Assembly (NCBI GenBank): GCA_963732385.1
Contig: CAVSZB010000007.1
Location: 1,184,001 to 1,248,000 of the forward strand
Length of the DNA: 64,000 nucleotides
From: an uncultured bacterium
GTDB taxonomy: Bacteria; Krumholzibacteriota; Krumholzibacteriia; LZORAL124-64-63
Direction of reading: 5' to 3'
Both the position numbers and the translations under genes were made by a program. The first letter of the stretch is position 1; each line of letters starts with the position of its first letter. Shown here one piece after another: positions 1 through 64,000 of this stretch. Below the pieces are notes generated by a model, which searched no databases, was not told where the DNA came from, and was given only the letters and a program-made list of their open reading frames with translations.

Positions 1-2
1 AC

Positions 3-767
3 GTGCACATGGCGAAGTCGGGCCATGACCTGCAGTGCATCGACTGCCACCGCGGCGAGGGACACCGGGTGCGCGGCCGGGGCGCCGACCTCTCGGCCAC
101 CGACATGCCCGGCGCCACCCTCTCGTGCGCCGAGTCCGGCTGCCACGGCGAGGCTCCGCATCGCAACGCGATCATCAACAAGCACGCCCGCCGCGTCGCC
201 TGCGCGACCTGTCACGTGCCGGTGTTCGCGAAGACCGATCCCACCGACATGGCCCGCGACTGGTCGCGTCCGGTCTACAAGGAGGAGGCGGACAAGTACA
301 CGGCCACGATCGTCCTGCAGAAGGACGTCACGCCGGTCTACGCCTGGTACAACGGACGCACCCGCACCCAGCTGCTCGGCGAGCCGGTGACGCGGATGGC
401 CGACGGCAAGGTCGGCATCATGCTGCCGCAGGGGGACCGCAACGACCCCGAGGCGCGGATCGCCCCCTTCAAGTTCCACGCCGGCCGTCTGCCGCTTTTG
501 ACGGACCGGCAGTGGCTGATCCCGATCGCGGTGGAGGAGTTCTTCGCCGACGGGGAGATCGACGCGGCGGTCCGCGCCGCCGCGAAGCAGCTCTACGGAG
601 TCGAAGATGCGGCGTTCGAGTGGATCGACACCGTGCGCTACATGGGGATCTATCACGAAGTGCAGCCGAAGGCGCAGGCCCTCAAGTGCGCCGCCTGCCA
701 CGGTCCGGGCGAGCGGCTCGACTGGAAGGCGCTCGGCTACCCTGGGGATCCCCGCGCCAAGAAGTGA
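3..767 (+). CDS. multiheme cytochrome c, octaheme tetrathionate-reductase-like, C-terminal part (5' truncated by window edge)
   Basis: CIDCH, CAESGCH (CX4CH), CATCH and CAACH heme motifs; 'VHM..G.DLQCIDCH' and 'ACATCHVP.FA' resemble the OTR family. Confidence 0.75.
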   Translation: MHMAKSGHDLQCIDCHRGEGHRVRGRGADLSATDMPGATLSCAESGCHGEAPHRNAIINKHARRVACATCHVPVFAKTDPTDMARDWSRPVYKEEADKYTATIVLQKDVTPVYAWYNGRTRTQLLGEPVTRMADGKVGIMLPQGDRNDPEARIAPFKFHAGRLPLLTDRQWLIPIAVEEFFADGEIDAAVRAAAKQLYGVEDAAFEWIDTVRYMGIYHEVQPKAQALKCAACHGPGERLDWKALGYPGDPRAKK

Positions 768-790
768 TCCGCGGACAGGACGACACGGGC

Positions 791-825
791 GGGGCCGGCG
801 CCGCGCGACGCCGGCCCCTCTTTTT
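791..825 (+). terminator. intrinsic terminator
   Basis: GGGGCCGGCG/CGCCGGCCCC 10-bp stem followed by TCTTTTT. Confidence 0.8.
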
Positions 826-909
826 GCGGTTTCCGGGCTGCTGAACGGGCGCTTTCGTCAGCTCTGGCCTAATCTGACCGCCATTGCCCAGGCAAAGGAG
901 ACGAACCGC

Positions 910-1491
910 ATGTTCAAGTCGCTGACTCTCGCGCTGGCCTGCGCGGCCGCGCTCATCCTGCCCCTCGCCGTCGCGGCGCAGGAGGCCACCCCCGCCCCCG
1001 CCTTCACCCTGATGAACCAGGAGGGCAAGCCGGTCAGCCTGGCCGACTACGCCGGCAAGATCGTCGTCCTGGAGTGGACCAACTACGAGTGCCCCTTCGT
1101 GAAGCACCACGCCACGGCCGGCACCATGAAGTCGCTCGCCGGGAAATGGGCCGACAAGGGAGTGGTCTGGCTGGCCGTCAACTCCACGCAGCACGCCACC
1201 CGCGCCCTGGACGCCGCCTGGATCGCGGCCACCGGGCTCCCCTACCCCGTGCTCGAGGACTTCGACGGCAGGGTGGGCCATGCCTACGGCGCCCGCACCA
1301 CGCCGCACCTGTTCATTGTCGGCAAAGACGGCAGGCTGGCCTACGAGGGGGCGATCGACGATGACCGCCGGCTGGCCGGCAAGCCGGCCGTGAACTACGT
1401 CGAGCAGGCGCTGGCGGAACTGACGGCGGGCAAGCCCGTGAGCGTCCCGGCCACCGATCCGTACGGCTGCTCGGTGAAGTACAGGGAATAG
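910..1491 (+). CDS. exported redoxin/AhpC-TSA thioredoxin-fold protein
   Basis: AAGGAG RBS, signal peptide, '[13 protein letters not shown]', 'YGARTTPH', C-terminal 'YGCSVKY'. Confidence 0.85.
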
Positions 1492-1516
1492 CCCCGTCCG
1501 CCGACAGGAGGCTGGC

Positions 1517-1879
1517 ATGAGCGTCGAAGCTGCCCGCGAAGCCGCGGTGCGCAAGGGGGCGGACCGCATCCTCCGCCACATCTTCCTCTGCTGCGACCAG
1601 ACCGACCCGAAGTGCTGCGACCGGGAGGCCGGGCTGGCGTCGTGGGCGTTCCTGAAGGAGCGGCTCGACGCGCTGCAGCTGACCGGCGCCGGCGGCGTCT
1701 ACCGCACGAAGGTCGACTGCCTGCGGATCTGCCGTCAGGGGCCGATCGCGGTGGTCTACCCGGAGGGGGTCTGGTACCACTCCTGCACGCCGCAGGTCCT
1801 CGAGCGCATCATCCAGGAGCATTTGATCGGGGGCCGACCGGTGGTCGAAAATCTGCTGCTCGGGCCGCCTGCGGGATAA
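1517..1879 (+). CDS. thioredoxin-like [2Fe-2S] ferredoxin
   Basis: 'HIFLC...KCC', '[20 protein letters not shown]', 'IIQEHLIGG'; AGGAGG RBS. Confidence 0.85.
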
Positions 1880-1897
1880 GCGCCGGCGCGCGCGACG

Positions 1898-2881
1898 TCA
1901 CGCCGCCGCGCGCCCGATCAGCACGCCGCTGGCCGTGGCCACCTCGACCGCGCGAATGTCGCCGAAGCCGGCCTCCGTCAGCAGCCGCTGCGTTTCGGTC
2001 CAGGTGTAGGAGCGGCCCGCCTCCGTCCCCACCAGCATGTTGACGGCGAACCGCGCCGCGGAGGCGGGGCGTGTGCGGCTGTCGTCGAGGTAGAAGTCCT
2101 TCACCATCAGCGCCCCGCCCGGCACGAGCGCGCGCCGCGCCTTGGCGAACAGAGCGGCGATCCCGTCCCGGCCCAGGCTGTGGATGATGTTGGACACGTA
2201 GACGCAGTCGTAGCCCTCGCCAAGCTCGTCCGTGAAGTAGTCCCCGGCCACCGTCCCCACGCGCGCCGACAGGCCCGCCCGCGCGATCTCCTCGCGGGCG
2301 ATCGCCACCACCTCCGGCAGGTCGTACACGTCGCAGGCCAGCTGCGGATGGAGCCGCGCGAAGGTGATCGCCGCGGTGCCGGGACCGCCCCCGAGATCGA
2401 GCAGCCGGCGGAACGGTGAGAAGTCAATCTTCGCCGCCACCTCCTCGCTGGAGGCGCGCGAAACGTCCGCCATGCCGCAGATGAAGGCCCGCAGCTCGGC
2501 GGGCTGTCGCGACTGCTGCGCGCGGGGCGCCGGCCGTCCGGTGCGCACGACCTCGGGCAGGTGCGCCCAGCGGGCGATCAGGTGGTGATGATGCTCGTAG
2601 ATCGCCGCCTGCGACTGCGCGCCGTCGGGCAGCAGCAGCGGCGCACAGTCGGGCGCGAGGCCGAAGCCGTCCGGCGTCCCGATCAGCACCGCCTCGGCCG
2701 CGAGCGCCAGCAGCAGGAGTTCGAGGGCCCGCGCATCGACCTGCAGTTCGACGGCGAGATCGGCCGCGGCGCGCGGACCGTCACGCAGCGCCCGGAACAG
2801 GCCGAGGTGATTCGCGGTCAGCAGGATGAAGGCGTTCTGGTAGCCGTGCACGAGGGCATCGAGGCGGGCGCGGGGTTCCAT
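1898..2881 (-). CDS. SAM-dependent O-methyltransferase with dimerisation domain
   Basis: 'LLDLGGGPG', 'YDLPEV', 'GDYF', 'SNIIH'. Confidence 0.85.
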   Translation of the reverse strand: MEPRARLDALVHGYQNAFILLTANHLGLFRALRDGPRAAADLAVELQVDARALELLLLALAAEAVLIGTPDGFGLAPDCAPLLLPDGAQSQAAIYEHHHHLIARWAHLPEVVRTGRPAPRAQQSRQPAELRAFICGMADVSRASSEEVAAKIDFSPFRRLLDLGGGPGTAAITFARLHPQLACDVYDLPEVVAIAREEIARAGLSARVGTVAGDYFTDELGEGYDCVYVSNIIHSLGRDGIAALFAKARRALVPGGALMVKDFYLDDSRTRPASAARFAVNMLVGTEAGRSYTWTETQRLLTEAGFGDIRAVEVATASGVLIGRAAA

Positions 2882-2896
2882 GGCGACCTCCCGGAG

Positions 2897-3544
2897 CTAG
2901 GTGGCGGCCGCGACAGCGGCCGCGTGCTGCGCGGCGACGATTTCGCGCACCCGACGCCCGAGCGGTTCGTCGGCCACCAGTTGCGCCACCCACTGGCGAC
3001 GCTCCTTGAGCTGCCGCTTCTCCATCAGCAGGGGCAGCAGGCCGCCGGCGTCGGCGAGCGAGAGCAGTAGCAGCGTCCGCCGATCACGCTGCGTCGTCTC
3101 GGCGAGGATCAGGCGGCGCAGGCGCTCGCGGATCTCCCGTTCGGGCCGGGGATCCACCTCCGGATAGATCTTCCGCCGGAAGAACAGCAGGACGGTCCGC
3201 TCGTCGGCCCGCAGCACTCCCTGCCGGCAGAGTCCCTGCGCGATGCGAGCCTGCAGCTGCTTCGCCCCGGCGAACCGGGCGATCCAGGTCCCGGCCTGGC
3301 CGCGCCGGCTCGCCGCGACCACCTTCGCCAGGCACTCGTCGAGCAGCGATTCGCCGAGCGGCCGGGGATCGGCCGCCTCCACGAACAGCTTCCGCCCCTC
3401 GACCCGCAGCGCCACCCGGCCGGCCTCCACCAGTTCCGCCAGCAGCGCGGCGCCGACCGCCGTCGGCCAGGCGACCCAGTGGGCCGTGCCCTCGCGTTCG
3501 CGCAGGGCGAGCAGCAGCAGTTCCTCTTGCAGCTTCAGCGTCAT
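2897..3544 (-). CDS. GPP34/GOLPH3-family protein
   Basis: 'MTLKLQEELLLLAL', 'ALLAELVEAGRV', 'LCRQGVLRADERTVLLFF...YP'; ATG overlaps upstream stop. Confidence 0.75.
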   Translation of the reverse strand: MTLKLQEELLLLALREREGTAHWVAWPTAVGAALLAELVEAGRVALRVEGRKLFVEAADPRPLGESLLDECLAKVVAASRRGQAGTWIARFAGAKQLQARIAQGLCRQGVLRADERTVLLFFRRKIYPEVDPRPEREIRERLRRLILAETTQRDRRTLLLLSLADAGGLLPLLMEKRQLKERRQWVAQLVADEPLGRRVREIVAAQHAAAVAAAT

Positions 3545-5545
3545 GCCGGCCCCTCCCTTCCGGTGATCCCGTCGGGCAGCCCCCGCACGACCGCCGCCAG
3601 GCCCGGCAGCGGCCCCGGTTCGCCGTCGCAGGCGGCCACCTCCGCCAGCAGCTCGTTCAGCTGGCGCAGTCCGGACGGGATCCATTGCGCGTACCAGGCC
3701 TTCCCTTTCACGCGCGACAGGAAGGCGAAGGCCCCCAGCGCCTGCATGATCCGCTGCAGACCAGCCACGGCGGCCATCCGGCACAGGAGGATCGGGTCGA
3801 GATCGGGGCCGCCCCGGGCCGCCAGCCGGTCGCGATAGTAGGCGAGGAGCGGACCCCGCTCCGCCGCCGGCAGATCGACGTACGGATCGCGCAGCAGCGA
3901 GACGACGTCGTACAGCAGCGGTCCCCGGCGCATCCCCTGGAAGTCTACGAGCCGCACCTGCCCGTCGTGGAAGAGGATGTTCTGCGACTGGAAATCGCGG
4001 TGCATCAGGACGACCGGCTGCCCAAGCGCCGCCCGCGCGAGTCGCGCGCAGTCGTCGTCGAGAGCCGCCGTTTCGCCCGCCGGCACCCCGCACAGTTCGA
4101 CCAGGAATCGCTGGCGGAAGTAGTCGGTCTCCCAGCGCAGGGTGTCGTAATCGAAGAGACGATCGCCGGCCTCGGGACAGCGGGAGAGGACCGCGGTGCC
4201 GCGGGTCTGCAGATCCACGAGCAGGTCGATGACCGGACGGTACAGATCGCCCAGCGGATCGAGGGTCGTGGTGGCGAGCCGGTGCAGCGTGGCATCGCCG
4301 AGATCCTCCATCAGCACGGCGCCCCGCTCCATGTCGGCGGCCAGTAGCCGCGGTCCCCCCAGCTGTTCGGCCTGGAGAAACCGCCCCACGGCGAGATAGC
4401 GCGCCAGATCGGGATCGTCTGCCGTCGTGCGCATCAGGACGGCGGTCGCGGCCGGCGCACCCGTCGGCGCGCAGAGGCGCCAGAAGGAGCGGTCCGAACC
4501 CTGTTCCACCAGCGGCTCGACGCGCGTGTCCGGCCCGAAGCCGGCGCCACGCACGATCGCCAGGCGCGGGATCTCATTCTCCTCCTGCGTGACCGCCCAG
4601 CCGAGACCGAGCAGGGCCCGGTGCCAGCCCGCGCCGGTCGGCACGGTCACTCCGTCAAGTACGACGCAGTCGACCAGGCGCGCCCCCGCGGCCACGCGCG
4701 CGCCGCGGCCCAGGCTGAGGAACCCCTCCACGTGCGCGGCCGGATCGACCGCCGCCCCCTCCGCGAGGTACAGGGCCGCGCCCTCCCCGGCCGGCCGCGG
4801 CCAGCCGGTCCGTCCCTCCACGAGCAGGTCCCGATGCGCGCCGAGCAGGCGCGCGATAGTGCCGAGATCGTTCCAGTAGAGCGGAGCGGGCGCGAAGCCC
4901 CGCACCGCTCCGGGCCGATCGGCGAGAGCCGACAGCAGAGCCTCCACCAGCGTGGCATAGCCGCTCCCGGGGAGCCAGCGGAAGAGCCCCGGGTCGATGA
5001 CCGCCACCCCGGTGTAGGTGAGCAGCCGCGTCCCGTCGTCCGGCGGGGCCGCGTGACGACCGTTGATGTCGAGAACCGTCCCGTCCGGCGCGAGCAGCAC
5101 GCTGTTGGTGGCGGGATCGTCGGCCAGGGCCAGCGTGACGAGCGCTCCGCCCGCGCCGTGCGCGGCCTCCAGGGCCCGCAGGTCGAGATCGGTGAGCACG
5201 TCGCCGTTGTGCAGCAGGAAGGGCTCGCCCTGGTCGAGAAACGCGCGCGCGTTCACCAGGGCCCCGCCGGTGCCGAGGATGTCCGGTTCGTGCAGCAGCC
5301 GGTACTCGCAGGCGTGATCGGACAGGGCGAACTGCTCCACACAACGCGCGATCTGCTCCGGGAGGTGATGGCTGTTGATCGCGATCCGCCGCGCCCCCGC
5401 GGCGCGCAGCCCCTCCACCACCAGCGCCAGCAACGGGCGACCCAGCACCGGCACCAGCGGCTTGGGCAGGCGGTCGGTCAGCGGCCGCAGACGCGTGCCG
5501 TATCCTGCCGCGAGGACCATCGCCCGGGAGACGGTTGCCGACACC

Positions 5546-5553
<8 letters not shown>
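3541..5553 (-). CDS. fused MurU-like nucleotidyltransferase + AmgK-like sugar phosphotransferase
   Basis: N-terminal 'MVLAAGYGTRLRPLT...PKPL', 'LGTGG', 'NGDV'; C-terminal APH fold 'GSDRSFWRL', 'HRDFQSQNIL', 'VDFQG'; adjacent namZ. Confidence 0.85.
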
Positions 5554-6727
<1,174 letters not shown>

Positions 6728-6795
6728 GGCGGGATGATAGACGCCCGCCGCGCGGAAGTCGAGATCGTCGCGAGGCGGCTGAAGCCAGTGCGTCG

Positions 6796-6831
6796 AAAAA
6801 TAAACCGGGGGGACGTGATCGCCCCCCCGGT
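6796..6831 (-). terminator. intrinsic terminator after porin gene
   Basis: ACCGGGGGG/CCCCCCGGT stem followed on - strand by TTATTTTT. Confidence 0.75.
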
Positions 6832-6862
6832 GCTGATCTGCAGGGTTGCCGACGAAAGCCGG

Positions 6863-8104
6863 TCAGAATGCCGCGATCAACCCCACCGTCAACCGCGCCT
6901 TCTTTTCCTGCAGATCCCGCCCACCCTCGAGCATCAGGCGGACATTGCGCGCGACCAGATGATTCACGGTCAGCGATACGGTCTCCCGGTCGGCGCCCTC
7001 ATAGGTAGTCTCGGAGCCAGTGCCGTCATCATCGGATTCGACCAGGTTGTAGAGGACCGAGAAGGCCAGGCGGCCGTTCTCGCCCCGCGGAAACAGGTGC
7101 AGCTCCGCGAAGCCGCCCCGCGTGACTTGCGTGTTCTCGACGCCGACGAACCACGGATCATCATCCTCGCGGTAGAGGAACTGGGCGTTGAGCTGCGCCT
7201 TATCCCCCAGGTTCACCACCAGGTCCGGGCCGACGTAGAAGGTTTCGTTGGTGGCGCCGGCCAGCTCCACCTCGCCGTCGGGAACGTACTCGGTCGTGCG
7301 CCCCCAGTAGCCGAAGGCGCCAACCCGCACCGGTCCGCTCCAGCGCGAGGCGCGCGCGGCGACGTTCTTGTTGCGGTCGTCGTCGAAGCGCACGAAATCG
7401 GAGATCCCCTCCTCGCCCACCTCGCCGATCCCGTTGCCGTTGATGATCTGCGCCGAGAAATCGACGCCGCCTGGCAGGGCGCGCGACAGCACGATGCCCC
7501 GATCGTAAGTGAGGTTTACGGGCGAATCGCCGACCTTCGTCTTGTAGATCAGGTAATCGTAGCGCTCGAGGCGCAGCTCCCGCTTGAACAGCGGATCGCA
7601 CACCTGGAACTGGCCGGCCATCAGGGTGAAGCCGCTGCCCAGGATGTCGTTCACCTGGAGGTAGGCGTCCTCCAGGCCGGTCACCGCGCCATGCTCGGCC
7701 AGGAAATAGAAGTAGTAAGAAACCTGCCTCCCGATCGGGCCGCCTGAAAGCACCTTCCACACCCAGGGCGACTCGAAATCGGTGCGGGCGCGGGCATCCT
7801 CCTTCCAGGAGAGGAACCCCTCCATGCGCACCGCCAGCGGCAAATCGCGCGGCAGGGCCAGCAGCGGATCGCCCACGTCGTAGGTGGCGCGGGCCGGCTC
7901 CTGGGCCGCATCGAGCCGGAAACCCCTGGCGGCGAACTCTTCGCCGTACGGCTTGAGCCGGGGAAACGGCGCGTGACAGGTCGTGCAGGACATCTGGTAC
8001 TTGCGGGCGAAAGCCGGGATCGCGCCGGCGTCGTTCCAGGCGGACGCCAGGGCGAGCGTCAGGACACCGAGCATCAGGGCCGCGCGGCGGGCTCTCGGGT
8101 TCAT
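6863..8104 (-). CDS. outer-membrane beta-barrel/porin with N-terminal CxxCH (ExtI-like)
   Basis: signal peptide, then 'IPAFARKYQMSCTTCHAPFPRLKPYGEEF'; amphipathic strands; C-terminal Phe; GGAGGAGG RBS. Confidence 0.75.
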   Translation of the reverse strand: MNPRARRAALMLGVLTLALASAWNDAGAIPAFARKYQMSCTTCHAPFPRLKPYGEEFAARGFRLDAAQEPARATYDVGDPLLALPRDLPLAVRMEGFLSWKEDARARTDFESPWVWKVLSGGPIGRQVSYYFYFLAEHGAVTGLEDAYLQVNDILGSGFTLMAGQFQVCDPLFKRELRLERYDYLIYKTKVGDSPVNLTYDRGIVLSRALPGGVDFSAQIINGNGIGEVGEEGISDFVRFDDDRNKNVAARASRWSGPVRVGAFGYWGRTTEYVPDGEVELAGATNETFYVGPDLVVNLGDKAQLNAQFLYREDDDPWFVGVENTQVTRGGFAELHLFPRGENGRLAFSVLYNLVESDDDGTGSETTYEGADRETVSLTVNHLVARNVRLMLEGGRDLQEKKARLTVGLIAAF

Positions 8105-8124
8105 CGCGTGCCTCCTCCCCGTCC

Positions 8125-9483
8125 TCACAGGACGTTGAACGTGGTCGAGTGGGTGTTGATCAGGACCGGCTGCGACTCCTCGCGCGGCACCTTCAGGTGT
8201 TCGGCCACCGAGGAGACGAGGCGGGAGTACCACACTTCGGCCGTGATCGTGACCACCCCGGGCGCGACGTCGTTGGGCAGTTTCCAGCTGAAGGTTTCGT
8301 TCACCGCGGCGAGCGGCGCCAGCCGGTAGTCGGGACCGAAGGAGGCGGTGCCCCACTGCGCGACCGTCATCCGGCCCTGCGGATCGAGGTACGGCAGCCG
8401 GAAGATGCGGTCGCCCGCAGGCACCTCGCCGTCGCGCTTGAGCCCGGGAAAGCCGGCCACGCCGGTGATGTCGCCGATGTCCTGGTAGGCCATCGCCGTC
8501 GCCGAGGCGATCGTCATCTCCTCGCCGGCGAATCCCTTGGCGTCGACCGGCAGATGCCACGTCCGCCCGGCGGCATCGCGGGCCGTCACGTGCAGCCAGA
8601 GCACCCGTTCCTCGGCCGAGCCCGACGGGACCTTGTGGCCCGCCTTCGCATTGACCAGCACGGCGGTCAGCTTGACCGGGTCGCCCGGCTCCGCCTCGCG
8701 CGCCTCGGGGTGGATCCGCACCTCGACCACGCCGGCCAGCTTGCCGGGATCGTGCGCGCCGTGGAACAGGTGCTGGCGCACGTCGGGCAGCGCCTCGCTG
8801 ACAGCCGCGGCGTATCCGGCGGCGGGCGGCATGTGGCAGTCCTGGCAGACGATGCCACCCTTCCCCTGCGGCCCTTCCTTCCACTCCAGATGCGTCGACT
8901 TCACCCAGAGGCCCCACGGGTTCTTCTCGTTGTGGCAGGTGCCGCAGAACTCGGCGGTGCCGAGGAACGGATTGACCGCGATGCCATGATAGGGACTCTC
9001 GCGACCGGCACGGGTGCCCTGCTTCACGGATCCCGGCTCGCTGATCCAGTTGAAATTGAACGGCGTGTCGCCCGCGAAGCCGGTGATCGTGTGACAGAGA
9101 TCGCATGACACGCTCTCGTTGGCCCGACTGTTGGCCGCCGGATGCGGCGGCGGCACGTCGCCGGCCAGGAAGGCCAGCGGCGCGTGGCAGCCGTTGCAGC
9201 CGGCCTTCACGCCCGCCACCTTCATCTCCTTTTCAGCGTGCGGCACCGCGAGCGCGAAATACTCGATTTCGTCCCAGTGGTGTGTGTAAGCCTGCGACAT
9301 CATCGCCTGTTCGTGCTGCCGGGCGGCATCGACATGGCAGGTCGCGCAGGCCTGCGGACGCTCGTAGTCGTCGTACTTGCGACTGCCGAGCGCGTCATCC
9401 CCGGCCTTGGGTTGAGCCGATGCGACCACGGCGGCCAGCAGCAAAGGTGCGGAAACCATCAATGCGATCCTTGCGGCACGCAT
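8125..9483 (-). CDS. exported pentaheme cytochrome c (c554-like)
   Basis: signal peptide; CATCH, CNGCH, CDLCH, CGTCH, CQDCH; GGAGGAGGT RBS. Confidence 0.9.
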   Translation of the reverse strand: MRAARIALMVSAPLLLAAVVASAQPKAGDDALGSRKYDDYERPQACATCHVDAARQHEQAMMSQAYTHHWDEIEYFALAVPHAEKEMKVAGVKAGCNGCHAPLAFLAGDVPPPHPAANSRANESVSCDLCHTITGFAGDTPFNFNWISEPGSVKQGTRAGRESPYHGIAVNPFLGTAEFCGTCHNEKNPWGLWVKSTHLEWKEGPQGKGGIVCQDCHMPPAAGYAAAVSEALPDVRQHLFHGAHDPGKLAGVVEVRIHPEAREAEPGDPVKLTAVLVNAKAGHKVPSGSAEERVLWLHVTARDAAGRTWHLPVDAKGFAGEEMTIASATAMAYQDIGDITGVAGFPGLKRDGEVPAGDRIFRLPYLDPQGRMTVAQWGTASFGPDYRLAPLAAVNETFSWKLPNDVAPGVVTITAEVWYSRLVSSVAEHLKVPREESQPVLINTHSTTFNVL

Positions 9484-9669
9484 GAAATACCTCCTCCGGA
9501 AGTCGACACCGATTCGTGGCCGGGGATGTGCGGAGAATGTCCGGTCGATCGGGTGTTGTCAATGGCCGGGTGCCTCGTCAGCGACCGGGCCGGCTTGACA
9601 CCCCCGACGAACGATCGGAAATTGTGCGCAACGAATTCCCGCCCCCGACTCCGGACCACGAAGGATGCT

Positions 9670-9996
9670 GTGAACGCGGCCTCCGACACGCCGACCGGAA
9701 GCGCTCCCGGGCGCAGGCGCCGCCAGGCCACGGCTCTGGCGACGTGTCACCTGCTGCTGTTCGTCGTCCTGCCCATGGCGCACGCGGCGCTGCCGATACA
9801 CGACAGTTCCGCGGGCGCGCACGCCTGCCCCCTTTGCCAGAGCCTCCAGCGGGGGATCGACGCGCTTCCGACCGGAAACATCGACGCGGTCCAGGCGGCC
9901 CCGTTGGCCGCGTCGCTGGTCGAGCGACCCGCCGCCGCCCTCCAGTCCGACGACAACCACGACCCCGCCGCACCTCGGGCACCACCCCCCGCCTGA
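9670..9996 (+). CDS. DUF2946-like (CruR/CutF-type) leader peptide; start uncertain
   Basis: basic N-terminus, hydrophobic stretch, HACPLC, C-terminal PRAPPPA; GTG preceded by AAGGA; lies upstream of metal-uptake genes. Confidence 0.7.
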   Translation: MNAASDTPTGSAPGRRRRQATALATCHLLLFVVLPMAHAALPIHDSSAGAHACPLCQSLQRGIDALPTGNIDAVQAAPLAASLVERPAAALQSDDNHDPAAPRAPPPA

Positions 9997-10124
9997 CCTC
10001 CGGCCGCGCGTCAGCGCGCCGATCGGTTCCTGAGTCACCAGTCGCCGCCGCCTGGCGCCCCGGACCCCGCGTCCGCGCGTCACCACGGCTGTGCCCGCCA
10101 CTCCGGACCTGGAGGACAGGCCCC

Positions 10125-11267
10125 ATGCCTCGACGTATCCTGACGCCACTATTCGGCGTGCTGACACTCCTGCTGGCCGGCGCACCGGCGCTGGCCGGTG
10201 TGGCCAATCCCGACCTGTCGGCGATCGGTCAGCCGTTCCTGAGACTGACCACCGAGCCCGCCAACCCTGACCGCGACCGCCCGCGGATGGACCCCGGCGA
10301 AACCGAACTTGTCTTCGACGCCTTCCTGAACCCGTATGCCAGGGGCTGCTTCACCCTCGCGCTCGACGAGGAGGGGCTGGCGCTGGAGGAGGGCTACTTC
10401 ACGCTCCTGCGCGGACTGCCCGGTGGCCTGAACCTCAAGGGAGGCAAGTACCGCGTCGGCTTCGGCAAGCTCAACGCGGCCCACCCCCACACCTATCCAT
10501 TCTTCGAGCGATTTCGCGTGCTTTCGACCTATCTGCCTGGAGAAGAATCGTTTAACGAAACAGGAATCTCGCTGTCCGAGCGGCTGCCGAGCCCGGGCGA
10601 GTCCTCGCTCACGGCGTCGGTGGACTGGCTGCAGGGGGATTCCTTCCGGCGACCGCGCGAAGCGACCGTCGACGAAAACGATCCGCTGGCGACGGACGAG
10701 GCCGGCGACCGCGCGGGCGAGTCGCGGCCCGCGGTCCTGGGCCGGCTGAGCGCCTTCACCATGGTGGGCGAACGGTCCGGCCTCGAGCTGGGAATGTCGG
10801 CTGCGCACGGCACCAACAACGTTGCGGCCGCGACCCGCACAACGATCTGGGGCGCCGACGCCAAGGCGAAGCTCTGGACTTCCGAACGCGCCTGCCTGCT
10901 GCTGCAGGCCGAGGCGCTCAGGCTCCGACGCGACGACGCCGGTTGGGACGCCGAAACGGGCGCCTGCCAACTCGAGCGGGTCGACTCCTGGGGCTGGTAC
11001 GCCTTCGCCGACTGGAACCTCAGCCCGCGCTGGAATGTCGGCGGATCGTACGAACGGTTCCAGCGCGACGACGCAGCGCGGAAGTGGGACCACGCGGTCG
11101 GCCTCTTCGCCGGCTGCGCGTTGATGGAGGAAACCACCGTCTTCCGCCTCGGGTGGGAACGGTTCCAGGCCGCGACCGCGGCTGAAGAGCCGGTACCCGA
11201 GGCCATAGACACCTTCACGCTGCGGGTCATCTTCGCGATGGGCCCGCACAAGGCGCACCAGTTCTGA
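10125..11267 (+). CDS. outer-membrane metal-uptake beta-barrel (Zn-regulated receptor-like)
   Basis: GGAGG RBS, signal peptide, 'NPDLSAIG', 'FGKLNAAHPHTYPF', His-rich C-terminus 'GPHKAHQF'. Confidence 0.75.
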   Translation: MPRRILTPLFGVLTLLLAGAPALAGVANPDLSAIGQPFLRLTTEPANPDRDRPRMDPGETELVFDAFLNPYARGCFTLALDEEGLALEEGYFTLLRGLPGGLNLKGGKYRVGFGKLNAAHPHTYPFFERFRVLSTYLPGEESFNETGISLSERLPSPGESSLTASVDWLQGDSFRRPREATVDENDPLATDEAGDRAGESRPAVLGRLSAFTMVGERSGLELGMSAAHGTNNVAAATRTTIWGADAKAKLWTSERACLLLQAEALRLRRDDAGWDAETGACQLERVDSWGWYAFADWNLSPRWNVGGSYERFQRDDAARKWDHAVGLFAGCALMEETTVFRLGWERFQAATAAEEPVPEAIDTFTLRVIFAMGPHKAHQF

Positions 11268-11284
11268 CCGGGAGGAACCAGCCG

Positions 11285-12181
11285 ATGAATCCGAGAATCG
11301 TCCTGCGGACCGGCGCCGTCCTGGCGCTGGCGTTCATGCTGGCCGCGCCACCGCCGGCGGCGGCGAAAGTGAAGGTGGTGGCCTCGCTCACCGATCTCGG
11401 GTCGATCGCCGCCGCGGTGGGCGGCGACCAGATCGAGGTGACCGCCGTGGCGAGACCCGCGTCGGACGCGCACCGCGTCGAGGTGCTGCCCTCGTACATG
11501 GTGCGCGTGTCACGCGCGCAGTTGTATCTGAAAGTTGGGCTCGGCCTCGATCAGTGGGCCGATCAGATCATCGACGGCTCGCGCAACGGGAAACTCGAGG
11601 TGCTCGACTGCGCGCACCACATCGAACCGCTGGAAAAACCGGGAGGCAGGGTCGACGCCTCCCTTGGCGACGTCCACCCCGACGGCAACCCGCACTACTG
11701 GCTCGACCCGCGCAACGGCGCGCTCGTGGCGCGCGACATCGCCGAAGCGCTCGCCGGGCTCGATCCGGCGCATGCCGACGATTTCCGGCGGCGGGCCGCG
11801 GCGTTCGCCCGGAAATGCGCGGCGAGCCAGACTGCTGCCGCCGCCACGGTGGCCGCGCTGCCCGTGAAGGCCGTCATCACCTACCACTCGTCGTGGGTGT
11901 ACTTCGCCCACGCGACCGGTCTCGAGATCGCCGGCACGGTTGAGCCGGTGCCGGGCATCCCCCCGACCGCCCGTCACCTGCAGGAACTGGTTGGTCTCAT
12001 CCGTGAACAACAGGTGCCGGTCGTGCTGCAGGAACCATACTTTTCCAACGAGGCGCCCGCGTTTCTCGCTCGAGAGGCGGGGGTGAGGGTGGCGATGGTG
12101 TCGGCGTCATGCGACGACGTCACGCCGGACAGCTACCTCGCCCATTTCAACCACGTGGTCGAACTGATCGCCGGGCGCTGA
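11285..12181 (+). CDS. Zn/Mn ABC substrate-binding protein (ZnuA/TroA family)
   Basis: 'DAHRVE', 'GDVHPDGNPHYWLDP', 'TYHSSWVYF', 'EPVPGIPPT'. Confidence 0.9.
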   Translation: MNPRIVLRTGAVLALAFMLAAPPPAAAKVKVVASLTDLGSIAAAVGGDQIEVTAVARPASDAHRVEVLPSYMVRVSRAQLYLKVGLGLDQWADQIIDGSRNGKLEVLDCAHHIEPLEKPGGRVDASLGDVHPDGNPHYWLDPRNGALVARDIAEALAGLDPAHADDFRRRAAAFARKCAASQTAAAATVAALPVKAVITYHSSWVYFAHATGLEIAGTVEPVPGIPPTARHLQELVGLIREQQVPVVLQEPYFSNEAPAFLAREAGVRVAMVSASCDDVTPDSYLAHFNHVVELIAGR

Positions 12182-12251
12182 GCGCCCCGTCCGCGCGGCG
12201 GGAAGCGGAACGACCCGCCTCCGCCGCACCACAGCTTCCCGGGGAGTGACC

Positions 12252-13157
12252 ATGGAGGCCCTGCAACTGCCCTTCTTCCGCACCGCCCTGTTGGCGAGTT
12301 TCATCCTGGCCGGCATCCACGCCTACCTCGGTTTCCATGTGGTGCGCCGCGGCGTGATCTTCGTCGACCTCGCGCTGGCGCAGATGGCGGCACTGGGCGT
12401 GGCGGTGGCGGTCGTTCTCAATCGTCACGAAAATCCCCTTCAGACCTACGCCCTGGCGCTGGCCATGACGCTGATCGGCGCGGCCAGCTTCGCCTGGCTG
12501 CGGGGGCAGGAGCGGCGGCACGTGCCGCTGGAGGCGTTCATCGGGATCGTCTTCGCCACCGCGCAGGCGCTGGTCTTCCTGATCCTGGAAAAGAGTCCGG
12601 CCGGACCGGAGCATCTGAAGGAGACGCTGGTGGGCTCCCTGTTCACCGCGGACCCGCGCCACGTCTGGAAGACAGCCATCCTCTACGCCGTGATCGGCCT
12701 CGCCCACTGGCTGCTGCGACGCCCGTTCTTCGAGATCACGAACGACGCCGAGGGAGCCCGCCTGCGCGGACGGAACCTGTTCCTGTGGGACTTCCTCTTC
12801 TACGCGATCTTCGGCTGCGTCGTCACGTCGTCGGTCCAGATTGCCGGCGTGCTGCTCGTGTTCGGCCTGCTGGTGATCCCGGCGGTGGCCGGTCTGATGA
12901 CGACCTCGCGCACCGGACCGGCGCTCGCCGTGGGCTGGGGGTTCGGATTCCTGGCCTGCCTGACCGGCCTGTGGGGATCGGTGCGGCTCGACCTGCCGGC
13001 GGCGCCGAGCATTCTCCTGGCGCTGAGCGGCCTGCTGGTGCTGCTCGGCCCCGGCCTGGCGCTGCGGCGCGGATGCGACCGGGATCAGGCGTCGGCAAGC
13101 CTCGCGAGGGCAGCGTTGAGGTCCGACACGCCTTCGCGCCGACGTCCCTCCATGTAG
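12252..13157 (+). CDS. metal ABC transporter permease (ZnuB/ABC-3 family)
   Basis: 'HAYLGFHVVRRGVIFVDLALAQ', 'GVLLVFGLLVIPA', multiple TM helices. Confidence 0.85.
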   Translation: MEALQLPFFRTALLASFILAGIHAYLGFHVVRRGVIFVDLALAQMAALGVAVAVVLNRHENPLQTYALALAMTLIGAASFAWLRGQERRHVPLEAFIGIVFATAQALVFLILEKSPAGPEHLKETLVGSLFTADPRHVWKTAILYAVIGLAHWLLRRPFFEITNDAEGARLRGRNLFLWDFLFYAIFGCVVTSSVQIAGVLLVFGLLVIPAVAGLMTTSRTGPALAVGWGFGFLACLTGLWGSVRLDLPAAPSILLALSGLLVLLGPGLALRRGCDRDQASASLARAALRSDTPSRRRPSM

Positions 13158-15094
13158 TACCGGAGCACGGCGTCGGTGCCCGAGGCGCGCAGCATGAACC
13201 ACTGTCCGTCGAACTCGATCAGGGTGCCGTCGCCGGCCCAGAAGATCCTCCGCACGGGCGGCAGCGGCGTGCCGGCCGGCAGTCGCGAGCGAAGAGCCGT
13301 TTCCGCCGCGGCCGGTGTCATCGCCTCGAGGGAGCGGAAGTAAGCCACGGTCGCTTCCTTCTTCGCATTGCCAACGGCGCGGGCCGCGTCGCGCGCAGCT
13401 CCGCGCAGCGACTCGTCGGCCAGGGTGACGTCACGACGTTCGTAGAAACGGTGCGTGATCCCGTAGTGATCGAGACGATCCAGATAGTAACGCGCGAAGC
13501 TGCTCCCCTCAAGATGCAGCCGGGCCGCCAGCGCCAGCGACAGCACGCCGACCTGCATGCCGTCCTTCTCCTTCGGCGCGAGGGAACGGGCGCCGTCGTG
13601 ACAGCTGGCGAGCCAGTCCCCGTAGCCCATTGCCGCGCCGCCGCTCTCCTCGGCCATGATCAGCAGCCGCGGCCGGGGGCCGAACTCCGTGGCGACCCCT
13701 GTCGTGTCGACGGCGCGCGCGGCGACATCGCCGGCGTCATCGTCGGCGAGCTGGTCCTCGAGGTCGCGCACGAGCGCGGCGAAGTGCTTGAAGCCGACCG
13801 GCACGCGGAATGTCCTGAGCGCCGTCCCGTGCCGACGGTTGAACGCCTCGGCAAGCTCGCCGATGCTGCGGCTCGTCGGCCAGGTGGTGGCAACGATCCA
13901 GTCGCGCGTCGCCAGATCCCCGGTCGCCTGCAGGCTTTCGAGCCGGAGCGCCGTCAGCATGAAGTAGATCTGGTTCGGCTTGAAGAACACCAGGCAGCGG
14001 CCCGCGTCGAGTGCGTCGACCTCGAGGCCCGCGGCCACGGCGGACGCCGCGAGATCGGCCGGCGCGGTGGTGACCATGTTGAAACGATCGCCGTCGGGAT
14101 CCCAGAGGAAGAAGACGTGCGCGCGTTCGTCGCGCAGCAGGCGCTGCGCTCCGACGTTCTTGTAGACCTGCGACTTGCCCGGATCGACGCCATGGTTGAC
14201 GCCATCGAGCGTGCCGATGCCGTAGTAATCGGACCGTTCCGCGAAATGGGTGAAGAAGACAGCGCCCGCCGGATCGCCCGCGGACAAGCCCCCCTCAACG
14301 CCGGTCGGCGACGGGGCCACGCCCAGGCCCAGGCCGGCGAAAACGCGGAGCGCCGTCGCCCCCATCGAACCCCCCTCGCAGCCGAAGGCGGCCCGGAAAC
14401 CGGCATCCGCAGCGGCGCGCACGTCGTCGAGCAACGCGGTCGGCACGATGCCGCGCAGCGCGGTGACATAGTCTTCCACCGGATCGAAGTCGCGCCGGAT
14501 GAGCGGATCCGCGGCGGACGCCAGGCGCACCTCCAGCCCCTCGGTCGAGGCGCGCGCGGCCAGGGCGCGCACCCGGTCGGCGATCGCGTCGGCCAGTTCG
14601 AGCAGCTGGCCGCCGCTGTCGTCCATCGGCTTCCAGCCCCCCTTGTAATTCTGGCTGTGCGACGCGGTGAAATTCTCCCCTCCGGCCAGTTCCTCGCAGA
14701 AGACGCCGAACGAGGAGAGCCAGATCGGCGTCGTGGGCTGCGCCGGCGGGCGCAGGCGGACCGCGATGCCGTGCGCCGCGTAGATCCGCGCCGCCAGGTC
14801 GATGAACGCCGGCGTGTGCGGGCGCACCTCGCCACCGACGTGCAGTTCGTCGAGCCCTTCCTCGAGCGCCAGCTGGGCGCGGGCCTCGAGCACGAGCGCC
14901 AGCGTGAGGCTGTTGAACGGAACGTCGAGACTGTGCGGGTCGTCGGGATCGAGCAGGTCCCGCCAGCCGGCGGTGCCGAGCTGGAATTCGGACGCCCAGG
15001 CCAGGAGACCCGCGCGCGCAGCGAGCGCGGGGGTGATGGCTACAACCTCGGCGCGGACGGCGCCGGGGGTAAACAGGGACAGGCTCGCGCTCAT
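13085..15094 (-). CDS. alpha-D-phosphohexomutase (PGM/PMM superfamily), divergent
   Basis: 'GTAGWR', phosphoserine loop 'TASHS', 'DPDGDR', 'VGFK', 'EESGG', 'RASGT'. Confidence 0.8.
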   Translation of the reverse strand: MSASLSLFTPGAVRAEVVAITPALAARAGLLAWASEFQLGTAGWRDLLDPDDPHSLDVPFNSLTLALVLEARAQLALEEGLDELHVGGEVRPHTPAFIDLAARIYAAHGIAVRLRPPAQPTTPIWLSSFGVFCEELAGGENFTASHSQNYKGGWKPMDDSGGQLLELADAIADRVRALAARASTEGLEVRLASAADPLIRRDFDPVEDYVTALRGIVPTALLDDVRAAADAGFRAAFGCEGGSMGATALRVFAGLGLGVAPSPTGVEGGLSAGDPAGAVFFTHFAERSDYYGIGTLDGVNHGVDPGKSQVYKNVGAQRLLRDERAHVFFLWDPDGDRFNMVTTAPADLAASAVAAGLEVDALDAGRCLVFFKPNQIYFMLTALRLESLQATGDLATRDWIVATTWPTSRSIGELAEAFNRRHGTALRTFRVPVGFKHFAALVRDLEDQLADDDAGDVAARAVDTTGVATEFGPRPRLLIMAEESGGAAMGYGDWLASCHDGARSLAPKEKDGMQVGVLSLALAARLHLEGSSFARYYLDRLDHYGITHRFYERRDVTLADESLRGAARDAARAVGNAKKEATVAYFRSLEAMTPAAAETALRSRLPAGTPLPPVRRIFWAGDGTLIEFDGQWFMLRASGTDAVLRYYMEGRRREGVSDLNAALARLADA

Positions 15095-15137
15095 CGGCTC
15101 GCTCCTCGGCGGTCAGGATCGTGACGGGCGGAGGAAC

Positions 15138-16193
15138 TCAGTCGTCGCCGGCGCCGGACGGACGCCCGGGACCCCGTCCCCGCCGCCCGGGCCCGCCGGG
15201 GCGGCCGCCGGGACGGCCGCCGACGCGCGGCGGCTGCTGGCCGCGCGACTCGACCGCAAAATCGGGGTGGGCCTCCGGCTCTCCCTCGTGGTCCGGGCGC
15301 CGACCGCGGGACTCCGGCGGTCGGCCGTCGCGCGTGGGGCCGGGCCGGCCGCGCCGCGGCCCGCCGGGACCACCCTGCCCGCCGGGCGGGTGTCCCCCTG
15401 AGCCACCGCCGCGCGGCCCGCCGGGGCGACCGCGCCCGCCCTCTCCCCCGCGCGCCTCACCCGGCCGTCTCTGCGGATGCTCGCCGGAGGCCTTGTCCGG
15501 GCGCCGGTTTCCCGACTGATCTCCGTCGCGGGACTGCCCGCGGGGCTGGCCGCGGGGTCGGCCGCGGTGCGTCGGCCCGCCTCCCCGATCCACCGGACCG
15601 GCCGGCAGGTGCTTCGGGAAGAGACGATGTCCCACCCAGTCCTCATAGAGCCGCAGCGCCTCGCGCGTCCAGCGTTCCACTACCTGCACGCGCAATATCC
15701 GGAGTTCCTTGCGATGCGAATGAAACACCCGCGCGCACTCGAACGGACGCACGGGGTAGATCGTGCACTTGCCGTGATCAAAGAAGATGCAGCGCCCCGG
15801 TTCAGCCACTTCGCCAAGGGTCCAGAGCTGGCCCGGCTTCTTGTGATCGCGCAGCTTGTGCGGCATGACGCCGTGGCGCTTCGATCCGTCGGGCATCTCT
15901 GCCGTACTGACGGCAAGGTGCTTCTGGAACAGCGCCTCGAGCGTGAGGTTCAGGTAGTCGGCCAGCCGGTCCAACTCCTCCGGCAGGAACCAGCCGGGCG
16001 AGTTGAGACAGGCATCCTTGCAGTCGTCGCAGCCGCACGACGTGACCGGCCACTCGGCCAGGCGGCGGGGCGCCTGCCACGGCGACCGTGTCTCCTGGGC
16101 CGGTGGCTGACGACGCGGAGCGTGGTCGCCAACCGCGTGGGGCGGCAGCGGGCGAGTCGGACGGCGGGGACGTCCGGAAGAGTGGTCGCTCAT
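15138..16193 (-). CDS. YkgJ-family cysteine-cluster protein with long Gly/Arg/Pro tail
   Basis: 'CGCDDCKDAC', 'CIFFDHGKCTIYPVRPFEC'. Confidence 0.75.
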   Translation of the reverse strand: MSDHSSGRPRRPTRPLPPHAVGDHAPRRQPPAQETRSPWQAPRRLAEWPVTSCGCDDCKDACLNSPGWFLPEELDRLADYLNLTLEALFQKHLAVSTAEMPDGSKRHGVMPHKLRDHKKPGQLWTLGEVAEPGRCIFFDHGKCTIYPVRPFECARVFHSHRKELRILRVQVVERWTREALRLYEDWVGHRLFPKHLPAGPVDRGGGPTHRGRPRGQPRGQSRDGDQSGNRRPDKASGEHPQRRPGEARGGEGGRGRPGGPRGGGSGGHPPGGQGGPGGPRRGRPGPTRDGRPPESRGRRPDHEGEPEAHPDFAVESRGQQPPRVGGRPGGRPGGPGRRGRGPGRPSGAGDD

Positions 16194-16284
16194 GTCAGAT
16201 CCTCCGGGCAGAACGTATCACAATTGCCTCAGGCGTTGCACAATTCCACAGGACACAGGAACTGCAGCGTCGGCTCGCGCATGC

Positions 16285-17001
16285 TCACGGTCCCCCGCCG
16301 TTTTCCGGCTTGAAAACCGCCGCGAGGCGGTCGAACCGGTCGATCAGCAGATCCGGCGCGGCCGCGCGCACCAGCGCGGGAGATGTCAGCCCGTAGGTGG
16401 CGCCGACAGCGACGGCGCCGATCCCCCGCGCGGCCAGGATGTCGTTGGGACTGTCCCCCACCACCACCACGTCGGTCGGCGCCAGCGCGAGTCCGTCGAG
16501 ACAGGCCGTCAGGTGACCGGGATCGGGTTTGCGGCGCGGCACGTCATCGGCCGCCACGATCCTCCGGAAACAACCGGCGATGCCCAGACCGACCAGGATC
16601 GTCCGCGTGAAGACGGCCGGCTTGTTCGTCGCCACGGCCAGCGGCACGGCGGAGAAACGGTCCAGAGTCTCGCGAACGCCCGGATAGAGGGCGGTCGCAT
16701 CGAGACAGTGCCGGGCATAGTGTGTCTGGAACAGCGCCACTCCCCGCCGCACGGCATCGTCATCGACCACCGGCGACGCATCGTCGGGATGCGCGGAGTG
16801 GGTCAGCAGACGACGCACGAGCATCGACGCGCCATCGCCCACGAAGCCGAGCACGACCGCCTGCGACAACTCAGGCCGCCCGAGCATCGCGCGCATGTGG
16901 TTCGCGGAGAGCGTAATGTCCGCGCCGGAGTCGGCCAGGGTACCGTCCAGGTCGAAAATGAATGCACCGACGCGGCGTGTCGGGCCTCCGTCGCGCTTCA
17001 T
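16285..17001 (-). CDS. HAD hydrolase, phosphoglycolate-phosphatase-like
   Basis: 'FDLDGTLAD', 'ATNK', 'KPDP', 'VGDSPND'. Confidence 0.85.
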   Translation of the reverse strand: MKRDGGPTRRVGAFIFDLDGTLADSGADITLSANHMRAMLGRPELSQAVVLGFVGDGASMLVRRLLTHSAHPDDASPVVDDDAVRRGVALFQTHYARHCLDATALYPGVRETLDRFSAVPLAVATNKPAVFTRTILVGLGIAGCFRRIVAADDVPRRKPDPGHLTACLDGLALAPTDVVVVGDSPNDILAARGIGAVAVGATYGLTSPALVRAAAPDLLIDRFDRLAAVFKPENGGGP

Positions 17002-17171
17002 GGCCCTCCCCGGTGGCCCGTGGATCATAGCCCCACAACGCCCGCGGGGCAAGCGGGGGCGTCGCGACGCCACCATTCATCGTTGTCGCACCCGCCGGGC
17101 GACGGTATACTTAACCTCCCGACCAGACGCGGACCGGACGCCCGCCCGGCGCCCTCACGGAAGGAACCGAC

Positions 17172-18281
17172 ATGCGAGACGACAACAGGCGCGGCCGGTT
17201 TGATGACGAGGACAACCTGTTCAGCGAACTGCGCGCCGAATTGGACGCTGTCGATCAGAATGCGGATTCCGCGCCCGCCAGCCTCGGCCCGAAAGCACCC
17301 CCCGACCCGCCGGCGCAGAACCGACCCGGGGCGCCGACGGTCTCCGCCTATCCGCCCGAGGGTTTCGATTCCGACGAGGCGCTGGACCGCCTGCCTTCGC
17401 TACCCTCACGCGCCGGCCGTTCCCGCGGCGCGTCGTCGCGCGCGCCGGGCAAACGCCCGTCGCGTTTCATCCTCGGCGCCGTCTGCCTCGCGGTGGTGGG
17501 GGCCGTTTTCCTGTTCTGGCGGCCCGGTGGGAAGCCGGAAACGCCGCTCGGCGTCGGCGAGCACACCTCGACCGTCACGCAGGGGAGCGCCCGCTCCACC
17601 GCCGAGCCGGTCACCGAACCGGTCGACATCGCCGCGGAGGTGCGTCCGCTCGCGGCCGAGCAGGGGGCGGCGAGCGCCGACGCCGGAACACCGAGCGTCA
17701 GAACGCCGAGTCTGACCACGCCGACCAGCAAACGGCTGGTCATCACCCCCCCCCAGACCACCCCCCGAAGCGACCCCGTAAAGCCGGTCATTCAGCCCAA
17801 CGTCGGGACATCCCACTCCCCGGCGGCAACCGGCTCCGGCGCGCACGCCGTTGCACCCGCCACGTCCGGTACGGCGCGCGCGACCGGCGACGAGCCCCCG
17901 CGCAGCTTCGCGATCGATCCGGAGACGACTCCCCCGCCCGCCACGGCATCGGAATCGACGGCGCCCACCGCCCTCGCCGACGCCGCGGAAGCGCCTCCCA
18001 CAACCACCGTCTCAACGACCGCCTCCGGTGCGCAGCCCGCGACCGAAGGGGCGTGGGCGCTGCAGTTGGGCGCCTTCTCCACGCAGGAGAACGCCGACGC
18101 CCTGGCCGGGAAACTGCGCAGCCAGGGCCTGCGCCCCTATATTCAGGCCGGCAGCAGTTCGCGCGGCGGGCTGGTCTTCAAGGTCGCGATCGGCTACTTC
18201 GCCACGCGGGAAGCAGCCGTCGCATACGCGCGGAACAATGTGCGACTTCTGGGCCCGCAGGCGCTGCCGATCCACCGCTGA
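17172..18281 (+). CDS. single-TM SPOR-domain protein
   Basis: one TM helix, Pro/Thr-rich linker, C-terminal 'WALQLGAFSTQENA...KVAIGYFATREAA'. Confidence 0.85.
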   Translation: MRDDNRRGRFDDEDNLFSELRAELDAVDQNADSAPASLGPKAPPDPPAQNRPGAPTVSAYPPEGFDSDEALDRLPSLPSRAGRSRGASSRAPGKRPSRFILGAVCLAVVGAVFLFWRPGGKPETPLGVGEHTSTVTQGSARSTAEPVTEPVDIAAEVRPLAAEQGAASADAGTPSVRTPSLTTPTSKRLVITPPQTTPRSDPVKPVIQPNVGTSHSPAATGSGAHAVAPATSGTARATGDEPPRSFAIDPETTPPPATASESTAPTALADAAEAPPTTTVSTTASGAQPATEGAWALQLGAFSTQENADALAGKLRSQGLRPYIQAGSSSRGGLVFKVAIGYFATREAAVAYARNNVRLLGPQALPIHR

Positions 18282-18359
18282 TCTCCCGGCCGCGGCCGCG
18301 CGCCGCGACAGGGCCGTGCCGGTTCGCGATTCGCCGACGCCGGCCGGCAGGAGGGCACC

Positions 18360-19352
18360 ATGCCGAACGCCGCCATCATCGGGACGGGGCACTATCTGCC
18401 GGAACGGGTCGTCACGAACGATGATCTGACGCGGCTGATGGACACGTCCGATGCCTGGATCCGCGAACGCACCGGGATCGCGGAGCGACGCTGGGTCGAG
18501 CCGGGCACCAGCGGCGCCGAACTCGCGCTGGCGGCGTCGCGGATGGCGCTCGCCGACGCCGGCCTCTCCGCCGCGGAGATCGATCTGCTCGTCTACGCCA
18601 CCGTCAACCCCGACTATGCGTTCCCCGGCAACGGGCCGCTGCTGCAGCAGGCGCTCGGCGTCGACACGATTGGCGCCATGGACATCCGCAACCAGTGCAC
18701 CGGGTTCGTGTACGGCATCGCAGCGGCGCATGGCTTCATCGCCTCCGGCGCGGCGCGGACGGTACTGGTCGTGGGCTCGGAGATCCACTCCACGGGGCTC
18801 GACGTGAGCACGCGCGGCCGGGACATGGCCGTGCTGTTCGGCGACGGCGCGGGCGCCGTCCTGCTGCGCGCCACGGACGAGGACCGCGGCGTGCTGGCGA
18901 GCGTTTTGCACAGCCAGGGCGAATTCGCGCGCGAGCTGTGGTGCGAGCTGGCCACGGCCCTCGTGCCTGGACGCTGGAACGACGCCCTGGCGGCGGAGGG
19001 ACGCCAGTATCCGAGCATGAACGGCCGCACCGTTTTCCAGCACGCCATCCGCCGCTTCGGCGAGGCGATCGACGAAGTACTCGCCAAGGCCGGCGTGGCC
19101 AAGGACGACGTGGCGCTGTTCGTGCCGCATCAGGCCAACCAGCGCATCACGGAAATGGTGATCCGTCGCCTGGGGGTCACCCCGGACCGGGTCTGCTCGA
19201 ATATCGAGCGCTACGGCAACACCACCGCCGCCTCGATCCCGATCGCCCTGAGCGAGGCGGTCCGCGCGGGCCGGGTCCGGCGCGGCGATCTGGTGGTGCT
19301 GGTGGGCTTTGGCTCCGGATTCACCTGGGGCGCCAACCTGATCCGGTGGTGA
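18360..19352 (+). CDS. fabH: 3-oxoacyl-ACP synthase III
   Basis: 'GTGHYLP', 'WIRERTGI', catalytic 'QCTGF', 'PHQAN', 'YGNT', 'GFGSGFTWG'. Confidence 0.9.
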   Translation: MPNAAIIGTGHYLPERVVTNDDLTRLMDTSDAWIRERTGIAERRWVEPGTSGAELALAASRMALADAGLSAAEIDLLVYATVNPDYAFPGNGPLLQQALGVDTIGAMDIRNQCTGFVYGIAAAHGFIASGAARTVLVVGSEIHSTGLDVSTRGRDMAVLFGDGAGAVLLRATDEDRGVLASVLHSQGEFARELWCELATALVPGRWNDALAAEGRQYPSMNGRTVFQHAIRRFGEAIDEVLAKAGVAKDDVALFVPHQANQRITEMVIRRLGVTPDRVCSNIERYGNTTAASIPIALSEAVRAGRVRRGDLVVLVGFGSGFTWGANLIRW

Positions 19353-19519
19353 GCGGAAAACGGGTGGAACCGCAACTTCAAGCCTGCAAGAGGCTTGCCT
19401 TTGCACCTTTCGCTGGACGCCTTCCTCTCCCCTTCTATATTTGAGCCCGACGGACGCCGCCCTCCGCGCGCATCCCGGCGCCGGCCGCGTCAGTCCCATC
19501 CCCAACCCCGGCGGCAACC

Positions 19520-21427
19520 ATGTCCCACGACCTCCCTGTCAACGATCCCCGCCTGCGCGGTCCCCTGCCCGACCACGGCGCCTGGACCGCGGAGCAGTAC
19601 CGCGAACTCGGGCTGAAAGTGGGGCTCGAAATCCACCAGCAGCTGCTGACCGCGCACAAACTGTTCTGCCGCTGCCCCGCCGGCTGCTACACGCACGAAT
19701 TCGACGCCGAGATCCTGCGCCACATGCGCCCCACGCTGTCGGAACTGGGCGAGTACGACGGCACGGCGCTCATGGAGTTCAAGACGCACAAGGAAATCAT
19801 CTACCGGCTCAAGAACGAGTCGGTCTGCACCTACGAGATGGACGATGCCCCGCCGTTCGAGCTGAACGCCGAAGCGCTCGACCGCGCGGTGGCGATCGCG
19901 CTGCTGCTCGGCTGCCAGGTCGTGGGCGAGGTGCACATCGCGCGCAAGCAGTACCTCGACGGCAGCATCCCGACCGGCTTTCAGCGCACCGCCATCGTCG
20001 GTGTGGCCGGCAAGGTGCCGTTTCGCGGCCGCGAGATCTTCATCCGCCAGCTCGCGATCGAGGAGGACTCCTGCCGCGAGGTGAGCGACCGCGGCCACAT
20101 CCGCACCTACCGCACCGACCGCCTCGGCATGCCGCTCATCGAGACGGTTACCGATCCGGATATGCGGACGCCGGAGGAAGCGGCGGCCGCGGGGCAGCTC
20201 CTGCGCAGGCTGGTGCGCGTGACCGGGCTGGTGCGGACCGGCGCCGGCGCCGCCCGGCAGGACGTGAACGTCAGCATCGAGGGTGGCACCCGCATCGAGA
20301 TCAAGGGGGTGCACAGCCTGCGCGCGATCCCGGCGCTCGTGCATTGCGAGGCGCTGCGCCAGCGCAGCCTGCTGGCCATCCGCGACGTGCTGCGCGAACG
20401 GGGCGTGCAGGCCGAGGCGCTCAAGGACCGCACCGTGGACGTCACGCCGATCCTGCGCACGACCGGCTGCGTCTTCATCCGCCGCGCGCTCGACGAAGGC
20501 GCGGTGGCCGGGGCCATCCCTCTGCCCGGATTCGGTGGACTGCTGGAAGCCCCCACGCAACCGCGCACCACGTTCCTGCGGGAGTTCTCCGACCGCGTCC
20601 GCGTCATTGCCTGTCTCGACGAGGCGCCCAATCTCGTCAGCTCCACGCTCGAGGGGACGCTTTCGAGCAACGAGTGGGTGCGCATCGGCAAGGCGTGCGG
20701 AGTCTCTCCCGAAACCCCGGTACTGGTGGTCTGGGGGGGGGCCGAAGACGTCGCCACAGCCGGCCGCGAGATCATGCTGCGCGCGCGCGAGGCGACGCTC
20801 GGCGTGCCGTCGGAAACGCGCCAGGCGCTCGACGACGGCACGAACGCGTTCGAGCGCATCCTGCCCGGCCCCAACCGGATGTATCCCGATACCGACCTGC
20901 CGCCGGTATGCCTCGAGGACGCGCGGGTGCATGGCATCGCAGCCGACCTGCCCGAGCCGCCGTGGCAGCGGCAACAGCGGCTGAGCGAACTCGGTGTCGG
21001 CGAGGATCTTGCCGAGCGCCTGGCGCGCCACCGCGCCTACGATCTCTTCCTCCATCTGGAGTCCCGGTTGAAAGCCGGAACGGCCGCCTCGCCCCAGGGT
21101 TTGGCCTCGCTGCTGCTCGATCGCTGCTGCCCCCGCCCGCCCAGTCTGGCCGCCGCCGGCCAATGGTGGGAACGGGTCGTGGAGCGCCTGGCGCGGGGCG
21201 AGATCCTGCCGGAGGGGATCTGGACCAGCGATGACGAACCTCCCGCCGCCTGTCCCGACCCGGAGGCCCGCCGCCTGGCGAACGCCGCGCTCGCGGCGTT
21301 GCCGCCCGATGGCCCCGCCGAACCGGCCCAGCGCGAGGAGTGGACGATGGGGCATGTGATGCGCGCGTTGCGCGGCCGGGTGCCCGGCCGGCGGGTCCGC
21401 GCCTGGCTTAAGGAGGCGCGCCCGTGA
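19520..21427 (+). CDS. gatE: archaeal-type Glu-tRNA(Gln) amidotransferase subunit E
   Basis: 'GLKVGLEIHQQL', 'RKQYLDGSIPTGFQRT', 'IEEDS', 'DRLGMPLIE', 'RQDVNVSI..GTRIEIKGV', insertion domain, 'VPSETR', 'RMYPDTDLPP'. Confidence 0.92.
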   Translation: MSHDLPVNDPRLRGPLPDHGAWTAEQYRELGLKVGLEIHQQLLTAHKLFCRCPAGCYTHEFDAEILRHMRPTLSELGEYDGTALMEFKTHKEIIYRLKNESVCTYEMDDAPPFELNAEALDRAVAIALLLGCQVVGEVHIARKQYLDGSIPTGFQRTAIVGVAGKVPFRGREIFIRQLAIEEDSCREVSDRGHIRTYRTDRLGMPLIETVTDPDMRTPEEAAAAGQLLRRLVRVTGLVRTGAGAARQDVNVSIEGGTRIEIKGVHSLRAIPALVHCEALRQRSLLAIRDVLRERGVQAEALKDRTVDVTPILRTTGCVFIRRALDEGAVAGAIPLPGFGGLLEAPTQPRTTFLREFSDRVRVIACLDEAPNLVSSTLEGTLSSNEWVRIGKACGVSPETPVLVVWGGAEDVATAGREIMLRAREATLGVPSETRQALDDGTNAFERILPGPNRMYPDTDLPPVCLEDARVHGIAADLPEPPWQRQQRLSELGVGEDLAERLARHRAYDLFLHLESRLKAGTAASPQGLASLLLDRCCPRPPSLAAAGQWWERVVERLARGEILPEGIWTSDDEPPAACPDPEARRLANAALAALPPDGPAEPAQREEWTMGHVMRALRGRVPGRRVRAWLKEARP

Positions 21428-22806
21428 GCGACGAATGGAAGGGCTATCGCGATCCGACCCTTGCAGTGCTGAAAGCGCACGGCGCGCGGGTCTGGAGCGA
21501 GGCCACGGTCCACACCACGCGTGGCGATTTCGCCGGCTTGATCCTGCCGCGCAGCGAAACGGCCGACCGGGAGCATGTCGTGCTCAAGCTGGAGACCGGC
21601 TACAACGTCGGGCTGCGCTTCGACACCGTCACCGGCATCGACGTGCACGGCCACAAGGAAGCGCACTACAAGATTCCGGAGAAGGCGTTTCCGTACGACC
21701 CCGTCAAGCCGCGCGTGAAGCTGTTCGGCACCGGCGGTACGATCGCCAGCCGGCTCGACTACCGCACCGGCGCCGTCATTCCCGCCTTCTCGCCGGGCGA
21801 ACTGTACGGCTCGGTGCCGGAGCTGGCCGACGTGTGCAATCTCGAGACCGAGAAACTGTACGGCGTCTTCAGCGAGAACATGGGGCCGGAGCAGTGGATC
21901 GGCACGGCCGAAGCGGTCGCGCGAGAGATCGAGAAGGGGGTGGCCGGAATCGTGATCGGCCACGGCACCGACACGATGCACCACACGGCGGCCATCCTGT
22001 CGTTCATGCTGCAGGACCTGCCGGTGCCGGTGGTGATGGTCGGCAGTCAGCGTTCCAGCGACCGCCCGTCGTCCGACGCCGCCATCAACCTGATCAACGC
22101 GGCCCGCACCGCCGCCACGAGCGACATCGCCGAGGTCATGGTCTGCATGTTCGGCCCCACGAGCGACCAGTACGACCTGCTCCACCGCGGCACGCGGGTG
22201 CGCAAGATGCACTCCAGCTACCGCTCGACCTTCCGCACGATCGGCGACGTGCCGCTCGGGCGCGTCGACGCCGGCGGCGTAACGCCGTTCCGCGCCGACT
22301 ACCGTCACCGCCGCGATGACAACCGGGTCACCCTCAATACCGGCTTCGACGACCGTGCGGCGATCGTCTACTACTATCCCGGCATGAAACCGGACATCAT
22401 CGACTCGCTCGTGGACCACGGATACCGCGGCATCGTCATCGCCGGCACCGGGCTCGGGCACGTGAATCGGCCCCTCTACCCGGCGTTGCGCCGCGCGCAC
22501 GAGGCCGGCGTGGCCATGTTCATGACCGTGCAGACCCTCTGGGGCTACGTCCAGATGTACGTCTACGAAACCGGCCGCGAGATCATGGAACTGGGCGTCG
22601 TGCCGGCCGCGAACATGCTGCCCGAGGTGGCCTACATGAAACTGGGCTGGGCTCTGGCGCAGACCCAGGATCTCGCCGAGGTGGAACGCATCATGCTCAC
22701 GCCGATCGCCGGCGAGATCACCGAGCGCGAACCGCACAACGGCTACCTGGTGCTGCAGGGCGGAATTCCCGAGGTGGACCGGTTCATCTCCCAGTACTGG
22801 AAGTAG
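21424..22806 (+). CDS. gatD: archaeal-type Glu-tRNA(Gln) amidotransferase subunit D
   Basis: N-terminal 'VLKLETGYNVG' domain plus asparaginase motifs 'TGGTIASRLDYRTGAV', 'HGTDT', 'GSQRSSDRPSSD', 'RKMHSS'; GTGA overlap with gatE. Confidence 0.92.
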   Translation: MSDEWKGYRDPTLAVLKAHGARVWSEATVHTTRGDFAGLILPRSETADREHVVLKLETGYNVGLRFDTVTGIDVHGHKEAHYKIPEKAFPYDPVKPRVKLFGTGGTIASRLDYRTGAVIPAFSPGELYGSVPELADVCNLETEKLYGVFSENMGPEQWIGTAEAVAREIEKGVAGIVIGHGTDTMHHTAAILSFMLQDLPVPVVMVGSQRSSDRPSSDAAINLINAARTAATSDIAEVMVCMFGPTSDQYDLLHRGTRVRKMHSSYRSTFRTIGDVPLGRVDAGGVTPFRADYRHRRDDNRVTLNTGFDDRAAIVYYYPGMKPDIIDSLVDHGYRGIVIAGTGLGHVNRPLYPALRRAHEAGVAMFMTVQTLWGYVQMYVYETGREIMELGVVPAANMLPEVAYMKLGWALAQTQDLAEVERIMLTPIAGEITEREPHNGYLVLQGGIPEVDRFISQYWK

Positions 22807-22837
22807 TCCCCCCCGCGCGGGGAACGCGCGTGTCGCT

Positions 22838-23077
22838 TCAGTGGCAGCCGCAGCCGCCGCACTTGTGCCCGCCGCCCGAGCCGCAGCCGCCGCCGCACCC
22901 GCCGCAGCCGGCATGACCGCCGGCCTGACGCGCTCCACCGGTCACGGCGAACGCCGACACCGCCTTGCGCACGCGGCGCGAACCGCAGTCGGGACACGGG
23001 ACCTTCGCCGACGACGTCGGCACCAGTTCCTCGAACCGGCCGCCGCACTTGCCACACACGAATTCAAAAATCGGCAC
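22838..23077 (-). CDS. FmdB-family zinc-ribbon protein
   Basis: 'PIFEFVCGKCG..FE...CPDCGS', Cys/Gly tail; GGGAG RBS. Confidence 0.8.
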   Translation of the reverse strand: MPIFEFVCGKCGGRFEELVPTSSAKVPCPDCGSRRVRKAVSAFAVTGGARQAGGHAGCGGCGGGCGSGGGHKCGGCGCH

Positions 23078-23094
23078 GGCACTCTCCCGGCGAC

Positions 23095-25182
<2,088 letters not shown>

Positions 25183-25312
25183 GAGAATACAGTCCTTCCC
25201 GGGCGGAGAGACGCCACAACTGCGGGCAGTCTAGCCTGTCGGCAGCCCCCGGGCAAGCGGCCGTGACCAGCCGCCGCGAGCGGTCCCGCGCTCGCCAACG
25301 CCCCCGCTCGGC

Positions 25313-26251
25313 TCAGTCGGGAAGCGCCCCGTCCGCCTGGCTGACCAGCCGCGCCCCCGGCGGGACCGAACTGGTGATCCAGCACCCGCCGCCGATCACG
25401 GCGCCGCGTCCGATGACGGTCCGGCCGCCGAGGATCGTGGCGTTGGCGTAGATGGTGACGTCGTCCTCGATGGTGGGATGGCGCTTGCCCCCCCGGGCGA
25501 TGCTGCCGTCGGGGTTGCGCGGGAAGCTGAGCGCGCCCAGCGTCACCCCCTGGTACAGCTTCACGTTCGCGCCGATGACGGTCGTCTCTCCGATCACCAC
25601 GCCCGTGCCGTGATCGATGAAGAAACCGGGCCCGATCCGCGCTCCGGGGTGGATGTCGACCCCCGTGCGGCCATGCGCCCACTCACTCATGATCCGCGGG
25701 ATGAGCGGCACGCCGGCCGCGTAGAGCGGGGACGCGAGCCGGTACACCGCCCCGGCGAAGGCGCCGGGATAGCAGAGGATGATCTCGTCGCGGCTGACCG
25801 CCGCCGGATCGCCGTTGAAGGCCGCCTCCACGTCGCCCGCCAGCAGGGCGCGCACCGCCGGCAGCTGGTCGAGGTACTCCCGCGCGATCCGCTCGCCGGC
25901 CCGCGCGAACCCCTCAGCTCCCTCGTCGCCCTCGGGAGTCCAGAGTTTCGCGCAGTGGCAACGCTCCCGGTAGCAGAAACGCAGGGCGCGTGCGATCACG
26001 TCCGTCAGTTCAAGGCACAGGGCGTCGAGTCGCGCCGCAACGAGCACCGCAAGATCGGCGCGCGCCGGCACGTGTCCGCCGTGATAGCCGGGAAAGATCA
26101 CCGTCAACAGCTGGCGCAAGATCTCCTCGATCCGCGCCTGCGATGGCAGGTCCTTCTCACCCACGCGATTGACCCCGCCGAAACCGGCGTAGGAATCGAC
26201 GATCGCCCGCGCGAGGTCGTCCCGACGCGGCCCCCAGTCCTGCGTATCCAA
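25313..26251 (-). CDS. cysE: serine O-acetyltransferase (EpsC/CysE type)
   Basis: 'GDPAA', 'TGVDIHPGARIG.GFFIDHGTGVVIGET', 'KRHPT'. Confidence 0.9.
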   Translation of the reverse strand: MDTQDWGPRRDDLARAIVDSYAGFGGVNRVGEKDLPSQARIEEILRQLLTVIFPGYHGGHVPARADLAVLVAARLDALCLELTDVIARALRFCYRERCHCAKLWTPEGDEGAEGFARAGERIAREYLDQLPAVRALLAGDVEAAFNGDPAAVSRDEIILCYPGAFAGAVYRLASPLYAAGVPLIPRIMSEWAHGRTGVDIHPGARIGPGFFIDHGTGVVIGETTVIGANVKLYQGVTLGALSFPRNPDGSIARGGKRHPTIEDDVTIYANATILGGRTVIGRGAVIGGGCWITSSVPPGARLVSQADGALPD

Positions 26252-26276
26252 AGCCGCCTCCCCGTCGGGGACCAGG

Positions 26277-27254
26277 TCAGTCCATGAACTCGCGGAACAG
26301 ATCGGAGGTCAGGTAGCGCTCCCCGGAACTCGCGAGGATGACCACGATCCGTCGTCCGGACATTTCGGGCCGTCGCGCCACCAGCAGCGCCGCGTGCAGC
26401 GCGGCCCCCGAGGAGATACCCACGAACAGCCCCTCCTCCCGTGCGGCGCGGCGCGCCATGATCAGCGACTCCTCGCTGGTCACGCACACGATCTCGTCGA
26501 TCAGGGTCGTGTCGAGGATTGCCGGCACGAAACCGGCGCCGATCCCCTGGATCCGGTGCGGTCCCGGAGCCCCTCCGGACAGGACGGGCGATTCCGCCGG
26601 CTCCACCGCCACGCAGCGGAATTCCGGGTTGCGCCGCTTCAGCACCGAGCCGACTCCCGTCAGCGTGCCGCCCGTGCCGACGCCCGACACGAGCACGTCC
26701 ACCCGCCCTCCCGTGTCGCGCCAGATCTCCTCGGCGGTCGTGCGGCGGTGGGCCTCGGGGTTGGCCGGATTCTCGAACTGCTGCGGCATGAAGGCCCCGG
26801 GGCGCTGCGCCATCAACCCGACCGCCCGCGCCATCGCCCCCTTCATCCCCTCAGCGGCCGGCGTGAGCACCAGCTCGCAGCCGAGCGCGCGCAGGATGGC
26901 GCGCCGCTCGCGCGACATGCTCTCGGGCATGGTCAGCGTCAGCCGGTAACCCCGGGCGGCACAGACGAAAGCCAGCCCGATGCCGGTGTTGCCCGACGTG
27001 GACTCGATGACCTCCTGGCCGGGATGCAGGAGGCCGTCCCGCTCCGCCGCCTCGATCATGGCCAGCGCGATGCGGTCCTTGACGCTGGACATCGGATTGA
27101 AGAATTCCAGCTTCGCCACGACATCGGCCGCGGTCGCGTTCAGTTTCGGCAGCCGGACCAGCGGCGTGTCGCCGATCAGGGACAGGATGTCGCGCTGGAT
27201 GTGCTCGCCGGCGGCCGCGCCGGCCGCTCCCGCGGGGTGTGTGTCCATGGCCAT
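26277..27254 (-). CDS. cysK: cysteine synthase A
   Basis: PLP motif '[14 protein letters not shown]', 'STSGNTG', 'GVGTGGT', 'HRIQGIG', 'GERYL'. Confidence 0.93.
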
Positions 27255-27563
27255 GTCCTCCGGCAGGTTGTCCCGCCAAGCTATGGTCGAACGGAGCGGG
27301 CGTCCAGAGGGCGGAGCGCCGGACGGCGCTCAGCCGGACGCCACGCCGCACACGACCCGCTGTCCAAACTCCCGCCATGGACTATAATGATGGGACAATT
27401 CGGCTCGATCCGGCGAGGCCGCGCCCGGAACCGCCGGCCGGATGCCACGGGCCCGAACTTCGGGCGCGATCCGCTCGCCGGGAACCTGGACGGGGCCGGC
27501 GCTGTAAACCGCCGATTCCCGACGCGCCCCCGTGTCACAAACGCAAGGACGGTGGATAAAGAG

Positions 27564-28628
27564 ATGTTGCGCACACGAGACCTTTTCGGACGCCGGGGCT
27601 GGATCGCCCCGGTTCTCATCCTGGTGATGACCGCCGCGGCGGTGTCCTCCCCGGCCCAGGACCTGCCCCAGGGCTTCGCCTCCATCTCCGTGCAGCCCGA
27701 GACGCTCGATTTCGGCACGATGGAGCGCAACCAGTCCCGCACGCAGGAACTGACCATTCGGAACGACGGCGGGATCGACCTCGATATCCGCGACGTGACC
27801 TCGTCCTGCGGCTGCACCGTGGCCGAACCCGGCAACCGGAAGATCAAACCAGGCCAATCGACCACCCTCACCGTCACCTTCAACAGCGGGGAATTCCAGG
27901 GACCGCAGCACAAGACCGTGACAATCCGTTCGAATGACGTGGCCACGCCGGCCCTGGAGATCGTCGTCACCGCCGACGTGCATGTCTCGATATTGCTCGA
28001 TCCCGTGCGACCGCTGTTCGCTTTCAGACACGCCCGCCGCGGGGAGCGTGAGGAGCGGCAGGCCACTTTCACGGCGTTGGACATTCCGCAGCTCGAGTTG
28101 AAGGCGGAACGCGTGCGGGCGGATCTGTTCGAGGTCAGGATCCAGAACGGCGTCGACGGCGATCCGCGCCGGGGAATCGTCACGCTGAGTATCCGGCCCG
28201 ACGCCCCCTACGGTTCAATCAACGAGATCGTGCGCATCGGCACCAACGATCCGAAACATCCGTCGATCGATTTCGAAGTGTTCGGCGAAGTCCTGCACGA
28301 CCTCGAAGTCAACCCGACGCAGGTGAATCTCCGCTACGTGGAACGCGGCAAGCCGGTCCGCCGCGAATTGCGGGTGAAGGCCACCTTCACGGGGCTGAAG
28401 TTCAAGGTGACCGACGCGCAGATCGACCTGCCGGAATTCAAGGTGACCATCGAGCAGCGCGCGACCGGGGAGGATGCCGTCATCGTGCTGAGCGGAACCC
28501 CGATCGCCCCGACCGACCCGCGCGCGATCGCCGCGCAGGGACGCATGCAGGGCACTCTGCGCATCTTCACGAACCACCCCGAGCAGCCTGAACTGCAGGT
28601 TAAGGTCACCTACCTGCTGCGCCTGTGA
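27564..28628 (+). CDS. exported DUF1573/Ig-like protein
   Basis: signal peptide, 'LDFG', 'VTSSCGCT', 'IKPGQS', 'KTVTIRSND'. Confidence 0.75.
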   Translation: MLRTRDLFGRRGWIAPVLILVMTAAAVSSPAQDLPQGFASISVQPETLDFGTMERNQSRTQELTIRNDGGIDLDIRDVTSSCGCTVAEPGNRKIKPGQSTTLTVTFNSGEFQGPQHKTVTIRSNDVATPALEIVVTADVHVSILLDPVRPLFAFRHARRGEREERQATFTALDIPQLELKAERVRADLFEVRIQNGVDGDPRRGIVTLSIRPDAPYGSINEIVRIGTNDPKHPSIDFEVFGEVLHDLEVNPTQVNLRYVERGKPVRRELRVKATFTGLKFKVTDAQIDLPEFKVTIEQRATGEDAVIVLSGTPIAPTDPRAIAAQGRMQGTLRIFTNHPEQPELQVKVTYLLRL

Positions 28629-29122
28629 AAGCGTTTCTCCTCCCGCGGCGCGGCACGGCGCCGCGGGAGGCCCTGTTTCTGCTGGGCCTCGCCCTGCTGC
28701 TGACGGCCGCTTCGTGGATGACCCGCACTCCGCGTCTGCCGCTGCGCGTCGATTCACGGACCTACCGCCTCGAACTGGGCTTTCCGGTCCTCAGCCCGAC
28801 GGCCGCGCTGGCCCTCTATCAGGCGGGCGAACACCTGTTCATCGATCTGCGCGACGTCGACCCCGCCGTGACGCCGCACATTCCCGGCTCGTTCTCCGTC
28901 CGCGAGGCCTCATTCGCGAACGACCTGCTGGCGGCGCACGAATTCCTCGGCCCGCAGGAGAAAGTGATCCTGTGCGGCGACGGCAACCTGCCGGCCGCCG
29001 CGGCCATGGCGGCGCGTCTGCGCGACCGGGGCTATGACGACATCAGCCTGCTCGAGGGGGATCTGTCGGCGTGGCGCCGGGCGGGAGGCTCCGTCTCCGG
29101 CGGGAAGGGCGACCATGAATAG
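28625..29122 (+). CDS. membrane-anchored rhodanese-like protein
   Basis: TM segment, 'FIDLR', 'HIPGS', 'ILCG', 'LLEGDLSAW'. Confidence 0.75.
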   Translation: MKAFLLPRRGTAPREALFLLGLALLLTAASWMTRTPRLPLRVDSRTYRLELGFPVLSPTAALALYQAGEHLFIDLRDVDPAVTPHIPGSFSVREASFANDLLAAHEFLGPQEKVILCGDGNLPAAAAMAARLRDRGYDDISLLEGDLSAWRRAGGSVSGGKGDHE

Positions 29123-29624
29123 CCCCCACGCCACGCAAACACCGGCCCCCGCCTGGCCGGCCGCTCTGGGACTCGCCTGCCGATTCGCCGCCGGCGCTAC
29201 CTTCCTGTACGCCTCGCTCGACAAGATCGCCGACCCCGCCGGCTTCGCGCGGGCGATCTTCCATTACCGCCTGCTGCCGACGGCGCTGCTCCACCCGTTC
29301 GCGCTCCTGCTGCCGTGGCTCGAGGCGGTGGCCGGCGTCGCTCTGCTGGCCGGCCTGCTGCGCCGCGGCGCGGCGCTGCTCGCCACCGCCATGACCGTGA
29401 TGTTCCTCGGGGCGATCGCCGCGGCGCTGGCGCGCGGGCTGGACATCACCTGCGGCTGCTTCCACACCGAGGGGGGCCACGCCGTAGGCGTCGGTCTGCT
29501 GTGGCGCGATCTGGCCCTGCTCGCCGCCTGCCTGGCGCCTCTTTGGCTGGGGGAACACGATCGCTGGACCCTCGACGCGCTGCGCCCCCGGCGCCGACGG
29601 ACGGGGTGCCCCGCAGGCGACTGA
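29115..29624 (+). CDS. MauE/DoxX-family membrane protein
   Basis: 'FLYASLDKIADP', 'LPWLE', 'GLDITCGCF', 'RD'. Confidence 0.85.
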   Translation: MNSPHATQTPAPAWPAALGLACRFAAGATFLYASLDKIADPAGFARAIFHYRLLPTALLHPFALLLPWLEAVAGVALLAGLLRRGAALLATAMTVMFLGAIAAALARGLDITCGCFHTEGGHAVGVGLLWRDLALLAACLAPLWLGEHDRWTLDALRPRRRRTGCPAGD

Positions 29625-29737
29625 TATTGGGATTTCCGATCGCTCGTCGCGATTGACAGCCGGCCCTCAACGCTTCATTTTCCGCAGTGGAACCGACTCG
29701 CCCCGATCACCGACCGTTCAGACCAAAGGAGCCGCCC

Positions 29738-29911
29738 ATGCCTGCGTTCGTTGACTCTGGAAAATGCACCGCCTGCGAGGACTGCATCTCCACCTGCCCG
29801 GTCGAGTGCATCAGCCTGGTCGATGGCAAGGCCATGGTGAACGCTGACGACTGCACCGATTGCGAAGCGTGCGTCGCAGCCTGCCCCGAGGAAGCCATCT
29901 CGATGAAGTAG
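29738..29911 (+). CDS. 2x[4Fe-4S] ferredoxin
   Basis: two CxxCxxCxxxCP motifs; AAGGAG RBS. Confidence 0.93.
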   Translation: MPAFVDSGKCTACEDCISTCPVECISLVDGKAMVNADDCTDCEACVAACPEEAISMK

Positions 29912-29935
29912 GGCGCCCCTGACCGGCGCACCGAC

Positions 29936-29972
29936 GCAAGGGGTCCCGCCGACCGCGGGACCCCTTGCATTT
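29936..29972. terminator. hairpin/terminator between convergent genes
   Basis: perfect 14-bp stem GCAAGGGGTCCCGC/GCGGGACCCCTTGC. Confidence 0.75.
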
Positions 29973-30048
29973 CCTGGTGCCCTAAAAATTGTTGCCGGAT
30001 TCATCCAGGGGCGTCGGCAGGCACTTTCAGGTCGCACCACCGGGAGCG

Positions 30049-30390
30049 TCACTCCCGTGCCTGGATCTCCTCCAGCACGACCGCCGTCCCGTAGGCCATC
30101 AGTTCCGCCGCCCCGGCCATCACCTCGGCCGAGGCGAAGCGCAGCCCGACCACCGCATTGGCGCCATTGGCGGCGGCCTGCGCTGCGAGGCGGTCGAGCG
30201 CCTCTTCGCGCGCCTCGGCCATCATCTTGGTGCACTCCGCGATTTCGCCCCCGACCAGGTTCTTGAGGCTGGCCAGCAGATCGTGGCCCAGATCGCGCGC
30301 CCGGACGGAGTTGCCGCGCACCAGTCCGATCACCCGGGTCACGCGCGCGCCGGGCACCTCGTCGATCGTCGTCAGCAGCATCCTGTCCAT
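30049..30390 (-). CDS. YbjQ/UPF0145-family protein
   Basis: 'GLVRGNSVR', 'LKNLVGGEI', 'GANAVVGLRF', 'AYGTAV'. Confidence 0.9.
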   Translation of the reverse strand: MDRMLLTTIDEVPGARVTRVIGLVRGNSVRARDLGHDLLASLKNLVGGEIAECTKMMAEAREEALDRLAAQAAANGANAVVGLRFASAEVMAGAAELMAYGTAVVLEEIQARE

Positions 30391-30407
30391 CGGATCCTCC
30401 CCGCGCA

Positions 30408-30875
30408 TCAGCGCACGACGTCCTTGTAACGCGTCCGGCGGCGGACATGCAGCCGCTCCCGCACCGTCGCGCCCAACAGCAGCAGGAGACCGCCCGCGGC
30501 CGTCAGAACACCCGCCTTCACCCACCAGGGCAGAGTCACTTCGTGCAGCAGCGCCCCGATCCCGAGCCCCAGCCCCCACGCGCCCAAAACGGCGACTCCG
30601 GCCAGCAGCAGCCCGGCGCCCAGACGGCGCCCGGCGCGCTGGGCGAAGCGGGTCTGGAACGACTCCCACGCCTCGGAAGGCGCCTCCCGCAACTGCAGCG
30701 AACCCATCACGAGATCGAAGCGGCGCAGGCGTGCGGTCTCCTCCCGGCACGCCGCGCAGTGCGTCAGGTGCGCCGACACGCTCGCGGCCTGTCCGGCGTC
30801 GAGTTCACCGTCGGCCCAGGCGGTCAGCCAGGCCGCGTCGCGCGTGTGATCGAAGGAGGCCGGTTCGCCGTTCAT
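30408..30875 (-). CDS. zf-HC2 (ZAS) anti-sigma factor with two TM helices
   Basis: 'WADGEL...HLTHCAAC'; directly follows ECF sigma. Confidence 0.85.
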   Translation of the reverse strand: MNGEPASFDHTRDAAWLTAWADGELDAGQAASVSAHLTHCAACREETARLRRFDLVMGSLQLREAPSEAWESFQTRFAQRAGRRLGAGLLLAGVAVLGAWGLGLGIGALLHEVTLPWWVKAGVLTAAGGLLLLLGATVRERLHVRRRTRYKDVVR

Positions 30876-31495
30876 CCCCCATCCACCGCCTCGAGCCGGT
30901 GGGCCAGGCGCATTCGCGCGGCGTGCAGCCGCGACATCACCGTGCCGATCGGAATGTCCAGAACCGCCGCGATCTCGCGATATTTAAGACCCTGGAACTG
31001 GTGCAGCATGAGCACCTCCCGCTGCTCGACAGGCAGCGTCTGGATCTCCCCCCACAGCCGCCGGCGCAGGTCCTCGCCCTCCGCCTCGTCCAGCGGGGAA
31101 GGCCGGCTGTCGGGCCGGTTCACGTACTCCAGCGGCACGTCGCCGCGATGCCGTTTCTCGTCACGGCGCTGGTTGAGCGCGCAATTGCGCACGATCCGGT
31201 ACAGCCACGGGTAGAACGGGTCGCCCTCGCGGAACCGCGGCAGCGCTTTCCAGACCCGCAGGAACGCCTTCTGGGTCGCATCCATGGCATCATCGCCGCT
31301 CCCGGCCAGGCCCAGCGCCACTCCGTGGGCACGGCGCCAGTAACGCCGCACCAGGGCTTCGTAGCCCGCCTGATCGCCGGCGAGAAAACGCGCGATGTCG
31401 TGGGCATCGGCGAGCGCCGGATCGGGCGTCGGCTCTCCTACCCGGTCCGCGGCGGCAATATTCGGGGCGGGTTCCGGCCGAAGCGGCTCGTTCAC
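30872..31495 (-). CDS. ECF sigma-70 factor
   Basis: 'DAMDATQKAFLRVW', 'WLYRIVRN', 'GLKYREIAAVLDIPIGTVMSRL'. Confidence 0.9.
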   Translation of the reverse strand: MNEPLRPEPAPNIAAADRVGEPTPDPALADAHDIARFLAGDQAGYEALVRRYWRRAHGVALGLAGSGDDAMDATQKAFLRVWKALPRFREGDPFYPWLYRIVRNCALNQRRDEKRHRGDVPLEYVNRPDSRPSPLDEAEGEDLRRRLWGEIQTLPVEQREVLMLHQFQGLKYREIAAVLDIPIGTVMSRLHAARMRLAHRLEAVDGG

Positions 31496-32130
31496 GGCCC
31501 GTTCCCGCCGTCGGCGGGCGGCCAGGCCTGTCGCCAGGGCACCTCGGGCGCCCCCAGCGCGTGTCCCACCCAGCGGGCGGCCACGAACAGGAAATCGCTC
31601 AGCCGGTTCAGGTAGACGACCGCTTCGCCCGGCAGGACGACCCCCGCGGCGGCGGCGGCCACCGCCCGCCGTTCCACCTGGCGACAGACGGTCCGCGCGA
31701 CGTGACAGGCGGCCGCCGCCTCGCCACCGCCCGGCAGGACAAAAACCTGCAGCGGCGGCAGGTCCGCCTCGAGTTCGTCGATGAGCGCCTCGACGGCCCC
31801 AGCGGCCACGGCAAGCGGCGGCGCCCCCTCCCGCGCCAGCCGGACGGACCGCTCGGGATCGGCCAGGATCGCGCCGAGATCGAACAGCTGCGCCTGCAGG
31901 CCGGTCAACCGCTCCAGCAGCGCCGGCAGGCGGGCGAGCAAAGGAGCGTCGGCGCCGGGACCGGGCGTCCGCGCTTCGCGCGACGCGATCGCGATGGCCA
32001 GCCCCAGGGCGCTGTTGCATTCGTCCACGCCGCCGTAGAGGTCGACGCGGAGATCGGCTTTCAGGACCCGTGCGCCGCCGAGCAACGAGGTCTCGCCACG
32101 GTCGCCCGTGCGGGTATAGATGCGTGCCAT
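31492..32130 (-). CDS. pduO: ATP:cob(I)alamin adenosyltransferase, PduO type
   Basis: 'IYTRTGDRGET', 'YGGVDECNS', 'FVLPGG', 'ARTVCRQVER', 'YLNRLSDFLF'. Confidence 0.92.
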   Translation of the reverse strand: MARIYTRTGDRGETSLLGGARVLKADLRVDLYGGVDECNSALGLAIAIASREARTPGPGADAPLLARLPALLERLTGLQAQLFDLGAILADPERSVRLAREGAPPLAVAAGAVEALIDELEADLPPLQVFVLPGGGEAAAACHVARTVCRQVERRAVAAAAAGVVLPGEAVVYLNRLSDFLFVAARWVGHALGAPEVPWRQAWPPADGGNGP

Positions 32131-32215
32131 GATCCTCCTCCCGCGCCGGCTGCGGCCCGACCGCCGGGCCGGACCGCGTCATGCTAGCAGGCGACGCGCC
32201 GCCGCGCACGGTCGA

Positions 32216-33646
32216 TCAGCGGACGATGGTCAACCCCGCCTCGGCCCCTCCGGCGCGGACCACATAGCGGCCGGCCGCGACAGCCCGCCCGGCGTCATCG
32301 CGACCGTCGAAGCGGCAGCTCCCCCGGCCGTCGCGATCGAGCGCGACACTCGCCGAACGCACCCGCCGACCGCGCAGGTCGTGCAGCGTCACCGCTACGA
32401 CCGTCAGCGGCGGCCCCTGCAGCCCGATCTCGCAGCCGGGATTGGCCGGGTTGGGCACGGGCAGCCCCAGCCGCAGCGCCCCGGCGGCCGGGACCGGGTC
32501 CGGTGTCACCGTCAGCGCCGGCAGGCGCGGCAAAACGATCCAGGCGGGCGGCAGGCCGCAGGCAATGGCGGCGCCTGTCGCTTCGCTCCCCGTCCAGGCG
32601 TCGAATACCCGCAGACCGGCGGCCGCCGATGTGCGGTCTGCCACGTAGAGCCACGCGCCGCCGTCCCAGGCGAGATCGGGGAAGGCATACTCGTTGGACG
32701 CGCGCGCCGTCGCGCCGACCGCCCCGGTGTCGGGCCGCCATGCCTTCACCGAGGTGGCGAACGAGGCGTCGCCGACGATCGCCCAGGCGTGGCTGTCGTC
32801 GACCACCGTGAAATCGAGCAGGTCGCCGCCGAGCGTCGCTTCGGTCACCAGGAAACCGCGGCTCTGCAGCGTGACGAGGTCGACCTCCTCGACACCGCCG
32901 TCGACGACACCGTAATAACCGACGCACCCGAGACGCAGACGCAGGCCGCCGGGCGCCAGTTCCGGCTGACCGGACGGATTGCCGCCGGTCAGCCAGACCG
33001 GATCGACCTCCGGGGTGGCCGGCGCCGCGTCAACCCAGCCCTGCGCCGCCATATCGAAGACCAGGAGCGCGCCGGGACCGGTCGGGACATAGTAGTTGTG
33101 CCGGTCGAGTCGCTGCGCGGTGATGTACAGACGCCCGCCGTACGCCTCCATCCAGCCGGTCTCGGGCAGGCCGTCCGCGTCGGCGAACAACGCCGTGGAG
33201 ATCGTGCCGGTGACCGTCCCGGAGACGACATCCACCCTCAGCAGAAGCGCGGCGTCGTAGCACGAGACCCAGGCGGTGCCATCGGGAGCGAAGGCGATGT
33301 CCTGCGGGTTGCGCCCGCCGCCGAGGCTGAACTGCCGCACGGTGCGCCAGCCGTCGGCCGGGTCGAGAATCTGCACGTTGCTGCCTCCGGCCCGGTTCAC
33401 GACGTAGACCAGCCCGTCGTGCCAGCGCGCCACCGCGTCGACCCCGAGCGTGGCGACGTCGCGGGTGACCGTCCAGGGAGAGACGCGCGCGAAGGCGCCG
33501 GCCGAGGCCGGTCCGGTGTAGTCGGCGCAGATGACCAGGCCGGTGTCCCAGGCGGCCGTGGCGGGGAGAGCCACGAGCGCCACGAGCACGAGACCGCGGA
33601 CAGGCATCAGGAGGCGCGAAGTCGCGGCACGGGCAGTGCGGATCAT
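32216..33646 (-). CDS. secreted YncE/BtuG-like beta-propeller with C-terminal FlgD-Ig domain
   Basis: signal peptide, propeller repeats ('VYVVNR', 'NPQDIAF', 'GGNP'), 'PNPANP...FDGRDDAGR'. Confidence 0.7.
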   Translation of the reverse strand: MIRTARAATSRLLMPVRGLVLVALVALPATAAWDTGLVICADYTGPASAGAFARVSPWTVTRDVATLGVDAVARWHDGLVYVVNRAGGSNVQILDPADGWRTVRQFSLGGGRNPQDIAFAPDGTAWVSCYDAALLLRVDVVSGTVTGTISTALFADADGLPETGWMEAYGGRLYITAQRLDRHNYYVPTGPGALLVFDMAAQGWVDAAPATPEVDPVWLTGGNPSGQPELAPGGLRLRLGCVGYYGVVDGGVEEVDLVTLQSRGFLVTEATLGGDLLDFTVVDDSHAWAIVGDASFATSVKAWRPDTGAVGATARASNEYAFPDLAWDGGAWLYVADRTSAAAGLRVFDAWTGSEATGAAIACGLPPAWIVLPRLPALTVTPDPVPAAGALRLGLPVPNPANPGCEIGLQGPPLTVVAVTLHDLRGRRVRSASVALDRDGRGSCRFDGRDDAGRAVAAGRYVVRAGGAEAGLTIVR

Positions 33647-33668
33647 GGTGGAGGTCCTTCCGGCGCGC

Positions 33669-35831
33669 TCAGCGCGCGAACAGGGAGACGCGGACCTGGC
33701 GCCCCGGCAGCGGGAAGCCCTCCACGTCGTACACGGTGTTGTCGGTGACGTTGACGATCTCGGTCGTGACGGTCAGCGCGCGCCCCGGCCCCGAACGCCA
33801 GGTCCGCGCGAGCGAGAGCGACAGCAGCGTGCGCGCCGGGGCCCGGTCGCCCGGCGTGTTGTAACGGTCGCGGAAGCTGCCCGATTCGTGCGCCACCTCG
33901 ATCCCCGCCTCCCAGGCGCCGGCCGGGACCGCGCCGCCCAACGACGTCTCGATTGCCGGCAGGAACGGCAGCTGCCGGCCGCGGTAGGCGGGATCGACGC
34001 CGCGGTCGCGCGCATCCTGCCAGGTGGCGTTCGCAAACCAGCGCGCGCCCCCTTCCGCGCCGCCCCCCGCCTCCCACTCCACGCCGTCCGCCCGCGTCAG
34101 GCCGATGTTGCGCGCCTGACTGGTGCGCTGGGAGTTCTGCACCCAGACGACGGCCCGGTCGGTGACGGTGCTGAACAGCGCCAGCCGGGTCCAGCGTCCC
34201 CCGCCGCGGGCGCCCCAGCGCACGCCGGCGTCGTACGCCGTGATCTTCTCCGGTCGCAGGGCGCGGTTGCCATCGACGCCGCCACGGTGACCGAACAACT
34301 CGACCCAGGTCGGCGCGCGCAGCGCGCGCGAGGCGTGCGCCTCCAGGAAGAGGCGCGCCGGCCGCGCCTCCCAGATGGCCGCGACCGAGGGCGAAACCGC
34401 GTCCTGCACGTGCGGCGCCGCGAGCGGGATCTCCGGCAGCCACGGCAGCGCCGGCAGCGGCGGGAAATTGTCGGTGAGATGCTGCCAGCGCCATGACGGC
34501 GCGACGGTCAGGCGGGGACCGTACAGGTCGCAGCGCAGCGAGGCGAACGCCGTGACCGACGTGCGCACGCGCAGCGGATCCTCGGCGCCGGAGCGGCGCT
34601 CGTCGTACCATTGCCGTCCCCAGTCGCCCCCGGCGGTCAACTGGACCCGGCCGGTCGCCGCCTCCGGCAGCGCCGCGACGCGCACGATCGTCAGGCGTCC
34701 GGAGACATCGCGGTTTTCGCTCCGGGTGGTGCCGGGCGGATCCCAGCCCACCTCGCCCGCATCGTCGTGCAGCAGTTCGAGGGTGCGGACGCCGGCGGCG
34801 TCGAGGCGCAGCCCGCTGCGGGTATCTTCGAGCGAGAGACGCAGGTCGCGCCGCTCCCGGCGCACCCGGGCCCGCGGACTCTCGTAGCCCAGCGGACCGG
34901 GCCGGCCGCCGTCGCGTCGGTACAGCCCGGTCGAGCCGTCCGCGCGCAGCCGCCCGCCGTCCCAGCGACCCGACAGCGCACCTCCCCACTCTGTGAAATC
35001 GGCGTTGACCCGCTCCCGTTCGCGGTCATCGTCGGGATTGGCGAAGGTCTGGTTGTGATCGAGGAAGAGGTAGTCGTTGCGGATCGTCCGGCCGTGCAGC
35101 AGCAGCATGCCTGCGCGACGACCGTCGCCGGACCGCCAGCCGTCGGTCACCCGCCCGCCGCGGTCGCCGAACGAGCCGCCGAACAGGCGCACCGCCGCCC
35201 CAGCCTCGCCCGAAGCCCGGGTGATCAGGTTGATCGCCGCCGCGCCGCCGCTCCCCCCGAAGCGCGACGGCGCGGGCCCGCGATACACCTCCGCGGCCGC
35301 GAAGCGCTCGAGCGGGAGGCTGGCCAGGTCGATCCGGCCGTCCTGCGCGTCTGACAGCGGCACGCCATCGACCAGCAGCGCCACCTGCGCGCCGCTGGCG
35401 CCGCGCAGCGTCGGCACGCTCTCGGCGCCGAGTCCGCCGTAACGGCGCAGGTGCAGCCCGGCCGCCGCGGCGAGCAGCCCGGCCAGGTCGCCGCCTCCCC
35501 GCGCGTCGGCGAAGCGCACGACCGTCACCAGGTCCGGCCCGGCCGGCGCCGCGTCGCGGCCGGCCCGCGCGGCGTCCACGTAGACGGTGTCGGTGAGCCC
35601 GCCGTCGAACAGCGGCGCGCCCGCCTCGCCAGCGGTGGCCGCGATCTCCGGTAGCGGTTCGCAGGTGAAGTCGAGGATGGCGGCGGTGTCGGGCGGCGCG
35701 GCCCCGTCCGGCACGGCGGCGGCGCCGTCGAACGGCAAGGCCAGGCCCGCGGCCATGACCAGCCCCCAGGCCGGCAGCCGGAACCGTCGGAAAAGTCTCC
35801 CCGCAGGGAAAACCAGGAGAAGCCCGTCCAT
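33669..35831 (-). CDS. TonB-dependent receptor, probably BtuB-like
   Basis: TonB-box-like 'DTVYV', plug 'LRGASGAQVALLVDGVP', 'EVYRG', 'NVTD..Y....PLPGR'; cobalamin riboswitch upstream. Confidence 0.85.
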   Translation of the reverse strand: MDGLLLVFPAGRLFRRFRLPAWGLVMAAGLALPFDGAAAVPDGAAPPDTAAILDFTCEPLPEIAATAGEAGAPLFDGGLTDTVYVDAARAGRDAAPAGPDLVTVVRFADARGGGDLAGLLAAAAGLHLRRYGGLGAESVPTLRGASGAQVALLVDGVPLSDAQDGRIDLASLPLERFAAAEVYRGPAPSRFGGSGGAAAINLITRASGEAGAAVRLFGGSFGDRGGRVTDGWRSGDGRRAGMLLLHGRTIRNDYLFLDHNQTFANPDDDRERERVNADFTEWGGALSGRWDGGRLRADGSTGLYRRDGGRPGPLGYESPRARVRRERRDLRLSLEDTRSGLRLDAAGVRTLELLHDDAGEVGWDPPGTTRSENRDVSGRLTIVRVAALPEAATGRVQLTAGGDWGRQWYDERRSGAEDPLRVRTSVTAFASLRCDLYGPRLTVAPSWRWQHLTDNFPPLPALPWLPEIPLAAPHVQDAVSPSVAAIWEARPARLFLEAHASRALRAPTWVELFGHRGGVDGNRALRPEKITAYDAGVRWGARGGGRWTRLALFSTVTDRAVVWVQNSQRTSQARNIGLTRADGVEWEAGGGAEGGARWFANATWQDARDRGVDPAYRGRQLPFLPAIETSLGGAVPAGAWEAGIEVAHESGSFRDRYNTPGDRAPARTLLSLSLARTWRSGPGRALTVTTEIVNVTDNTVYDVEGFPLPGRQVRVSLFAR

Positions 35832-35864
35832 TGCCGACCTCTCCCACGAAAGTCAGGCAACTCG

Positions 35865-36031
35865 GGTTCGCGATCGGTCTCCTGGCTTGCGGGTCAGCCT
35901 ACTCGCCGCGCCTTCCCGGCCCGGGGCGCGCCATGCGCGCGGGAGGACCAGTGGCTGGGGTGCGGTTTTCGTCGCCGCTCACAGTGGCGGGGCCGCGCCG
36001 GATTTTCACCGGCTTCCGGTGGATGCGAACC
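35865..36031 (-). promoter_or_regulatory. cobalamin (B12) riboswitch
   Basis: on - strand: GGTTCGC...GGAAGCCGGTGAAAATCCGGCGCGGCCCCGCCACTGTGA...GCCACTGG...GGGAAGG...AAGCCAGGAGACCG...GCGAACC; hairpin at 35831-35860 covers the receptor RBS. Confidence 0.92.
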
Positions 36032-36076
36032 TTTCATTTTGGCATTACGCCACGCCCCAAGGGCGCCAGGGGCACA

Positions 36077-37126
36077 CTAGACCGCCGGGTAGTCCCTGTC
36101 AAGAACGCGCCGCCAGATCCGCTCGTGGTCGTCGGGCGCGGCGCTCGCCAGCAATACCGCGTCTCCCTCCCCGATCACGGCGGGGGCCCGGGTCTGGATG
36201 AGCGGCTCGGGCGCCGCGGCAAGGTAGTCGGCCTCGGTGTAGGGGCGATAGCGAAGCCAGAATCCGAGGTGCCAGAGGAAGAACCGCTCGACGCGCGTCT
36301 GCCCCTTCGCATCGTCGCCGAAATGCTCCGTGGCGTAGTCGTAGTACCGCCGCAACAGCGCCCACCGCTCGGCGGGCGACGGCAGGATGGCCCGCCCCTC
36401 CCTGATTTCCTGGAAAACCCACGGTTTGATCAGCGCGCCGCGCGCCACCAGCAGCGAGGCTACTCCGGATCCCGCGCGCCGGGCCTGCGCGTCCCACGGC
36501 GTCAGCAGGTCGCCGTTGCCGATCACCGGCACCGACACCGTGGCGACCACGCGCGCGATGATGTCCCAGTCCGCGGCACGCCGGTAGCGCTGCTCGCGGG
36601 TGCGGCCGTGGACCATCAAAGCGTCGGCGCCGCCGTCGACCGCGGCGCGGGCCGTCTCGAGGACATTGATTTTTCCCTCTGCGTAGCCGGAGCGGAGCTT
36701 GACCGAGAGCGGCACGGCGATCCGCGCGCGCACCGCCTCCACCACTTTCGCCAGTTTCTGCGGGCGTTTCAGCAGAGCGGCGCCCGCGCCGCGGCGAACG
36801 ACCAGGTCGATGGGACAGCCGAAATTGAGATCGATGAAACAGGCGCCCAGTTCGACGGCGCGCACGGCCGCTTCGGCCATCACCTCCGGTGATTTGCCAC
36901 AAAGCTGGACGCCGAACGTCGTCTCGCTCTCGTGATGACGCAGCAGCGGCAGTTCGCCCCGGCCGCCGGCCGCCAGTTTGTCCGCCATCACCATTTCGCT
37001 GCAGGTCAGATCAGCGCCGAACTCCCGGCAGAGGCGTCGGTACGGCAGGTTGCCGCCGTTCGCCATCGGCGCCATCACGAGGCGTCCGCGAAAAAATTCG
37101 GCGCCATCGGGGCTGCGGTCGGTCAC
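36077..37126 (-). CDS. tRNA-dihydrouridine synthase (Dus family)
   Basis: 'MAPM', 'GVQLCG', 'DLNFGCP', 'VHGRT', 'IGNGD', 'ARGAL'. Confidence 0.88.
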   Translation of the reverse strand: MTDRSPDGAEFFRGRLVMAPMANGGNLPYRRLCREFGADLTCSEMVMADKLAAGGRGELPLLRHHESETTFGVQLCGKSPEVMAEAAVRAVELGACFIDLNFGCPIDLVVRRGAGAALLKRPQKLAKVVEAVRARIAVPLSVKLRSGYAEGKINVLETARAAVDGGADALMVHGRTREQRYRRAADWDIIARVVATVSVPVIGNGDLLTPWDAQARRAGSGVASLLVARGALIKPWVFQEIREGRAILPSPAERWALLRRYYDYATEHFGDDAKGQTRVERFFLWHLGFWLRYRPYTEADYLAAAPEPLIQTRAPAVIGEGDAVLLASAAPDDHERIWRRVLDRDYPAV

Positions 37127-37214
37127 GCGGAATCCCTCCCGGGAAAGCGGCGGCCGCCCTCCGGGGCGGCCACACGCGGAAACGGTGCCGGCCGGGCAGC
37201 GGAACGTCCGCCGC

Positions 37215-37748
37215 TCAACCGCCGTCGAGCATCGGACTCTCGTCGAACCCGTGCCACTTTTCGGGGTGCTCCAGATAATCGTGGGTGTTCGAGAGCAGCT
37301 GGTAGTGCACCTGCTCCTCTGCCGCCAGATGGCGGAACATATCCCGCGCCAGCGGCGAGGCGACCTGACCGGCGGCCTCCGTGTACATTGCGTACCCGCG
37401 ACGTTCGACCTGCATGGCGCCGCGGATGATCTCGAGGTCTTCCGGCACGAACTGGTAGGGGTCTTTCGCCCCCGACAGGGCGCTCTCGAAAATTTCCCGC
37501 GGGCCCTGGTGGGAATGCTCCCCGTGATCGGCCAGCACCTGCAGATCGTGGGTCCGCAGGAGATCGTCGCGCACCCTGACCAGATGCTCACGATGCCCCG
37601 CCTCGTCCTTCGCCAGCGACTGCAGGATGCGCTTTTCCAGTTCGGACCCGGAGTCGCCGGCCCGCTGGTTGAAGAACCGGATCCCTTCCTCTTCAAAAAC
37701 AATAGCCTTCGCCAGGATGTCCAGGCACAGCTTCACGTCATCGCCCAT
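37215..37748 (-). CDS. ferritin-like/rubrerythrin-family protein
   Basis: two E..H di-iron halves ('AKDEAGH', 'AEEQVH'); GGGAGG RBS. Confidence 0.8.
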   Translation of the reverse strand: MGDDVKLCLDILAKAIVFEEEGIRFFNQRAGDSGSELEKRILQSLAKDEAGHREHLVRVRDDLLRTHDLQVLADHGEHSHQGPREIFESALSGAKDPYQFVPEDLEIIRGAMQVERRGYAMYTEAAGQVASPLARDMFRHLAAEEQVHYQLLSNTHDYLEHPEKWHGFDESPMLDGG

Positions 37749-37994
37749 GTCACCCTCCCGTACACCCGGCGCCGCGCGTTGGCGGCGCCCGGGCATGAAA
37801 TCCACCGGTATTTCGGTCCGGTTTCCCGATCTGGAAGTCAATGGTAACGCTCCGCCGGAAAAATGCCAAACCGGCCCACCTGAAGTCTGGATACTTGGAT
37901 TCGATCCGGATATGATCGGCCATGCTCGTATCGATTCCGGCCGGCGCCGCGCAGGTCGTCCGGCTGTTCACCGGGTTCCCGCGGGAGGATGGGT

Positions 37995-39302
37995 ATGGCG
38001 ACTCTGAAGAAGACGCTGGCGGCGAAAATCCCCGCCTGGCGAGAGGAAATGCGCGCGTTGCTCAAGGCGCACGGCGAGTTCAAGATCGGCGACGTGACCG
38101 TCGGCCAGGCTTATGGCGGCATGCGCGGCGTCAAGAGCATGGTGTGCGACACCTCCGAGGTACCGCCCGACATGGGCCTGATCATCCGGGGCACGCCGAT
38201 CGCCCAGTTGAAAGACCGCCTGCCGGAAGAGATTTTCTTCCTGCTTTGCACGAATGAATTGCCCGATCGCCGGGCGCTCAAGGCTCTCCAGGAGGATCTC
38301 GCGGAGCGCTCCCGCGTGCCGGCCTATGTCTGGAAGGTCCTCGAGGCGATGCCGGCCAACTCGCACCCCATGTGCATGTTCGACACGGCGATCCTCTGCA
38401 TGCAGCGCGAGTCGAAATTCCAGCAGGCCTACAACGCCGGCATGCGCAAGGACGAGTACTGGGAGCCGATGCTGGAGGACTCGCTCGACATCCTGGCCAA
38501 ACTGCCCGCCATCGCGGCCGGCATCTACCGGATGCGTTTCAAGAAGGGCGCGCGCATCGCCCCGAAGAAGGACCTCGACTGGAGCACCAACTACGTGCGC
38601 ATGCTTGGCTTCAAGGATCCCGGCGGGGAGTTCGCCGACCTGATGCGCCTCTATCTGGTCCTGCACAGTGACCATGAGAGCGGCAACGTCTCGGCGCACA
38701 CCTGCCACTGCGTCGGCTCGGCGCTGTCGGACGCCTACTATGCGGTCTCGGCCGGCCTCAACGGTCTGGCCGGTCCGCTGCACGGTCTGGCGAACCAGGA
38801 GTGCCTCTCCTGGATCCTCGAAGTCCACAAGAAATTCCAGGGGGTCCCCACGGACGAGCAGCTGCGCAAGATGGCCTGGGACACGCTGGCCAGCGGCAAG
38901 GTGATCCCCGGCTACGGCCATGCCGTGCTGCGCGTCACCGATCCGCGCTTCGACGCCTTCCTCGAGTTCGGGCTCAAACACTTCCCTGACGATCCGGTCA
39001 TGCACATCGTGGGTCAGGTCTTCCGGATCGTGCCGGGGGTCCTGCGCGAACAGGGCAAGGCCAAGGATCCGTGGCCCAATGTCGACGCCGCCTCGGGCGC
39101 GCTGCTCTACCACTACGGGCTGAAGGAGCAGTCGTACTACACGGTGCTCTTCTCGGTTTCGCGCGCCATGGGCATGTGCTCGCAGCTCGTGGTCAACCGC
39201 GCCATCGGCGCGCCGCTCGAGCGGCCCAAGTCGGTCACCACCACGTGGGTCAAGAAGACGGTCGGCTTCGCCGGTCCGGCGCCGGCCGCGCCGCAAGGCT
39301 GA
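37995..39302 (+). CDS. gltA: citrate (Si)-synthase, eukaryote-like type
   Basis: 'YGGMRG', 'HSDHESGNVSAH', 'GLAGPLHGLANQE', 'PGYGHAVLR', 'WPNVDA', 'ERPKS'. Confidence 0.93.
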   Translation: MATLKKTLAAKIPAWREEMRALLKAHGEFKIGDVTVGQAYGGMRGVKSMVCDTSEVPPDMGLIIRGTPIAQLKDRLPEEIFFLLCTNELPDRRALKALQEDLAERSRVPAYVWKVLEAMPANSHPMCMFDTAILCMQRESKFQQAYNAGMRKDEYWEPMLEDSLDILAKLPAIAAGIYRMRFKKGARIAPKKDLDWSTNYVRMLGFKDPGGEFADLMRLYLVLHSDHESGNVSAHTCHCVGSALSDAYYAVSAGLNGLAGPLHGLANQECLSWILEVHKKFQGVPTDEQLRKMAWDTLASGKVIPGYGHAVLRVTDPRFDAFLEFGLKHFPDDPVMHIVGQVFRIVPGVLREQGKAKDPWPNVDAASGALLYHYGLKEQSYYTVLFSVSRAMGMCSQLVVNRAIGAPLERPKSVTTTWVKKTVGFAGPAPAAPQG

Positions 39303-39327
39303 CCGTCGTCATCCGTGTCCGCGCAGC

Positions 39328-39360
39328 AGGGCCGGCCCCCGGGGGCCGGCCCTCTCTGTT
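39328..39360 (+). terminator. terminator after citrate synthase
   Basis: perfect palindrome AGGGCCGGCCCCCGGGGGCCGGCCCT followed by CTCTGTT. Confidence 0.65.
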
Positions 39361-39376
39361 CATCGGGATGCGGATG

Positions 39377-39385
39377 TGCTATAAT
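39377..39385 (+). promoter_or_regulatory. extended -10 promoter element
   Basis: TGcTATAAT about 60 bp upstream of ATG 39448, in an otherwise GC-rich context. Confidence 0.55.
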
Positions 39386-39447
39386 ATGCATAGTTTGGCA
39401 ACCGAAGGCCGGCCGATCAACTCAGCCTCCGCAAAGGCGGTCCTCCC

Positions 39448-40686
39448 ATGTCCTCGCCCATCTCCCGGTTGCGCCTGGCGCTGCTGGCCCTCTCCCTGCC
39501 CCTGCTGCTGGCCGGCCCGGCCGGCGCCGGCGTGACGATCCACTGCCTGGACGTCGGCCAGGGGGACGCCACCCTGATCGTCTCCTCCAGCGGCAAGACG
39601 CTGCTGTTCGACGCCGGCGACAACGGCAAGGGCACGTCCGTGGTCGTCCCCTACCTGACCGCCCTGGGCATCGGCCAGCTCAACTACATCGTGACCAGCC
39701 ACTATCACGCCGACCACATCGGCGGCGTGGACGAGGTGTGGAACGCCCAGGGGGCGGTGCTCGACGCCGTGTACGACCGGGGCTGGAGCTACACGACGGC
39801 AACCTACAACACGTATGCCGCGCTGGTTGCCGCCAAGCGGGTCACGGCCACCGACCTGCAGGTGATCGACCTCGGCGATGGCGTCACCGCGACCGTGGTC
39901 GCGGTCAACGGCAACGGCTTGCTGGCGCCCCCCTTCACCAGCGGCACCAACGATGAGAACGACTTCTGTCTCGCCCTGCACGTGCAGGCGGGCGACTTCG
40001 ACTATTTCCAGGCGGGCGACCTGAGCGGCGTCAACGACTCGTCCTACAACGACATCGAAACGAGCGTGGGGCCGCGCGTAGGCGATCTCGAGATCTACCA
40101 CGTCGATCACCACGGCTCCTACTCGGCGAGCAACGCCAACTTCCTGGCCGCCACCGATCCGAACGTGGCGATCATCTCCGTGGGGTCGAACAGCTATGGC
40201 CATCCCGCGCAGGTCACCCTCGACCGGATCGCGGCGGCCGGGGCGTTCATCTACCAGACCGAGCTCGGCTCCGGCGGCACGCTGCCGGCCTCCGAGCTCA
40301 CGGTGGTCGGCGGTCACATCGTGATCGCCACGACCGGCTACGGCACCTACACGGTCAACGCAGACGTCTGGCCGATGGACGAGCCCGACCTGACGCCGGT
40401 GCCGACCGTCACCGCCTTCGCCCTGCTCGGCAACTATCCCAATCCGTTCAACCCGCTCACGAACATCCGCTTCGTGACCGAGCGCGGCGGGCCGGTCGCC
40501 TTCACCGTCTACGATCTGGCCGGACGGCGCCTCATCGAGCGTTCGTTCGAGGCTGAGCCGGGCACGCAGAGCGTGCTCTGGGAGGGACGGGACAACGTCG
40601 GACACGCGCTGCCGTCGGGCGTCTATCTCTACCGGCTGCAGACGCCGGAGGGGACCGGCGGCGGGCGCATGATGCTGACGAAGTGA
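39448..40686 (+). CDS. secreted ComEC/Rec2-like MBL-fold hydrolase with FlgD-Ig/T9SS-like C-terminus
   Basis: 'DVGQGDA', 'SHYHADHIGG', 'HHGS', 'SYGHP', 'NYPNPFNP...LPSGVYLYRL'. Confidence 0.85.
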   Translation: MSSPISRLRLALLALSLPLLLAGPAGAGVTIHCLDVGQGDATLIVSSSGKTLLFDAGDNGKGTSVVVPYLTALGIGQLNYIVTSHYHADHIGGVDEVWNAQGAVLDAVYDRGWSYTTATYNTYAALVAAKRVTATDLQVIDLGDGVTATVVAVNGNGLLAPPFTSGTNDENDFCLALHVQAGDFDYFQAGDLSGVNDSSYNDIETSVGPRVGDLEIYHVDHHGSYSASNANFLAATDPNVAIISVGSNSYGHPAQVTLDRIAAAGAFIYQTELGSGGTLPASELTVVGGHIVIATTGYGTYTVNADVWPMDEPDLTPVPTVTAFALLGNYPNPFNPLTNIRFVTERGGPVAFTVYDLAGRRLIERSFEAEPGTQSVLWEGRDNVGHALPSGVYLYRLQTPEGTGGGRMMLTK

Positions 40687-40699
40687 GGCGAGCGTGGGT

Positions 40700-41395
40700 T
40701 CAGGAATCGGCCGGCGCCGGCAGGTCCGGGGCCGGCCGTTTCGTGTCCGGCGTGCCCGACGGGTCCGGCGCGGCCACCGTCGCGACCGCGGCAACCGCGC
40801 TCCAGGCCGCGAACCAGCCGAGCCAGACCTGCGAGAGGTAGTGCTTGCGGTCGTTCACGCGCGACCAGCCGGTCAGGAGCGAGCCGGCGTAGGCCGCGGC
40901 GCGCCGCCACGGCCCGTCCGCCATGCGGGCCGCGGTCAGCCACGGCACCGCGCCCATGAAGGCGTGCCCCGAGGCGGAATTGTCGTCGCGCAGCGGACGA
41001 CCCCAACGCGGGCCGCGAAGACCGTCGCCGTCGGTGGGACGCGACGCGCCCAGACCGTACTGCAGGCTCCACAGGAGCGGCAGACCAACGACCATCGCCT
41101 CGAAATTGCGCCGGCCCCAGCGGGTGAGCGCCGAGGAGCGCCAGCGCGCGTCGAGCAGGGCGACGAGCCCCCACGCCAGAAACCAGGGCCGCTCGCCCAG
41201 CGTCTTCGCCCCGCGCGCCAGGGCGTCGCTGCGCGCCGAGCGGACGCGGTCGCGATGCCAGTGGTCCGCGCGATGATCCAGGCCGGAATAGATCAGCGCG
41301 CCGGCTCCGAGCAGCGCACCACCGAGCTGGAGAAAGCCGCGGCGGCTGTAGCAGCGCCGGCCGGCCTCGGCCAGCCGGGAGGCGCCCGCGTTCAA
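40700..41395 (-). CDS. PAP2-family phosphatase
   Basis: 'SASGHAF', 'SRVNDRKHYLSQV'. Confidence 0.7.
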   Translation of the reverse strand: MNAGASRLAEAGRRCYSRRGFLQLGGALLGAGALIYSGLDHRADHWHRDRVRSARSDALARGAKTLGERPWFLAWGLVALLDARWRSSALTRWGRRNFEAMVVGLPLLWSLQYGLGASRPTDGDGLRGPRWGRPLRDDNSASGHAFMGAVPWLTAARMADGPWRRAAAYAGSLLTGWSRVNDRKHYLSQVWLGWFAAWSAVAAVATVAAPDPSGTPDTKRPAPDLPAPADS

Positions 41396-41784
41396 CGGGC
41401 GCCGTCCGCGCGCGGCAGCAGCCCGGTCTTGCCGCCGTCCGGTCCCACCGCCACGTACACCAGCCGCGCCTCCGTCACGCGCACGATTTCGCGCGTGTCG
41501 AGCCGCTCCGCGTCCACCTCGATGTCCACCGTGACGGACGTGGTCCCGCTGCTGACGACGCAGCCGCGGAAGGTGACCAGGTCGCCGACGTTCACCGGAT
41601 GCAGGAACCTGATCCCGTCCGCGTGCACGGTGACGAAGCGGTTGTCGAAGACGTCGCGGGCGCAGTGCGCGCCGGCCTGATCGAGGTAGGACATGATCAC
41701 GCCGCCGAAGATCGTGCCGTACATGTTGGTGTGCATCGGCAGCAGGGAGATCTTCAGGTATTCCTTCATGACGAACTCGTTCAT
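41392..41784 (-). CDS. acyl-CoA thioesterase (hotdog fold)
   Basis: 'NMYGTIFGG...D', 'FLHPVNVGD', 'GTTS'. Confidence 0.88.
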   Translation of the reverse strand: MNEFVMKEYLKISLLPMHTNMYGTIFGGVIMSYLDQAGAHCARDVFDNRFVTVHADGIRFLHPVNVGDLVTFRGCVVSSGTTSVTVDIEVDAERLDTREIVRVTEARLVYVAVGPDGGKTGLLPRADGAR

Positions 41785-41802
41785 GACGCTCCCTTCAACC
41801 GG

Positions 41803-42930
41803 TCAGGCGGCCGCGGCCAGCAGGCCGCCGACGATTTCGGCCAGCGCCGGCGCCGCGGTCAGGCCGGGAGATTCGATGCCGATGAGGTTCACCAGTCCGG
41901 CCAGCTCCCCCGTCTCGCTCCGCAATGCGAAGTCGGCGAACCCCTCGCGCGCGCGCGCCAGGCGCGGGCGTACGCCGGCCCAGTCGGGGGTCAGATCGTC
42001 CGGCGCGAGGAACGGCAGGAAACGGCTCGCGCCGGCAAAGAAGGCGTCGCGGCGGACCGGGTCGACCGCGTGGTCCTCGCGCGGGACCGGCAGCGGCTCC
42101 ACGTCCGGCCCCAGCCGCATCCGGCCCGACAGATCGAGACAGAGGTGCACCCCGAGGCTCGACCCGTCAGCCGGCGGCACCGGATAGACGAGGCGCGCCA
42201 CCCGCCCGGCGTGCCGCGCGGCGAGCGCGAAGTAGTTCCCCTTGCTCCAGCACAGGCGCAGGCCGGCCGCGTCCACGTCGAGCCCGGCCAACGCCGCCAC
42301 CGCATCGCTGTGCAGTCCGGCGCAGTTGACCACCCGACGGCTGACGTGGGTCCAGGTCTCGGCGCCGCGTCGCGCCGTCACCTGCCAGACGCCGGCCGCG
42401 GGGGCCAGAGCGGTCACTTCCGCCCCGGTCAGCACCTGCGCGCCGCGCTCGGCGGCCAGACGGCCGTACGCCTTCGCCGCCCCTTCGGCGTCCAACACGG
42501 AGGTGCGCGGCGACCAGAGCGCGGCCACGGCGCGCACATCCGGTTCGAGCCGGGCCAGTTCGGCGCGCCCGACGAGCCGCAGGTCCTCCACGCCGTTCTC
42601 CCGCCCCTGCGCCAGCAGACGCTCCAGCTCCGACTCCTCCCGCGGGTCGACGGCTACGATCAGCTTGCCGCACTCGCGCCAACCGACCCCCGCCGCGGCG
42701 CAGAACTCCCGCAACAGTCTCCGGCCGCGCACGCAGGCGTGCGCCTTGAGCGATCCGGCCGGATAGTACATCCCGCCGTGCGCCACCTCGCTGTTGCGCG
42801 CGGTCACCCCCGCGCCCAGGCGCGCCTCCTTCTCCAGCAGGACGACGGCGCCGCTGCGGCGCGCCGCCTCCGCGGCGACAGCGCAGCCGACAATGCCGCC
42901 GCCGATCACCGTGACGTCGAGCTCAGTCAT
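41803..42930 (-). CDS. FAD-dependent oxidoreductase, L-2-hydroxyglutarate oxidase-like
   Basis: 'IGGGIVG', 'RNSEVAHGGMYY', 'KGNYF', 'YPVP', 'GIESPGLT'. Confidence 0.85.
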   Translation of the reverse strand: MTELDVTVIGGGIVGCAVAAEAARRSGAVVLLEKEARLGAGVTARNSEVAHGGMYYPAGSLKAHACVRGRRLLREFCAAAGVGWRECGKLIVAVDPREESELERLLAQGRENGVEDLRLVGRAELARLEPDVRAVAALWSPRTSVLDAEGAAKAYGRLAAERGAQVLTGAEVTALAPAAGVWQVTARRGAETWTHVSRRVVNCAGLHSDAVAALAGLDVDAAGLRLCWSKGNYFALAARHAGRVARLVYPVPPADGSSLGVHLCLDLSGRMRLGPDVEPLPVPREDHAVDPVRRDAFFAGASRFLPFLAPDDLTPDWAGVRPRLARAREGFADFALRSETGELAGLVNLIGIESPGLTAAPALAEIVGGLLAAAA

Positions 42931-42945
42931 GGCCGCACGCCGCGC

Positions 42946-43449
42946 TCACTTCGCCTGGTCGGTGTAGGTCTTGAAGTCCATCTTCTCGAAGTCCCGGCTG
43001 CTGATGTAACCGAGGATCTGCAGGAAAGTGGGCGCGTCGACGTAGCCCGGCAGGTTGGTGATGCGGGTGCGGCCGTCCTTCTCCACGAACCAGATCGTGG
43101 GCAGGCCGCGCACGAAATACTCGGTGGCATGCTTCTGGTCCTCGGTGGTGTTCACGGCTACCGCGACGAAATCGCGGTTCACCGCCGCCACGACCGCGGG
43201 GTCGACATAGGTTTCGGCCTTCATCTTCCTGCAGTACCCGCACCAGTCGGCCCAGAAGCTGATCAGCAGCGGGCGACCGGTCTCCCGGGCACGCGCGATC
43301 CCCTCGTCGTAACCGAGCCAGACGATCCCGGTCACCGGCGCGGGCGCCGCCGGGGCGCCAGCGGTGGCCACGTCGCCTGCGCCGGCACGCGGGGCCAGGA
43401 ACGAGAAGCCCAGCAGGAACAGCAGCAGGAATCTCGCGCAACGAGTCAT
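42946..43449 (-). CDS. exported thioredoxin-fold protein (SoxW/DUF255-like)
   Basis: signal peptide, WCGYC, cis-Pro 'GLPT', 'LPGY'. Confidence 0.85.
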   Translation of the reverse strand: MTRCARFLLLFLLGFSFLAPRAGAGDVATAGAPAAPAPVTGIVWLGYDEGIARARETGRPLLISFWADWCGYCRKMKAETYVDPAVVAAVNRDFVAVAVNTTEDQKHATEYFVRGLPTIWFVEKDGRTRITNLPGYVDAPTFLQILGYISSRDFEKMDFKTYTDQAK

Positions 43450-43473
43450 GGGAAGCCTCCCGGAATGCCGCGT

Positions 43474-44112
43474 CTACTCGTGCGGTCGCGGGGCCGAACC
43501 GCTGATCCGGACCCCGGACGTGTCGGCGCCCGCTTCGATGACGAGCCGGGCGTGCCCCTCGACCGCGACCGTGCCGCGCACCGCGGCGCCGTTGCGAATA
43601 ATCACTATCGTCGAGTCGCCGGGCAAGGGGCTCGGGTTGTCCACGCGCACCCCGCCGGCCAGCAGCGAGCCCGCGCGCGCCTCCAGCCGGCCGCGTACGA
43701 GCGAAACCGGTCCGTCCACCCGAGCGCCGTCGAGGTCGATCAGACCGTTGTTCAACTCGACGGCGCCGGTGACCCGGGCGCCGCGACCGAGCCGGATCAG
43801 GCCGTTGCCCACGTCGAGCGTGGCCGCGCTCACGCTGTCACCCAGTTCGATGTTGCCGTTGATCACCGCCACCGGACCACCGATCCGCGCGCCGGCGGCG
43901 GCCGTCACGTTACCCGCCTTGAGCGTCACCCCGCCGGTGAGCTCCGCGCCGCGCCCCAGCGAAACGTTGCCCACGGCCAGCGCGACATCGCCGCGGCGCG
44001 TGCGGTTCGCCGCCAGGTTGAAATCACCCACCGCGCAGCCGGCGGCCAGCAGGGCCGCCAGGACGAGGATCATCCCGGCCCGCCGTCCCGTTCCACTTCC
44101 TGTCGCCATCAT
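43474..44112 (-). CDS. hypothetical lipoprotein with beta-helical repeats
   Basis: lipobox LAAGC; repeated 'G.V.L..G' units. Confidence 0.6.
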   Translation of the reverse strand: MMATGSGTGRRAGMILVLAALLAAGCAVGDFNLAANRTRRGDVALAVGNVSLGRGAELTGGVTLKAGNVTAAAGARIGGPVAVINGNIELGDSVSAATLDVGNGLIRLGRGARVTGAVELNNGLIDLDGARVDGPVSLVRGRLEARAGSLLAGGVRVDNPSPLPGDSTIVIIRNGAAVRGTVAVEGHARLVIEAGADTSGVRISGSAPRPHE

Positions 44113-44816
44113 CCGCTCCTCTCAGCCACGGGCTGCAAATCCGGCGGCCACGGCCAGCCCGCGGGCAGCGGCGCCTCGAAAATCAGGGGCGCCCCGCCCA
44201 CGGGGTGGCGCACCGCCAGCCGCCAGGCATGCAGGGCGATGGCCCACCGCGCCGGACCGCGCGCGCCGTACTTGATGTCGCCCAGGACAGGGCAGCCGTC
44301 CAGGGCCAGTTGCACCCGGATCTGGTGGCGGCGCCCCGTGACCGGCTCGACCTCCAACAGCGCCGCGCCGGCGGTCCGCTCACGCACCCGATAGGCCAGC
44401 CGCGCCTCGCGCGCGCCGGGAAAAGGCGTCGCGGCGGCGGGGGTGCGCCCCTGGGGATCGGCCCGGTCGCCCAGCCAGGCGGTCAGCGTCGCCGCGTCTG
44501 CGGCCGGCGCCGGCGCCACCACGGCAAGATACGTCTTGGCCACCGTCCCGTCGCGGAACTGCGCGCTCAGCCGCCCGGCCGCTTTCGAAGTCCGCGCCAG
44601 CAGCAGCACCCCCGAAACCGGGCGGTCGAGCCGGTGCACCAGCCCGATATAGACCCTGCCCGGCTTCTCATAGCGTTCCCGGAGATACGCCGCGGCGAGA
44701 TCCACCACCGAAGGATCCCCGGTGCGATCACCCTGGGCCAGCAGGCCGGCCGGCTTGACGACCGCCAGCAGGTGATTGTCCTCGTAGAGGATGGGCAGCT
44801 GTCCCGCGTCGTTCAC
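44109..44816 (-). CDS. RluA-family pseudouridine synthase
   Basis: 'KPAGL', 'VHRLDRPVSG', 'TGRRHQIR', 'GDIKYG'. Confidence 0.92.
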   Translation of the reverse strand: MNDAGQLPILYEDNHLLAVVKPAGLLAQGDRTGDPSVVDLAAAYLRERYEKPGRVYIGLVHRLDRPVSGVLLLARTSKAAGRLSAQFRDGTVAKTYLAVVAPAPAADAATLTAWLGDRADPQGRTPAAATPFPGAREARLAYRVRERTAGAALLEVEPVTGRRHQIRVQLALDGCPVLGDIKYGARGPARWAIALHAWRLAVRHPVGGAPLIFEAPLPAGWPWPPDLQPVAERSG

Positions 44817-44955
44817 CGCCTCAAATTAGCAGAGAGCGCCCGGCGCGCAAAGCGCGTTGCCACGAACGCCCTCTGGCTGACAGATGAACGGCGATCCGCT
44901 ATCATGCCGTGGTCTCGCGCCGTCCGCTGGCCGTACCTCCATGCGGGAGTCGAGC

Positions 44956-46063
44956 ATGACCGACCTGAAGCGCCTCTTCCTGCTGGTTTCCCTCCTGGCG
45001 GGATACTTCCTGATCCGGCTGCTCGGCCCCGTGCTGACCCCCTTCGTGCTGGCGGGGATCCTCGCCTACATGTGCGACCCGCTGGTCGACCGGCTGGAAC
45101 GCTGGCGGCTGAAACGCCCGCTCGCCACGGCCGTGGTGATGACACTCGGCTCGCTGCTGCTGCTCGCCGGCCCGCTGATCCTGCTGCCGTTCGTCTACGC
45201 GAAGATCGTGGCATTCAGCGGACACCTGCCGGAATACCTAGCCTGGCTGAACGACGTCGCCTTCCCCTGGGCCCAGCAGAAGCTGCTGCCGCTCGCGGGC
45301 GGGAGCGACTGGCCGGCCCTCCTGCGCGACCGCCTCGCGCAGCACCTCGGCGGCGTGACCGGCTTCCTCCAGACGCTGCTGGGCCGTCTGATGCAAAGCG
45401 GCAAGGTCGTCACGACCTTTCTGGCCAACCTGCTGCTGACCTTCGTGGTCTTCGGTTATCTGCTGCAGGATTGGGACCGGATCCGCGAGCGGGTCCTGGC
45501 GCTTGTGCCCCGGCGCCACGAAGCGCTGGTGTGCAGCATCGGCGACGAGGTCAATCACGCGCTGGGCGCCTTCCTGCGGGGACAGCTGCTGATCATGGCC
45601 TACGTGGCCGTTGCGCTCGCGATCGGCCTGCTGTTCGTCGGCGTCGATCTGGCGGTGCCGATCGGCCTGCTGGCCGGCGCGATCACTTTCATCCCCTGGG
45701 TCGGCTCCGCAGTGGGCGTCACCGTGACGGTGCTCGCGGCGCTGCTCCAGTTCCGCGACCTCCTCCACCCGGCGCTGGCCCTGGGCGTTTTCGCCCTCGT
45801 GCAGCTGATCGGCGACAATATCGTCTCCCCCCGCATCATGGGCGGTCGGATCGGGGTCCACCCCGTGGCGATCGTCTTCGCCATCCTGGCCGGCGGCCGG
45901 CTGTTCGGCCTGTTCGGTCTGGTGCTCGCCGTGCCGGCTGCCGCGGTGCTCAACGTGGTCGGCGACCATGCCGTGCGCCGCTACCGCGAGAGTCGTCTCT
46001 ATCTGGACACCCCTCCCAGCCGGCGCCAGGGCCGCGGCCGACGCCGGGCCCGCGCAAGACCGC

Positions 46064-46071
<8 letters not shown>
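44956..46071 (+). CDS. AI-2E/PerM-family transporter
   Basis: multi-TM; 'FLRGQL', 'FIPWVG', 'PRIMGGRIGVHP', 'GLVLAVP'. Confidence 0.88.
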
Positions 46072-48202
<2,131 letters not shown>

Positions 48203-48220
48203 CGACGCCCCGCGGCACGC

Positions 48221-49132
48221 TCAGGCGACGGAATCCGGGGGGCGGGATGATACGGTTCCCGCTGTTTTTTCCCGCGCCAGCATGAGCGCCGTCAGGACCA
48301 GGGCCAGGCCGACCGCGGTGCGCCCGCGGGCGACCGTCTCGCCGAACACGAGCCACGCCACGAGCACCCCCAGCGGCACCTTCAGGTTGTTGGCCACGGC
48401 GAGCAGGCCGGCCGACACGCGCGATGCGCCCCGGTTCCAGAGATAGAATCCGAGCGCCGTCGGCAGCAGGCCCAGGTAGAGGAGAGCGAACCACGCGCCC
48501 GGCGCGCGCAGGGGCGCCACGCGGTCCGGATCGGCCACCAACAGCGCCAGCAGTCCGGTGCACACCGCCGCCCCGAGATACATCCACGCGGTCAGCGTTG
48601 CCCCGGCGGGACCGGCCGGCGGCGTTCGCCCGGCGCCCGGTCCCTGGCGCGCCAGATCGCGATAGGCGAGCTGCCCTGCGGCGAAGCAGAGGTTCGCTCC
48701 CTGCACGAGCAACGCGCCACGCCAGGCCGGCGCTTCCCCGCCGCCGCGCCAGACCACGACCGCCGCCCCGACCACCGCCAGCGCCGCGGCGACCAGGCGC
48801 CGCCCGCGCACCCGACGCGCACGGGCATCATCCAGGAGGACAACGTACAGCGGAGTCAGAACGGTCAGCACGGCAACGGCAGCCGCCGTCAGATCCCGGA
48901 AGGCCGCGGTGTAGAGAACGTACATCAGGCCGAACTGGATCGCCCCCCAGGCGAAACAACGCCGGCGCAACGCGGGGGCCAGCCGCGCGGGGCGCAGCCA
49001 GGGCAAAAAGACCAGGCAGCTCACCGCCAGACGCAGGAACGCCACGACGAACGGGTCCGCCGCGACGAGCCGCTGCTTGATCAGCCCGAACGAGAAGGCC
49101 CAGAGGATCGAGACCAGTACCAGGTACGTCAC
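48221..49132 (-). CDS. EamA/DMT-family transporter
   Basis: about 10 TM segments, 'LWAFSFGLIK', 'YLWNRG'. Confidence 0.85.
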   Translation of the reverse strand: MTYLVLVSILWAFSFGLIKQRLVAADPFVVAFLRLAVSCLVFLPWLRPARLAPALRRRCFAWGAIQFGLMYVLYTAAFRDLTAAAVAVLTVLTPLYVVLLDDARARRVRGRRLVAAALAVVGAAVVVWRGGGEAPAWRGALLVQGANLCFAAGQLAYRDLARQGPGAGRTPPAGPAGATLTAWMYLGAAVCTGLLALLVADPDRVAPLRAPGAWFALLYLGLLPTALGFYLWNRGASRVSAGLLAVANNLKVPLGVLVAWLVFGETVARGRTAVGLALVLTALMLAREKTAGTVSSRPPDSVA

Positions 49133-49280
49133 GCCGATCTCCAGTTTGCGGGTGTCGCCGCAGCGTAGCCGTGTCGGCCGCGCGAGGCAAATGTCATCGC
49201 GCGGTCAGGCGTCGCACCGAAGACCCGTGCGAGGATAAGTTCTTGCGCACGCGCCGGCGACCTGTGGTATACATGACGCG

Positions 49281-49386
49281 GTCGCGCGCTCCGCGCTGGC
49301 GGGGCGTCACGACCCGAAAGGCAGTTGACTTTCTGCCTGGGTGCGCTGGGCCTGCCCCTGCACGCGTGTGGGGGCAGGTTCTTTTT
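49281..49386 (+). ncRNA. candidate small structured RNA (three hairpins, the last a terminator)
   Basis: promoter-like TTGCGC and TGgTATAC upstream; two stems, then CCTGCCCC/GGGGCAGG + TTCTTTTT; no ORF; family not recognised. Confidence 0.45.
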
Positions 49387-49496
49387 CACCTCCCGGCCGG
49401 CTGGCGGCCACCCTGCACTTGCAACGAACCGCGCAACGGGCGTAATTTGCCAGGTGTCACGCGCGATGGACGCGCGCGTACCGGAGGAGCGGCGCC

Positions 49497-49679
49497 ATGC
49501 TCTGGATCGTCATCGCGCTCGGACTGCTGGGACTGGCGGGGCTGGCGCTCTTCATCCGGATGGTTGTCCTGCCCCGTCCGACGCGGGTGTCGTTGATCGT
49601 GATGGGGTTCGGGCTCCTCCTGGCCGTCGCCTGCGTCCTGCTCGTGCAGAGCATGGTGGCCCGCGCGCGCACCGGCTAG
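49497..49679 (+). CDS. small two-TM membrane protein
   Basis: GGAGGAG RBS; two hydrophobic helices. Confidence 0.65.
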   Translation: MLWIVIALGLLGLAGLALFIRMVVLPRPTRVSLIVMGFGLLLAVACVLLVQSMVARARTG

Positions 49680-49717
49680 TCCCCCGCCTGCCCGGCCTTT
49701 GCCCCCCCCATCAACGC

Positions 49718-49751
49718 AGAGGCCGCCCCTCCCCGCGGATGGGCGGCCTCT
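49718..49751. terminator. hairpin between convergent genes
   Basis: 11-bp stem AGAGGCCGCCC/GGGCGGCCTCT. Confidence 0.65.
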
Positions 49752-49784
49752 CGTTCAGGCGGACGGGAACGCTGCGGCTCCCGC

Positions 49785-50783
49785 TCAGATCTTGTCCATC
49801 ATCTCAAGCAGGTCGACCACCCGGCTGGAGTAACCCCACTCGTTGTCGTACCACGACAGCGTCTTGAGCATGGTGCCGTCGATGACCTGCGTGTACTCCG
49901 CATCGAAGATACACGAGTGCGGATCGCCCACGATGTCGCTCGACACCAGGGGATCCTCGCTGTAGCGCAGGACATTGCGCAGGCGCGGGGTGGCGGCCGC
50001 GGCCCGCACCGCCTCGTTCACCTGCTGCACCGTGACCTGCCTCTTCATGATCGTCACCAGATCGACCACCGAGCCGTCGGGAATCGGCACGCGGATGGCC
50101 ATGCCGTCGAGCTTTCCCTTCAACTGCGGCAGCACCTTGCCCACGGCGCGCGCGGCGCCGGTGGTCGTGGGGATCGTGTTCTCCGCCGCCGCGCGGCTGC
50201 GCCGCCAGTCGGAGTGCGGCACGTCCGCGAGGCGCTGGTCATTCGTGTAGGCATGCACCGTGGTCATCATGCCGTGCTCGATGCCGAACTCCTTGTCCAG
50301 GACGTAGGCGAGCGGCGCCAGGCAGTTCGTGGTGCACGAGGCGTTGGAGACGATCTTGTGCTCCGGCCTGAGCGCCTCGTTGTTGACCCCGACGACGATC
50401 GTGGCGTCGATCTCGTCCTTCGCCGGCACCGTCAGCAGGACCTTCCGGGCGCCCGCCGCGATGTGGACCGCGATCTGGTCCTTCTTGCGGAAGCGGCCGG
50501 TCGCTTCGACGACGAAATCCACGCCCAGCTCCTTCCACGGCAGCTGCGCCACCTCGGGAATGGCCGTCATCTTCACGGTCTGATGCCGCGTCTTCATGAT
50601 GTCGCCCGTCACCTCGGCGATGCCCTTGAACTGTCCCATGACCGTGTCGTGCCGGAGCAGATAGGCCAGCGCCAGCGGGTCGGCGATGTCGTTGACGGCC
50701 ACGACCTCCACACCGGGACGATCGTTGAGCAGCCGGAACACCGCGCGGCCAATGCGGCCGAAGCCGTTGATTGCGATCTTCAT
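49785..50783 (-). CDS. gap: type I glyceraldehyde-3-phosphate dehydrogenase
   Basis: 'INGFGRIGR', catalytic 'SNASCTTNCLAP', 'TVHAYT', 'WYDNEWGY'. Confidence 0.95.
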   Translation of the reverse strand: MKIAINGFGRIGRAVFRLLNDRPGVEVVAVNDIADPLALAYLLRHDTVMGQFKGIAEVTGDIMKTRHQTVKMTAIPEVAQLPWKELGVDFVVEATGRFRKKDQIAVHIAAGARKVLLTVPAKDEIDATIVVGVNNEALRPEHKIVSNASCTTNCLAPLAYVLDKEFGIEHGMMTTVHAYTNDQRLADVPHSDWRRSRAAAENTIPTTTGAARAVGKVLPQLKGKLDGMAIRVPIPDGSVVDLVTIMKRQVTVQQVNEAVRAAAATPRLRNVLRYSEDPLVSSDIVGDPHSCIFDAEYTQVIDGTMLKTLSWYDNEWGYSSRVVDLLEMMDKI

Positions 50784-51805
50784 CGCGCCACCTCCTGGGC
50801 CTCGATGTGCTTCGCCATCAGCCGGGCCAGTTCGAGCAGCCGATATGCGTAACCCCAGCCGTTGTCGTACCAGATGATGCACTTGATCATGCCGTTGCCC
50901 AGCGACATGGTCGCCTGCGCGTCGAACACCCCGGAGGCGGAATTGCCGATCACGTCGCTCGACACGATCGGTTCCTCCGTGTAGCCGATCAGCCCCTTGA
51001 ACCGCCCTTCCGACGCCTCGCGCACGATCGTGTTGACCTCGGGCGCCGTGAGCGGCTTGGCCAGTTCCAGATTCAGATCGATCACCGAACCGGCCTGCAC
51101 CGGCACGTTGAGCGCCATTCCCGACAGCCGGCCCTTCAGTTCGGGCAGCAGGGCCTGCACCGCGTGCGGCGCCCAGGACTTGTTGGGGATGATGTTCTGC
51201 GCCGCCGAACGGCTCCAGCGCAGGCCCGGCTTGGCCGTGTCGCTGAGCTGCTGGTCGCTGGTGTAGGCATGCACGGTCGTCATGAAGGCGCGCCGCACCC
51301 CCACCCCTTCGTGCAGGATCTTCAGCAGCAGCGCGAGCGCGTGCACGGAACTGCTGCCGGCGGAAACGATGTGATCGGTCGGCTTCAGCTCCTCGAGATT
51401 CACGCCGTTGATGACCACCCGGTCGATGTCGTCCTGCGGAGGCGTGGAGAGGATGACCCGGCGCGCGCCGGCCTCGATGTGCTTCTCGAGCTCCGCGCGA
51501 CGACGGAACCGGCCGGTCGACTCGATCACGATGTCCGCGCCGAGCACGTCCCACGGCACCTCGCCCGGCTGCGAGCCGCGCAACACCCGCGCGCGCTGCC
51601 GGCCCGCGACGATGTAGCGTCCCTCGCGCCGCACGTCGGCCGCGAATAGCCCCTCCACAGTGCTGAACTTCAGCAGATAGGCCAGCGAGTCGATGTCGGC
51701 GACGTCGCTCACCGCCCGGAACTCGATGTCGGGCTGATCGTAGGCGATACGGAACATGTTCCGCCCCAGCCTGCCGAAGCCCATGATTCCAATCCTGACC
51801 GCCAT
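50780..51805 (-). CDS. GAPDH paralogue lacking the catalytic Cys
   Basis: 'GFGRLGR', 'ESTG', 'TVHAYT', 'WYDNGWGY', but 'SAGSSSVHALA' in place of SNASCTTNCLA. Confidence 0.85.
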   Translation of the reverse strand: MAVRIGIMGFGRLGRNMFRIAYDQPDIEFRAVSDVADIDSLAYLLKFSTVEGLFAADVRREGRYIVAGRQRARVLRGSQPGEVPWDVLGADIVIESTGRFRRRAELEKHIEAGARRVILSTPPQDDIDRVVINGVNLEELKPTDHIVSAGSSSVHALALLLKILHEGVGVRRAFMTTVHAYTSDQQLSDTAKPGLRWSRSAAQNIIPNKSWAPHAVQALLPELKGRLSGMALNVPVQAGSVIDLNLELAKPLTAPEVNTIVREASEGRFKGLIGYTEEPIVSSDVIGNSASGVFDAQATMSLGNGMIKCIIWYDNGWGYAYRLLELARLMAKHIEAQEVAR

Positions 51806-51997
51806 CTTGACCTTCCTTTGCTCGCAGGGGGAAACGAGCCGAGCGCCGCAACCTTACGCGCCCTGCCGCCCCCCGCCAATCAGTTCTTGCGCCCCGCCGC
51901 GGACTGGCGGACAGCCCCTCCGCGGTCCATATTGTCCGCCCGCACGGCGGTCACCATCCGCGCCGGATACGCCGCGCCGACCCCCAGGAGACGCTTC

Positions 51998-52330
51998 ATG
52001 CCGACCTACGAATACGAATGCCTCAAATGCAGCCATACCTTCGAGGAATTCAAGGAGATCACCGCCCCCCCCCGCGCCCGCTGTCCCCGCTGCCGGGGTA
52101 AAGTCCGGCGCCTCATCAGCGGCGGCGCCGGCTTCGTTTTCAAGGGTTCCGGCTGGTACGCCACCGACGCACGCAGCAAGAGGCCCAGACCGGCGTCCAA
52201 GCAAGAAGAGGGCCCGGCCACGACCCCGGCCGTCGACACCACGCCGCCCCCCGCCGCCGAACCGTCCAAGCCCCCCCCGACGGAGACCGCGCCACCGAAG
52301 GCAGGCAAGGAACCCCGCCGGAAATCCTGA
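51998..52330 (+). CDS. FmdB-family zinc-ribbon protein
   Basis: 'MPTYEYECLKC.H.FE...CPRC', 'FKGSGWYATD'. Confidence 0.9.
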   Translation: MPTYEYECLKCSHTFEEFKEITAPPRARCPRCRGKVRRLISGGAGFVFKGSGWYATDARSKRPRPASKQEEGPATTPAVDTTPPPAAEPSKPPPTETAPPKAGKEPRRKS

Positions 52331-52454
52331 TCCCCCACCGATTCCCGTGCCGCGCACGGACCACGCTCATCAGGCCGGGGCCGCGCGGGTGTTGCCGCCC
52401 CGCCCGGCTCGTGATAGCGTCCGCCGCCCACGCCCCCCAGATCAGGAGTTCACC

Positions 52455-54125
52455 ATGACCCCCGAAAGCGTTCAGGTCGAAATCGACGGCAGCCAGACCA
52501 CCGCCACGCCGGGGCATTCCCTGCACGACGTGCTGCGAGCCAACGGCGGCGAGGACATCTGGGGCGACAATCCGGTGGTGCTGGCGACCGTGGACGGCCG
52601 CCGGGTCTGCCTCGCGGAGCCACTCTGGGGTGGCGAACGGGTCTCGCTGCTGCGCCGCGCCGATCCGGAGTCGCACTCCACGAGCGTGCGCACGCTCTGC
52701 TCCCTGCTGGCCGTCGCCGCCGAACAGCTTTTTCCCGCCGGGCGGCTGGTGATCGACTTTGGCTACGGATCGGGCCTCTACTGCGAACTGGAAGGCGGGA
52801 CGTTGCTGACAGCGGACTGCCTGGCGCGCCTCGAGACCCGGATGCGGGAACTGGCGGCGCGGGACCTGCCGCTCACGCCCCGGGTCTACGGCCAGCGCGA
52901 ACTGCTGCGGCTGCTGTCCGGTTCGCGCCGCGAATTCAGCTTCCGCGCCGCCCGCTACGCCCGGCAGGATTCCCTCACGCTTTTCACCATGGAAGGATCG
53001 TCCCTCCTCTTCCAGGGACCGCAGCTGCCGAGCACCGGCAGCGTGCGCGCCTTCGCGCTGCGCCCCGAGCCGCCCGGTTTCATGCTGCTGCCGAGCCTCC
53101 CGGGCAGCCCCGACACGGTGACGGAATTCACGCCCCAGCCGAAGCTGCTCGAAACGATGCGCGGCTACTCCCGCTGGAGCGCCCAGCAGGGTTTTCCCGA
53201 TCTCGGTTCGCTCAATCGATTCATCGTGGAGGGACGCGCGGCCGAGGTGATCCATGTCGAGGAGGCGCGGCACGAGCAGACGCTCGTCTCCGCCGCCGTC
53301 CGCGCGACCGCGCTGCCGGACGATGGTCGCCTGATCCTGGTGGCCGGCCCCTCAAGTTCGGGCAAGACCAGTTTCGCCAAGCGCCTGGCGGTGCAGATGC
53401 GCGTGCTGGGCTTCACCCCGTCGGCCCTCTCGCTCGACGATTATTTCGTGCCACGCGACGCCACGCCGCGCGATGCGAACGGAGACTACGACTTCGAGGC
53501 CCTGGACTCGCTCCAGGTCGACCTCTTCAACACCCACCTGCAGGCGCTCCTGGCCGGCGAGGCGGTGCGGCTGCCCCGCTACGATTTCCACTCCGGCAGC
53601 AGCACCCTGCGCGACGAGACGTTCAGCATCCCGCACGGCCAGCCGCTGATCGTCGAGGGCATCCACGCCCTCAACCCCGAATTGACCGCCGCCATTGCCC
53701 AGAACCTGAAACTGCGGGTCTACGTCAGCGCGCTCTGCCACTACAACCTGGACGATCTTTCCTACGTGCCGACCCATTTGTCCCGCCTCTTCCGGCGCAT
53801 CGTCCGCGATGCCATGTTCCGCGGCTACACCGCCTCGCAGACGCTCGCGCGCTGGCCACAGGTCCGGGCCGGCGAGCAGAAGTGGATCTTCCCCTTCCAG
53901 CAGAACGCCGACATCTTCTTCAATGCCGGGCTGGCCTACGAACTGGGCGTTCTCAAGCTGTGGGCGGAGCCGCGGCTGGCGGCAGTGGAGCCGGATGACC
54001 AGAACTACGGGCGGGCCCGCAGCCTGCTGGAACTGCTCTCGCTGGTCCTGCCGATCGATGCGGGGCAGGTGCCGCCCATCTCGCTGTTGCGCGAGTTCAT
54101 CGGCGGCAGCGGCTTCCATTACTGA
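52455..54125 (+). CDS. nucleoside (uridine/PRK-type) kinase with ThrRS-like N-terminus
   Basis: TGS/ThrRS-like N-terminus; Walker A 'GPSSSGKTS', 'LDDYF', 'EGIHALN', 'REFIGGS'. Confidence 0.82.
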   Translation: MTPESVQVEIDGSQTTATPGHSLHDVLRANGGEDIWGDNPVVLATVDGRRVCLAEPLWGGERVSLLRRADPESHSTSVRTLCSLLAVAAEQLFPAGRLVIDFGYGSGLYCELEGGTLLTADCLARLETRMRELAARDLPLTPRVYGQRELLRLLSGSRREFSFRAARYARQDSLTLFTMEGSSLLFQGPQLPSTGSVRAFALRPEPPGFMLLPSLPGSPDTVTEFTPQPKLLETMRGYSRWSAQQGFPDLGSLNRFIVEGRAAEVIHVEEARHEQTLVSAAVRATALPDDGRLILVAGPSSSGKTSFAKRLAVQMRVLGFTPSALSLDDYFVPRDATPRDANGDYDFEALDSLQVDLFNTHLQALLAGEAVRLPRYDFHSGSSTLRDETFSIPHGQPLIVEGIHALNPELTAAIAQNLKLRVYVSALCHYNLDDLSYVPTHLSRLFRRIVRDAMFRGYTASQTLARWPQVRAGEQKWIFPFQQNADIFFNAGLAYELGVLKLWAEPRLAAVEPDDQNYGRARSLLELLSLVLPIDAGQVPPISLLREFIGGSGFHY

Positions 54126-54149
54126 GGCGGCAGGAAGGCCGGCCGGGCG

Positions 54150-55253
54150 CTACTGCACCAGCCGCCCGGAACGTGCTTCGAGCCAGAGTCGCTCGTATTC
54201 GGCGCGGTTGGCGATGGGACGCCAGAGGTACATACGGTTCAGCCGATTCGGATCGTCGAGGTGGAGTTCCGCCCGGCGCCCCGGGCTCAAACGCTGCGCC
54301 GCGATCGCGCTGGCCGGCGCAAAGTCGTTCTGTCCGCTCATCGCGAGTTGCACCGCCGGCCCGATCATGAGGTCGGCCAGGCGGGCGGCAAGCTCGGGCG
54401 ACGCTGTACCGGCGCTGACACAGACGTTGTCGATGAACCCCGTGACCCCCTCATCCGGCGAGGCCATGACCCAGCGCCTGCGTCCCGCCTGCCGATTGGC
54501 CTTCGCCACCACGTTCGGCCAGGTCACGTTCAACACGATGCGTCCCGCGGCCATTGCCTCGAGCTGGGTCGCCTCGTCGCGCCAGAACAGGCAGCCGGCG
54601 TCGCGCAGCAGCGCCGCGCGCCGCGCCGCCGCCCAGAGCGGCTGGCCGGTGAGCGAGAAGGCGCCGCGCTGGCTGTCGGCCAGAGCCGCCGTCCAGAGCA
54701 CCGACAGATCGTCCCAGTGCGCGATTCGTCCCCGCCAGGCCGGTTCCCACAGGATCCGCCAGCTCTTCGGCGCTTCCGGCACGACTTCCGTGTCGTAGGC
54801 CAGCCCCATCTCGCCCCAGGCGAACGGAGCGCAGTAGTCGAGCCGTTCGAGGTGCCCGTAGCGGACGTGCCGCAGCGACGGCAGGAGATCATCATAGTTC
54901 GCGAGGCGTCCCCGCGGCAGCGGTCTCAACAGCCCTTCGGCGATCATCACCGGCACGACATCGCAACTGACCACGCACAGGTCGAAGCCGCCGACCCGCA
55001 TGGCGCGCAGGATCTCGTCGTTGGTCGCGAAGACGACCGCGGTCACCACCGCCCCTGTCTCGCGCTCGAATTCCGCCCAGCCGAGCGGTTTGTCGGGCCG
55101 CGCGGGGTCGCAGTACACGTCCCAGGTGGCGATCCGCACGGTCCCGGTCGTCGACGTCGTTTCCGCGCCCGGCGCGGCTGGCGGCCCGGAGACCAGCGCC
55201 AGCAGGCTCAGCCACAACGCGGGCAGCAAGCGGCGGGGAAACACGACAGGCAC
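54150..55253 (-). CDS. PotD/PotF-like extracellular solute-binding protein (start uncertain)
   Basis: signal peptide, 'FERETG', 'PFAWG..GLAY', 'PKSWRILW', 'PDEG...FIDN'. Confidence 0.8.
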   Translation of the reverse strand: MPVVFPRRLLPALWLSLLALVSGPPAAPGAETTSTTGTVRIATWDVYCDPARPDKPLGWAEFERETGAVVTAVVFATNDEILRAMRVGGFDLCVVSCDVVPVMIAEGLLRPLPRGRLANYDDLLPSLRHVRYGHLERLDYCAPFAWGEMGLAYDTEVVPEAPKSWRILWEPAWRGRIAHWDDLSVLWTAALADSQRGAFSLTGQPLWAAARRAALLRDAGCLFWRDEATQLEAMAAGRIVLNVTWPNVVAKANRQAGRRRWVMASPDEGVTGFIDNVCVSAGTASPELAARLADLMIGPAVQLAMSGQNDFAPASAIAAQRLSPGRRAELHLDDPNRLNRMYLWRPIANRAEYERLWLEARSGRLVQ

Positions 55254-55356
55254 CGTCCACCTCCGGAGGCACGGACAGCCGCGGGCCCCACGCCGCGCGG
55301 TTTCCAGCAACCCCGGTTTTCGGCAGTCGGCAGCGCCGGTTGAGCATTCCCCGCGA

Positions 55357-55839
55357 TCAGGGAAGCAGGAAGGTCCCGTTCAGGCGCGTGGTCGCCTCTT
55401 CGATCCGATCCTCGTCGATGACGCAGGAAACGGTCGAAATGGAGGTGCTGATGGCATGGACCTCGATGCCGGCGCCAGCCATGGCGTCGAAGATGAGTCC
55501 GGCTATCGAAGGCCGCTCGCTGAAGTGCGGCCCGTAGACCGACACGACGCAGCAGTTGCGCACCACCTCGACCGCCTCGGCCTCGATCTCCTCCCGGACG
55601 ATCTGCATCAGGCCGAGGGTCTGGTCGAGATCGGCGCGGTTGATGGCGAAGCAGATGTTGTCGCGGCGGTCGAGATCCGCGAAACAGACCACGCACAGGA
55701 CGTTGATCCCGTGCCGGCCCAGGGCCGACAGCGTTCGCCCGGCCGAGCCGGGTCCGCGCCGGGCGCCGAGCACGCGCACGAGCACCAGCCCGCGCGTTTC
55801 GAGCATACCACCGATGGCGATCTTACCGGTCCTGGCCAC
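55357..55839 (-). CDS. stand-alone tandem ACT-domain protein (aspartokinase beta-like)
   Basis: 'PGSAGRTLSALGRHGINV', 'VSVYG...PSIAGLIFDAMA.AGI..HAISTS'. Confidence 0.75.
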   Translation of the reverse strand: MARTGKIAIGGMLETRGLVLVRVLGARRGPGSAGRTLSALGRHGINVLCVVCFADLDRRDNICFAINRADLDQTLGLMQIVREEIEAEAVEVVRNCCVVSVYGPHFSERPSIAGLIFDAMAGAGIEVHAISTSISTVSCVIDEDRIEEATTRLNGTFLLP

Positions 55840-56079
55840 GACCGCTCCCCACCGCCCGAGCCTCAGCGGACCTGCGCGATCCATCCGTGCCGGGCGATTG
55901 CAACAATGGTCGGCGACGGCGGGTCGCACAACCGGGAATTCCGCGCCGGTGCTGCCGCGCGCCGGACTTGACAGCGGCGGCCTCCTGCCGTAATTCCGAG
56001 AGGTTCGCACGGGGGAAGGCGAACCGTCCGCTCGCGAGCGTCTCTGCCCCGGATCCGAACCATAGGAAGGCTGTGCGCA

Positions 56080-56739
56080 ATGAAACGCGTCGCTGTGATT
56101 CTTTGCGGATGCGGCGTCAGGGACGGCTCGGAAATCCACGAAGCCGTGGCCACCCTGCTGGCGCTCGACCGGGCCGGCGCCGAAGCGCTTGTTTTCGCGC
56201 CACGCGGCCCGCAGCACGATGTGGTCGACCATCTGACCGGCCGGCCCGACCCCGGGCAGACGCGCGACATGCTGGTCGAGTCCGCCCGCATCGCCCGCGG
56301 CCGCATCCTCGACCTGGCGGAACTGAAGATCGCCGACGTACACGCCGTGATCCTGCCGGGCGGCTTCGGCGCGGCCAAAAACCTCTGTTCCTTCGCCAGC
56401 GAGGGCGCGGCCTGTTCCATCCATCCGGAGGTGGCGCGTGTGCTGCGCGAGGCCCATCGCGCCCGCAAGCCGATCGGCGCGCTCTGCATCGCGCCGGTGA
56501 TCGTGGCGCGGGTGCTCGGCGCCGAGACCCACGCCCTGCTTACGATCGGCAACGATCCCGGCACGGCGACGGCCCTCGTTCAGATGGGCGCGCGGCACAT
56601 CGACGCGGCCGTCACGACCGCCATCGTGGACAAAACCAATCTGATTGTCACCACGCCGTGCTACATGCTGGCCGGGCGCATCGCCGAAGTTTTCGACGGC
56701 GCCGCGGCTCTGGTCCGGGAGATCCTGGATCTCACCTGA
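56080..56739 (+). CDS. elbB: ElbB/ES1 glyoxalase (DJ-1/PfpI superfamily)
   Basis: 'GCGVRDGSEIHE', 'ESARIARG', 'PGGFGAAKNL', 'CIAP', 'TTPCYM'. Confidence 0.92.
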   Translation: MKRVAVILCGCGVRDGSEIHEAVATLLALDRAGAEALVFAPRGPQHDVVDHLTGRPDPGQTRDMLVESARIARGRILDLAELKIADVHAVILPGGFGAAKNLCSFASEGAACSIHPEVARVLREAHRARKPIGALCIAPVIVARVLGAETHALLTIGNDPGTATALVQMGARHIDAAVTTAIVDKTNLIVTTPCYMLAGRIAEVFDGAAALVREILDLT

Positions 56740-56853
56740 GGAAGCCCGCGCAACGCTTTGAGCTTGCCCGGCGAAGCGCGATGGGATAACCTGCATGCCT
56801 GCGCCGACAACCTGCCGCGCACGCTCCAGCCACCCGGAAGGACAGGTCATCAG

Positions 56854-58131
56854 ATGAGCCACTCCTTGCGAAGCACCGACCGCCCGGTCGACCGGGCCGC
56901 CGTCCGAGCGGAGGTCAACGACGAACCGCTTTCCCTGCCGCCCCGCACAGGCACCCCCTGGGGAACTCTCTCCGCACGCGTCATCAGCGTGGTCAGCCGC
57001 AAGGGCGGGGTCGGGAAGACCACCTCGACGATCAACCTCGGCGCGACCTTCGCGCTCGCCGGCCATTCCGTGCTCCTGATCGGCACCGATCCGCAGTGCG
57101 GCATCTCGCGCAGCCTCGGGCGCGACAAGTACGATCTCGACAGCGGCCTGCTCGACGTATTCCAGGCTCACGTCCCGCTCAATCACCTGGCGTATCCGAC
57201 CGCGATCGATCACCTGCATTTCGTCACGCCCAACGTCTGGACGCTCGCCGAGGAGGAGGAATTCAAGCGCCTGCTGGAGCACGAATCCGACACCTTTCTG
57301 AGCGCCGTCGACCGGGCCCGCAACCTGTACGACACCATCCTCATCGACTGCCCGCCGGGGCTGGGCCCGGAATCCAGAGCCTCCCTGCTCGCCTCCGACA
57401 GCTACCTGGTGCCGGTGCAGGCGGAAGAGCTCTGTCGTGATTCCCTGGGACGTCTGCTGGCCTTCATCCAGAGCTTCCGCGACGAGACACACGCAGAGTC
57501 GAATCTCAGCGGCCAGGAGGCCGCCACCGCTCCTCCCGTCCTCGAAGGGCTGTTCCTGACGATGTCCAACCCGCGCACCCGGATGGGACGCCATGTGGCG
57601 GCGCGCGTGGCGGAGGAATACGGGCTCGACCTGTTCGCCGCCGCGATTCCGCGCACTGCGCGCCTGGCCGAGATGGCTTTGCGCGGCAAACCGGCGGTCA
57701 TCTACGACCGTCGCTCCGCCGGCAGCCGGGCCTACTTCGATCTGATGGACGAGATCATGGCCCGCTGGGACAGCCAGCGCGCCGCCGGTCAGGCTGAAGC
57801 GACCCGCGCCGCAGCGAAGCCGGGCAACGGCGGCGCCCACCACGACCGCGCCGCCAACTTGTTCGCGCTCGCCGCGGCCGCAGGGCTGTACCTGCCCGGC
57901 GGGCTCGGCCTGACCGCAGCGGACAACGACGCCGATTACGACGCCAATGACCAGGACAAAGCCGGCGTTGAAGCGGTCTGGGACGGTCTGCCCGGCGAGG
58001 GCGAGCCCGAAATGGTCTCCCTGGACGAGATGATCGAGAACGAGGAGGAGAGCCTGCTCGCCTCCGGCGATGAAGACTGGGAGGAGCGCCGCTGGGGCGA
58101 CGAAGCCGAACGCCAGGAACGCTTCCACTGA
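56854..58131 (+). CDS. orphan ParA/Soj-family ATPase with acidic C-terminal tail
   Basis: 'KGGVGKTT', 'DPQ', 'IDCPP', 'IPR...LAE'. Confidence 0.85.
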   Translation: MSHSLRSTDRPVDRAAVRAEVNDEPLSLPPRTGTPWGTLSARVISVVSRKGGVGKTTSTINLGATFALAGHSVLLIGTDPQCGISRSLGRDKYDLDSGLLDVFQAHVPLNHLAYPTAIDHLHFVTPNVWTLAEEEEFKRLLEHESDTFLSAVDRARNLYDTILIDCPPGLGPESRASLLASDSYLVPVQAEELCRDSLGRLLAFIQSFRDETHAESNLSGQEAATAPPVLEGLFLTMSNPRTRMGRHVAARVAEEYGLDLFAAAIPRTARLAEMALRGKPAVIYDRRSAGSRAYFDLMDEIMARWDSQRAAGQAEATRAAAKPGNGGAHHDRAANLFALAAAAGLYLPGGLGLTAADNDADYDANDQDKAGVEAVWDGLPGEGEPEMVSLDEMIENEEESLLASGDEDWEERRWGDEAERQERFH

Positions 58132-58241
58132 GGACGCGCGACCCGGCGTTGCCCGCGGCGGGCGCACCGGTTACCTTTCCACCGGCGGCGCGGGCGCTCC
58201 GCCCGCGCCGCCGGTCCCTTCCCAGCGCAAGGAATGGAGCC

Positions 58242-59417
58242 ATGGCCGCCGACCAGATGAAGGCTCTCGTCTACGACAAATCCACCATGCCCTGGGACTC
58301 CACGCGCGGGTTCGTCCGCCGCGAGATTCCCCGTCCCGTCCTCGACGCCCGCGCAGACCCCGCCGACGCCGAAAATGTCCTCGTGAAAGTGATCTACGCC
58401 GGGTTCTGCGGCAGCGATCGCGGCATCTGGAACCGGACCGCGTTCAAGGGGGCGATTTTCGACAGCCTCAAACGCGAGGGAAAGACGGTCCGCACGATCG
58501 GCCACGAGCTCGTGGGCGAAATCGTCGCCGTCGGAGAGCGCGCCGCCACGCGGTACGGCTATCACCCGAAGGACATCGTGTCCGCCGAGTCGCACATCAT
58601 CTGCGGCACCTGCTATCAGTGCGGCATCGGCCAGACACATATCTGCAGCCGCGACGTGATCATGGGCATCGGACGCGACGGCTGTTTCGCGGAGTACATC
58701 AAGCTGCCGGCGCAGGTGCTCTGGCCGACCGATCCGCGTCGGATCAAGCTCAAGGTCGCCGCCGTCCAGGAGCCGTTCGGCAACGCGGTGCACGCCTGCA
58801 CCGCCGTCGACATCCGCGGCAAAACCGTGGGCGTTTTCGGCTGCGGGACCATCGGCCTGTTCGTGATCATGATCGCCAAGGCCCTCGGGGCCACCCGCGT
58901 GATCGGCGTGGAGCCGGTGGCGAAGAACCAGGAGATGGCGCGCCAGCTTGGCGCGGACGAGATCATCGCGCCCGGCTCCGGTTCGGCCGCGGCCCACGGC
59001 TGGGCCGCCGACGACGAAGTCGTGCGCGCGGTGCGCGAGGCCGCCGGCGGCATCGGCGTCGACGTGGCGATCGAGATGGCGGGGTTCAACAGCAGTGTCA
59101 ACAACGCCATCCAGTCCACCCGGCGCGGCGGCGAGGTCGTGCTGTTCGGCCTGAAGCAGGGCAACTTCAAGCTGCAGGCGTTCGACCGCCTGATCGTCAA
59201 CGGCATCAACCTCCACAGCGTCATCGGACGGCGCATTTTCGCCACCTGGCACATCACGCGCAATCTGCTCGAAGACAAGAGCAACGGGATTCAGAAGCAC
59301 ATCCACGGGACGATCCTGGGCGGGGGCGAGGAGACCGTCGTGCACATCGATGATTTCTCGCCCGAGGCTTTCGAACTGAAGCTGGCCGCCTGGCCCAAAC
59401 TGCTGCTCCAGTTCTGA
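58242..59417 (+). CDS. Zn-dependent dehydrogenase, threonine-3-dehydrogenase-like
   Basis: 'GFCGSD', 'GHE', 'ESHIICGTCYQC...HIC', 'EPFGNAVH', 'GCGTIG'. Confidence 0.85.
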   Translation: MAADQMKALVYDKSTMPWDSTRGFVRREIPRPVLDARADPADAENVLVKVIYAGFCGSDRGIWNRTAFKGAIFDSLKREGKTVRTIGHELVGEIVAVGERAATRYGYHPKDIVSAESHIICGTCYQCGIGQTHICSRDVIMGIGRDGCFAEYIKLPAQVLWPTDPRRIKLKVAAVQEPFGNAVHACTAVDIRGKTVGVFGCGTIGLFVIMIAKALGATRVIGVEPVAKNQEMARQLGADEIIAPGSGSAAAHGWAADDEVVRAVREAAGGIGVDVAIEMAGFNSSVNNAIQSTRRGGEVVLFGLKQGNFKLQAFDRLIVNGINLHSVIGRRIFATWHITRNLLEDKSNGIQKHIHGTILGGGEETVVHIDDFSPEAFELKLAAWPKLLLQF

Positions 59418-59431
59418 CGGGAGGTCCGGCC

Positions 59432-59650
59432 TTGAAGATCACGATCGAGTACTGCCAGGTCTGAGGCTATCTGCCGCGGGCGGCCGGTCTGGCCGCCCTG
59501 GTACGCGCGAAGACCGGAATCGATCCGGAACTGGTGGCGTCCTCCGGCGGAGTATTTGAAGTGTCCGTCGATGGACACCTGCTGTTTTCCAAGCGGGCGC
59601 AGGGGCGGTTCCCGGATGACGCCGAGATCCTCGCCGCGCTCGACGGTTGA
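59432..59650 (+). CDS. Rdx/SelW-family selenoprotein (Sec at TGA 59462-59464)
   Basis: GGAGG RBS and TTG start; MKITIEYCQV(U)GYLPRA...GGVFEV.VDG.LLFSK...RFP; SECIS-like hairpin downstream. Confidence 0.9.
59478..59498 (+). promoter_or_regulatory. candidate bacterial SECIS hairpin
   Basis: GGGCGGCC-GGTCT-GGCCGCCC; loop starts with G 22 nt after the in-frame UGA. Confidence 0.7.
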
Positions 59651-59669
59651 ACCGGTGGAGACGCGAACG

Positions 59670-60356
59670 ATGGCGTGCGACACGGCGCTCATCTTCGATA
59701 CCGACGGCACGCTGCTTGACGCGCGCGATGCGATCGTTGACGCCGTGGCCGAGGGTCTCGCCGACACCTACCGGCACTTCGACCTGCTCCCCCCGCCACC
59801 CGACCGCGTCCGCATCCTGGCGACGATCGGGCTGCCCTCCTCCCGTTTCTTCCGCGAAGCGTACCCCGCCGGCACCGTGCCGGACGAGCTCACCGACCGT
59901 TTCGCCGGCGAGTTCGAGGTGCGGTCCACCCGCGCCGAGGTCGCGGCGCTTCGACGCGGCGCGGTGGCGCTCTTCCCCGGCGTCGAGGAGACCCTCGCGC
60001 ACCTCGCGGAACGCGGTCACCCCCTCCTGCTCTTTTCCAACGCGAGCGCCCCGTACTTCGACACCGTGGTCGAGGTGCACGGGCTGCACCGCTTCTTCCA
60101 CCGCTCGCTATCGCTCGAGGAGGCCGTGCGCCTACGCGCCGCCCGCGACAAGACCGGCATGGTCCGCCACCTGGTCGCGGACCACCCCCGCGCTGTGGTG
60201 ATCGGCGACCGGGTGCACGATGTCGAGGCGGGACGCGCCGCGGGCGCCCGCACCGTGGGTTGCCTGTGGGGATTCGGCGAACCCGGAGAACTGTCCGAAG
60301 CCGACTGGCTGGCGGACGAACCGGCCGGCCTGCTCGCCCTCCCGCTGACGCGCTAG
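59670..60356 (+). CDS. HAD-family hydrolase
   Basis: 'FDTDGTLLD', 'SNA', 'IGDRVHD', 'WGFG'. Confidence 0.85.
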   Translation: MACDTALIFDTDGTLLDARDAIVDAVAEGLADTYRHFDLLPPPPDRVRILATIGLPSSRFFREAYPAGTVPDELTDRFAGEFEVRSTRAEVAALRRGAVALFPGVEETLAHLAERGHPLLLFSNASAPYFDTVVEVHGLHRFFHRSLSLEEAVRLRAARDKTGMVRHLVADHPRAVVIGDRVHDVEAGRAAGARTVGCLWGFGEPGELSEADWLADEPAGLLALPLTR

Positions 60357-60958
60357 CGGCCGTCGCGCGACGCCCGCAATTCCGCCTGCAACGCCGCCAG
60401 CTCGCGCCGCAGACCGTCGATCTCGGCGCGCAGAGCCGACCGTCCGTCGTCCCGCTCCGCGCGGGCTTCGCTCCGGGCCTCCTCGCGCGCCTTGCGCCCG
60501 GCCCGTGCAGCCGCGCCATGGCGCCCCGCGGGCGCGTGCTCGCCGACCTCGGCGAAAGCGAGTTCGAGTGCCTCTTTCACTTCGCCCATGATGGCGTCGA
60601 CATCGATCACCGCTTCGTGGCCGTCCTCGCGGATGATGAGGCGGCGGCCGCTCCGCTCGGACACGACCTGCACCGTATCGAGTTCCGCCAGCGCCCGTGA
60701 AACTTCCTGCATGGCCGCGCCGATCGCCTCGCCGATGCCGGAGAGGTCGATCTCCAGGGTATCCTTGTCGTCACCGTCCGTGATCACGCGCACCCGGCAC
60801 CGGTGATCACCGGCGGGGCCGGCCTCGTCATCGTCGGCGGCCACGACGACGGCCGTCGTTGAGCCACAATCCGTGGCGTTCGCCGGCAGGGCGGTCAGCA
60901 GGATGGCGAAACCGCCGGTCAAAAGTGCCAGGACGGGGGGAAGCGGGTGGCAGCGCAT
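60353..60958 (-). CDS. hypothetical exported protein with C-terminal coiled coil
   Basis: GGAGGT RBS, signal peptide, 'LRAEIDGLRRELAALQAEL'. Confidence 0.65.
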   Translation of the reverse strand: MRCHPLPPVLALLTGGFAILLTALPANATDCGSTTAVVVAADDDEAGPAGDHRCRVRVITDGDDKDTLEIDLSGIGEAIGAAMQEVSRALAELDTVQVVSERSGRRLIIREDGHEAVIDVDAIMGEVKEALELAFAEVGEHAPAGRHGAAARAGRKAREEARSEARAERDDGRSALRAEIDGLRRELAALQAELRASRDGR

Positions 60959-61043
60959 TACGATAACCTCCGGTGGAACGCTCGCCGATCACACAGGGAG
61001 TGCTTTCCTACGCGCGACACTATCCGGAGGTTGCGTCGGGCGG

Positions 61044-63998
61044 CTACATCCCGGCCGTGGCCGTGAGTGGCTGGCGCAGGTCCGGCACGCGCAGACGGCG
61101 CCAGAACCAGTCCGGCGCGCCGAAGACGATATCGCCGGGTCGTCCGCCGTCACCGTCCGCCCCGCCCGCCACCGCGCGCAGCAGGCCTCCGGGAGCCGCC
61201 GCCTCTCCCTCGTAGCGCGCCGTGAACAGGACGCGGCCATCGGCGATCCGCTTGACGACCGCCCGCAGCGACTGCCCCGGCCGCAGCGAAACCTCCTGGC
61301 CCAGATCCCGTCCGCCGCGCCAGCCGCCGGCCGGGTCGGGCGTCATCAGGAGTACCGGCGTCCGGCATAGTGATTCGCCGGCCCCCGCCAGCAGTTCGAC
61401 CGCCACTTCGGACGGGCCCGCCAGCTGGTCCGCCCCCAGCCGCACCTCCACCCGCTCGAGCGGCAGCGGGAGCGGCTGTTCGAGCGCCTCGGCCAGCGCC
61501 ACCACGCGGGCGAATTGCTCCCGCCGCTCGTCCGGCGTGGAGAGCTGCAGGGGATGACGCACGGCGAATTCGGACGTCGCCGCGCGCAACGCGACCAGCG
61601 CCTTGCTCCAGTCCTGACCCCGCTGCGCCCGCGCCGCCAGATCCGCCGCGGCCAGGGTCAGCCGCTGGAAGTCCGCGTCAAAGCGGTCAGGCGTCCGCGA
61701 CCGCTCCACGGCCGGCTGGACGGCACGGGCCGCGGCCCAGCGCGCCAAAAACGGCACCCCGGCGCGCGCGCCGTAGTCCTGCCACGCCTGGGCCGTCACC
61801 CCGGACCCCTCGAAGCTCAGGAATTCGAGGGCTGCCCGCCGGTCCTCGCGCGGAAATACGGCCAGGGGTACGGAGTCCGGGGCGCGCCCGCGCGCCAGCA
61901 ACATCGCCAGAACCTGCATTCGCGTGCGGTCAAGATGATCGGCGTAGGCCTCGGGGTCGAAGACCACCGCCAGGTTGCCCGACAGTTCCCCGAGCAGCCG
62001 TTCCAGGTCGCCGGACGGTCCTTCGCCGACTGCGAGTTCCCGCGCCCGGACCAGCCCGGCATGGACGGCGAGCGTGGCGTTCACCAGGGGGGGCGACCGA
62101 TCCGCGCCGCCGGCCATGACCGTCGCCTCCAGCGCTGCGACCGCGTCCCGCACCGGCGGCGGGAACCAGGCTCCCGGTCCGAAGTCGGGCGTCAGAGCCA
62201 ACGCACCGAACCGCGCCAGGTCTTCCGCCCGCTTGAGACGCGCGAGGTCGAGCGCGACCGCCCGCCAGGCAGCCAGGCCGGCGGGCGGGGTGCCGGGCAG
62301 TTCCGCGGCTGCAGCATCGAGAGCGTCGAGCCAGCCCGCATCGCGGCGCGTCCGCCCCAGCAGGGAGGCGAGACGGGCCCGTGCGGCGAGCGCCTGCGTC
62401 GTCACGCCCACGCTTTCGACCAGCCCCTGCAGTTCCAGCCGCTGCGCGGCCGCCGCGACACCGCGCCGGTCGCGCCGACCGAGCGAATCCCACCGCGCCG
62501 CGATCCGCGTCTCTGACAGGACGCCCAGATCACGCCACGGCGCCCCCTGCTCCAGCCCGTAGCCGGCAAGTACGCACCGCCGCAGCTCCCGCAGCAACGC
62601 GCCCCCCCCGGCCGCCTGCCGCCGCACCGACTCCGCCTCGCGTTCAGGTCTCTGCGGCCACTGCAGATCGCGCTCATCCAGCGCGCAGTACTCGAGCGCC
62701 CGCCGGCGCAGATCCTCCGCGCCCCGCTCCCGCAACGCACGGAGGGCCCGATCCGCAGCCGGCCGCCGGGATTCCTCCCCGGGATCGCTGTAAGTCTCGC
62801 GCTCGTAGACCTCCAGTTCGGAGACGTAGAGCGCACCGATGTCGATGACATCCCCGAGTCCGCCCGGTGACGGATTGACCTGTGCGGGCTCAGGTCCGCT
62901 GGCGGCCGCTTGCGCGTCACGATCCGGAGCCGAGCCTCTGTCCCTCGTCCGCGATTCGCCCACGGCGGCCTGCGCCGGCTCTCGATCCGCAACGCCGGAC
63001 GGACGGACGGACGGACGTCGCGCCACCACCAGCATCACCGCCACGATAATCGCCGCCGCGGCCAGCAACCCGAGCCAGACCCGCCCTCCCGACGTCCCGC
63101 CCAGGCCGGAACGCGCCTGCATCGCGATGCGCGAACGCCGCCACAAGAGCACGTCCGGTACCGGCGAGCTCTGCGTCGTGACGGTCGCGGTAACGTTTCC
63201 GGAACGTGCAGGACCGGCCTGCTCGCGTGGCGACCCGATCTGGGCGGTGCCGAAGGAACGGCTCACCGCGTCGAGACCCATCAGGTCTCCCGCGGTCAGA
63301 TGGCGGCGCACCGCCGCCATGTACGCTTCGATCTCCGGGGGCAGCGCCTTGCGGACGGCGGCCATCAGGGAGTTGCGCCACGCCTGGAAACTGCCGGCGG
63401 CCCTGAAGACCGCGCCGGCGGCAAAGACATCCTGGCCACCCTCCGCGAAACTGGCGAAAGTCAGCCGCTGACGCACATGGAGCGGCAGACTTTCCACGAA
63501 TAGCGCCAGGAACCGGTCGCCGGTCTCCTCGATCCGCGCGAGCGGCAGCACCATCCGCCGGCTCGCGAAATAGAGCCGCAAAGCCTCATCGATCAGGTCC
63601 GCGTCGCGGGCGTCGGGCAGCGGACGCACGAGCGCCGCGAGGGACGCGGGGCGGCATTCGAGCCTGTCCAGCGCCAACCCGGAAGCCCAACGCTCCAGGA
63701 ATATCCCCTCGCGCTCCAGCCGGTACGGGCTGTACCCGAACGCCGCGTAGTCGTCTTCGGCGATGGCGAAAGAGTGCACGAGCGTACGACCCTGACCGTC
63801 CGCACAGGCCCGCGCGCAGTGGTAGAGGCGCCCCAGCGTCCCAGGCAGGGACTCCCGCAACGGCAGCGAAACAAGCGCCCGCGCGCCCCCCTCACCGATC
63901 GGCGGACTCCACCGCGCGCAAAGGGTTACGATCTCGTTCGCCACCTCCCGGGTCATGCCGTCTGAGCGAGCCAGAATGGCCGCCGCCTGTCCATCCGG
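61044..63998 (-). CDS. large single-TM hypothetical protein with GAP1-N/GAP1-M-like N-terminus (5' truncated)
   Basis: frame stays open upstream of ATG 63956 to the window edge; 'ILARSDG..', 'GRTLVHSFAI...YAAFGYSPY', 'LP..VRQRLTFASF'; one TM helix. Confidence 0.55.
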   Translation of the reverse strand, partial: PDGQAAAILARSDGMTREVANEIVTLCARWSPPIGEGGARALVSLPLRESLPGTLGRLYHCARACADGQGRTLVHSFAIAEDDYAAFGYSPYRLEREGIFLERWASGLALDRLECRPASLAALVRPLPDARDADLIDEALRLYFASRRMVLPLARIEETGDRFLALFVESLPLHVRQRLTFASFAEGGQDVFAAGAVFRAAGSFQAWRNSLMAAVRKALPPEIEAYMAAVRRHLTAGDLMGLDAVSRSFGTAQIGSPREQAGPARSGNVTATVTTQSSPVPDVLLWRRSRIAMQARSGLGGTSGGRVWLGLLAAAAIIVAVMLVVARRPSVRPSGVADREPAQAAVGESRTRDRGSAPDRDAQAAASGPEPAQVNPSPGGLGDVIDIGALYVSELEVYERETYSDPGEESRRPAADRALRALRERGAEDLRRRALEYCALDERDLQWPQRPEREAESVRRQAAGGGALLRELRRCVLAGYGLEQGAPWRDLGVLSETRIAARWDSLGRRDRRGVAAAAQRLELQGLVESVGVTTQALAARARLASLLGRTRRDAGWLDALDAAAAELPGTPPAGLAAWRAVALDLARLKRAEDLARFGALALTPDFGPGAWFPPPVRDAVAALEATVMAGGADRSPPLVNATLAVHAGLVRARELAVGEGPSGDLERLLGELSGNLAVVFDPEAYADHLDRTRMQVLAMLLARGRAPDSVPLAVFPREDRRAALEFLSFEGSGVTAQAWQDYGARAGVPFLARWAAARAVQPAVERSRTPDRFDADFQRLTLAAADLAARAQRGQDWSKALVALRAATSEFAVRHPLQLSTPDERREQFARVVALAEALEQPLPLPLERVEVRLGADQLAGPSEVAVELLAGAGESLCRTPVLLMTPDPAGGWRGGRDLGQEVSLRPGQSLRAVVKRIADGRVLFTARYEGEAAAPGGLLRAVAGGADGDGGRPGDIVFGAPDWFWRRLRVPDLRQPLTATAGM

Positions 63999-64000
63999 CC

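Follow-up and report, generated by a model that had tools for sequence, protein, structure and literature searches.

The window, by which the whole analysed stretch of 64,000 nucleotides is meant, contains a short ORF upstream of an operon for a porin-like barrel, a ZnuA-type solute-binding protein (SBP) and a ZnuB-type permease. This leader is very likely an arrest-based regulator. Occlusion of the porin Shine-Dalgarno (SD) sequence is probably one of its outputs, and zinc is, on comparative grounds, rather likely to be its main signal. The preferred explanation as a whole has slightly better than even confidence: ribosome arrest on the leader, released by metal, would allow translation of the porin, ZnuA-type and ZnuB-type genes under zinc scarcity. 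The features of the locus are as follows.

9595-9600 and 9618-9623, plus strand: predicted sigma70-type promoter (-35 TTGACA, 17-nt spacer, -10-like GAAATT)
9661-9665, plus strand: likely SD sequence of the leader, AAGGA, read off the sequence, ending 5 nt 5′ of the GTG
9670 (GTG) to 9994-9996 (TGA), plus strand: leader ORF of 108 aa with CruR/CutF-like arrest-peptide architecture, C-terminal PRAPPPA and homologous leaders
9733-9786, plus strand: signal-like hydrophobic segment, residues 22-39, from a hydropathy scan and an AlphaFold2 helix
9778-9837, plus strand: putative metal site, His38, His44, His51 and Cys53-x-x-Cys56, from a 58-sequence alignment
9826-9837, plus strand: CPLC, residues 53-56
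9939-9945, plus strand: second stretch, within the ORF, that pairs with the porin SD when the ORF is ribosome-free (partition-function partners)
9976-9987, plus strand: RAPP arrest motif, predicted P-site codon 9982-9984 and A-site codon 9985-9987
9991-10003, plus strand: 5′ arm (anti-SD) made of the last codon, the stop and CCTCCGG, invariant in three genus members
10101-10114, plus strand: weak local hairpin over the porin SD, -4.1 kcal/mol
10109-10121, plus strand: 3′ arm with the porin SD (GGAGG 10111-10115)
10125-11267, plus strand: porin-like outer-membrane barrel, 380 aa, ATG start, with conserved HPH and GPHK motifs
11285-12181, plus strand: ZnuA-family solute-binding protein (PF01297, E 1e-55) with His63, His137 and His201
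12246-13157, plus strand: ZnuB-type ABC-3 permease (PF00950, E 7.5e-38), with no ATPase gene 3′ of it

A sequence-only reading of this DNA had described a short ORF with a signal-like segment, a His/Cys site and a C-terminal PRAPPPA, and this ORF was confirmed at 9670-9996. Its N-terminus is Arg-rich ahead of the hydrophobic segment, 46 residues separate CxxC from RAPP, and RAPP lies two residues from the C-terminal end. The register of the P- and A-site codons is borrowed from the toeprinting of CruR (PMC12992588). Within the window genome, 809 frames carry R[AGS]PP near the stop, four of them together with a hydrophobic segment, and when a His/CxxC site is added only the window leader is left. 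The AlphaFold2 model of the leader (pTM 0.41) shows two helices, an extended linker and no defined metal site. The 5′ UTR is short, and the -35/-10 layout at 9595-9623 is shared with both congeners of the window genome; a standard promoter scan of the locus called no promoter. Six terminator-like matches were returned by a standard scan, none of them within the 128-nt leader-porin intergenic region. An Rfam search of 9000-13500 gave no family at gathering level and two chance matches only, and thus no known riboswitch is present at the locus. Public sequencing runs cover small shares of the stretch (0.14 at most); in one RNA run, contigs of a relative span the leader and all three genes, although contigs cannot show transcription.

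The conservation of the leader was followed through 110 porin loci, of which nine were dropped for too little upstream DNA and six as duplicates, leaving 95 distinct loci. The concern that the ORF might not be conserved, raised together with the sequence-only reading, does not hold, since a signal-like leader with a His/Cys site and R[AGS]PP lies 5′ of the porin gene in 93 of the 95. The two exceptions are an RDPP variant (L027) and a gene without a leader (L021). In 20 distant, hand-picked regions a leader is present at 20 of 21 porin genes, the exception being the L021 gene again. For the statistics one further locus with an unclear porin start was excluded (n = 92). The mean column identity among 58 aligned leaders is only 21%; nevertheless, Arg, Pro and Pro of the motif and the second Cys are invariant, and conservation reaches 90% or more in the column of the first Cys and in two His columns. 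The distance from the first Cys to the Arg has a median of 48 residues (5-95% range 46-50, n = 89 leaders), with a median of 44 intervening. Among the 92 leaders the arrest motif is RAPP in 65, RGPP in 21 and RSPP in six, and the metal motif, preceded by a median of four His, is CxxC in 77, CxCxxxH in seven, CxxxH in five and another in three. Some distant copies have a single Cys or lack Cys altogether.

A promoter-like site, in a scan made for this analysis, precedes 71 of the 92 family loci. In 41 of these 71 an in-frame ATG or GTG follows the -10 box by 4-9 nt (e.g., L059, L067, L079), which suggests that many leader genes of the family are translated from leaderless mRNAs. A shared Zur/Fur-type operator was sought upstream of the leaders and not found; only -35-like hexamers were enriched.

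In the known system CruR (Bp2923, DUF2946/PF11162), 45 residues lie between CxxC and RAPP and this spacing is reported to be required (PMC9426467). In RAPP arrest the two prolines occupy the P and A sites, and such arrest has been reported for CruR itself (PMC12992588). The CruR arrest is described as metal-released and CruR as acting through Rho, with an only moderate effect of zinc on the output. The window leader resembles CruR in its putative export signal, CxxC, spacing of about 45 residues and RAPP near the C-terminus. Furthermore, both head a metal-import operon with an outer-membrane transporter, a long intergenic region and a predicted metal-released stall. Judged by its sequence, the leader appears to follow the layout of the RAPP class, a small secretory-type ORF with RAPP near its C-terminus upstream of a putatively regulated gene. 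The earlier assignment to DUF2946 has to be softened to DUF2946-like. CxxC, the C-terminal RAPP and the spacing of about 45 residues are all present, but the leader scores 12.1 bits (E 0.34) against a Pfam cut-off of 23.7. Among the homologous leaders one of 57 passes the cut-off (23.9 bits), and weak matches (E ≤ 1) occur in 34 of 58; in the ESM Atlas, the rank-2 match of the leader (score 0.95) is a cluster of DUF2946 proteins in which 48% of the members carry the family. In contrast to CruR, the leader family is His-rich and tolerates loss of Cys. The leader is the first gene of its operon, but this operon is porin-ZnuA-ZnuB and not one of copper homeostasis, and the target of CruR is a TonB transporter. 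Comparative evidence points to SD occlusion here as opposed to Rho in CruR, and the metal is likely zinc here as opposed to copper.

CutF from Rhodobacter capsulatus (PMC9973294; bioRxiv 10.1101/2025.02.05.636593) is reported to be an exported leader, in which the stalled ribosome melts an SD structure. CutF, however, is described with CxxxC, a PPP stall, induction by copper and a detoxifying oxidase, whereas the window leader has RAPP and an importer. Since the window target is an importer, the predicted polarity is opposite to that of CutF. By analogy, the leader is a combination of CruR-like motifs, spacing and importer target with what would be a CutF-like output.

The operon itself begins with the 380-aa porin-like protein, for which a Pfam search gave no match. 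Its AlphaFold2 model is a beta-barrel (pLDDT 82.6), and Foldseek lists porins and AlgE/OprP-type channels as its best matches. The protein is a homolog of the Vibrio 'zinc-regulated TonB-dependent receptor' (Omr), with 24% identity in V. campbellii and a profile E of 1e-31. The name 'TonB-dependent receptor' was ruled out for the window protein by its size and its fold, which is not a 22-stranded barrel with a plug. The best solved relative of the SBP is the zinc-uptake binding protein 2ov1, with which the three His ligands align, like in Synechocystis ZnuA; Vibrio ZnuA2 is a nearer relative of the SBP than are E. coli ZnuA and the other two SBPs of the genome. SBP and permease follow the porin, with no ATPase motif, in all 51 loci that extend at least 4.2 kb past the porin start. 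Two other ZnuA/ZnuB-type systems with ATPases are present in the window genome, and the window operon may borrow the ATPase of one of them. A ZnuA/ZnuB-type import operon, as claimed earlier, therefore stands by the PF01297 and PF00950 matches, but its first gene encodes a porin-like barrel, which that reading did not name, and an ATPase gene is missing. In Vibrio, too, there is a porin-SBP-permease operon without an ATPase gene.

The porin occurs in 139 of 208 genomes of the phylum. A homology search with the window porin gave 906 homologs, and none of the 120 matches listed has an informative name; the homolog records belong mostly to Ca. Eisenbacteria and Krumholzibacteriia, with some Fibrobacteria and others. 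A plasmid search with the porin gave no matches. On the minus strand (6863-9483), a multiheme cytochrome c gene (8125-9483, weak ExtKL-like match) diverges from the locus, and the minus-strand genes beyond it end in a probable outer-membrane barrel.

Zinc is favored because of a homologous Vibrio operon, a leaderless copy of the porin and the anatomy of a second leader family. In the V. campbellii record, homologs of all three genes are present in the same order and without an ATPase gene (24, 28 and 30% identity, each the best among the few proteins compared). In contrast to the window, this operon has no RAPP leader and is preceded by TGTTAT-N3-ATAACA, which we take to be a Zur-type box. The V. 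parahaemolyticus operon omr-znuA2-znuB2 is reported to belong to the Zur regulon and to be induced 283-1034-fold in zinc limitation (PMC9817125). The histidines of its SBP (VPA1307) are described as required for growth in TPEN, and motifs taken from the primers of that study match the V. campbellii protein (PMC3794297). Thus the inference that the metal is not copper (but Zn, Ni or Co) gains comparative support from a homologous, Zur-boxed zinc operon. The second case is G015 (L150:5475-11056), in which porin-SBP pairs stand in tandem. Here, the first porin copy is without a leader, and a Fur-family gene (PF01475, 42.7 bits) runs divergently from it, with two boxes of the form TGCAA-N5-TTGCA, while the neighboring copy has a His-rich RAPP leader without CxxC. 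In V. campbellii and G015 a metal-repressor arrangement therefore occupies the usual place of the leader, which are two cases and not a statistic. The window genome contains one clear Fur-family gene, adjoining feoB. The NCBIfam Zur model exceeded its cut-off in none of 41 family genomes, but it did so in only one of 14 controls, and hence the absence of Zur cannot be concluded.

As a separate observation, the same genome contains elsewhere (L034:1083-1376, contig C7) an ORF of 97 aa that is ribbon-helix-helix-like at its N-terminus and has a tail resembling a Cys/His zinc finger. It has a weak aCcr1-family match (E 2.6e-5) and stands directly 5′ of a complete ZnuA-type ABC operon; from its sequence, the product is a candidate zinc-sensing repressor.

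The third line of evidence is DUF2607. The gene zrgD, encoding a DUF2607 protein, heads the Zur-regulated Vibrio zinc operon zrgDABCE (PMC9817125). The ZrgA family is described as zinc-binding and as preceded by DUF2607 RAPP leaders. In the supplement of PMC12992588, 14 of the 15 rows listed have a DUF2607 protein with a signal, a His cluster, a Cys and RAPP followed by DUF2796, and DUF2796 is enriched behind RAPP leaders (137 vs. 2). As far as described there, ZrgD is like the window leader in its length of about 95 aa, signal, His cluster with Cys, distance of about 47 residues to RAPP and position at the head of a zinc-acquisition operon, and it resembles the HxxCxxFH leader variants at L008 and L018-L022. 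Unlike the window leader, ZrgD precedes DUF2796 and is also under Zur, and the accessible part of PMC9817125 does not describe it as a regulator. The profile PF10795 (DUF2607, cut-off 24 bits) had no match over its cut-off in the window genome, with one weak match elsewhere that is not the leader, and was absent among the best 25 of the 28 families matched by 58 homologous leaders. By the published descriptions, a proven zinc operon is headed by what looks like a RAPP arrest leader of the DUF2607 family, which offers a cultured system.

The best surviving alternative is the same stalling switch with copper, nickel or cobalt as the signal and an operon that imports this metal, which we consider unlikely, though not negligible. 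The TGCAA-N5-TTGCA boxes of G015 presumably resemble the Mn/Ni boxes of the Fur family no less than those for zinc, and the other complete ZnuA-type ABC operon of the genome could cover zinc. The prevalence of CxxC (77 of 92 leaders), at the same spacing as in copper-sensing CruR, would also fit, as would the His-only CutF-like leaders that have been tied to Ni/Co genes (PMC9973294). Zinc is favored over these metals by the Zur-like box of the homologous Vibrio operon and that operon's reported induction under zinc limitation (PMC9817125), by the resemblance of the three-His site of the SBP to Synechocystis ZnuA and by the existence of Cys-free leaders. A caution on the zinc reading is that the Vibrio operon shares no more than 24-30% identity with the window operon and that CxxC, the copper ligand of CruR, is found in most leaders.

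Turning to the output, the sequence-only reading had paired CCTCCGG (9997-10003) with CTGGAGG (10109-10115). Both elements are exact, and the pairing is longer than had been claimed. The 7-bp duplex has -10.5 kcal/mol, a value equalled by 0.09% of sampled window 7-mers, and 9991-10003 forms 12 pairs and one A.A mismatch with 10109-10121 (-20.6 kcal/mol). No 13-mer in a sample of about 9,100 from the window reached this energy against the SD arm. The position of CCTCCGG after the stop holds for the window, but it is genus-specific; the anti-SD of the family lies mostly on the Pro-Pro codons or across the stop. The local hairpin proposed to mask the RBS does exist at 10101-10114, but it is marginal, and the two congeners do not keep all of its pairs constant.

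Across the family, the first Pro of RAPP is encoded by CCT in 52 of 92 loci, compared with 6.4 expected from the Pro usage of each porin gene and with 10.6% CCT at the other leader prolines; among cluster representatives (70% porin identity) it is 38 of 65. This places CCTCC, the anti-SD, on the predicted P- and A-site codons. Selection for slow decoding could be an alternative cause of this codon bias. Duplexes of stall region and SD average -20.7 kcal/mol for cognate and -17.4 kcal/mol for non-cognate partners. The residual is negative in 76 of 92 loci, which was reached in 0 of 20,000 permutations, and an upstream control arm gave -0.2. For the 65 representatives, the footprint-only arm gave a residual of -1.8 (negative in 49), and the control arms -0.64 (the nearer one, p 0.035) and +0.11. 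Single-column covariation was found in 21 of 37 (p 5e-5), and in 12 of 25 (p 0.058) after thinning of kin. A relocated anti-SD as compensation in loci without CCT was not significant (18/40 vs. 20/52, p 0.67). Conservation, fixed Cys-to-RAPP spacing, CCT bias and cognate pairing together lend comparative support to both the arrest-leader and the anti-SD reading.

Folding with and without a ribosome footprint, the check proposed for the window, gave a divided result. In the family, the modeled stall lowers the SD opening energy by a mean of 1.8 kcal/mol vs. 0.1 kcal/mol with a control footprint (n = 91), which lies farther from the SD and is thus not a matched control. In the window, however, a lone footprint leaves the modeled opening energy practically unchanged (15.8 to 15.9 kcal/mol), and it is about 11.7 kcal/mol when the upstream ORF is blocked as well; the lone-footprint figures of the congeners in the same model are 5.5 and 2.7 kcal/mol. 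The missing effect is attributed to 9939-9945, which can take over the SD, and to the position of CCTCCGG, 15-21 nt past the first base of the P site and thereby at or beyond the edge of the footprint. The 12-bp helix is only partly under the predicted footprint, and CCTCCGG is still 94% paired when only the bases before 9997 are removed.

This weak footprint effect in the window would also fit a stall which governs Rho-dependent transcription termination as in CruR, SD pairing being secondary. The C/G ratio is 2.0 in 9900-9996 (family median 1.67 vs. 1.06 in the porin gene) and the genome encodes a Rho_N domain, so Rho may share the work; the 128-nt intergenic region is also similar to the 162 nt reported for CruR. 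However, Rho control does not predict a locus-specific pairing of stall site and downstream SD, the C-richness is partly due to the Pro/Ala-rich linker, and both outputs can coexist. Rho as the governing output is therefore improbable.

Mechanistically, the preferred zinc-released switch would work as follows. The leader would be translated and its hydrophobic N-terminus would insert into the Sec channel, and the ribosome would then stall with the RAPP prolines in the P and A sites, as judged from CruR. The stalled ribosome, and any queued behind it, would cover the anti-SD strand (9991-9995 and 9939-9945), the long helix on the porin SD would loosen and the operon would be translated; here the pairing is shown by covariation, while the opening is modeled only. 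With the fixed spacing of about 46 residues, the His/CxxC site would already have left the exit tunnel and would probably be located close to where the translocon opens into the periplasm. Plentiful zinc would bind at this site, local folding would pull on the chain, and the ribosome would be released from the stall and terminate. The helix would re-form and uptake would be switched off, possibly with help from Rho.

A leader at the translocon might also be a SecM-like monitor of secretion or of the periplasmic disulfide state instead of a metal. RAPP peptides are reported to arrest intrinsically and to be released by pulling, some of them preceding thiol-redox genes (PMC12992588), and a disulfide is possible at CxxC. 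This is nevertheless very unlikely, as the His cluster is conserved, variants with one or no Cys occur, a metal importer lies downstream in 51 of 51 long loci, and a Zur-like box or a Fur-family gene replaces the leader elsewhere. Least probable of all is the opposite polarity, in which bound metal would lengthen the stall and thereby switch the genes on, as reported for metal-induced CutF, which has the same SD-unmasking output and, like the window leader, ends in a PPP run, because the regulated genes encode an importer, the Vibrio homolog is reportedly repressed by zinc, and motif and spacing of the leader are of the CruR type.

In literature searches no paper on a zinc-responsive RAPP leader was found, although the neighbor list of PMC9973294 may hold ZnuA-type cases. 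Non-copper CutF-like leaders, for Ni/Co, have already been proposed there, and PMC12992588 lists pairings of RAPP leaders with zinc genes in its supplementary tables, while zinc is never mentioned in its main text. With an even chance of being right, a wider proposal can be made: zinc-sensing arrest peptides would be a widespread class standing in for Zur, in which the ribosome reads periplasmic zinc via a nascent His/Cys site and the Pro-Pro codons of the stall double as the anti-SD of the uptake operon. This class would span the phylum of the window genome and its neighbors, often as leaderless uORFs, and would include DUF2607/ZrgD of cultured gammaproteobacteria.

Bacterial zinc uptake is usually described as being under cytoplasmic transcription factors such as Zur. 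If the preferred reading is true, a nascent-peptide switch would add a translational, possibly periplasm-facing, sensing of zinc, and a switch type known for sensing copper would be extended to a new metal. It would also give a function to an uncalled family of small genes that precedes nearly every copy of the porin. The natural variants with CxxC, CxCxxxH, His only or no Cys would then be available for studying how metal releases the RAPP stall.

Follow-up and report, generated by a model that had tools for sequence, protein, structure and literature searches.

The GatDE amidotransferase has been termed archaea-exclusive and an archaeal signature protein in reviews up to 2022, in which its co-evolution with an A1-U72 tRNA(Gln) is held to keep GlnRS from archaea (PMC8762117, PMC9499178). 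Its best-known representatives are those of Methanothermobacter thermautotrophicus (PDB 2D6F, with tRNA(Gln)) and Pyrococcus abyssi (PDB 1ZQ1), in which GatD joins a GatD_N domain to an asparaginase domain and GatE is built of a catalytic core, an insertion, a helical domain and a tail. The Mg-binding His/Glu/Glu residues of GatE are essential (PMC2330236). In one report (PMC2943598), the GatE insertion domain is described as favouring GluRS over AspRS, and archaeal GatDE as poor on bacterial Glu-tRNA(Gln). Bacterial GatCAB, for example that of Staphylococcus aureus (PDB 3IP4), works on U1-A72 tRNAs (PMC2811023); it has a paralogous core and the same chemistry, and it differs from GatDE in using the GatA amidase, lacking the insertion domain and reading U1-A72 through a 3-10 turn. 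Our literature search turned up no publication on bacterial GatDE.

The window analyzed here, a 64,000-nucleotide stretch of bacterial DNA, contains an intact gatE ORF (19520–21427, ATG start, 635 aa) and an intact gatD ORF (21424–22806, GTG start, 460 aa), both on the + strand, as are all features given below. The two share the GTGA at 21424–21427, where gatD starts inside the gatE stop, and translational coupling is predicted. fabH and a SPOR-domain gene lie upstream. The fabH-gatE spacer holds a sigma-70-like promoter match, TGGACG-16-TATATT (19414–19441; one seen against 0.1 expected in shuffles), which is a consensus match only. GC3 values of 0.89 for gatE and 0.91 for gatD fall within the 0.84–0.95 of neighbouring and housekeeping genes. 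The overlap, the full-length gatE with all its quoted motifs, the bacterial surroundings (the fabH and SPOR genes) and the matching composition had been described in an earlier note on this DNA, and each description holds. An Rfam search of 17000–25500 returned no match. Three RNA runs contain relatives; their cover is flat over genes and spacers alike and does not demonstrate transcription.

The gatDE pair is native to the bacterial chromosome. Its 1.6-Mb contig, probably from a member of the Krumholzibacteriota, also carries tmRNA, gatCAB and glnS, and contigs of a close relative, from independent runs, bridge the SPOR-fabH-gatE and gatE-gatD junctions. A chimeric contig or a recent archaeal island is ruled out by these bridging contigs, the native composition and the phylum-wide conservation of the pair. 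The wider explanation by artefact or relic, which would also include decaying genes, can draw on at least one probable indel error in the assembly, a frameshift that splits asnS, and is very remote.

Both proteins pass curated cut-offs: GatE scores 471 bits against NF003107 (cut-off 456) and 415 bits against TIGR00134 (cut-off 320), compared with just 140–145 bits against the two best GatB models (cut-offs 315–338), and GatD scores 509 bits against TIGR02153 (cut-off 324). The window pair is GatE and GatD, as first proposed, rather than GatB and a plain asparaginase. The closest solved relatives are 1ZQ1 and 2D6F, by sequence and by fold. The AlphaFold model of GatE (pLDDT 93.6) finds its best fold matches in the same two structures, with 36–40% identity in the structural alignments and TM values of 0.77–0.81 by target. 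The subunit pair and the domain order are those of archaeal GatDE. The GatE catalytic core comprises aa 26–292 (19595–20395) and aa 416–465 (20765–20914, with FERILPG..RMYPDTD). Between the two parts lies the GatE-specific, AspRS GAD-like insertion domain (aa 293–415, 20396–20764), with a bacterial RVRVIACL motif. The predicted helical arm and YqeY-like tail follow at 20915–21424. Residues His39, Glu181 and Glu208 align with the Mg-binding His15, Glu157 and Glu184 of 2D6F, and this triad is 94–97% conserved across the bacterial branch. The insertion domain aligns to 1ZQ1 and 2D6F and gives weak fold matches to AspRS; Pfam GAD has no match in the window GatE at E≤0.05. Bacterial GatE lacks the GatB-type 3-10-turn loop and has a shorter, GatE-type loop there. 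In GatD, the predicted N-terminal domain is present as PF18195 (aa 29–69), together with TGGT (103), HGTDT (180) and KMH (261), the motifs of the type I asparaginase Thr nucleophile and Thr-Lys-Asp triad. All catalytic motifs are thus kept in both subunits. Unlike archaeal GatDE, the window GatD carries a conserved C-terminal extension of ~20 aa.

Bacterial GatDE is not a rarity and forms a large bacterial branch, already labelled GatE by NCBI's pipeline. Of 125 good genomes of the phylum, 105 have GatE; the branch also extends to many other bacterial phyla, where its distribution is patchy (9 of 35 genomes in another class). gatD follows gatE in 12/12 and 20/20 phylum loci and in 70 of 80 wider loci, at 70–85% identity. 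The view that gatDE is old in its host rather than recent is borne out. Plasmid and phage collections yielded no bacterial-branch GatE, only one haloarchaeal GatE and GatB-level matches. The nearest archaeal group is an Asgard one (Heimdallarchaeota-labelled, P0165 group), whose GatE shares MRPTLSELG.YD and RKQYLDGSIP. Quick trees nest the bacterial branch next to Asgard sequences (SH-aLRT 91), whereas archaeal monophyly is favoured by 29.55 log units in the AU test (p 0.89). The archaeal-monophyly tree has the higher likelihood; an Asgard donor is backed by the quick trees only and, like acquisition from archaea in general, is no more than a candidate explanation.

Archaea lack GlnRS (PMC9499178), whereas the window genome encodes, besides GatDE, a GlnRS (693 bits, cut-off 426), asnS and a separate gatCAB operon away from gatDE. 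The A1-U72 pair of archaeal tRNA(Gln) is replaced by U1-A72 in both of its own tRNA(Gln) genes and in all 70 genes inspected from 65 phylum genomes. Of the interpretation in the earlier note, a true, old GatE/GatD pair with a divergent arm stands, while two parts lack support: a co-adapted A1-U72 tRNA(Gln), which occurs in 0 of 70 genes, and GatDE as the cell's route to Gln-tRNA, with GlnRS and GatCAB both encoded and none of the 107 GatE-positive genomes lacking both GlnRS and GatB. An archaeal-like A73 discriminator in tRNA(Gln)CUG (49 of 65 genomes) was rejected as a sign of co-adaptation, as it does not covary with GatE: A73 also occurs in 10/10 GatE-negative genomes, and 16 GatE-positive genomes have G73.

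GlnRS is present in 94 of the 107 GatE-positive genomes, 42 of which have no GatB. The 13 without GlnRS all keep GatB, though AsnRS is nearly universal. These 13 would agree with an archaea-like division of labour, in which GatDE would be the main translational Glu-amidotransferase at least in GlnRS-less lineages, and a second, non-Arg GluRS is seen in four of them, the f3, f7 and f8 members with a second GluRS in the alignment. Opposed to this are 11 genomes without GlnRS and GatE in which GatB alone suffices, the lack of any A1-U72 tRNA(Gln) among the 70 genes, and the GlnRS of the window genome. The search for a bacterium relying on GatDE alone gave three candidates among 26 other-phylum genomes, and all fell away. 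In G221, a contig end seems to truncate GlnRS; in G224, even GluRS is missing. G220 has GatE and two GluRS with no GlnRS or GatB, in agreement with this view, but 2 of 35 genomes in its class lack all three genes, so that G220 fits incompleteness. Such a division of labour is quite improbable.

A second, non-Arg GluRS clade was found in sampled genomes of 7 of 9 families and could make Glu-tRNA(Gln). Five near-complete genomes (G110, G123, G019, G168 and G057) have just GlnRS and one GluRS; for G019 and G057, whose GluRS sequences were aligned, it is of the Arg type. Four of these five have no GatB, and the source of Glu-tRNA(Gln) in them is therefore not obvious. A second GluRS beside glnS was considered as a GatDE partner and dropped, G000 and G008 being the sole genomes among 96 that have close copies. 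A precedent for keeping an amidotransferase beside both direct synthetases is the Bdellovibrio-type redundancy (GlnRS, AsnRS and GatCAB), where the lack of asparagine synthetases leaves Asn formation to GatCAB (PMC4206432). The window genome has three GS-family and two AsnB-family genes, so this explanation does not carry over; a bypass of missing glutamine synthetase was likewise discarded. Full-length glutamine synthetase is also found in 4/5 genomes of the family with an asnA neighbour.

The archaeal tRNA-facing motifs of GatE are replaced throughout the bacterial branch. The window GatE has GAARQD in place of archaeal G[TS]IRQD and KGVH in place of KGVQ. The Gln of KGVQ is absent in 80/80 bacterial loci, while the Asgard sister sequences retain it along with GTIRQD. 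Loss of this Gln, together with the reportedly poor use of bacterial Glu-tRNA(Gln) by archaeal GatDE, is as expected if bacterial GatE is adapted to a different first base pair. The helical arm of the window GatE falls ~15 aa short of the median length and, as the earlier note remarked of the C-terminal region, is divergent: Pfam GatB_Yqey has no match in the window GatE at E≤0.05, and the tail scores range from none to 48 bits in bacterial members against 88 bits in the P0165 group. The AlphaFold model nevertheless retains the helical arm and tail, with a YqeY-like arm that is visible, strongly diverged and still in possession of its pocket residues. The MG..M..LRGR pocket is kept, and G611, M614, R618, G619 and G623 are present in 73–95% of 22 bacterial sequences; tRNA-elbow binding is therefore probably retained. 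Across phyla, the GatE core is 71–76% and GatD ~74% identical, compared with 21–22% for the tRNA arm. Drift of helical arm plus tail relative to core distance is 6.3–6.6 in bacterial GatE, 1.6–2.4 in archaeal GatE and 2.0–2.7 in bacterial GatB, an approximately threefold acceleration that suggests relaxed tRNA recognition. Altered tRNA specificity was the better half of the earlier guess.

The archaeal GxxAxG tail motif is absent from the window GatE. GXXAXGX, implicated in the exclusion of Asp-tRNA(Asn) (PMC2811023), is found in 0 of 33 bacterial tails, which raises the question of whether the specificity of GatDE was widened, or shifted, to Asp-tRNA(Asn), making it an Asp-amidotransferase where GatCAB was lost. 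The U1-A72 pair of the window genome's tRNA(Asn), and an AspRS with the His motif of PDB Asp/Asn ligases in four GatB-less genomes, would agree with such a switch. However, the loose pattern matches only 29 of 79 archaeal-type tails and is thus a weak marker; the AspRS motif follows family, not GatB loss, with Leu/Met in 7 of 11 readable GatB-less genomes (22 of 40 loci readable). All but one of 128 genomes (127) encode AsnRS, the window genome has its AsnB-family genes, and a clash between the insertion domain and AspRS has been predicted (PMC2943598). We therefore regard the switch as decidedly doubtful.

As the hosts are already able to load glutamine on tRNA otherwise, GatDE probably serves as a side route or for repair. 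We lean, by a modest degree, toward an auxiliary enzyme that amidates Glu-tRNA(Gln) and has become adapted to bacterial tRNA. By analogy with its family, a D2E2 complex would form, GatD would release ammonia from Gln or Asn, and the ammonia would pass through a tunnel to GatE, which would phosphorylate and then amidate the gamma-carboxyl of tRNA-bound Glu. With Glu-tRNA(Gln) as the predicted substrate, the enzyme may remove tRNA mischarged by GluRS, or supplement Gln-tRNA when free Gln is short. The retained insertion domain, the second GluRS clade and the glnA and asnA neighbours support this auxiliary role. Against it count the lack of any GatE-positive genome in which GatDE visibly takes over from the other routes, the drift of the arm and tail, and the absence of an obvious Glu-tRNA(Gln) source in genomes with just GlnRS and one GluRS. 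glnA is the immediate upstream neighbour at 5 of 20 loci, and asnA is close by at 3 of 20, in separate families. The products of both genes make amide donors.

The same neighbours, the patchy occurrence across phyla, the contrast between a conserved core and GatD and a drifting arm, and the retention of GatDE in the 42 genomes with GlnRS and without GatB, some with a single Arg-type GluRS, could also point to a repurposed amidotransferase acting on a glutamyl group of something besides ribosome-destined tRNA(Gln). Candidates include a different tRNA, a small molecule, or a carrier (RNA or protein) that is recognised loosely, with amide-nitrogen handling in anaerobic sediment bacteria as a conceivable setting. 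Repurposing is rather unlikely in view of the kept tail pocket and insertion domain, the absence of precedent in the literature search and the neighbourhoods: across phyla, no partner gene, biosynthetic and carrier genes included, is conserved beside gatDE in 80 loci. We only tentatively entertain the broader reading that GatDE across many phyla left its textbook job to amidate another substrate, in a branch that is possibly the sister group of archaeal GatE as a whole. Such a position would make bacterial GatDE a surviving bacterial line of descent from the GatDE that has been proposed for LUCA.

It should be mentioned that the bare presence of bacterial GatDE is already in database labels, so the value of the present analysis lies in the question of function. 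A large bacterial GatDE branch that coexists with U1-A72 tRNA and GlnRS overturns the archaeal-signature claim and provides a natural swap experiment on first-base-pair recognition by GatE. It is also relevant to whether both amidotransferases were present in LUCA. Should the substrate prove to be other than Glu-tRNA(Gln), bacterial GatDE would represent a new use of tRNA-amidotransferase chemistry.

The gatE-gatD pair is real, intact and native to its host, and belongs to a bacterial GatDE branch that is common though undescribed. Its open reading frames lie exactly where the earlier note had placed them, gatE at 19520-21427 (635 aa) and gatD at 21424-22806 (460 aa), and share the overlapping GTGA. 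The GatE is a true GatE rather than a GatB, since it clears the cut-offs of two curated GatE models (471 bits vs 456, and 415 vs 320) and falls below those of the GatB models. GatD scores 509 bits against a cut-off of 324 on TIGR02153 and contains the GatD_N domain PF18195. The nearest solved structures, 1ZQ1 (P. abyssi) and 2D6F (M. thermautotrophicus), are also the best fold matches of the AlphaFold model of GatE, in which all four domains are present (mean pLDDT 93.6). In an alignment with 2D6F, His39, Glu181 and Glu208 fall on His15, Glu157 and Glu184, described in PMC2330236 as essential Mg ligands. GatD carries a C-terminal extension (aa 440-460, window 22741-22803) beyond the part aligned to archaeal GatD, and its GG.PE is conserved in 61/64 bacterial loci.

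The pair is located on a 1.6-Mb contig, which also holds tmRNA, gatCAB and glnS, in a 3.82-Mb genome (G000) that is 96% complete; named close homologues are from Candidatus Krumholzibacteriota, the likely phylum of the host. The GC and GC3 of both genes are native, in agreement with the earlier reading of their composition. Contigs of a close relative from other public sequencing runs span SPOR-fabH-gatE (X4 record 24) and the gatE-gatD junction (X4 record 27, X17 record 4). A tRNA-Sec gene at G000:C7:836762-836859 (-) indicates that the host likely encodes selenocysteine. Additional tRNA-Lys, -Arg and -Glu copies at G000:C2:238295-281580, unlike the main isoacceptors, are possibly on an integrated element.

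Within the phylum, TIGR00134 detects GatE in 151/208 genomes and in 105/125 high-quality ones. gatD lies 3' of gatE in 12/12 and 20/20 phylum loci examined; one locus has an intervening gene and two a frameshifted gatD. In genome G060, gatE and gatD are separated by a gene (L036:4895-6430) that, on inspection by eye, is ABC-type and solute-binding-like. Of the 20 loci, 5 have glnA immediately upstream, 4 of these scoring above cut-off; in 3, asnA is nearby, with a score just below cut-off. A bacterial-branch profile search of the GTDB collection matched at least 600 stretches, at least 597 of them confirmed relatives, which may include Asgard archaea because these share both search patterns. 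The best 80 of these are all titled bacteria (including Ignavibacteria, Kapabacteria, other Bacteroidota, Aminicenantes, Myxococcota, Phycisphaerae, Marinimicrobia, Calditrichota, Cloacimonetes and Aegiribacteria). Some of these titles look unreliable; locus L143, titled Fibrobacteraceae, is doubtful since it has the window's gene neighbours and 75% GatE identity. Of the best 80, 70 have gatD downstream and 8 of the other 10 end at a contig edge; the full-length GatD of 64 loci are 70-85% identical to that of the window (median 74%). No neighbour gene is conserved across phyla among these 80 loci. In the relatives' loci L143, L147, L152 and L179, but not in the window, fabH and gatE are separated by a Rex-like redox regulator gene (identified by eye).

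GatDE is described as confined to archaea in PMC8762117 (2022), PMC9499178 (2022) and PMC2811023. Full-text searches of open-access articles turned up no study of bacterial GatDE. These proteins already carry the GatE label in the NCBI and JGI pipelines.

An 87-sequence GatE tree separates the bacterial sequences, plus P0391 and P0328, from the rest by a branch with SH-aLRT 100; the next group is labelled Heimdallarchaeota/Asgard. P0391, a sequence with a Thermoplasmata label on a 5.16-Mb contig, has bacterial-branch motifs and a strong archaeal-like tail; it is either mislabelled or the product of bacteria-archaea transfer. The phylum's own sequences are split into four groups, a pattern that may reflect exchange between bacteria. 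A quick tree rooted on five GatB, with 21 rows left out of its set, nests the bacterial branch beside the Asgard group (support 91). The tree constrained to archaeal monophyly was better by 29.55 log units (p-AU 0.89). Archaeal sampling comprised the best search matches and one truncated haloarchaeal sequence. The branch may stem from transfer from archaea or from ancient inheritance.

The suggestion that GatDE is the host's route to Gln-tRNA is not supported by the genome, which encodes gatC-gatA-gatB and GlnRS, besides two GluRS, AspRS, three GS-family and two AsnB-family genes. Its asnS is split by a frameshift at G000:C3:276042-277428 (-) (L011/L012), probably an assembly error, as the same-genus genome G001 has asnS in one open frame. 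The second, short GluRS (L005, G000:C7:1330947-1332257 (+)) is immediately 3' of glnS, groups apart from the resident GluRS and has close copies only in G000 and G008 among 96 genomes; it appears to have been imported recently.

In the 128 genomes of at least 90% completeness, GatE occurs with GlnRS and GatB in 52, with GlnRS and no GatB in 42, with GatB and no GlnRS in 13, and without both in 0; 21 have no GatE. Related genomes in this set do not count as independent cases, and whether GatB is retained depends in part on the family. That GatDE is the main route in GlnRS-less lineages seems improbable to us. Action on Asp-tRNA(Asn) we rate as similarly improbable; AsnRS is present in 127/128 genomes. 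Of 26 GatE-bearing genomes from other groups, 21 yielded GlnRS and 7 GatB, and incomplete assembly can account for the three that yielded neither.

Sampled genomes of seven phylum families have a second GluRS clade (L213-L230) in which the discriminating Arg is mostly absent. At the column that our own alignment equates with T. thermophilus Arg358, this anticodon-reading position holds mostly Asp/Asn/Ser/His. Arg358 is the discriminating Arg in T. thermophilus GluRS (PMC2978374). By sequence, these enzymes are candidates for GluRS that are non-discriminating or specific to tRNA(Gln). In the other two families, five near-complete genomes each contain a single GluRS, Arg-type in the two aligned, so GatDE is kept even without an evident Glu-tRNA(Gln) source.

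A co-adapted tRNA(Gln) had also been raised as a possibility. The bacterial pair U1-A72 is found in both tRNA(Gln) genes of the window's genome and in 70/70 from 65 genomes (mostly the CUG isoacceptor; in five without encoded CCA the pair was read by eye). The Gln of KGVQ (Gln240 in 2D6F), which reportedly contacts the first base pair (Oshikane 2006), is 97% conserved among 78 archaeal-type sequences and missing from all 80 of the best 80 bacterial loci, with mostly Pro or Ser there. The archaeal G[TS]IRQD is G[AS][AGT]RQD in the bacterial branch; Asgard sister sequences retain both motifs. [quoted passage not shown] The tail motif GXXAXGX described in PMC2811023 occurs in 0/33 bacterial tails.

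The C-terminal tRNA-binding region is indeed divergent, as the earlier note had it: among 22 named bacterial GatE, the median pairwise identity of the core is 0.71-0.76, that of the helical arm 0.22 and that of the tail 0.21, vs 0.51-0.54, 0.27 and 0.37 among 52 archaeal-type GatE. The arm-to-core ratio of Kimura distances is 6.3-6.6 in bacterial GatE, a large value inflated by saturation and alignment error, 1.6-2.4 in archaeal GatE and 2.0-2.7 in bacterial GatB (n=21, from overlapping genomes). Tail pocket residues in bacterial GatE are still conserved (73-95%).

The tRNA(Gln)CUG of the window's genome (L050, G000:C7:1328903-1328976 (-)) has A73, C3-G70, G37 and A38, where the identity set for bacterial GlnRS tabulated in PMC9976931 is G73, G3-C70, A37 and U38. 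Going by these positions, GlnRS may charge it poorly. A73, the archaeal discriminator, is present in 49/65 phylum genomes.

The pair is most likely still a tRNA-dependent amidotransferase. By family knowledge (PMC2330236), GatD would release ammonia and GatE would phosphorylate, then amidate, tRNA-bound Glu, with the altered GatE loops presumably accepting U1-A72. Because of its distribution, we lean towards GatDE being auxiliary here, repairing mischarged tRNA(Gln) or providing a top-up when amide nitrogen is limiting. Action on a different substrate we consider less likely. The substrate of bacterial GatDE is a testable question.

Follow-up and report, generated by a model that had tools for sequence, protein, structure and literature searches.

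GAPDH is a textbook homotetramer with cooperativity in NAD binding, and the unequal behaviour of its four identical sites is an old question. To our knowledge, the known type I GAPDHs are homotetramers of active subunits. Plant GapB is itself active and regulates through a C-terminal extension derived from CP12. This extension is mentioned in the excerpts of PMC3728087, which place regulation in the GAPDH-CP12 system at the cleft between R-related subunits. Catalysis requires Cys149 and His176, a Ps site (Thr179, Arg195, and Arg231) and a Pi site (Ser148 and Thr208-Ala210) (PMC12041015 and PMC9287727, both in excerpt). The essential Cys and His are kept in Epd (excerpt of PMC12041015). In the alpha2beta2 benzaldehyde synthase of petunia, a Rossmann-fold tetramer, a non-catalytic paralogous subunit is needed for assembly and for the partner's pocket (excerpt of PMC13418739). 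Our literature search, for which subscription journals were largely out of reach, turned up no description of gap coupled to a gene for a dead GAPDH. Here we describe such a gene pair, which is real and widespread, starting from a 64,000-nucleotide stretch of DNA (the window) in which a GAPDH-fold paralogue that we call gapX precedes gap.

The gapX-gap pair in the window

The earlier note described two tandem GAPDH-fold genes overlapping by ATGA, and the sequence bears this out, with both open reading frames intact (Table 1). The two proteins are 42% identical. Every motif quoted in that note is present as well. GapX carries GFGRLGR, SAGSSSVHALA, TVHAYT, GLRWSRSAAQN, and WYDNG, and the counterparts in Gap include SNASCTTNCLA, DWRRSRAAAEN, and WYDNE. 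The catalytic Cys is thus Ser in GapX, the second Cys of the SNASCTTNCLA motif is lost (Ala), and the S-loop is altered. A scan of the gene strand called neither a sigma-70 promoter nor an intrinsic terminator; the GC-rich hairpin beyond gap, also not called in the terminator scan, is a possible 3' end structure from fold prediction. One RNA-library contig, 1648 nt long and from a relative with 93% identity (118 differences), covers positions 50056-51703 and spans the junction as one contig, which may not equal one transcript; RNA-library contigs are also unsuited to ranking expression. The best-matching sequencing runs share just 0.21 of the words and, for this reason, we make no claim about habitat.

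Table 1. Coordinates of the gapX-gap locus in the window and of diagnostic GapX residues
Feature	Position	Strand	Description
gapX	50780..51805	minus	GAPDH-fold paralogue, 341 aa (P0001); without catalytic Cys and phosphate-site residues
gap	49785..50783	minus	canonical type I GAPDH, 332 aa (P0002); member of the 'partner' clade
ATGA overlap	50780..50783	minus	gapX stop / gap start; read from sequence
AGGAGGT Shine-Dalgarno-like motif for gap	50790..50796	minus	6 nt before ATG, within last gapX codons (QEVAR)
AAAGGAAGGT Shine-Dalgarno-like motif for gapX	51810..51819	minus	read from sequence
GC-rich 11-bp hairpin	49718..49751	minus	34 nt past gap stop, no T-run; fold prediction
Ser152 codon AGT at catalytic Cys149 position	51350..51352	minus	Ser 121/121 subfamily; Cys 29/122 family-wide
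His179 (catalytic His176), kept	51269..51271	minus	121/121 subfamily; 118/122 family-wide
Trp197 at Ps-site Arg195 position	51215..51217	minus	Trp 121/121 subfamily; Arg retained 64/122 family-wide
Trp211 at Pi-loop Gly209 position	51173..51175	minus	Trp 120/121 subfamily; Gly 5/122 family-wide
Asn233 at phosphate-binding Arg231 position	51107..51109	minus	Asn 121/121 subfamily; family-wide Arg 0/122, Asn 111
Gly316 at Glu314 position (WYDNG)	50858..50860	minus	Gly 119/121 subfamily; Glu 0/122 family-wide

The pair contains the sole GAPDH-family genes found in the genome (96% complete), and gap is the only intact one. The contig also carries pgk, at a distance of about 540 kb; no CP12 family member was found in this 96% complete genome. 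Gap passes the TIGR01534 cut-off of 367.2 bits (423 bits), whereas GapX fails it (314 bits). GapX scores 258 bits against the Epd models (TIGR01532 and NF010058; cut-off 530-539), lacking the Cys, and 268 bits against ArsJ-associated GAPDH (NF033735; cut-off 450). With scores under the cut-offs, we rejected its assignment to Epd, ArsJ-associated GAPDH, or type II GAPDH; no ArsJ occurs among the recurrent neighbours scanned. Databases label GapX proteins as plain GAPDH, and the ESM Atlas yields generic GAPDH clusters only.

Residues lost and retained in GapX

Residue numbers in the text follow the usual GAPDH convention through alignment to the G. stearothermophilus chain. Subfamily counts refer to the GapX protein of the window (P0001) and its best 120 matches (121 sequences), and family-wide counts to 122 GapX sequences; the family-wide absence of Glu314 is partly circular for loci found through the WYDNG-type motif. 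Ser at the Cys149 position in 121/121 subfamily sequences led us to reject chance or sequencing error as its source. Indeed, none of the 120 closest matches has the Cys, contrary to the recent decay that the earlier note had allowed for. That note missed three further replacements (Arg231 by Asn, Arg195 by Trp, and Gly209 by Trp), which mean that both phosphate sites are altered. The Ps site retains Thr179 in addition to the two replaced arginines, and the Pi loop has changed from TTTGA to NKSWA next to a Ser148 kept in 122/122 GapX sequences.

The NAD-binding features of GapX (GxGxxGR, Asp32, Asn313, and Tyr317) are all there. However, its NAD affinity may differ because Asn6, Asn31, and Glu314 are lost in essentially all members (Asn31 is retained in 1 of 122). 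In the subfamily of 121, Asp32, Glu94, Thr96/Gly97, Phe99, and Asn313 are almost invariant, and the new pocket residues His152, Trp195, Trp209 (120/121), Asn206, and Asn231 are invariant. Across the whole family, Arg231 and the Thr206-Gly209 loop, which belong to the substrate-phosphate sites, have disappeared from essentially every member. Position 149 can be Ser, Cys, Asn, Ala, Phe, or Pro, and positions 195 and 209 vary widely. One lineage (four loci) has also lost His176 and Arg10 and still has a coupled gene pair. The C-terminal tails of GapX vary and carry no conserved regulatory extension.

Among residues near-universal in active GAPDHs, GapX retains 2/14 at the active site versus 34/76 elsewhere (Fisher p 0.04), which suggests a modestly significant active-site deficit. 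The retained positions outside the active site comprise 6/17 at the NAD site, 17/30 at interfaces, and 11/29 at other positions; the excess at interfaces over those other positions is not significant (p 0.20). Seven residues (Arg194, Arg197, Asp241, Asp282, Asp293, Lys306, and Trp310) are invariant in 122/122 GapX sequences. We take them to be intersubunit contacts, a role for which our literature search found no source. The AlphaFold2 model of GapX has a pLDDT of 92.9 overall and of about 60 in the S-loop (181-200), and Foldseek aligns it to 1npt with a TM-score of 0.94 (rmsd 1.5 A, 44% identity). From the residues lost and from this confident match to GAPDH structures, we infer that GapX has the GAPDH fold without GAPDH chemistry.

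Distribution, descent, and natural loss of the pair

The pair is present in 18 of 40 relatives. Scanning GTDB genomes for sequences that encode W[YF]DNGW[GA][YF] returned at least 120 matches, a sample biased by the motif. Among the matches listed, a gap start lies directly downstream in 118 of 120, the other two being one at a contig edge and one remnant. These matches carry about nine phylum-level labels: Eisenbacteria, Marinimicrobia, Acidobacteriota (mainly Thermoanaerobaculia), Desulfobacterales, Planctomycetota, Bdellovibrionales, Myxococcota, Actinomycetota (Acidimicrobiia and Ca. Actinomarina), Krumholzibacteriia/Latescibacterota, and a few Gammaproteobacteria. Of the homologues with names, those nearest to the GapX of the window are labelled Krumholzibacteria or Latescibacterota, and no cultured isolate occurs among the 120 listed matches or the named homologues. 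Pairs found without the motif (L258-L260, L282, L283, L288, and L289) have the same order, with a Cys-less GapX upstream. No gapX standing alone was found among these pairs and matches. Thus, the Cys-less gap + gap pair that the earlier note proposed to look for in other genomes does recur, although loss of the Cys does not define the family, as 29 of 122 members keep it.

The junction is conserved as well. In 119 de-duplicated pairs, the genes are separated by -4 nt in 61 and by -1 nt in 28, and all lie within -8 to +88 nt. An overlap of 1-8 nt in 92 of these 119 pairs means that a junction of the coupling type has been maintained between gapX and gap, in line with the earlier note. A Shine-Dalgarno-like word precedes the partner start in 100/119 (a loose pattern, without a shuffle control). 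We found no third gene common across phyla; the largest neighbour cluster reaches 20 of 119 loci, all in the family of the window. Downstream of the pair are pfk in one group of nine loci and pyk in one of seven. At two loci (L271 and L290), gapX is apparently frameshifted next to an intact partner, through either decay or assembly error.

Adjacency was also examined from the partner side in four groups sampled at class or phylum level, judged by match coordinates and score tiers. An upstream GAPDH-like match adjoins the top-scoring partner-type gap in 23/23 genomes of the Marinimicrobia group (66 sampled), 20/20 of the Thermoanaerobaculia group (55 sampled, one unpublished genome omitted), 24/24 of the Acidimicrobiia group (56 sampled), and 10/10 of the Desulfosarcinaceae group (13 sampled). 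Most genomes in the first three groups instead have a solo gap of another clade, and 9/10 in the Desulfosarcinaceae group have further GAPDH-like matches. Elsewhere, 28 of 50 other pair-bearing genomes are without a further strong GAPDH-domain match, and 22 have one or more.

GapX forms one clade (SH 99-100) that is sister to the clade of partner Gaps, with a support of 98-99 for the two apart from solo gaps. This topology shows a single tandem duplication giving rise to both clades. When we added 119 representatives from a 50%-cluster library, the support for GapX plus partner was 87, with 12 other sequences inside, which leaves the exact outgroup unsettled. The gapX and gap subtrees have the same main groups, and their pairwise distances correlate (Spearman 0.72, 119 loci), as expected for any co-inherited neighbours. 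Median Nei-Gojobori dN/dS is 0.12 for gapX versus 0.13 for gap over 29 close, disjoint pairs (of 32, 3 were dropped as saturated), in agreement with the maintained pseudoenzyme proposed in the earlier note. Between the window and its congener, the values are 0.12 and 0.16, respectively. The state of position 149 changes seven times on a tree of 119 scored rows. None of the 122 sequences has Arg231 or Glu314, and 29 still have Cys149. The simplest order would therefore be an early loss of the phosphate sites and a later, repeated loss of the Cys in several lineages.

The partner clade also carries an interface signature. Using P, R, and Q interface ranges from an excerpt of PMC5119734, mapped approximately onto the model, we found GapX conservation of 0.64-0.71 in these segments versus 0.55 elsewhere (44 representatives below 70% identity). 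Interface residues are part of the fold core too, and the same conservation would be expected in a homotetramer of GapX. The partner clade is set apart from solo gaps by eleven columns, eight of which fall in the R/Q ranges (51/332 residues; hypergeometric p 2e-5). GapX has most of these columns, which may simply have been inherited from the gene that preceded the duplication. Ala185, for example, occurs in 0/90 outside representatives.

A natural deletion bears on this signature. Eleven solo gaps from the family of the window nest within the partner clade, and their exclusion from it has an AU p of 0.011 (6 of the 11 tested). Their loci have the identical upstream kinase gene (10/11 within the fetched locus, the eleventh in a longer stretch), and several have the transporter and ElbB neighbours of the window, with gapX missing; these neighbouring genes, the kinase included, are what the synteny is based on. 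All 11 have lost Ala185, Val187, and Ser196, the only signature columns completely lost, and position 196 is back to the outgroup Ala. In plastid GAPDH, S-loop residue 188 touches the cofactor of the R-related subunit (excerpt of PMC3728087). The S-loop change after gapX loss fits co-adaptation at the R interface, as one evolutionary event. Four Multivorans-type loci have a partner with Val185 despite the presence of gapX. No further independent loss turned up in the Marinimicrobia, Thermoanaerobaculia, Acidimicrobiia, and Desulfosarcinaceae samples searched, and 26 candidate solo genes placed in the tree all fell outside the pair clade. The motif LTVP was rejected as a marker of paired Gap, as it is also found in solo Marinimicrobia-group gaps outside the clade; the 17 such gaps with LTVP are outgroup sequences rather than additional losses.

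Candidate roles of GapX and comparison with known systems

We consider it fairly probable that GapX co-assembles with Gap as a non-catalytic subunit, most simply in an X2Gap2 heterotetramer; the earlier note had suggested a heterotetramer subunit, an NAD(H) or redox sensor, or a scaffold as possible roles. GapX retains the fold, the dinucleotide-binding core, and the interface-forming strands and loops. Translational coupling would yield the two proteins at about 1:1, and they would share one tetramer in which GapX, through S-loop and strand contacts across the R interface, would both complete and tune the NAD site of the partner. Glycolytic turnover would then take place entirely in the Gap subunits, with GapX shaping the partner's NAD site and keeping the tetramer together. 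Thus, the asymmetry seen as NAD-binding cooperativity in homotetrameric GAPDHs would be genetically fixed. We count for co-assembly the invariant order and coupling with reverse adjacency in the group samples, a single GapX clade sister to the partner clade with correlated distances, purifying selection equal to that on the active gene, active-site-biased residue loss, the R/Q-located signature common to both proteins, the natural gapX loss with its S-loop change, and the lack of another strong GAPDH match here and in 28/50 pair-bearing genomes. Against it, we count an interface excess that is not significant and residues that a homotetramer would conserve equally, a signature that may be plain inheritance, and a distance correlation that is expected. 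The loss is also one event, and it shows that a partner-type Gap can dispense with GapX. Further counterpoints are Val185 in the four Multivorans-type loci, extra GAPDH-like matches in 22/50 pair-bearing genomes and in 9/10 of the Desulfosarcinaceae group, and frameshifted gapX beside an intact partner (L271 and L290).

The alternatives account for parts of this evidence. That GapX forms its own oligomer and acts non-catalytically and independently of Gap (in binding NAD(H) or RNA, or as a scaffold), the two being simply co-expressed, is unlikely. A homotetramer too would conserve the interface and NAD-core residues, and the near-invariance of Asp32, Glu94, Thr96/Gly97, Phe99, and Asn313 in the subfamily of the window would follow, but this reading leaves unexplained why each sampled lineage has preserved both the stop-start junction and the order of the genes, why no lone gapX occurs among our finds, and why the partner S-loop changed upon gapX deletion. 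It is quite improbable that GapX is an NAD-dependent dehydrogenase that needs no thiol nucleophile and, with His176 as its base, acts on a substrate that is bulkier or carries no phosphate. The retention of His176 (118/122), Ser148 (122/122), Asn313, and the Rossmann glycines would suit such an enzyme, as would the invariant new pocket of the window's subfamily. A Cys149Ala GAPDH mutant reportedly has weak non-phosphorylating activity, which would also suit it and on which our literature search found nothing. However, the pocket is not conserved family-wide (positions 149, 195, and 209 vary), the lineage without His176 and Arg10 is still coupled, and no substrate-specific gene accompanies the pair.

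Conditional binding to Gap, with GapX as a CP12-like inhibitor or a redox/NADH switch that poisons or releases active tetramers, seems very improbable. The S-loop tip (187-193) is the diverged part of GapX and, in other GAPDHs, lines the neighbouring subunit's cofactor site (excerpt of PMC3728087); no CP12 was found in the genome, and a Cys without phosphate sites could sense redox state in some lineages. Yet a fixed translational coupling fits a constant subunit better, the Cys is dispensable in 93/122 members, and the variable C-terminal tails hold no conserved regulatory extension. A related idea, an NADP switch suggested by Thr/Ser-Ala at 187-188 of GapX and Ala187/Ser188 of plastid GAPDH, was not retained as a reading because an equivalent of Arg77 is missing from the partner and only part of the family has the motif. 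That gapX is a duplicate in decay or an artefact of sequencing is scarcely credible: a few frameshifted gapX copies exist elsewhere, but a change common to 120/120 close homologues, a dN/dS of 0.12, and monophyly across phyla refute it.

If GapX does co-assemble with Gap, two subunits of a natural and widespread tetramer would be permanently dead, and the asymmetry would become genetic and directly testable. The broader proposition, which we advance tentatively as falling a little short of an even chance, is that about nine phylum-level lineages glycolyse with a fixed, half-dead X2Gap2 enzyme in which the GapX S-loop tunes the NAD site of Gap, leaving Gap dependent unless its own S-loop re-adapts. 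The abundant marine Marinimicrobia and Ca. Actinomarina are among the lineages concerned. The GapX family preserves stages of enzyme-to-pseudoenzyme decay, with the phosphate sites lost in all, the Cys repeatedly, and the His in one lineage, and includes a lineage that dropped the partner arrangement again. To this record, the window contributes the syntenic gapX loss with its S-loop change and the staged decay. Furthermore, metabolic models of many uncultured lineages count GapX as an enzyme.

Among described systems, GapX shares with type I GAPDH (GapA; EC 1.2.1.12; 1GD1 of G. stearothermophilus, and its engineered Cys149Ser/Ala mutants 1NQ5 and 1NPT) a like two-domain fold, the Rossmann motif, Asp32, Ser148, His176, and Asn313. 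Unlike these proteins, it is naturally without Cys149, Arg195, Arg231, Gly209, and Glu314, falls below the TIGR01534 cut-off, and precedes an intact gap. The chloroplast A2B2 GAPDH of plants (GapA/GapB, 2PKQ) is a heterotetramer of two paralogues, like the one proposed for GapX and Gap. In contrast to the plant A2B2/CP12 system, GapX has neither the C-terminal extension nor the catalytic apparatus, and no CP12 was found in its genome. Epd/GapB (TIGR01532) and the ArsJ-associated GAPDH (NF033735) are likewise paralogues of GAPDH that have changed phosphate sites or have taken on a second role, but Epd has the Cys that GapX lacks. Petunia benzaldehyde synthase is our working analogy. GapX, a paralogue that lacks catalytic residues, is under purifying selection. 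The petunia enzyme belongs to the SDR superfamily, is eukaryotic, and is a demonstrated heteromer, whereas we infer the heteromer of GapX and Gap. By this analogy, GapX would work as the pseudoenzyme partner does in enzyme/pseudoenzyme heteromers.

Extremes of GapX divergence

The most degenerate versions of GapX, the GAPDH-fold paralogue encoded directly upstream of gap, occur at four Ca. Multivorans-type loci (L063, L065, L076 and L110). Here the catalytic Cys149 is replaced by Phe, and His176 and Arg10 have been lost as well, making these proteins the furthest-decayed stage among those seen. Their partner Gap proteins carry Val185. In the Planctomycetota sample, which has tandem pairs in 9 of 121 genomes, the upstream copies at L282, L283, L288 and L289 are also Cys-less and divergent but lack the WYDNGW motif, and the gaps paired with them have an unusual S-loop, with the sequence LAD/LSD-WYHxDL.

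Cys149 is also absent from four full-length GAPDH-like cluster representatives (P0301, P0317, P0360 and P0271) that were all placed outside the GapX clade, three of them outside the whole pair group (GapX and partner-Gap clades). Their sequences suggest additional, independently arisen families of GAPDH pseudoenzymes.

Broken pairs and assemblies with two pairs

An intact gap lies beside a gapX with an apparent frameshift at L271 and L290. At L082 both genes are frameshifted, which indicates an assembly error. The motif match in Ca. Nitrotoga (L087) was rejected as a gene pair because it is the tail of a frame with many stops. Single assemblies contained two separate tandem pairs in G046 (contigs C8 and C2), G049 and G267, which may reflect duplication or bin contamination.

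Genomic surroundings

The genes divergent from gapX form a neighbourhood whose conservation is limited to the family of the window.

Features in the genome carrying the window
Feature	Position	Strand	Remark
Small zinc-ribbon (FmdB-like) ORF	51998-52330	+	Pro-rich tail; divergent from gapX
Uridine-kinase/PRK-family protein	about 52450-54125	+	Long N-terminal extension; follows zinc-ribbon ORF, divergent from gapX
ParA-family ATPase	56758-58131	+	Very acidic, long C-terminal extension (~100 residues)
Single pgk	C7:690618-691757	-	~540 kb from the gap pair

No gap-pgk-tpi operon surrounds gap in this genome. In two acidobacterial groups, the pair is followed not by pgk-tpi but by a gene for phosphofructokinase (L089 group, 9 loci) or pyruvate kinase (L063 group, 7 loci).
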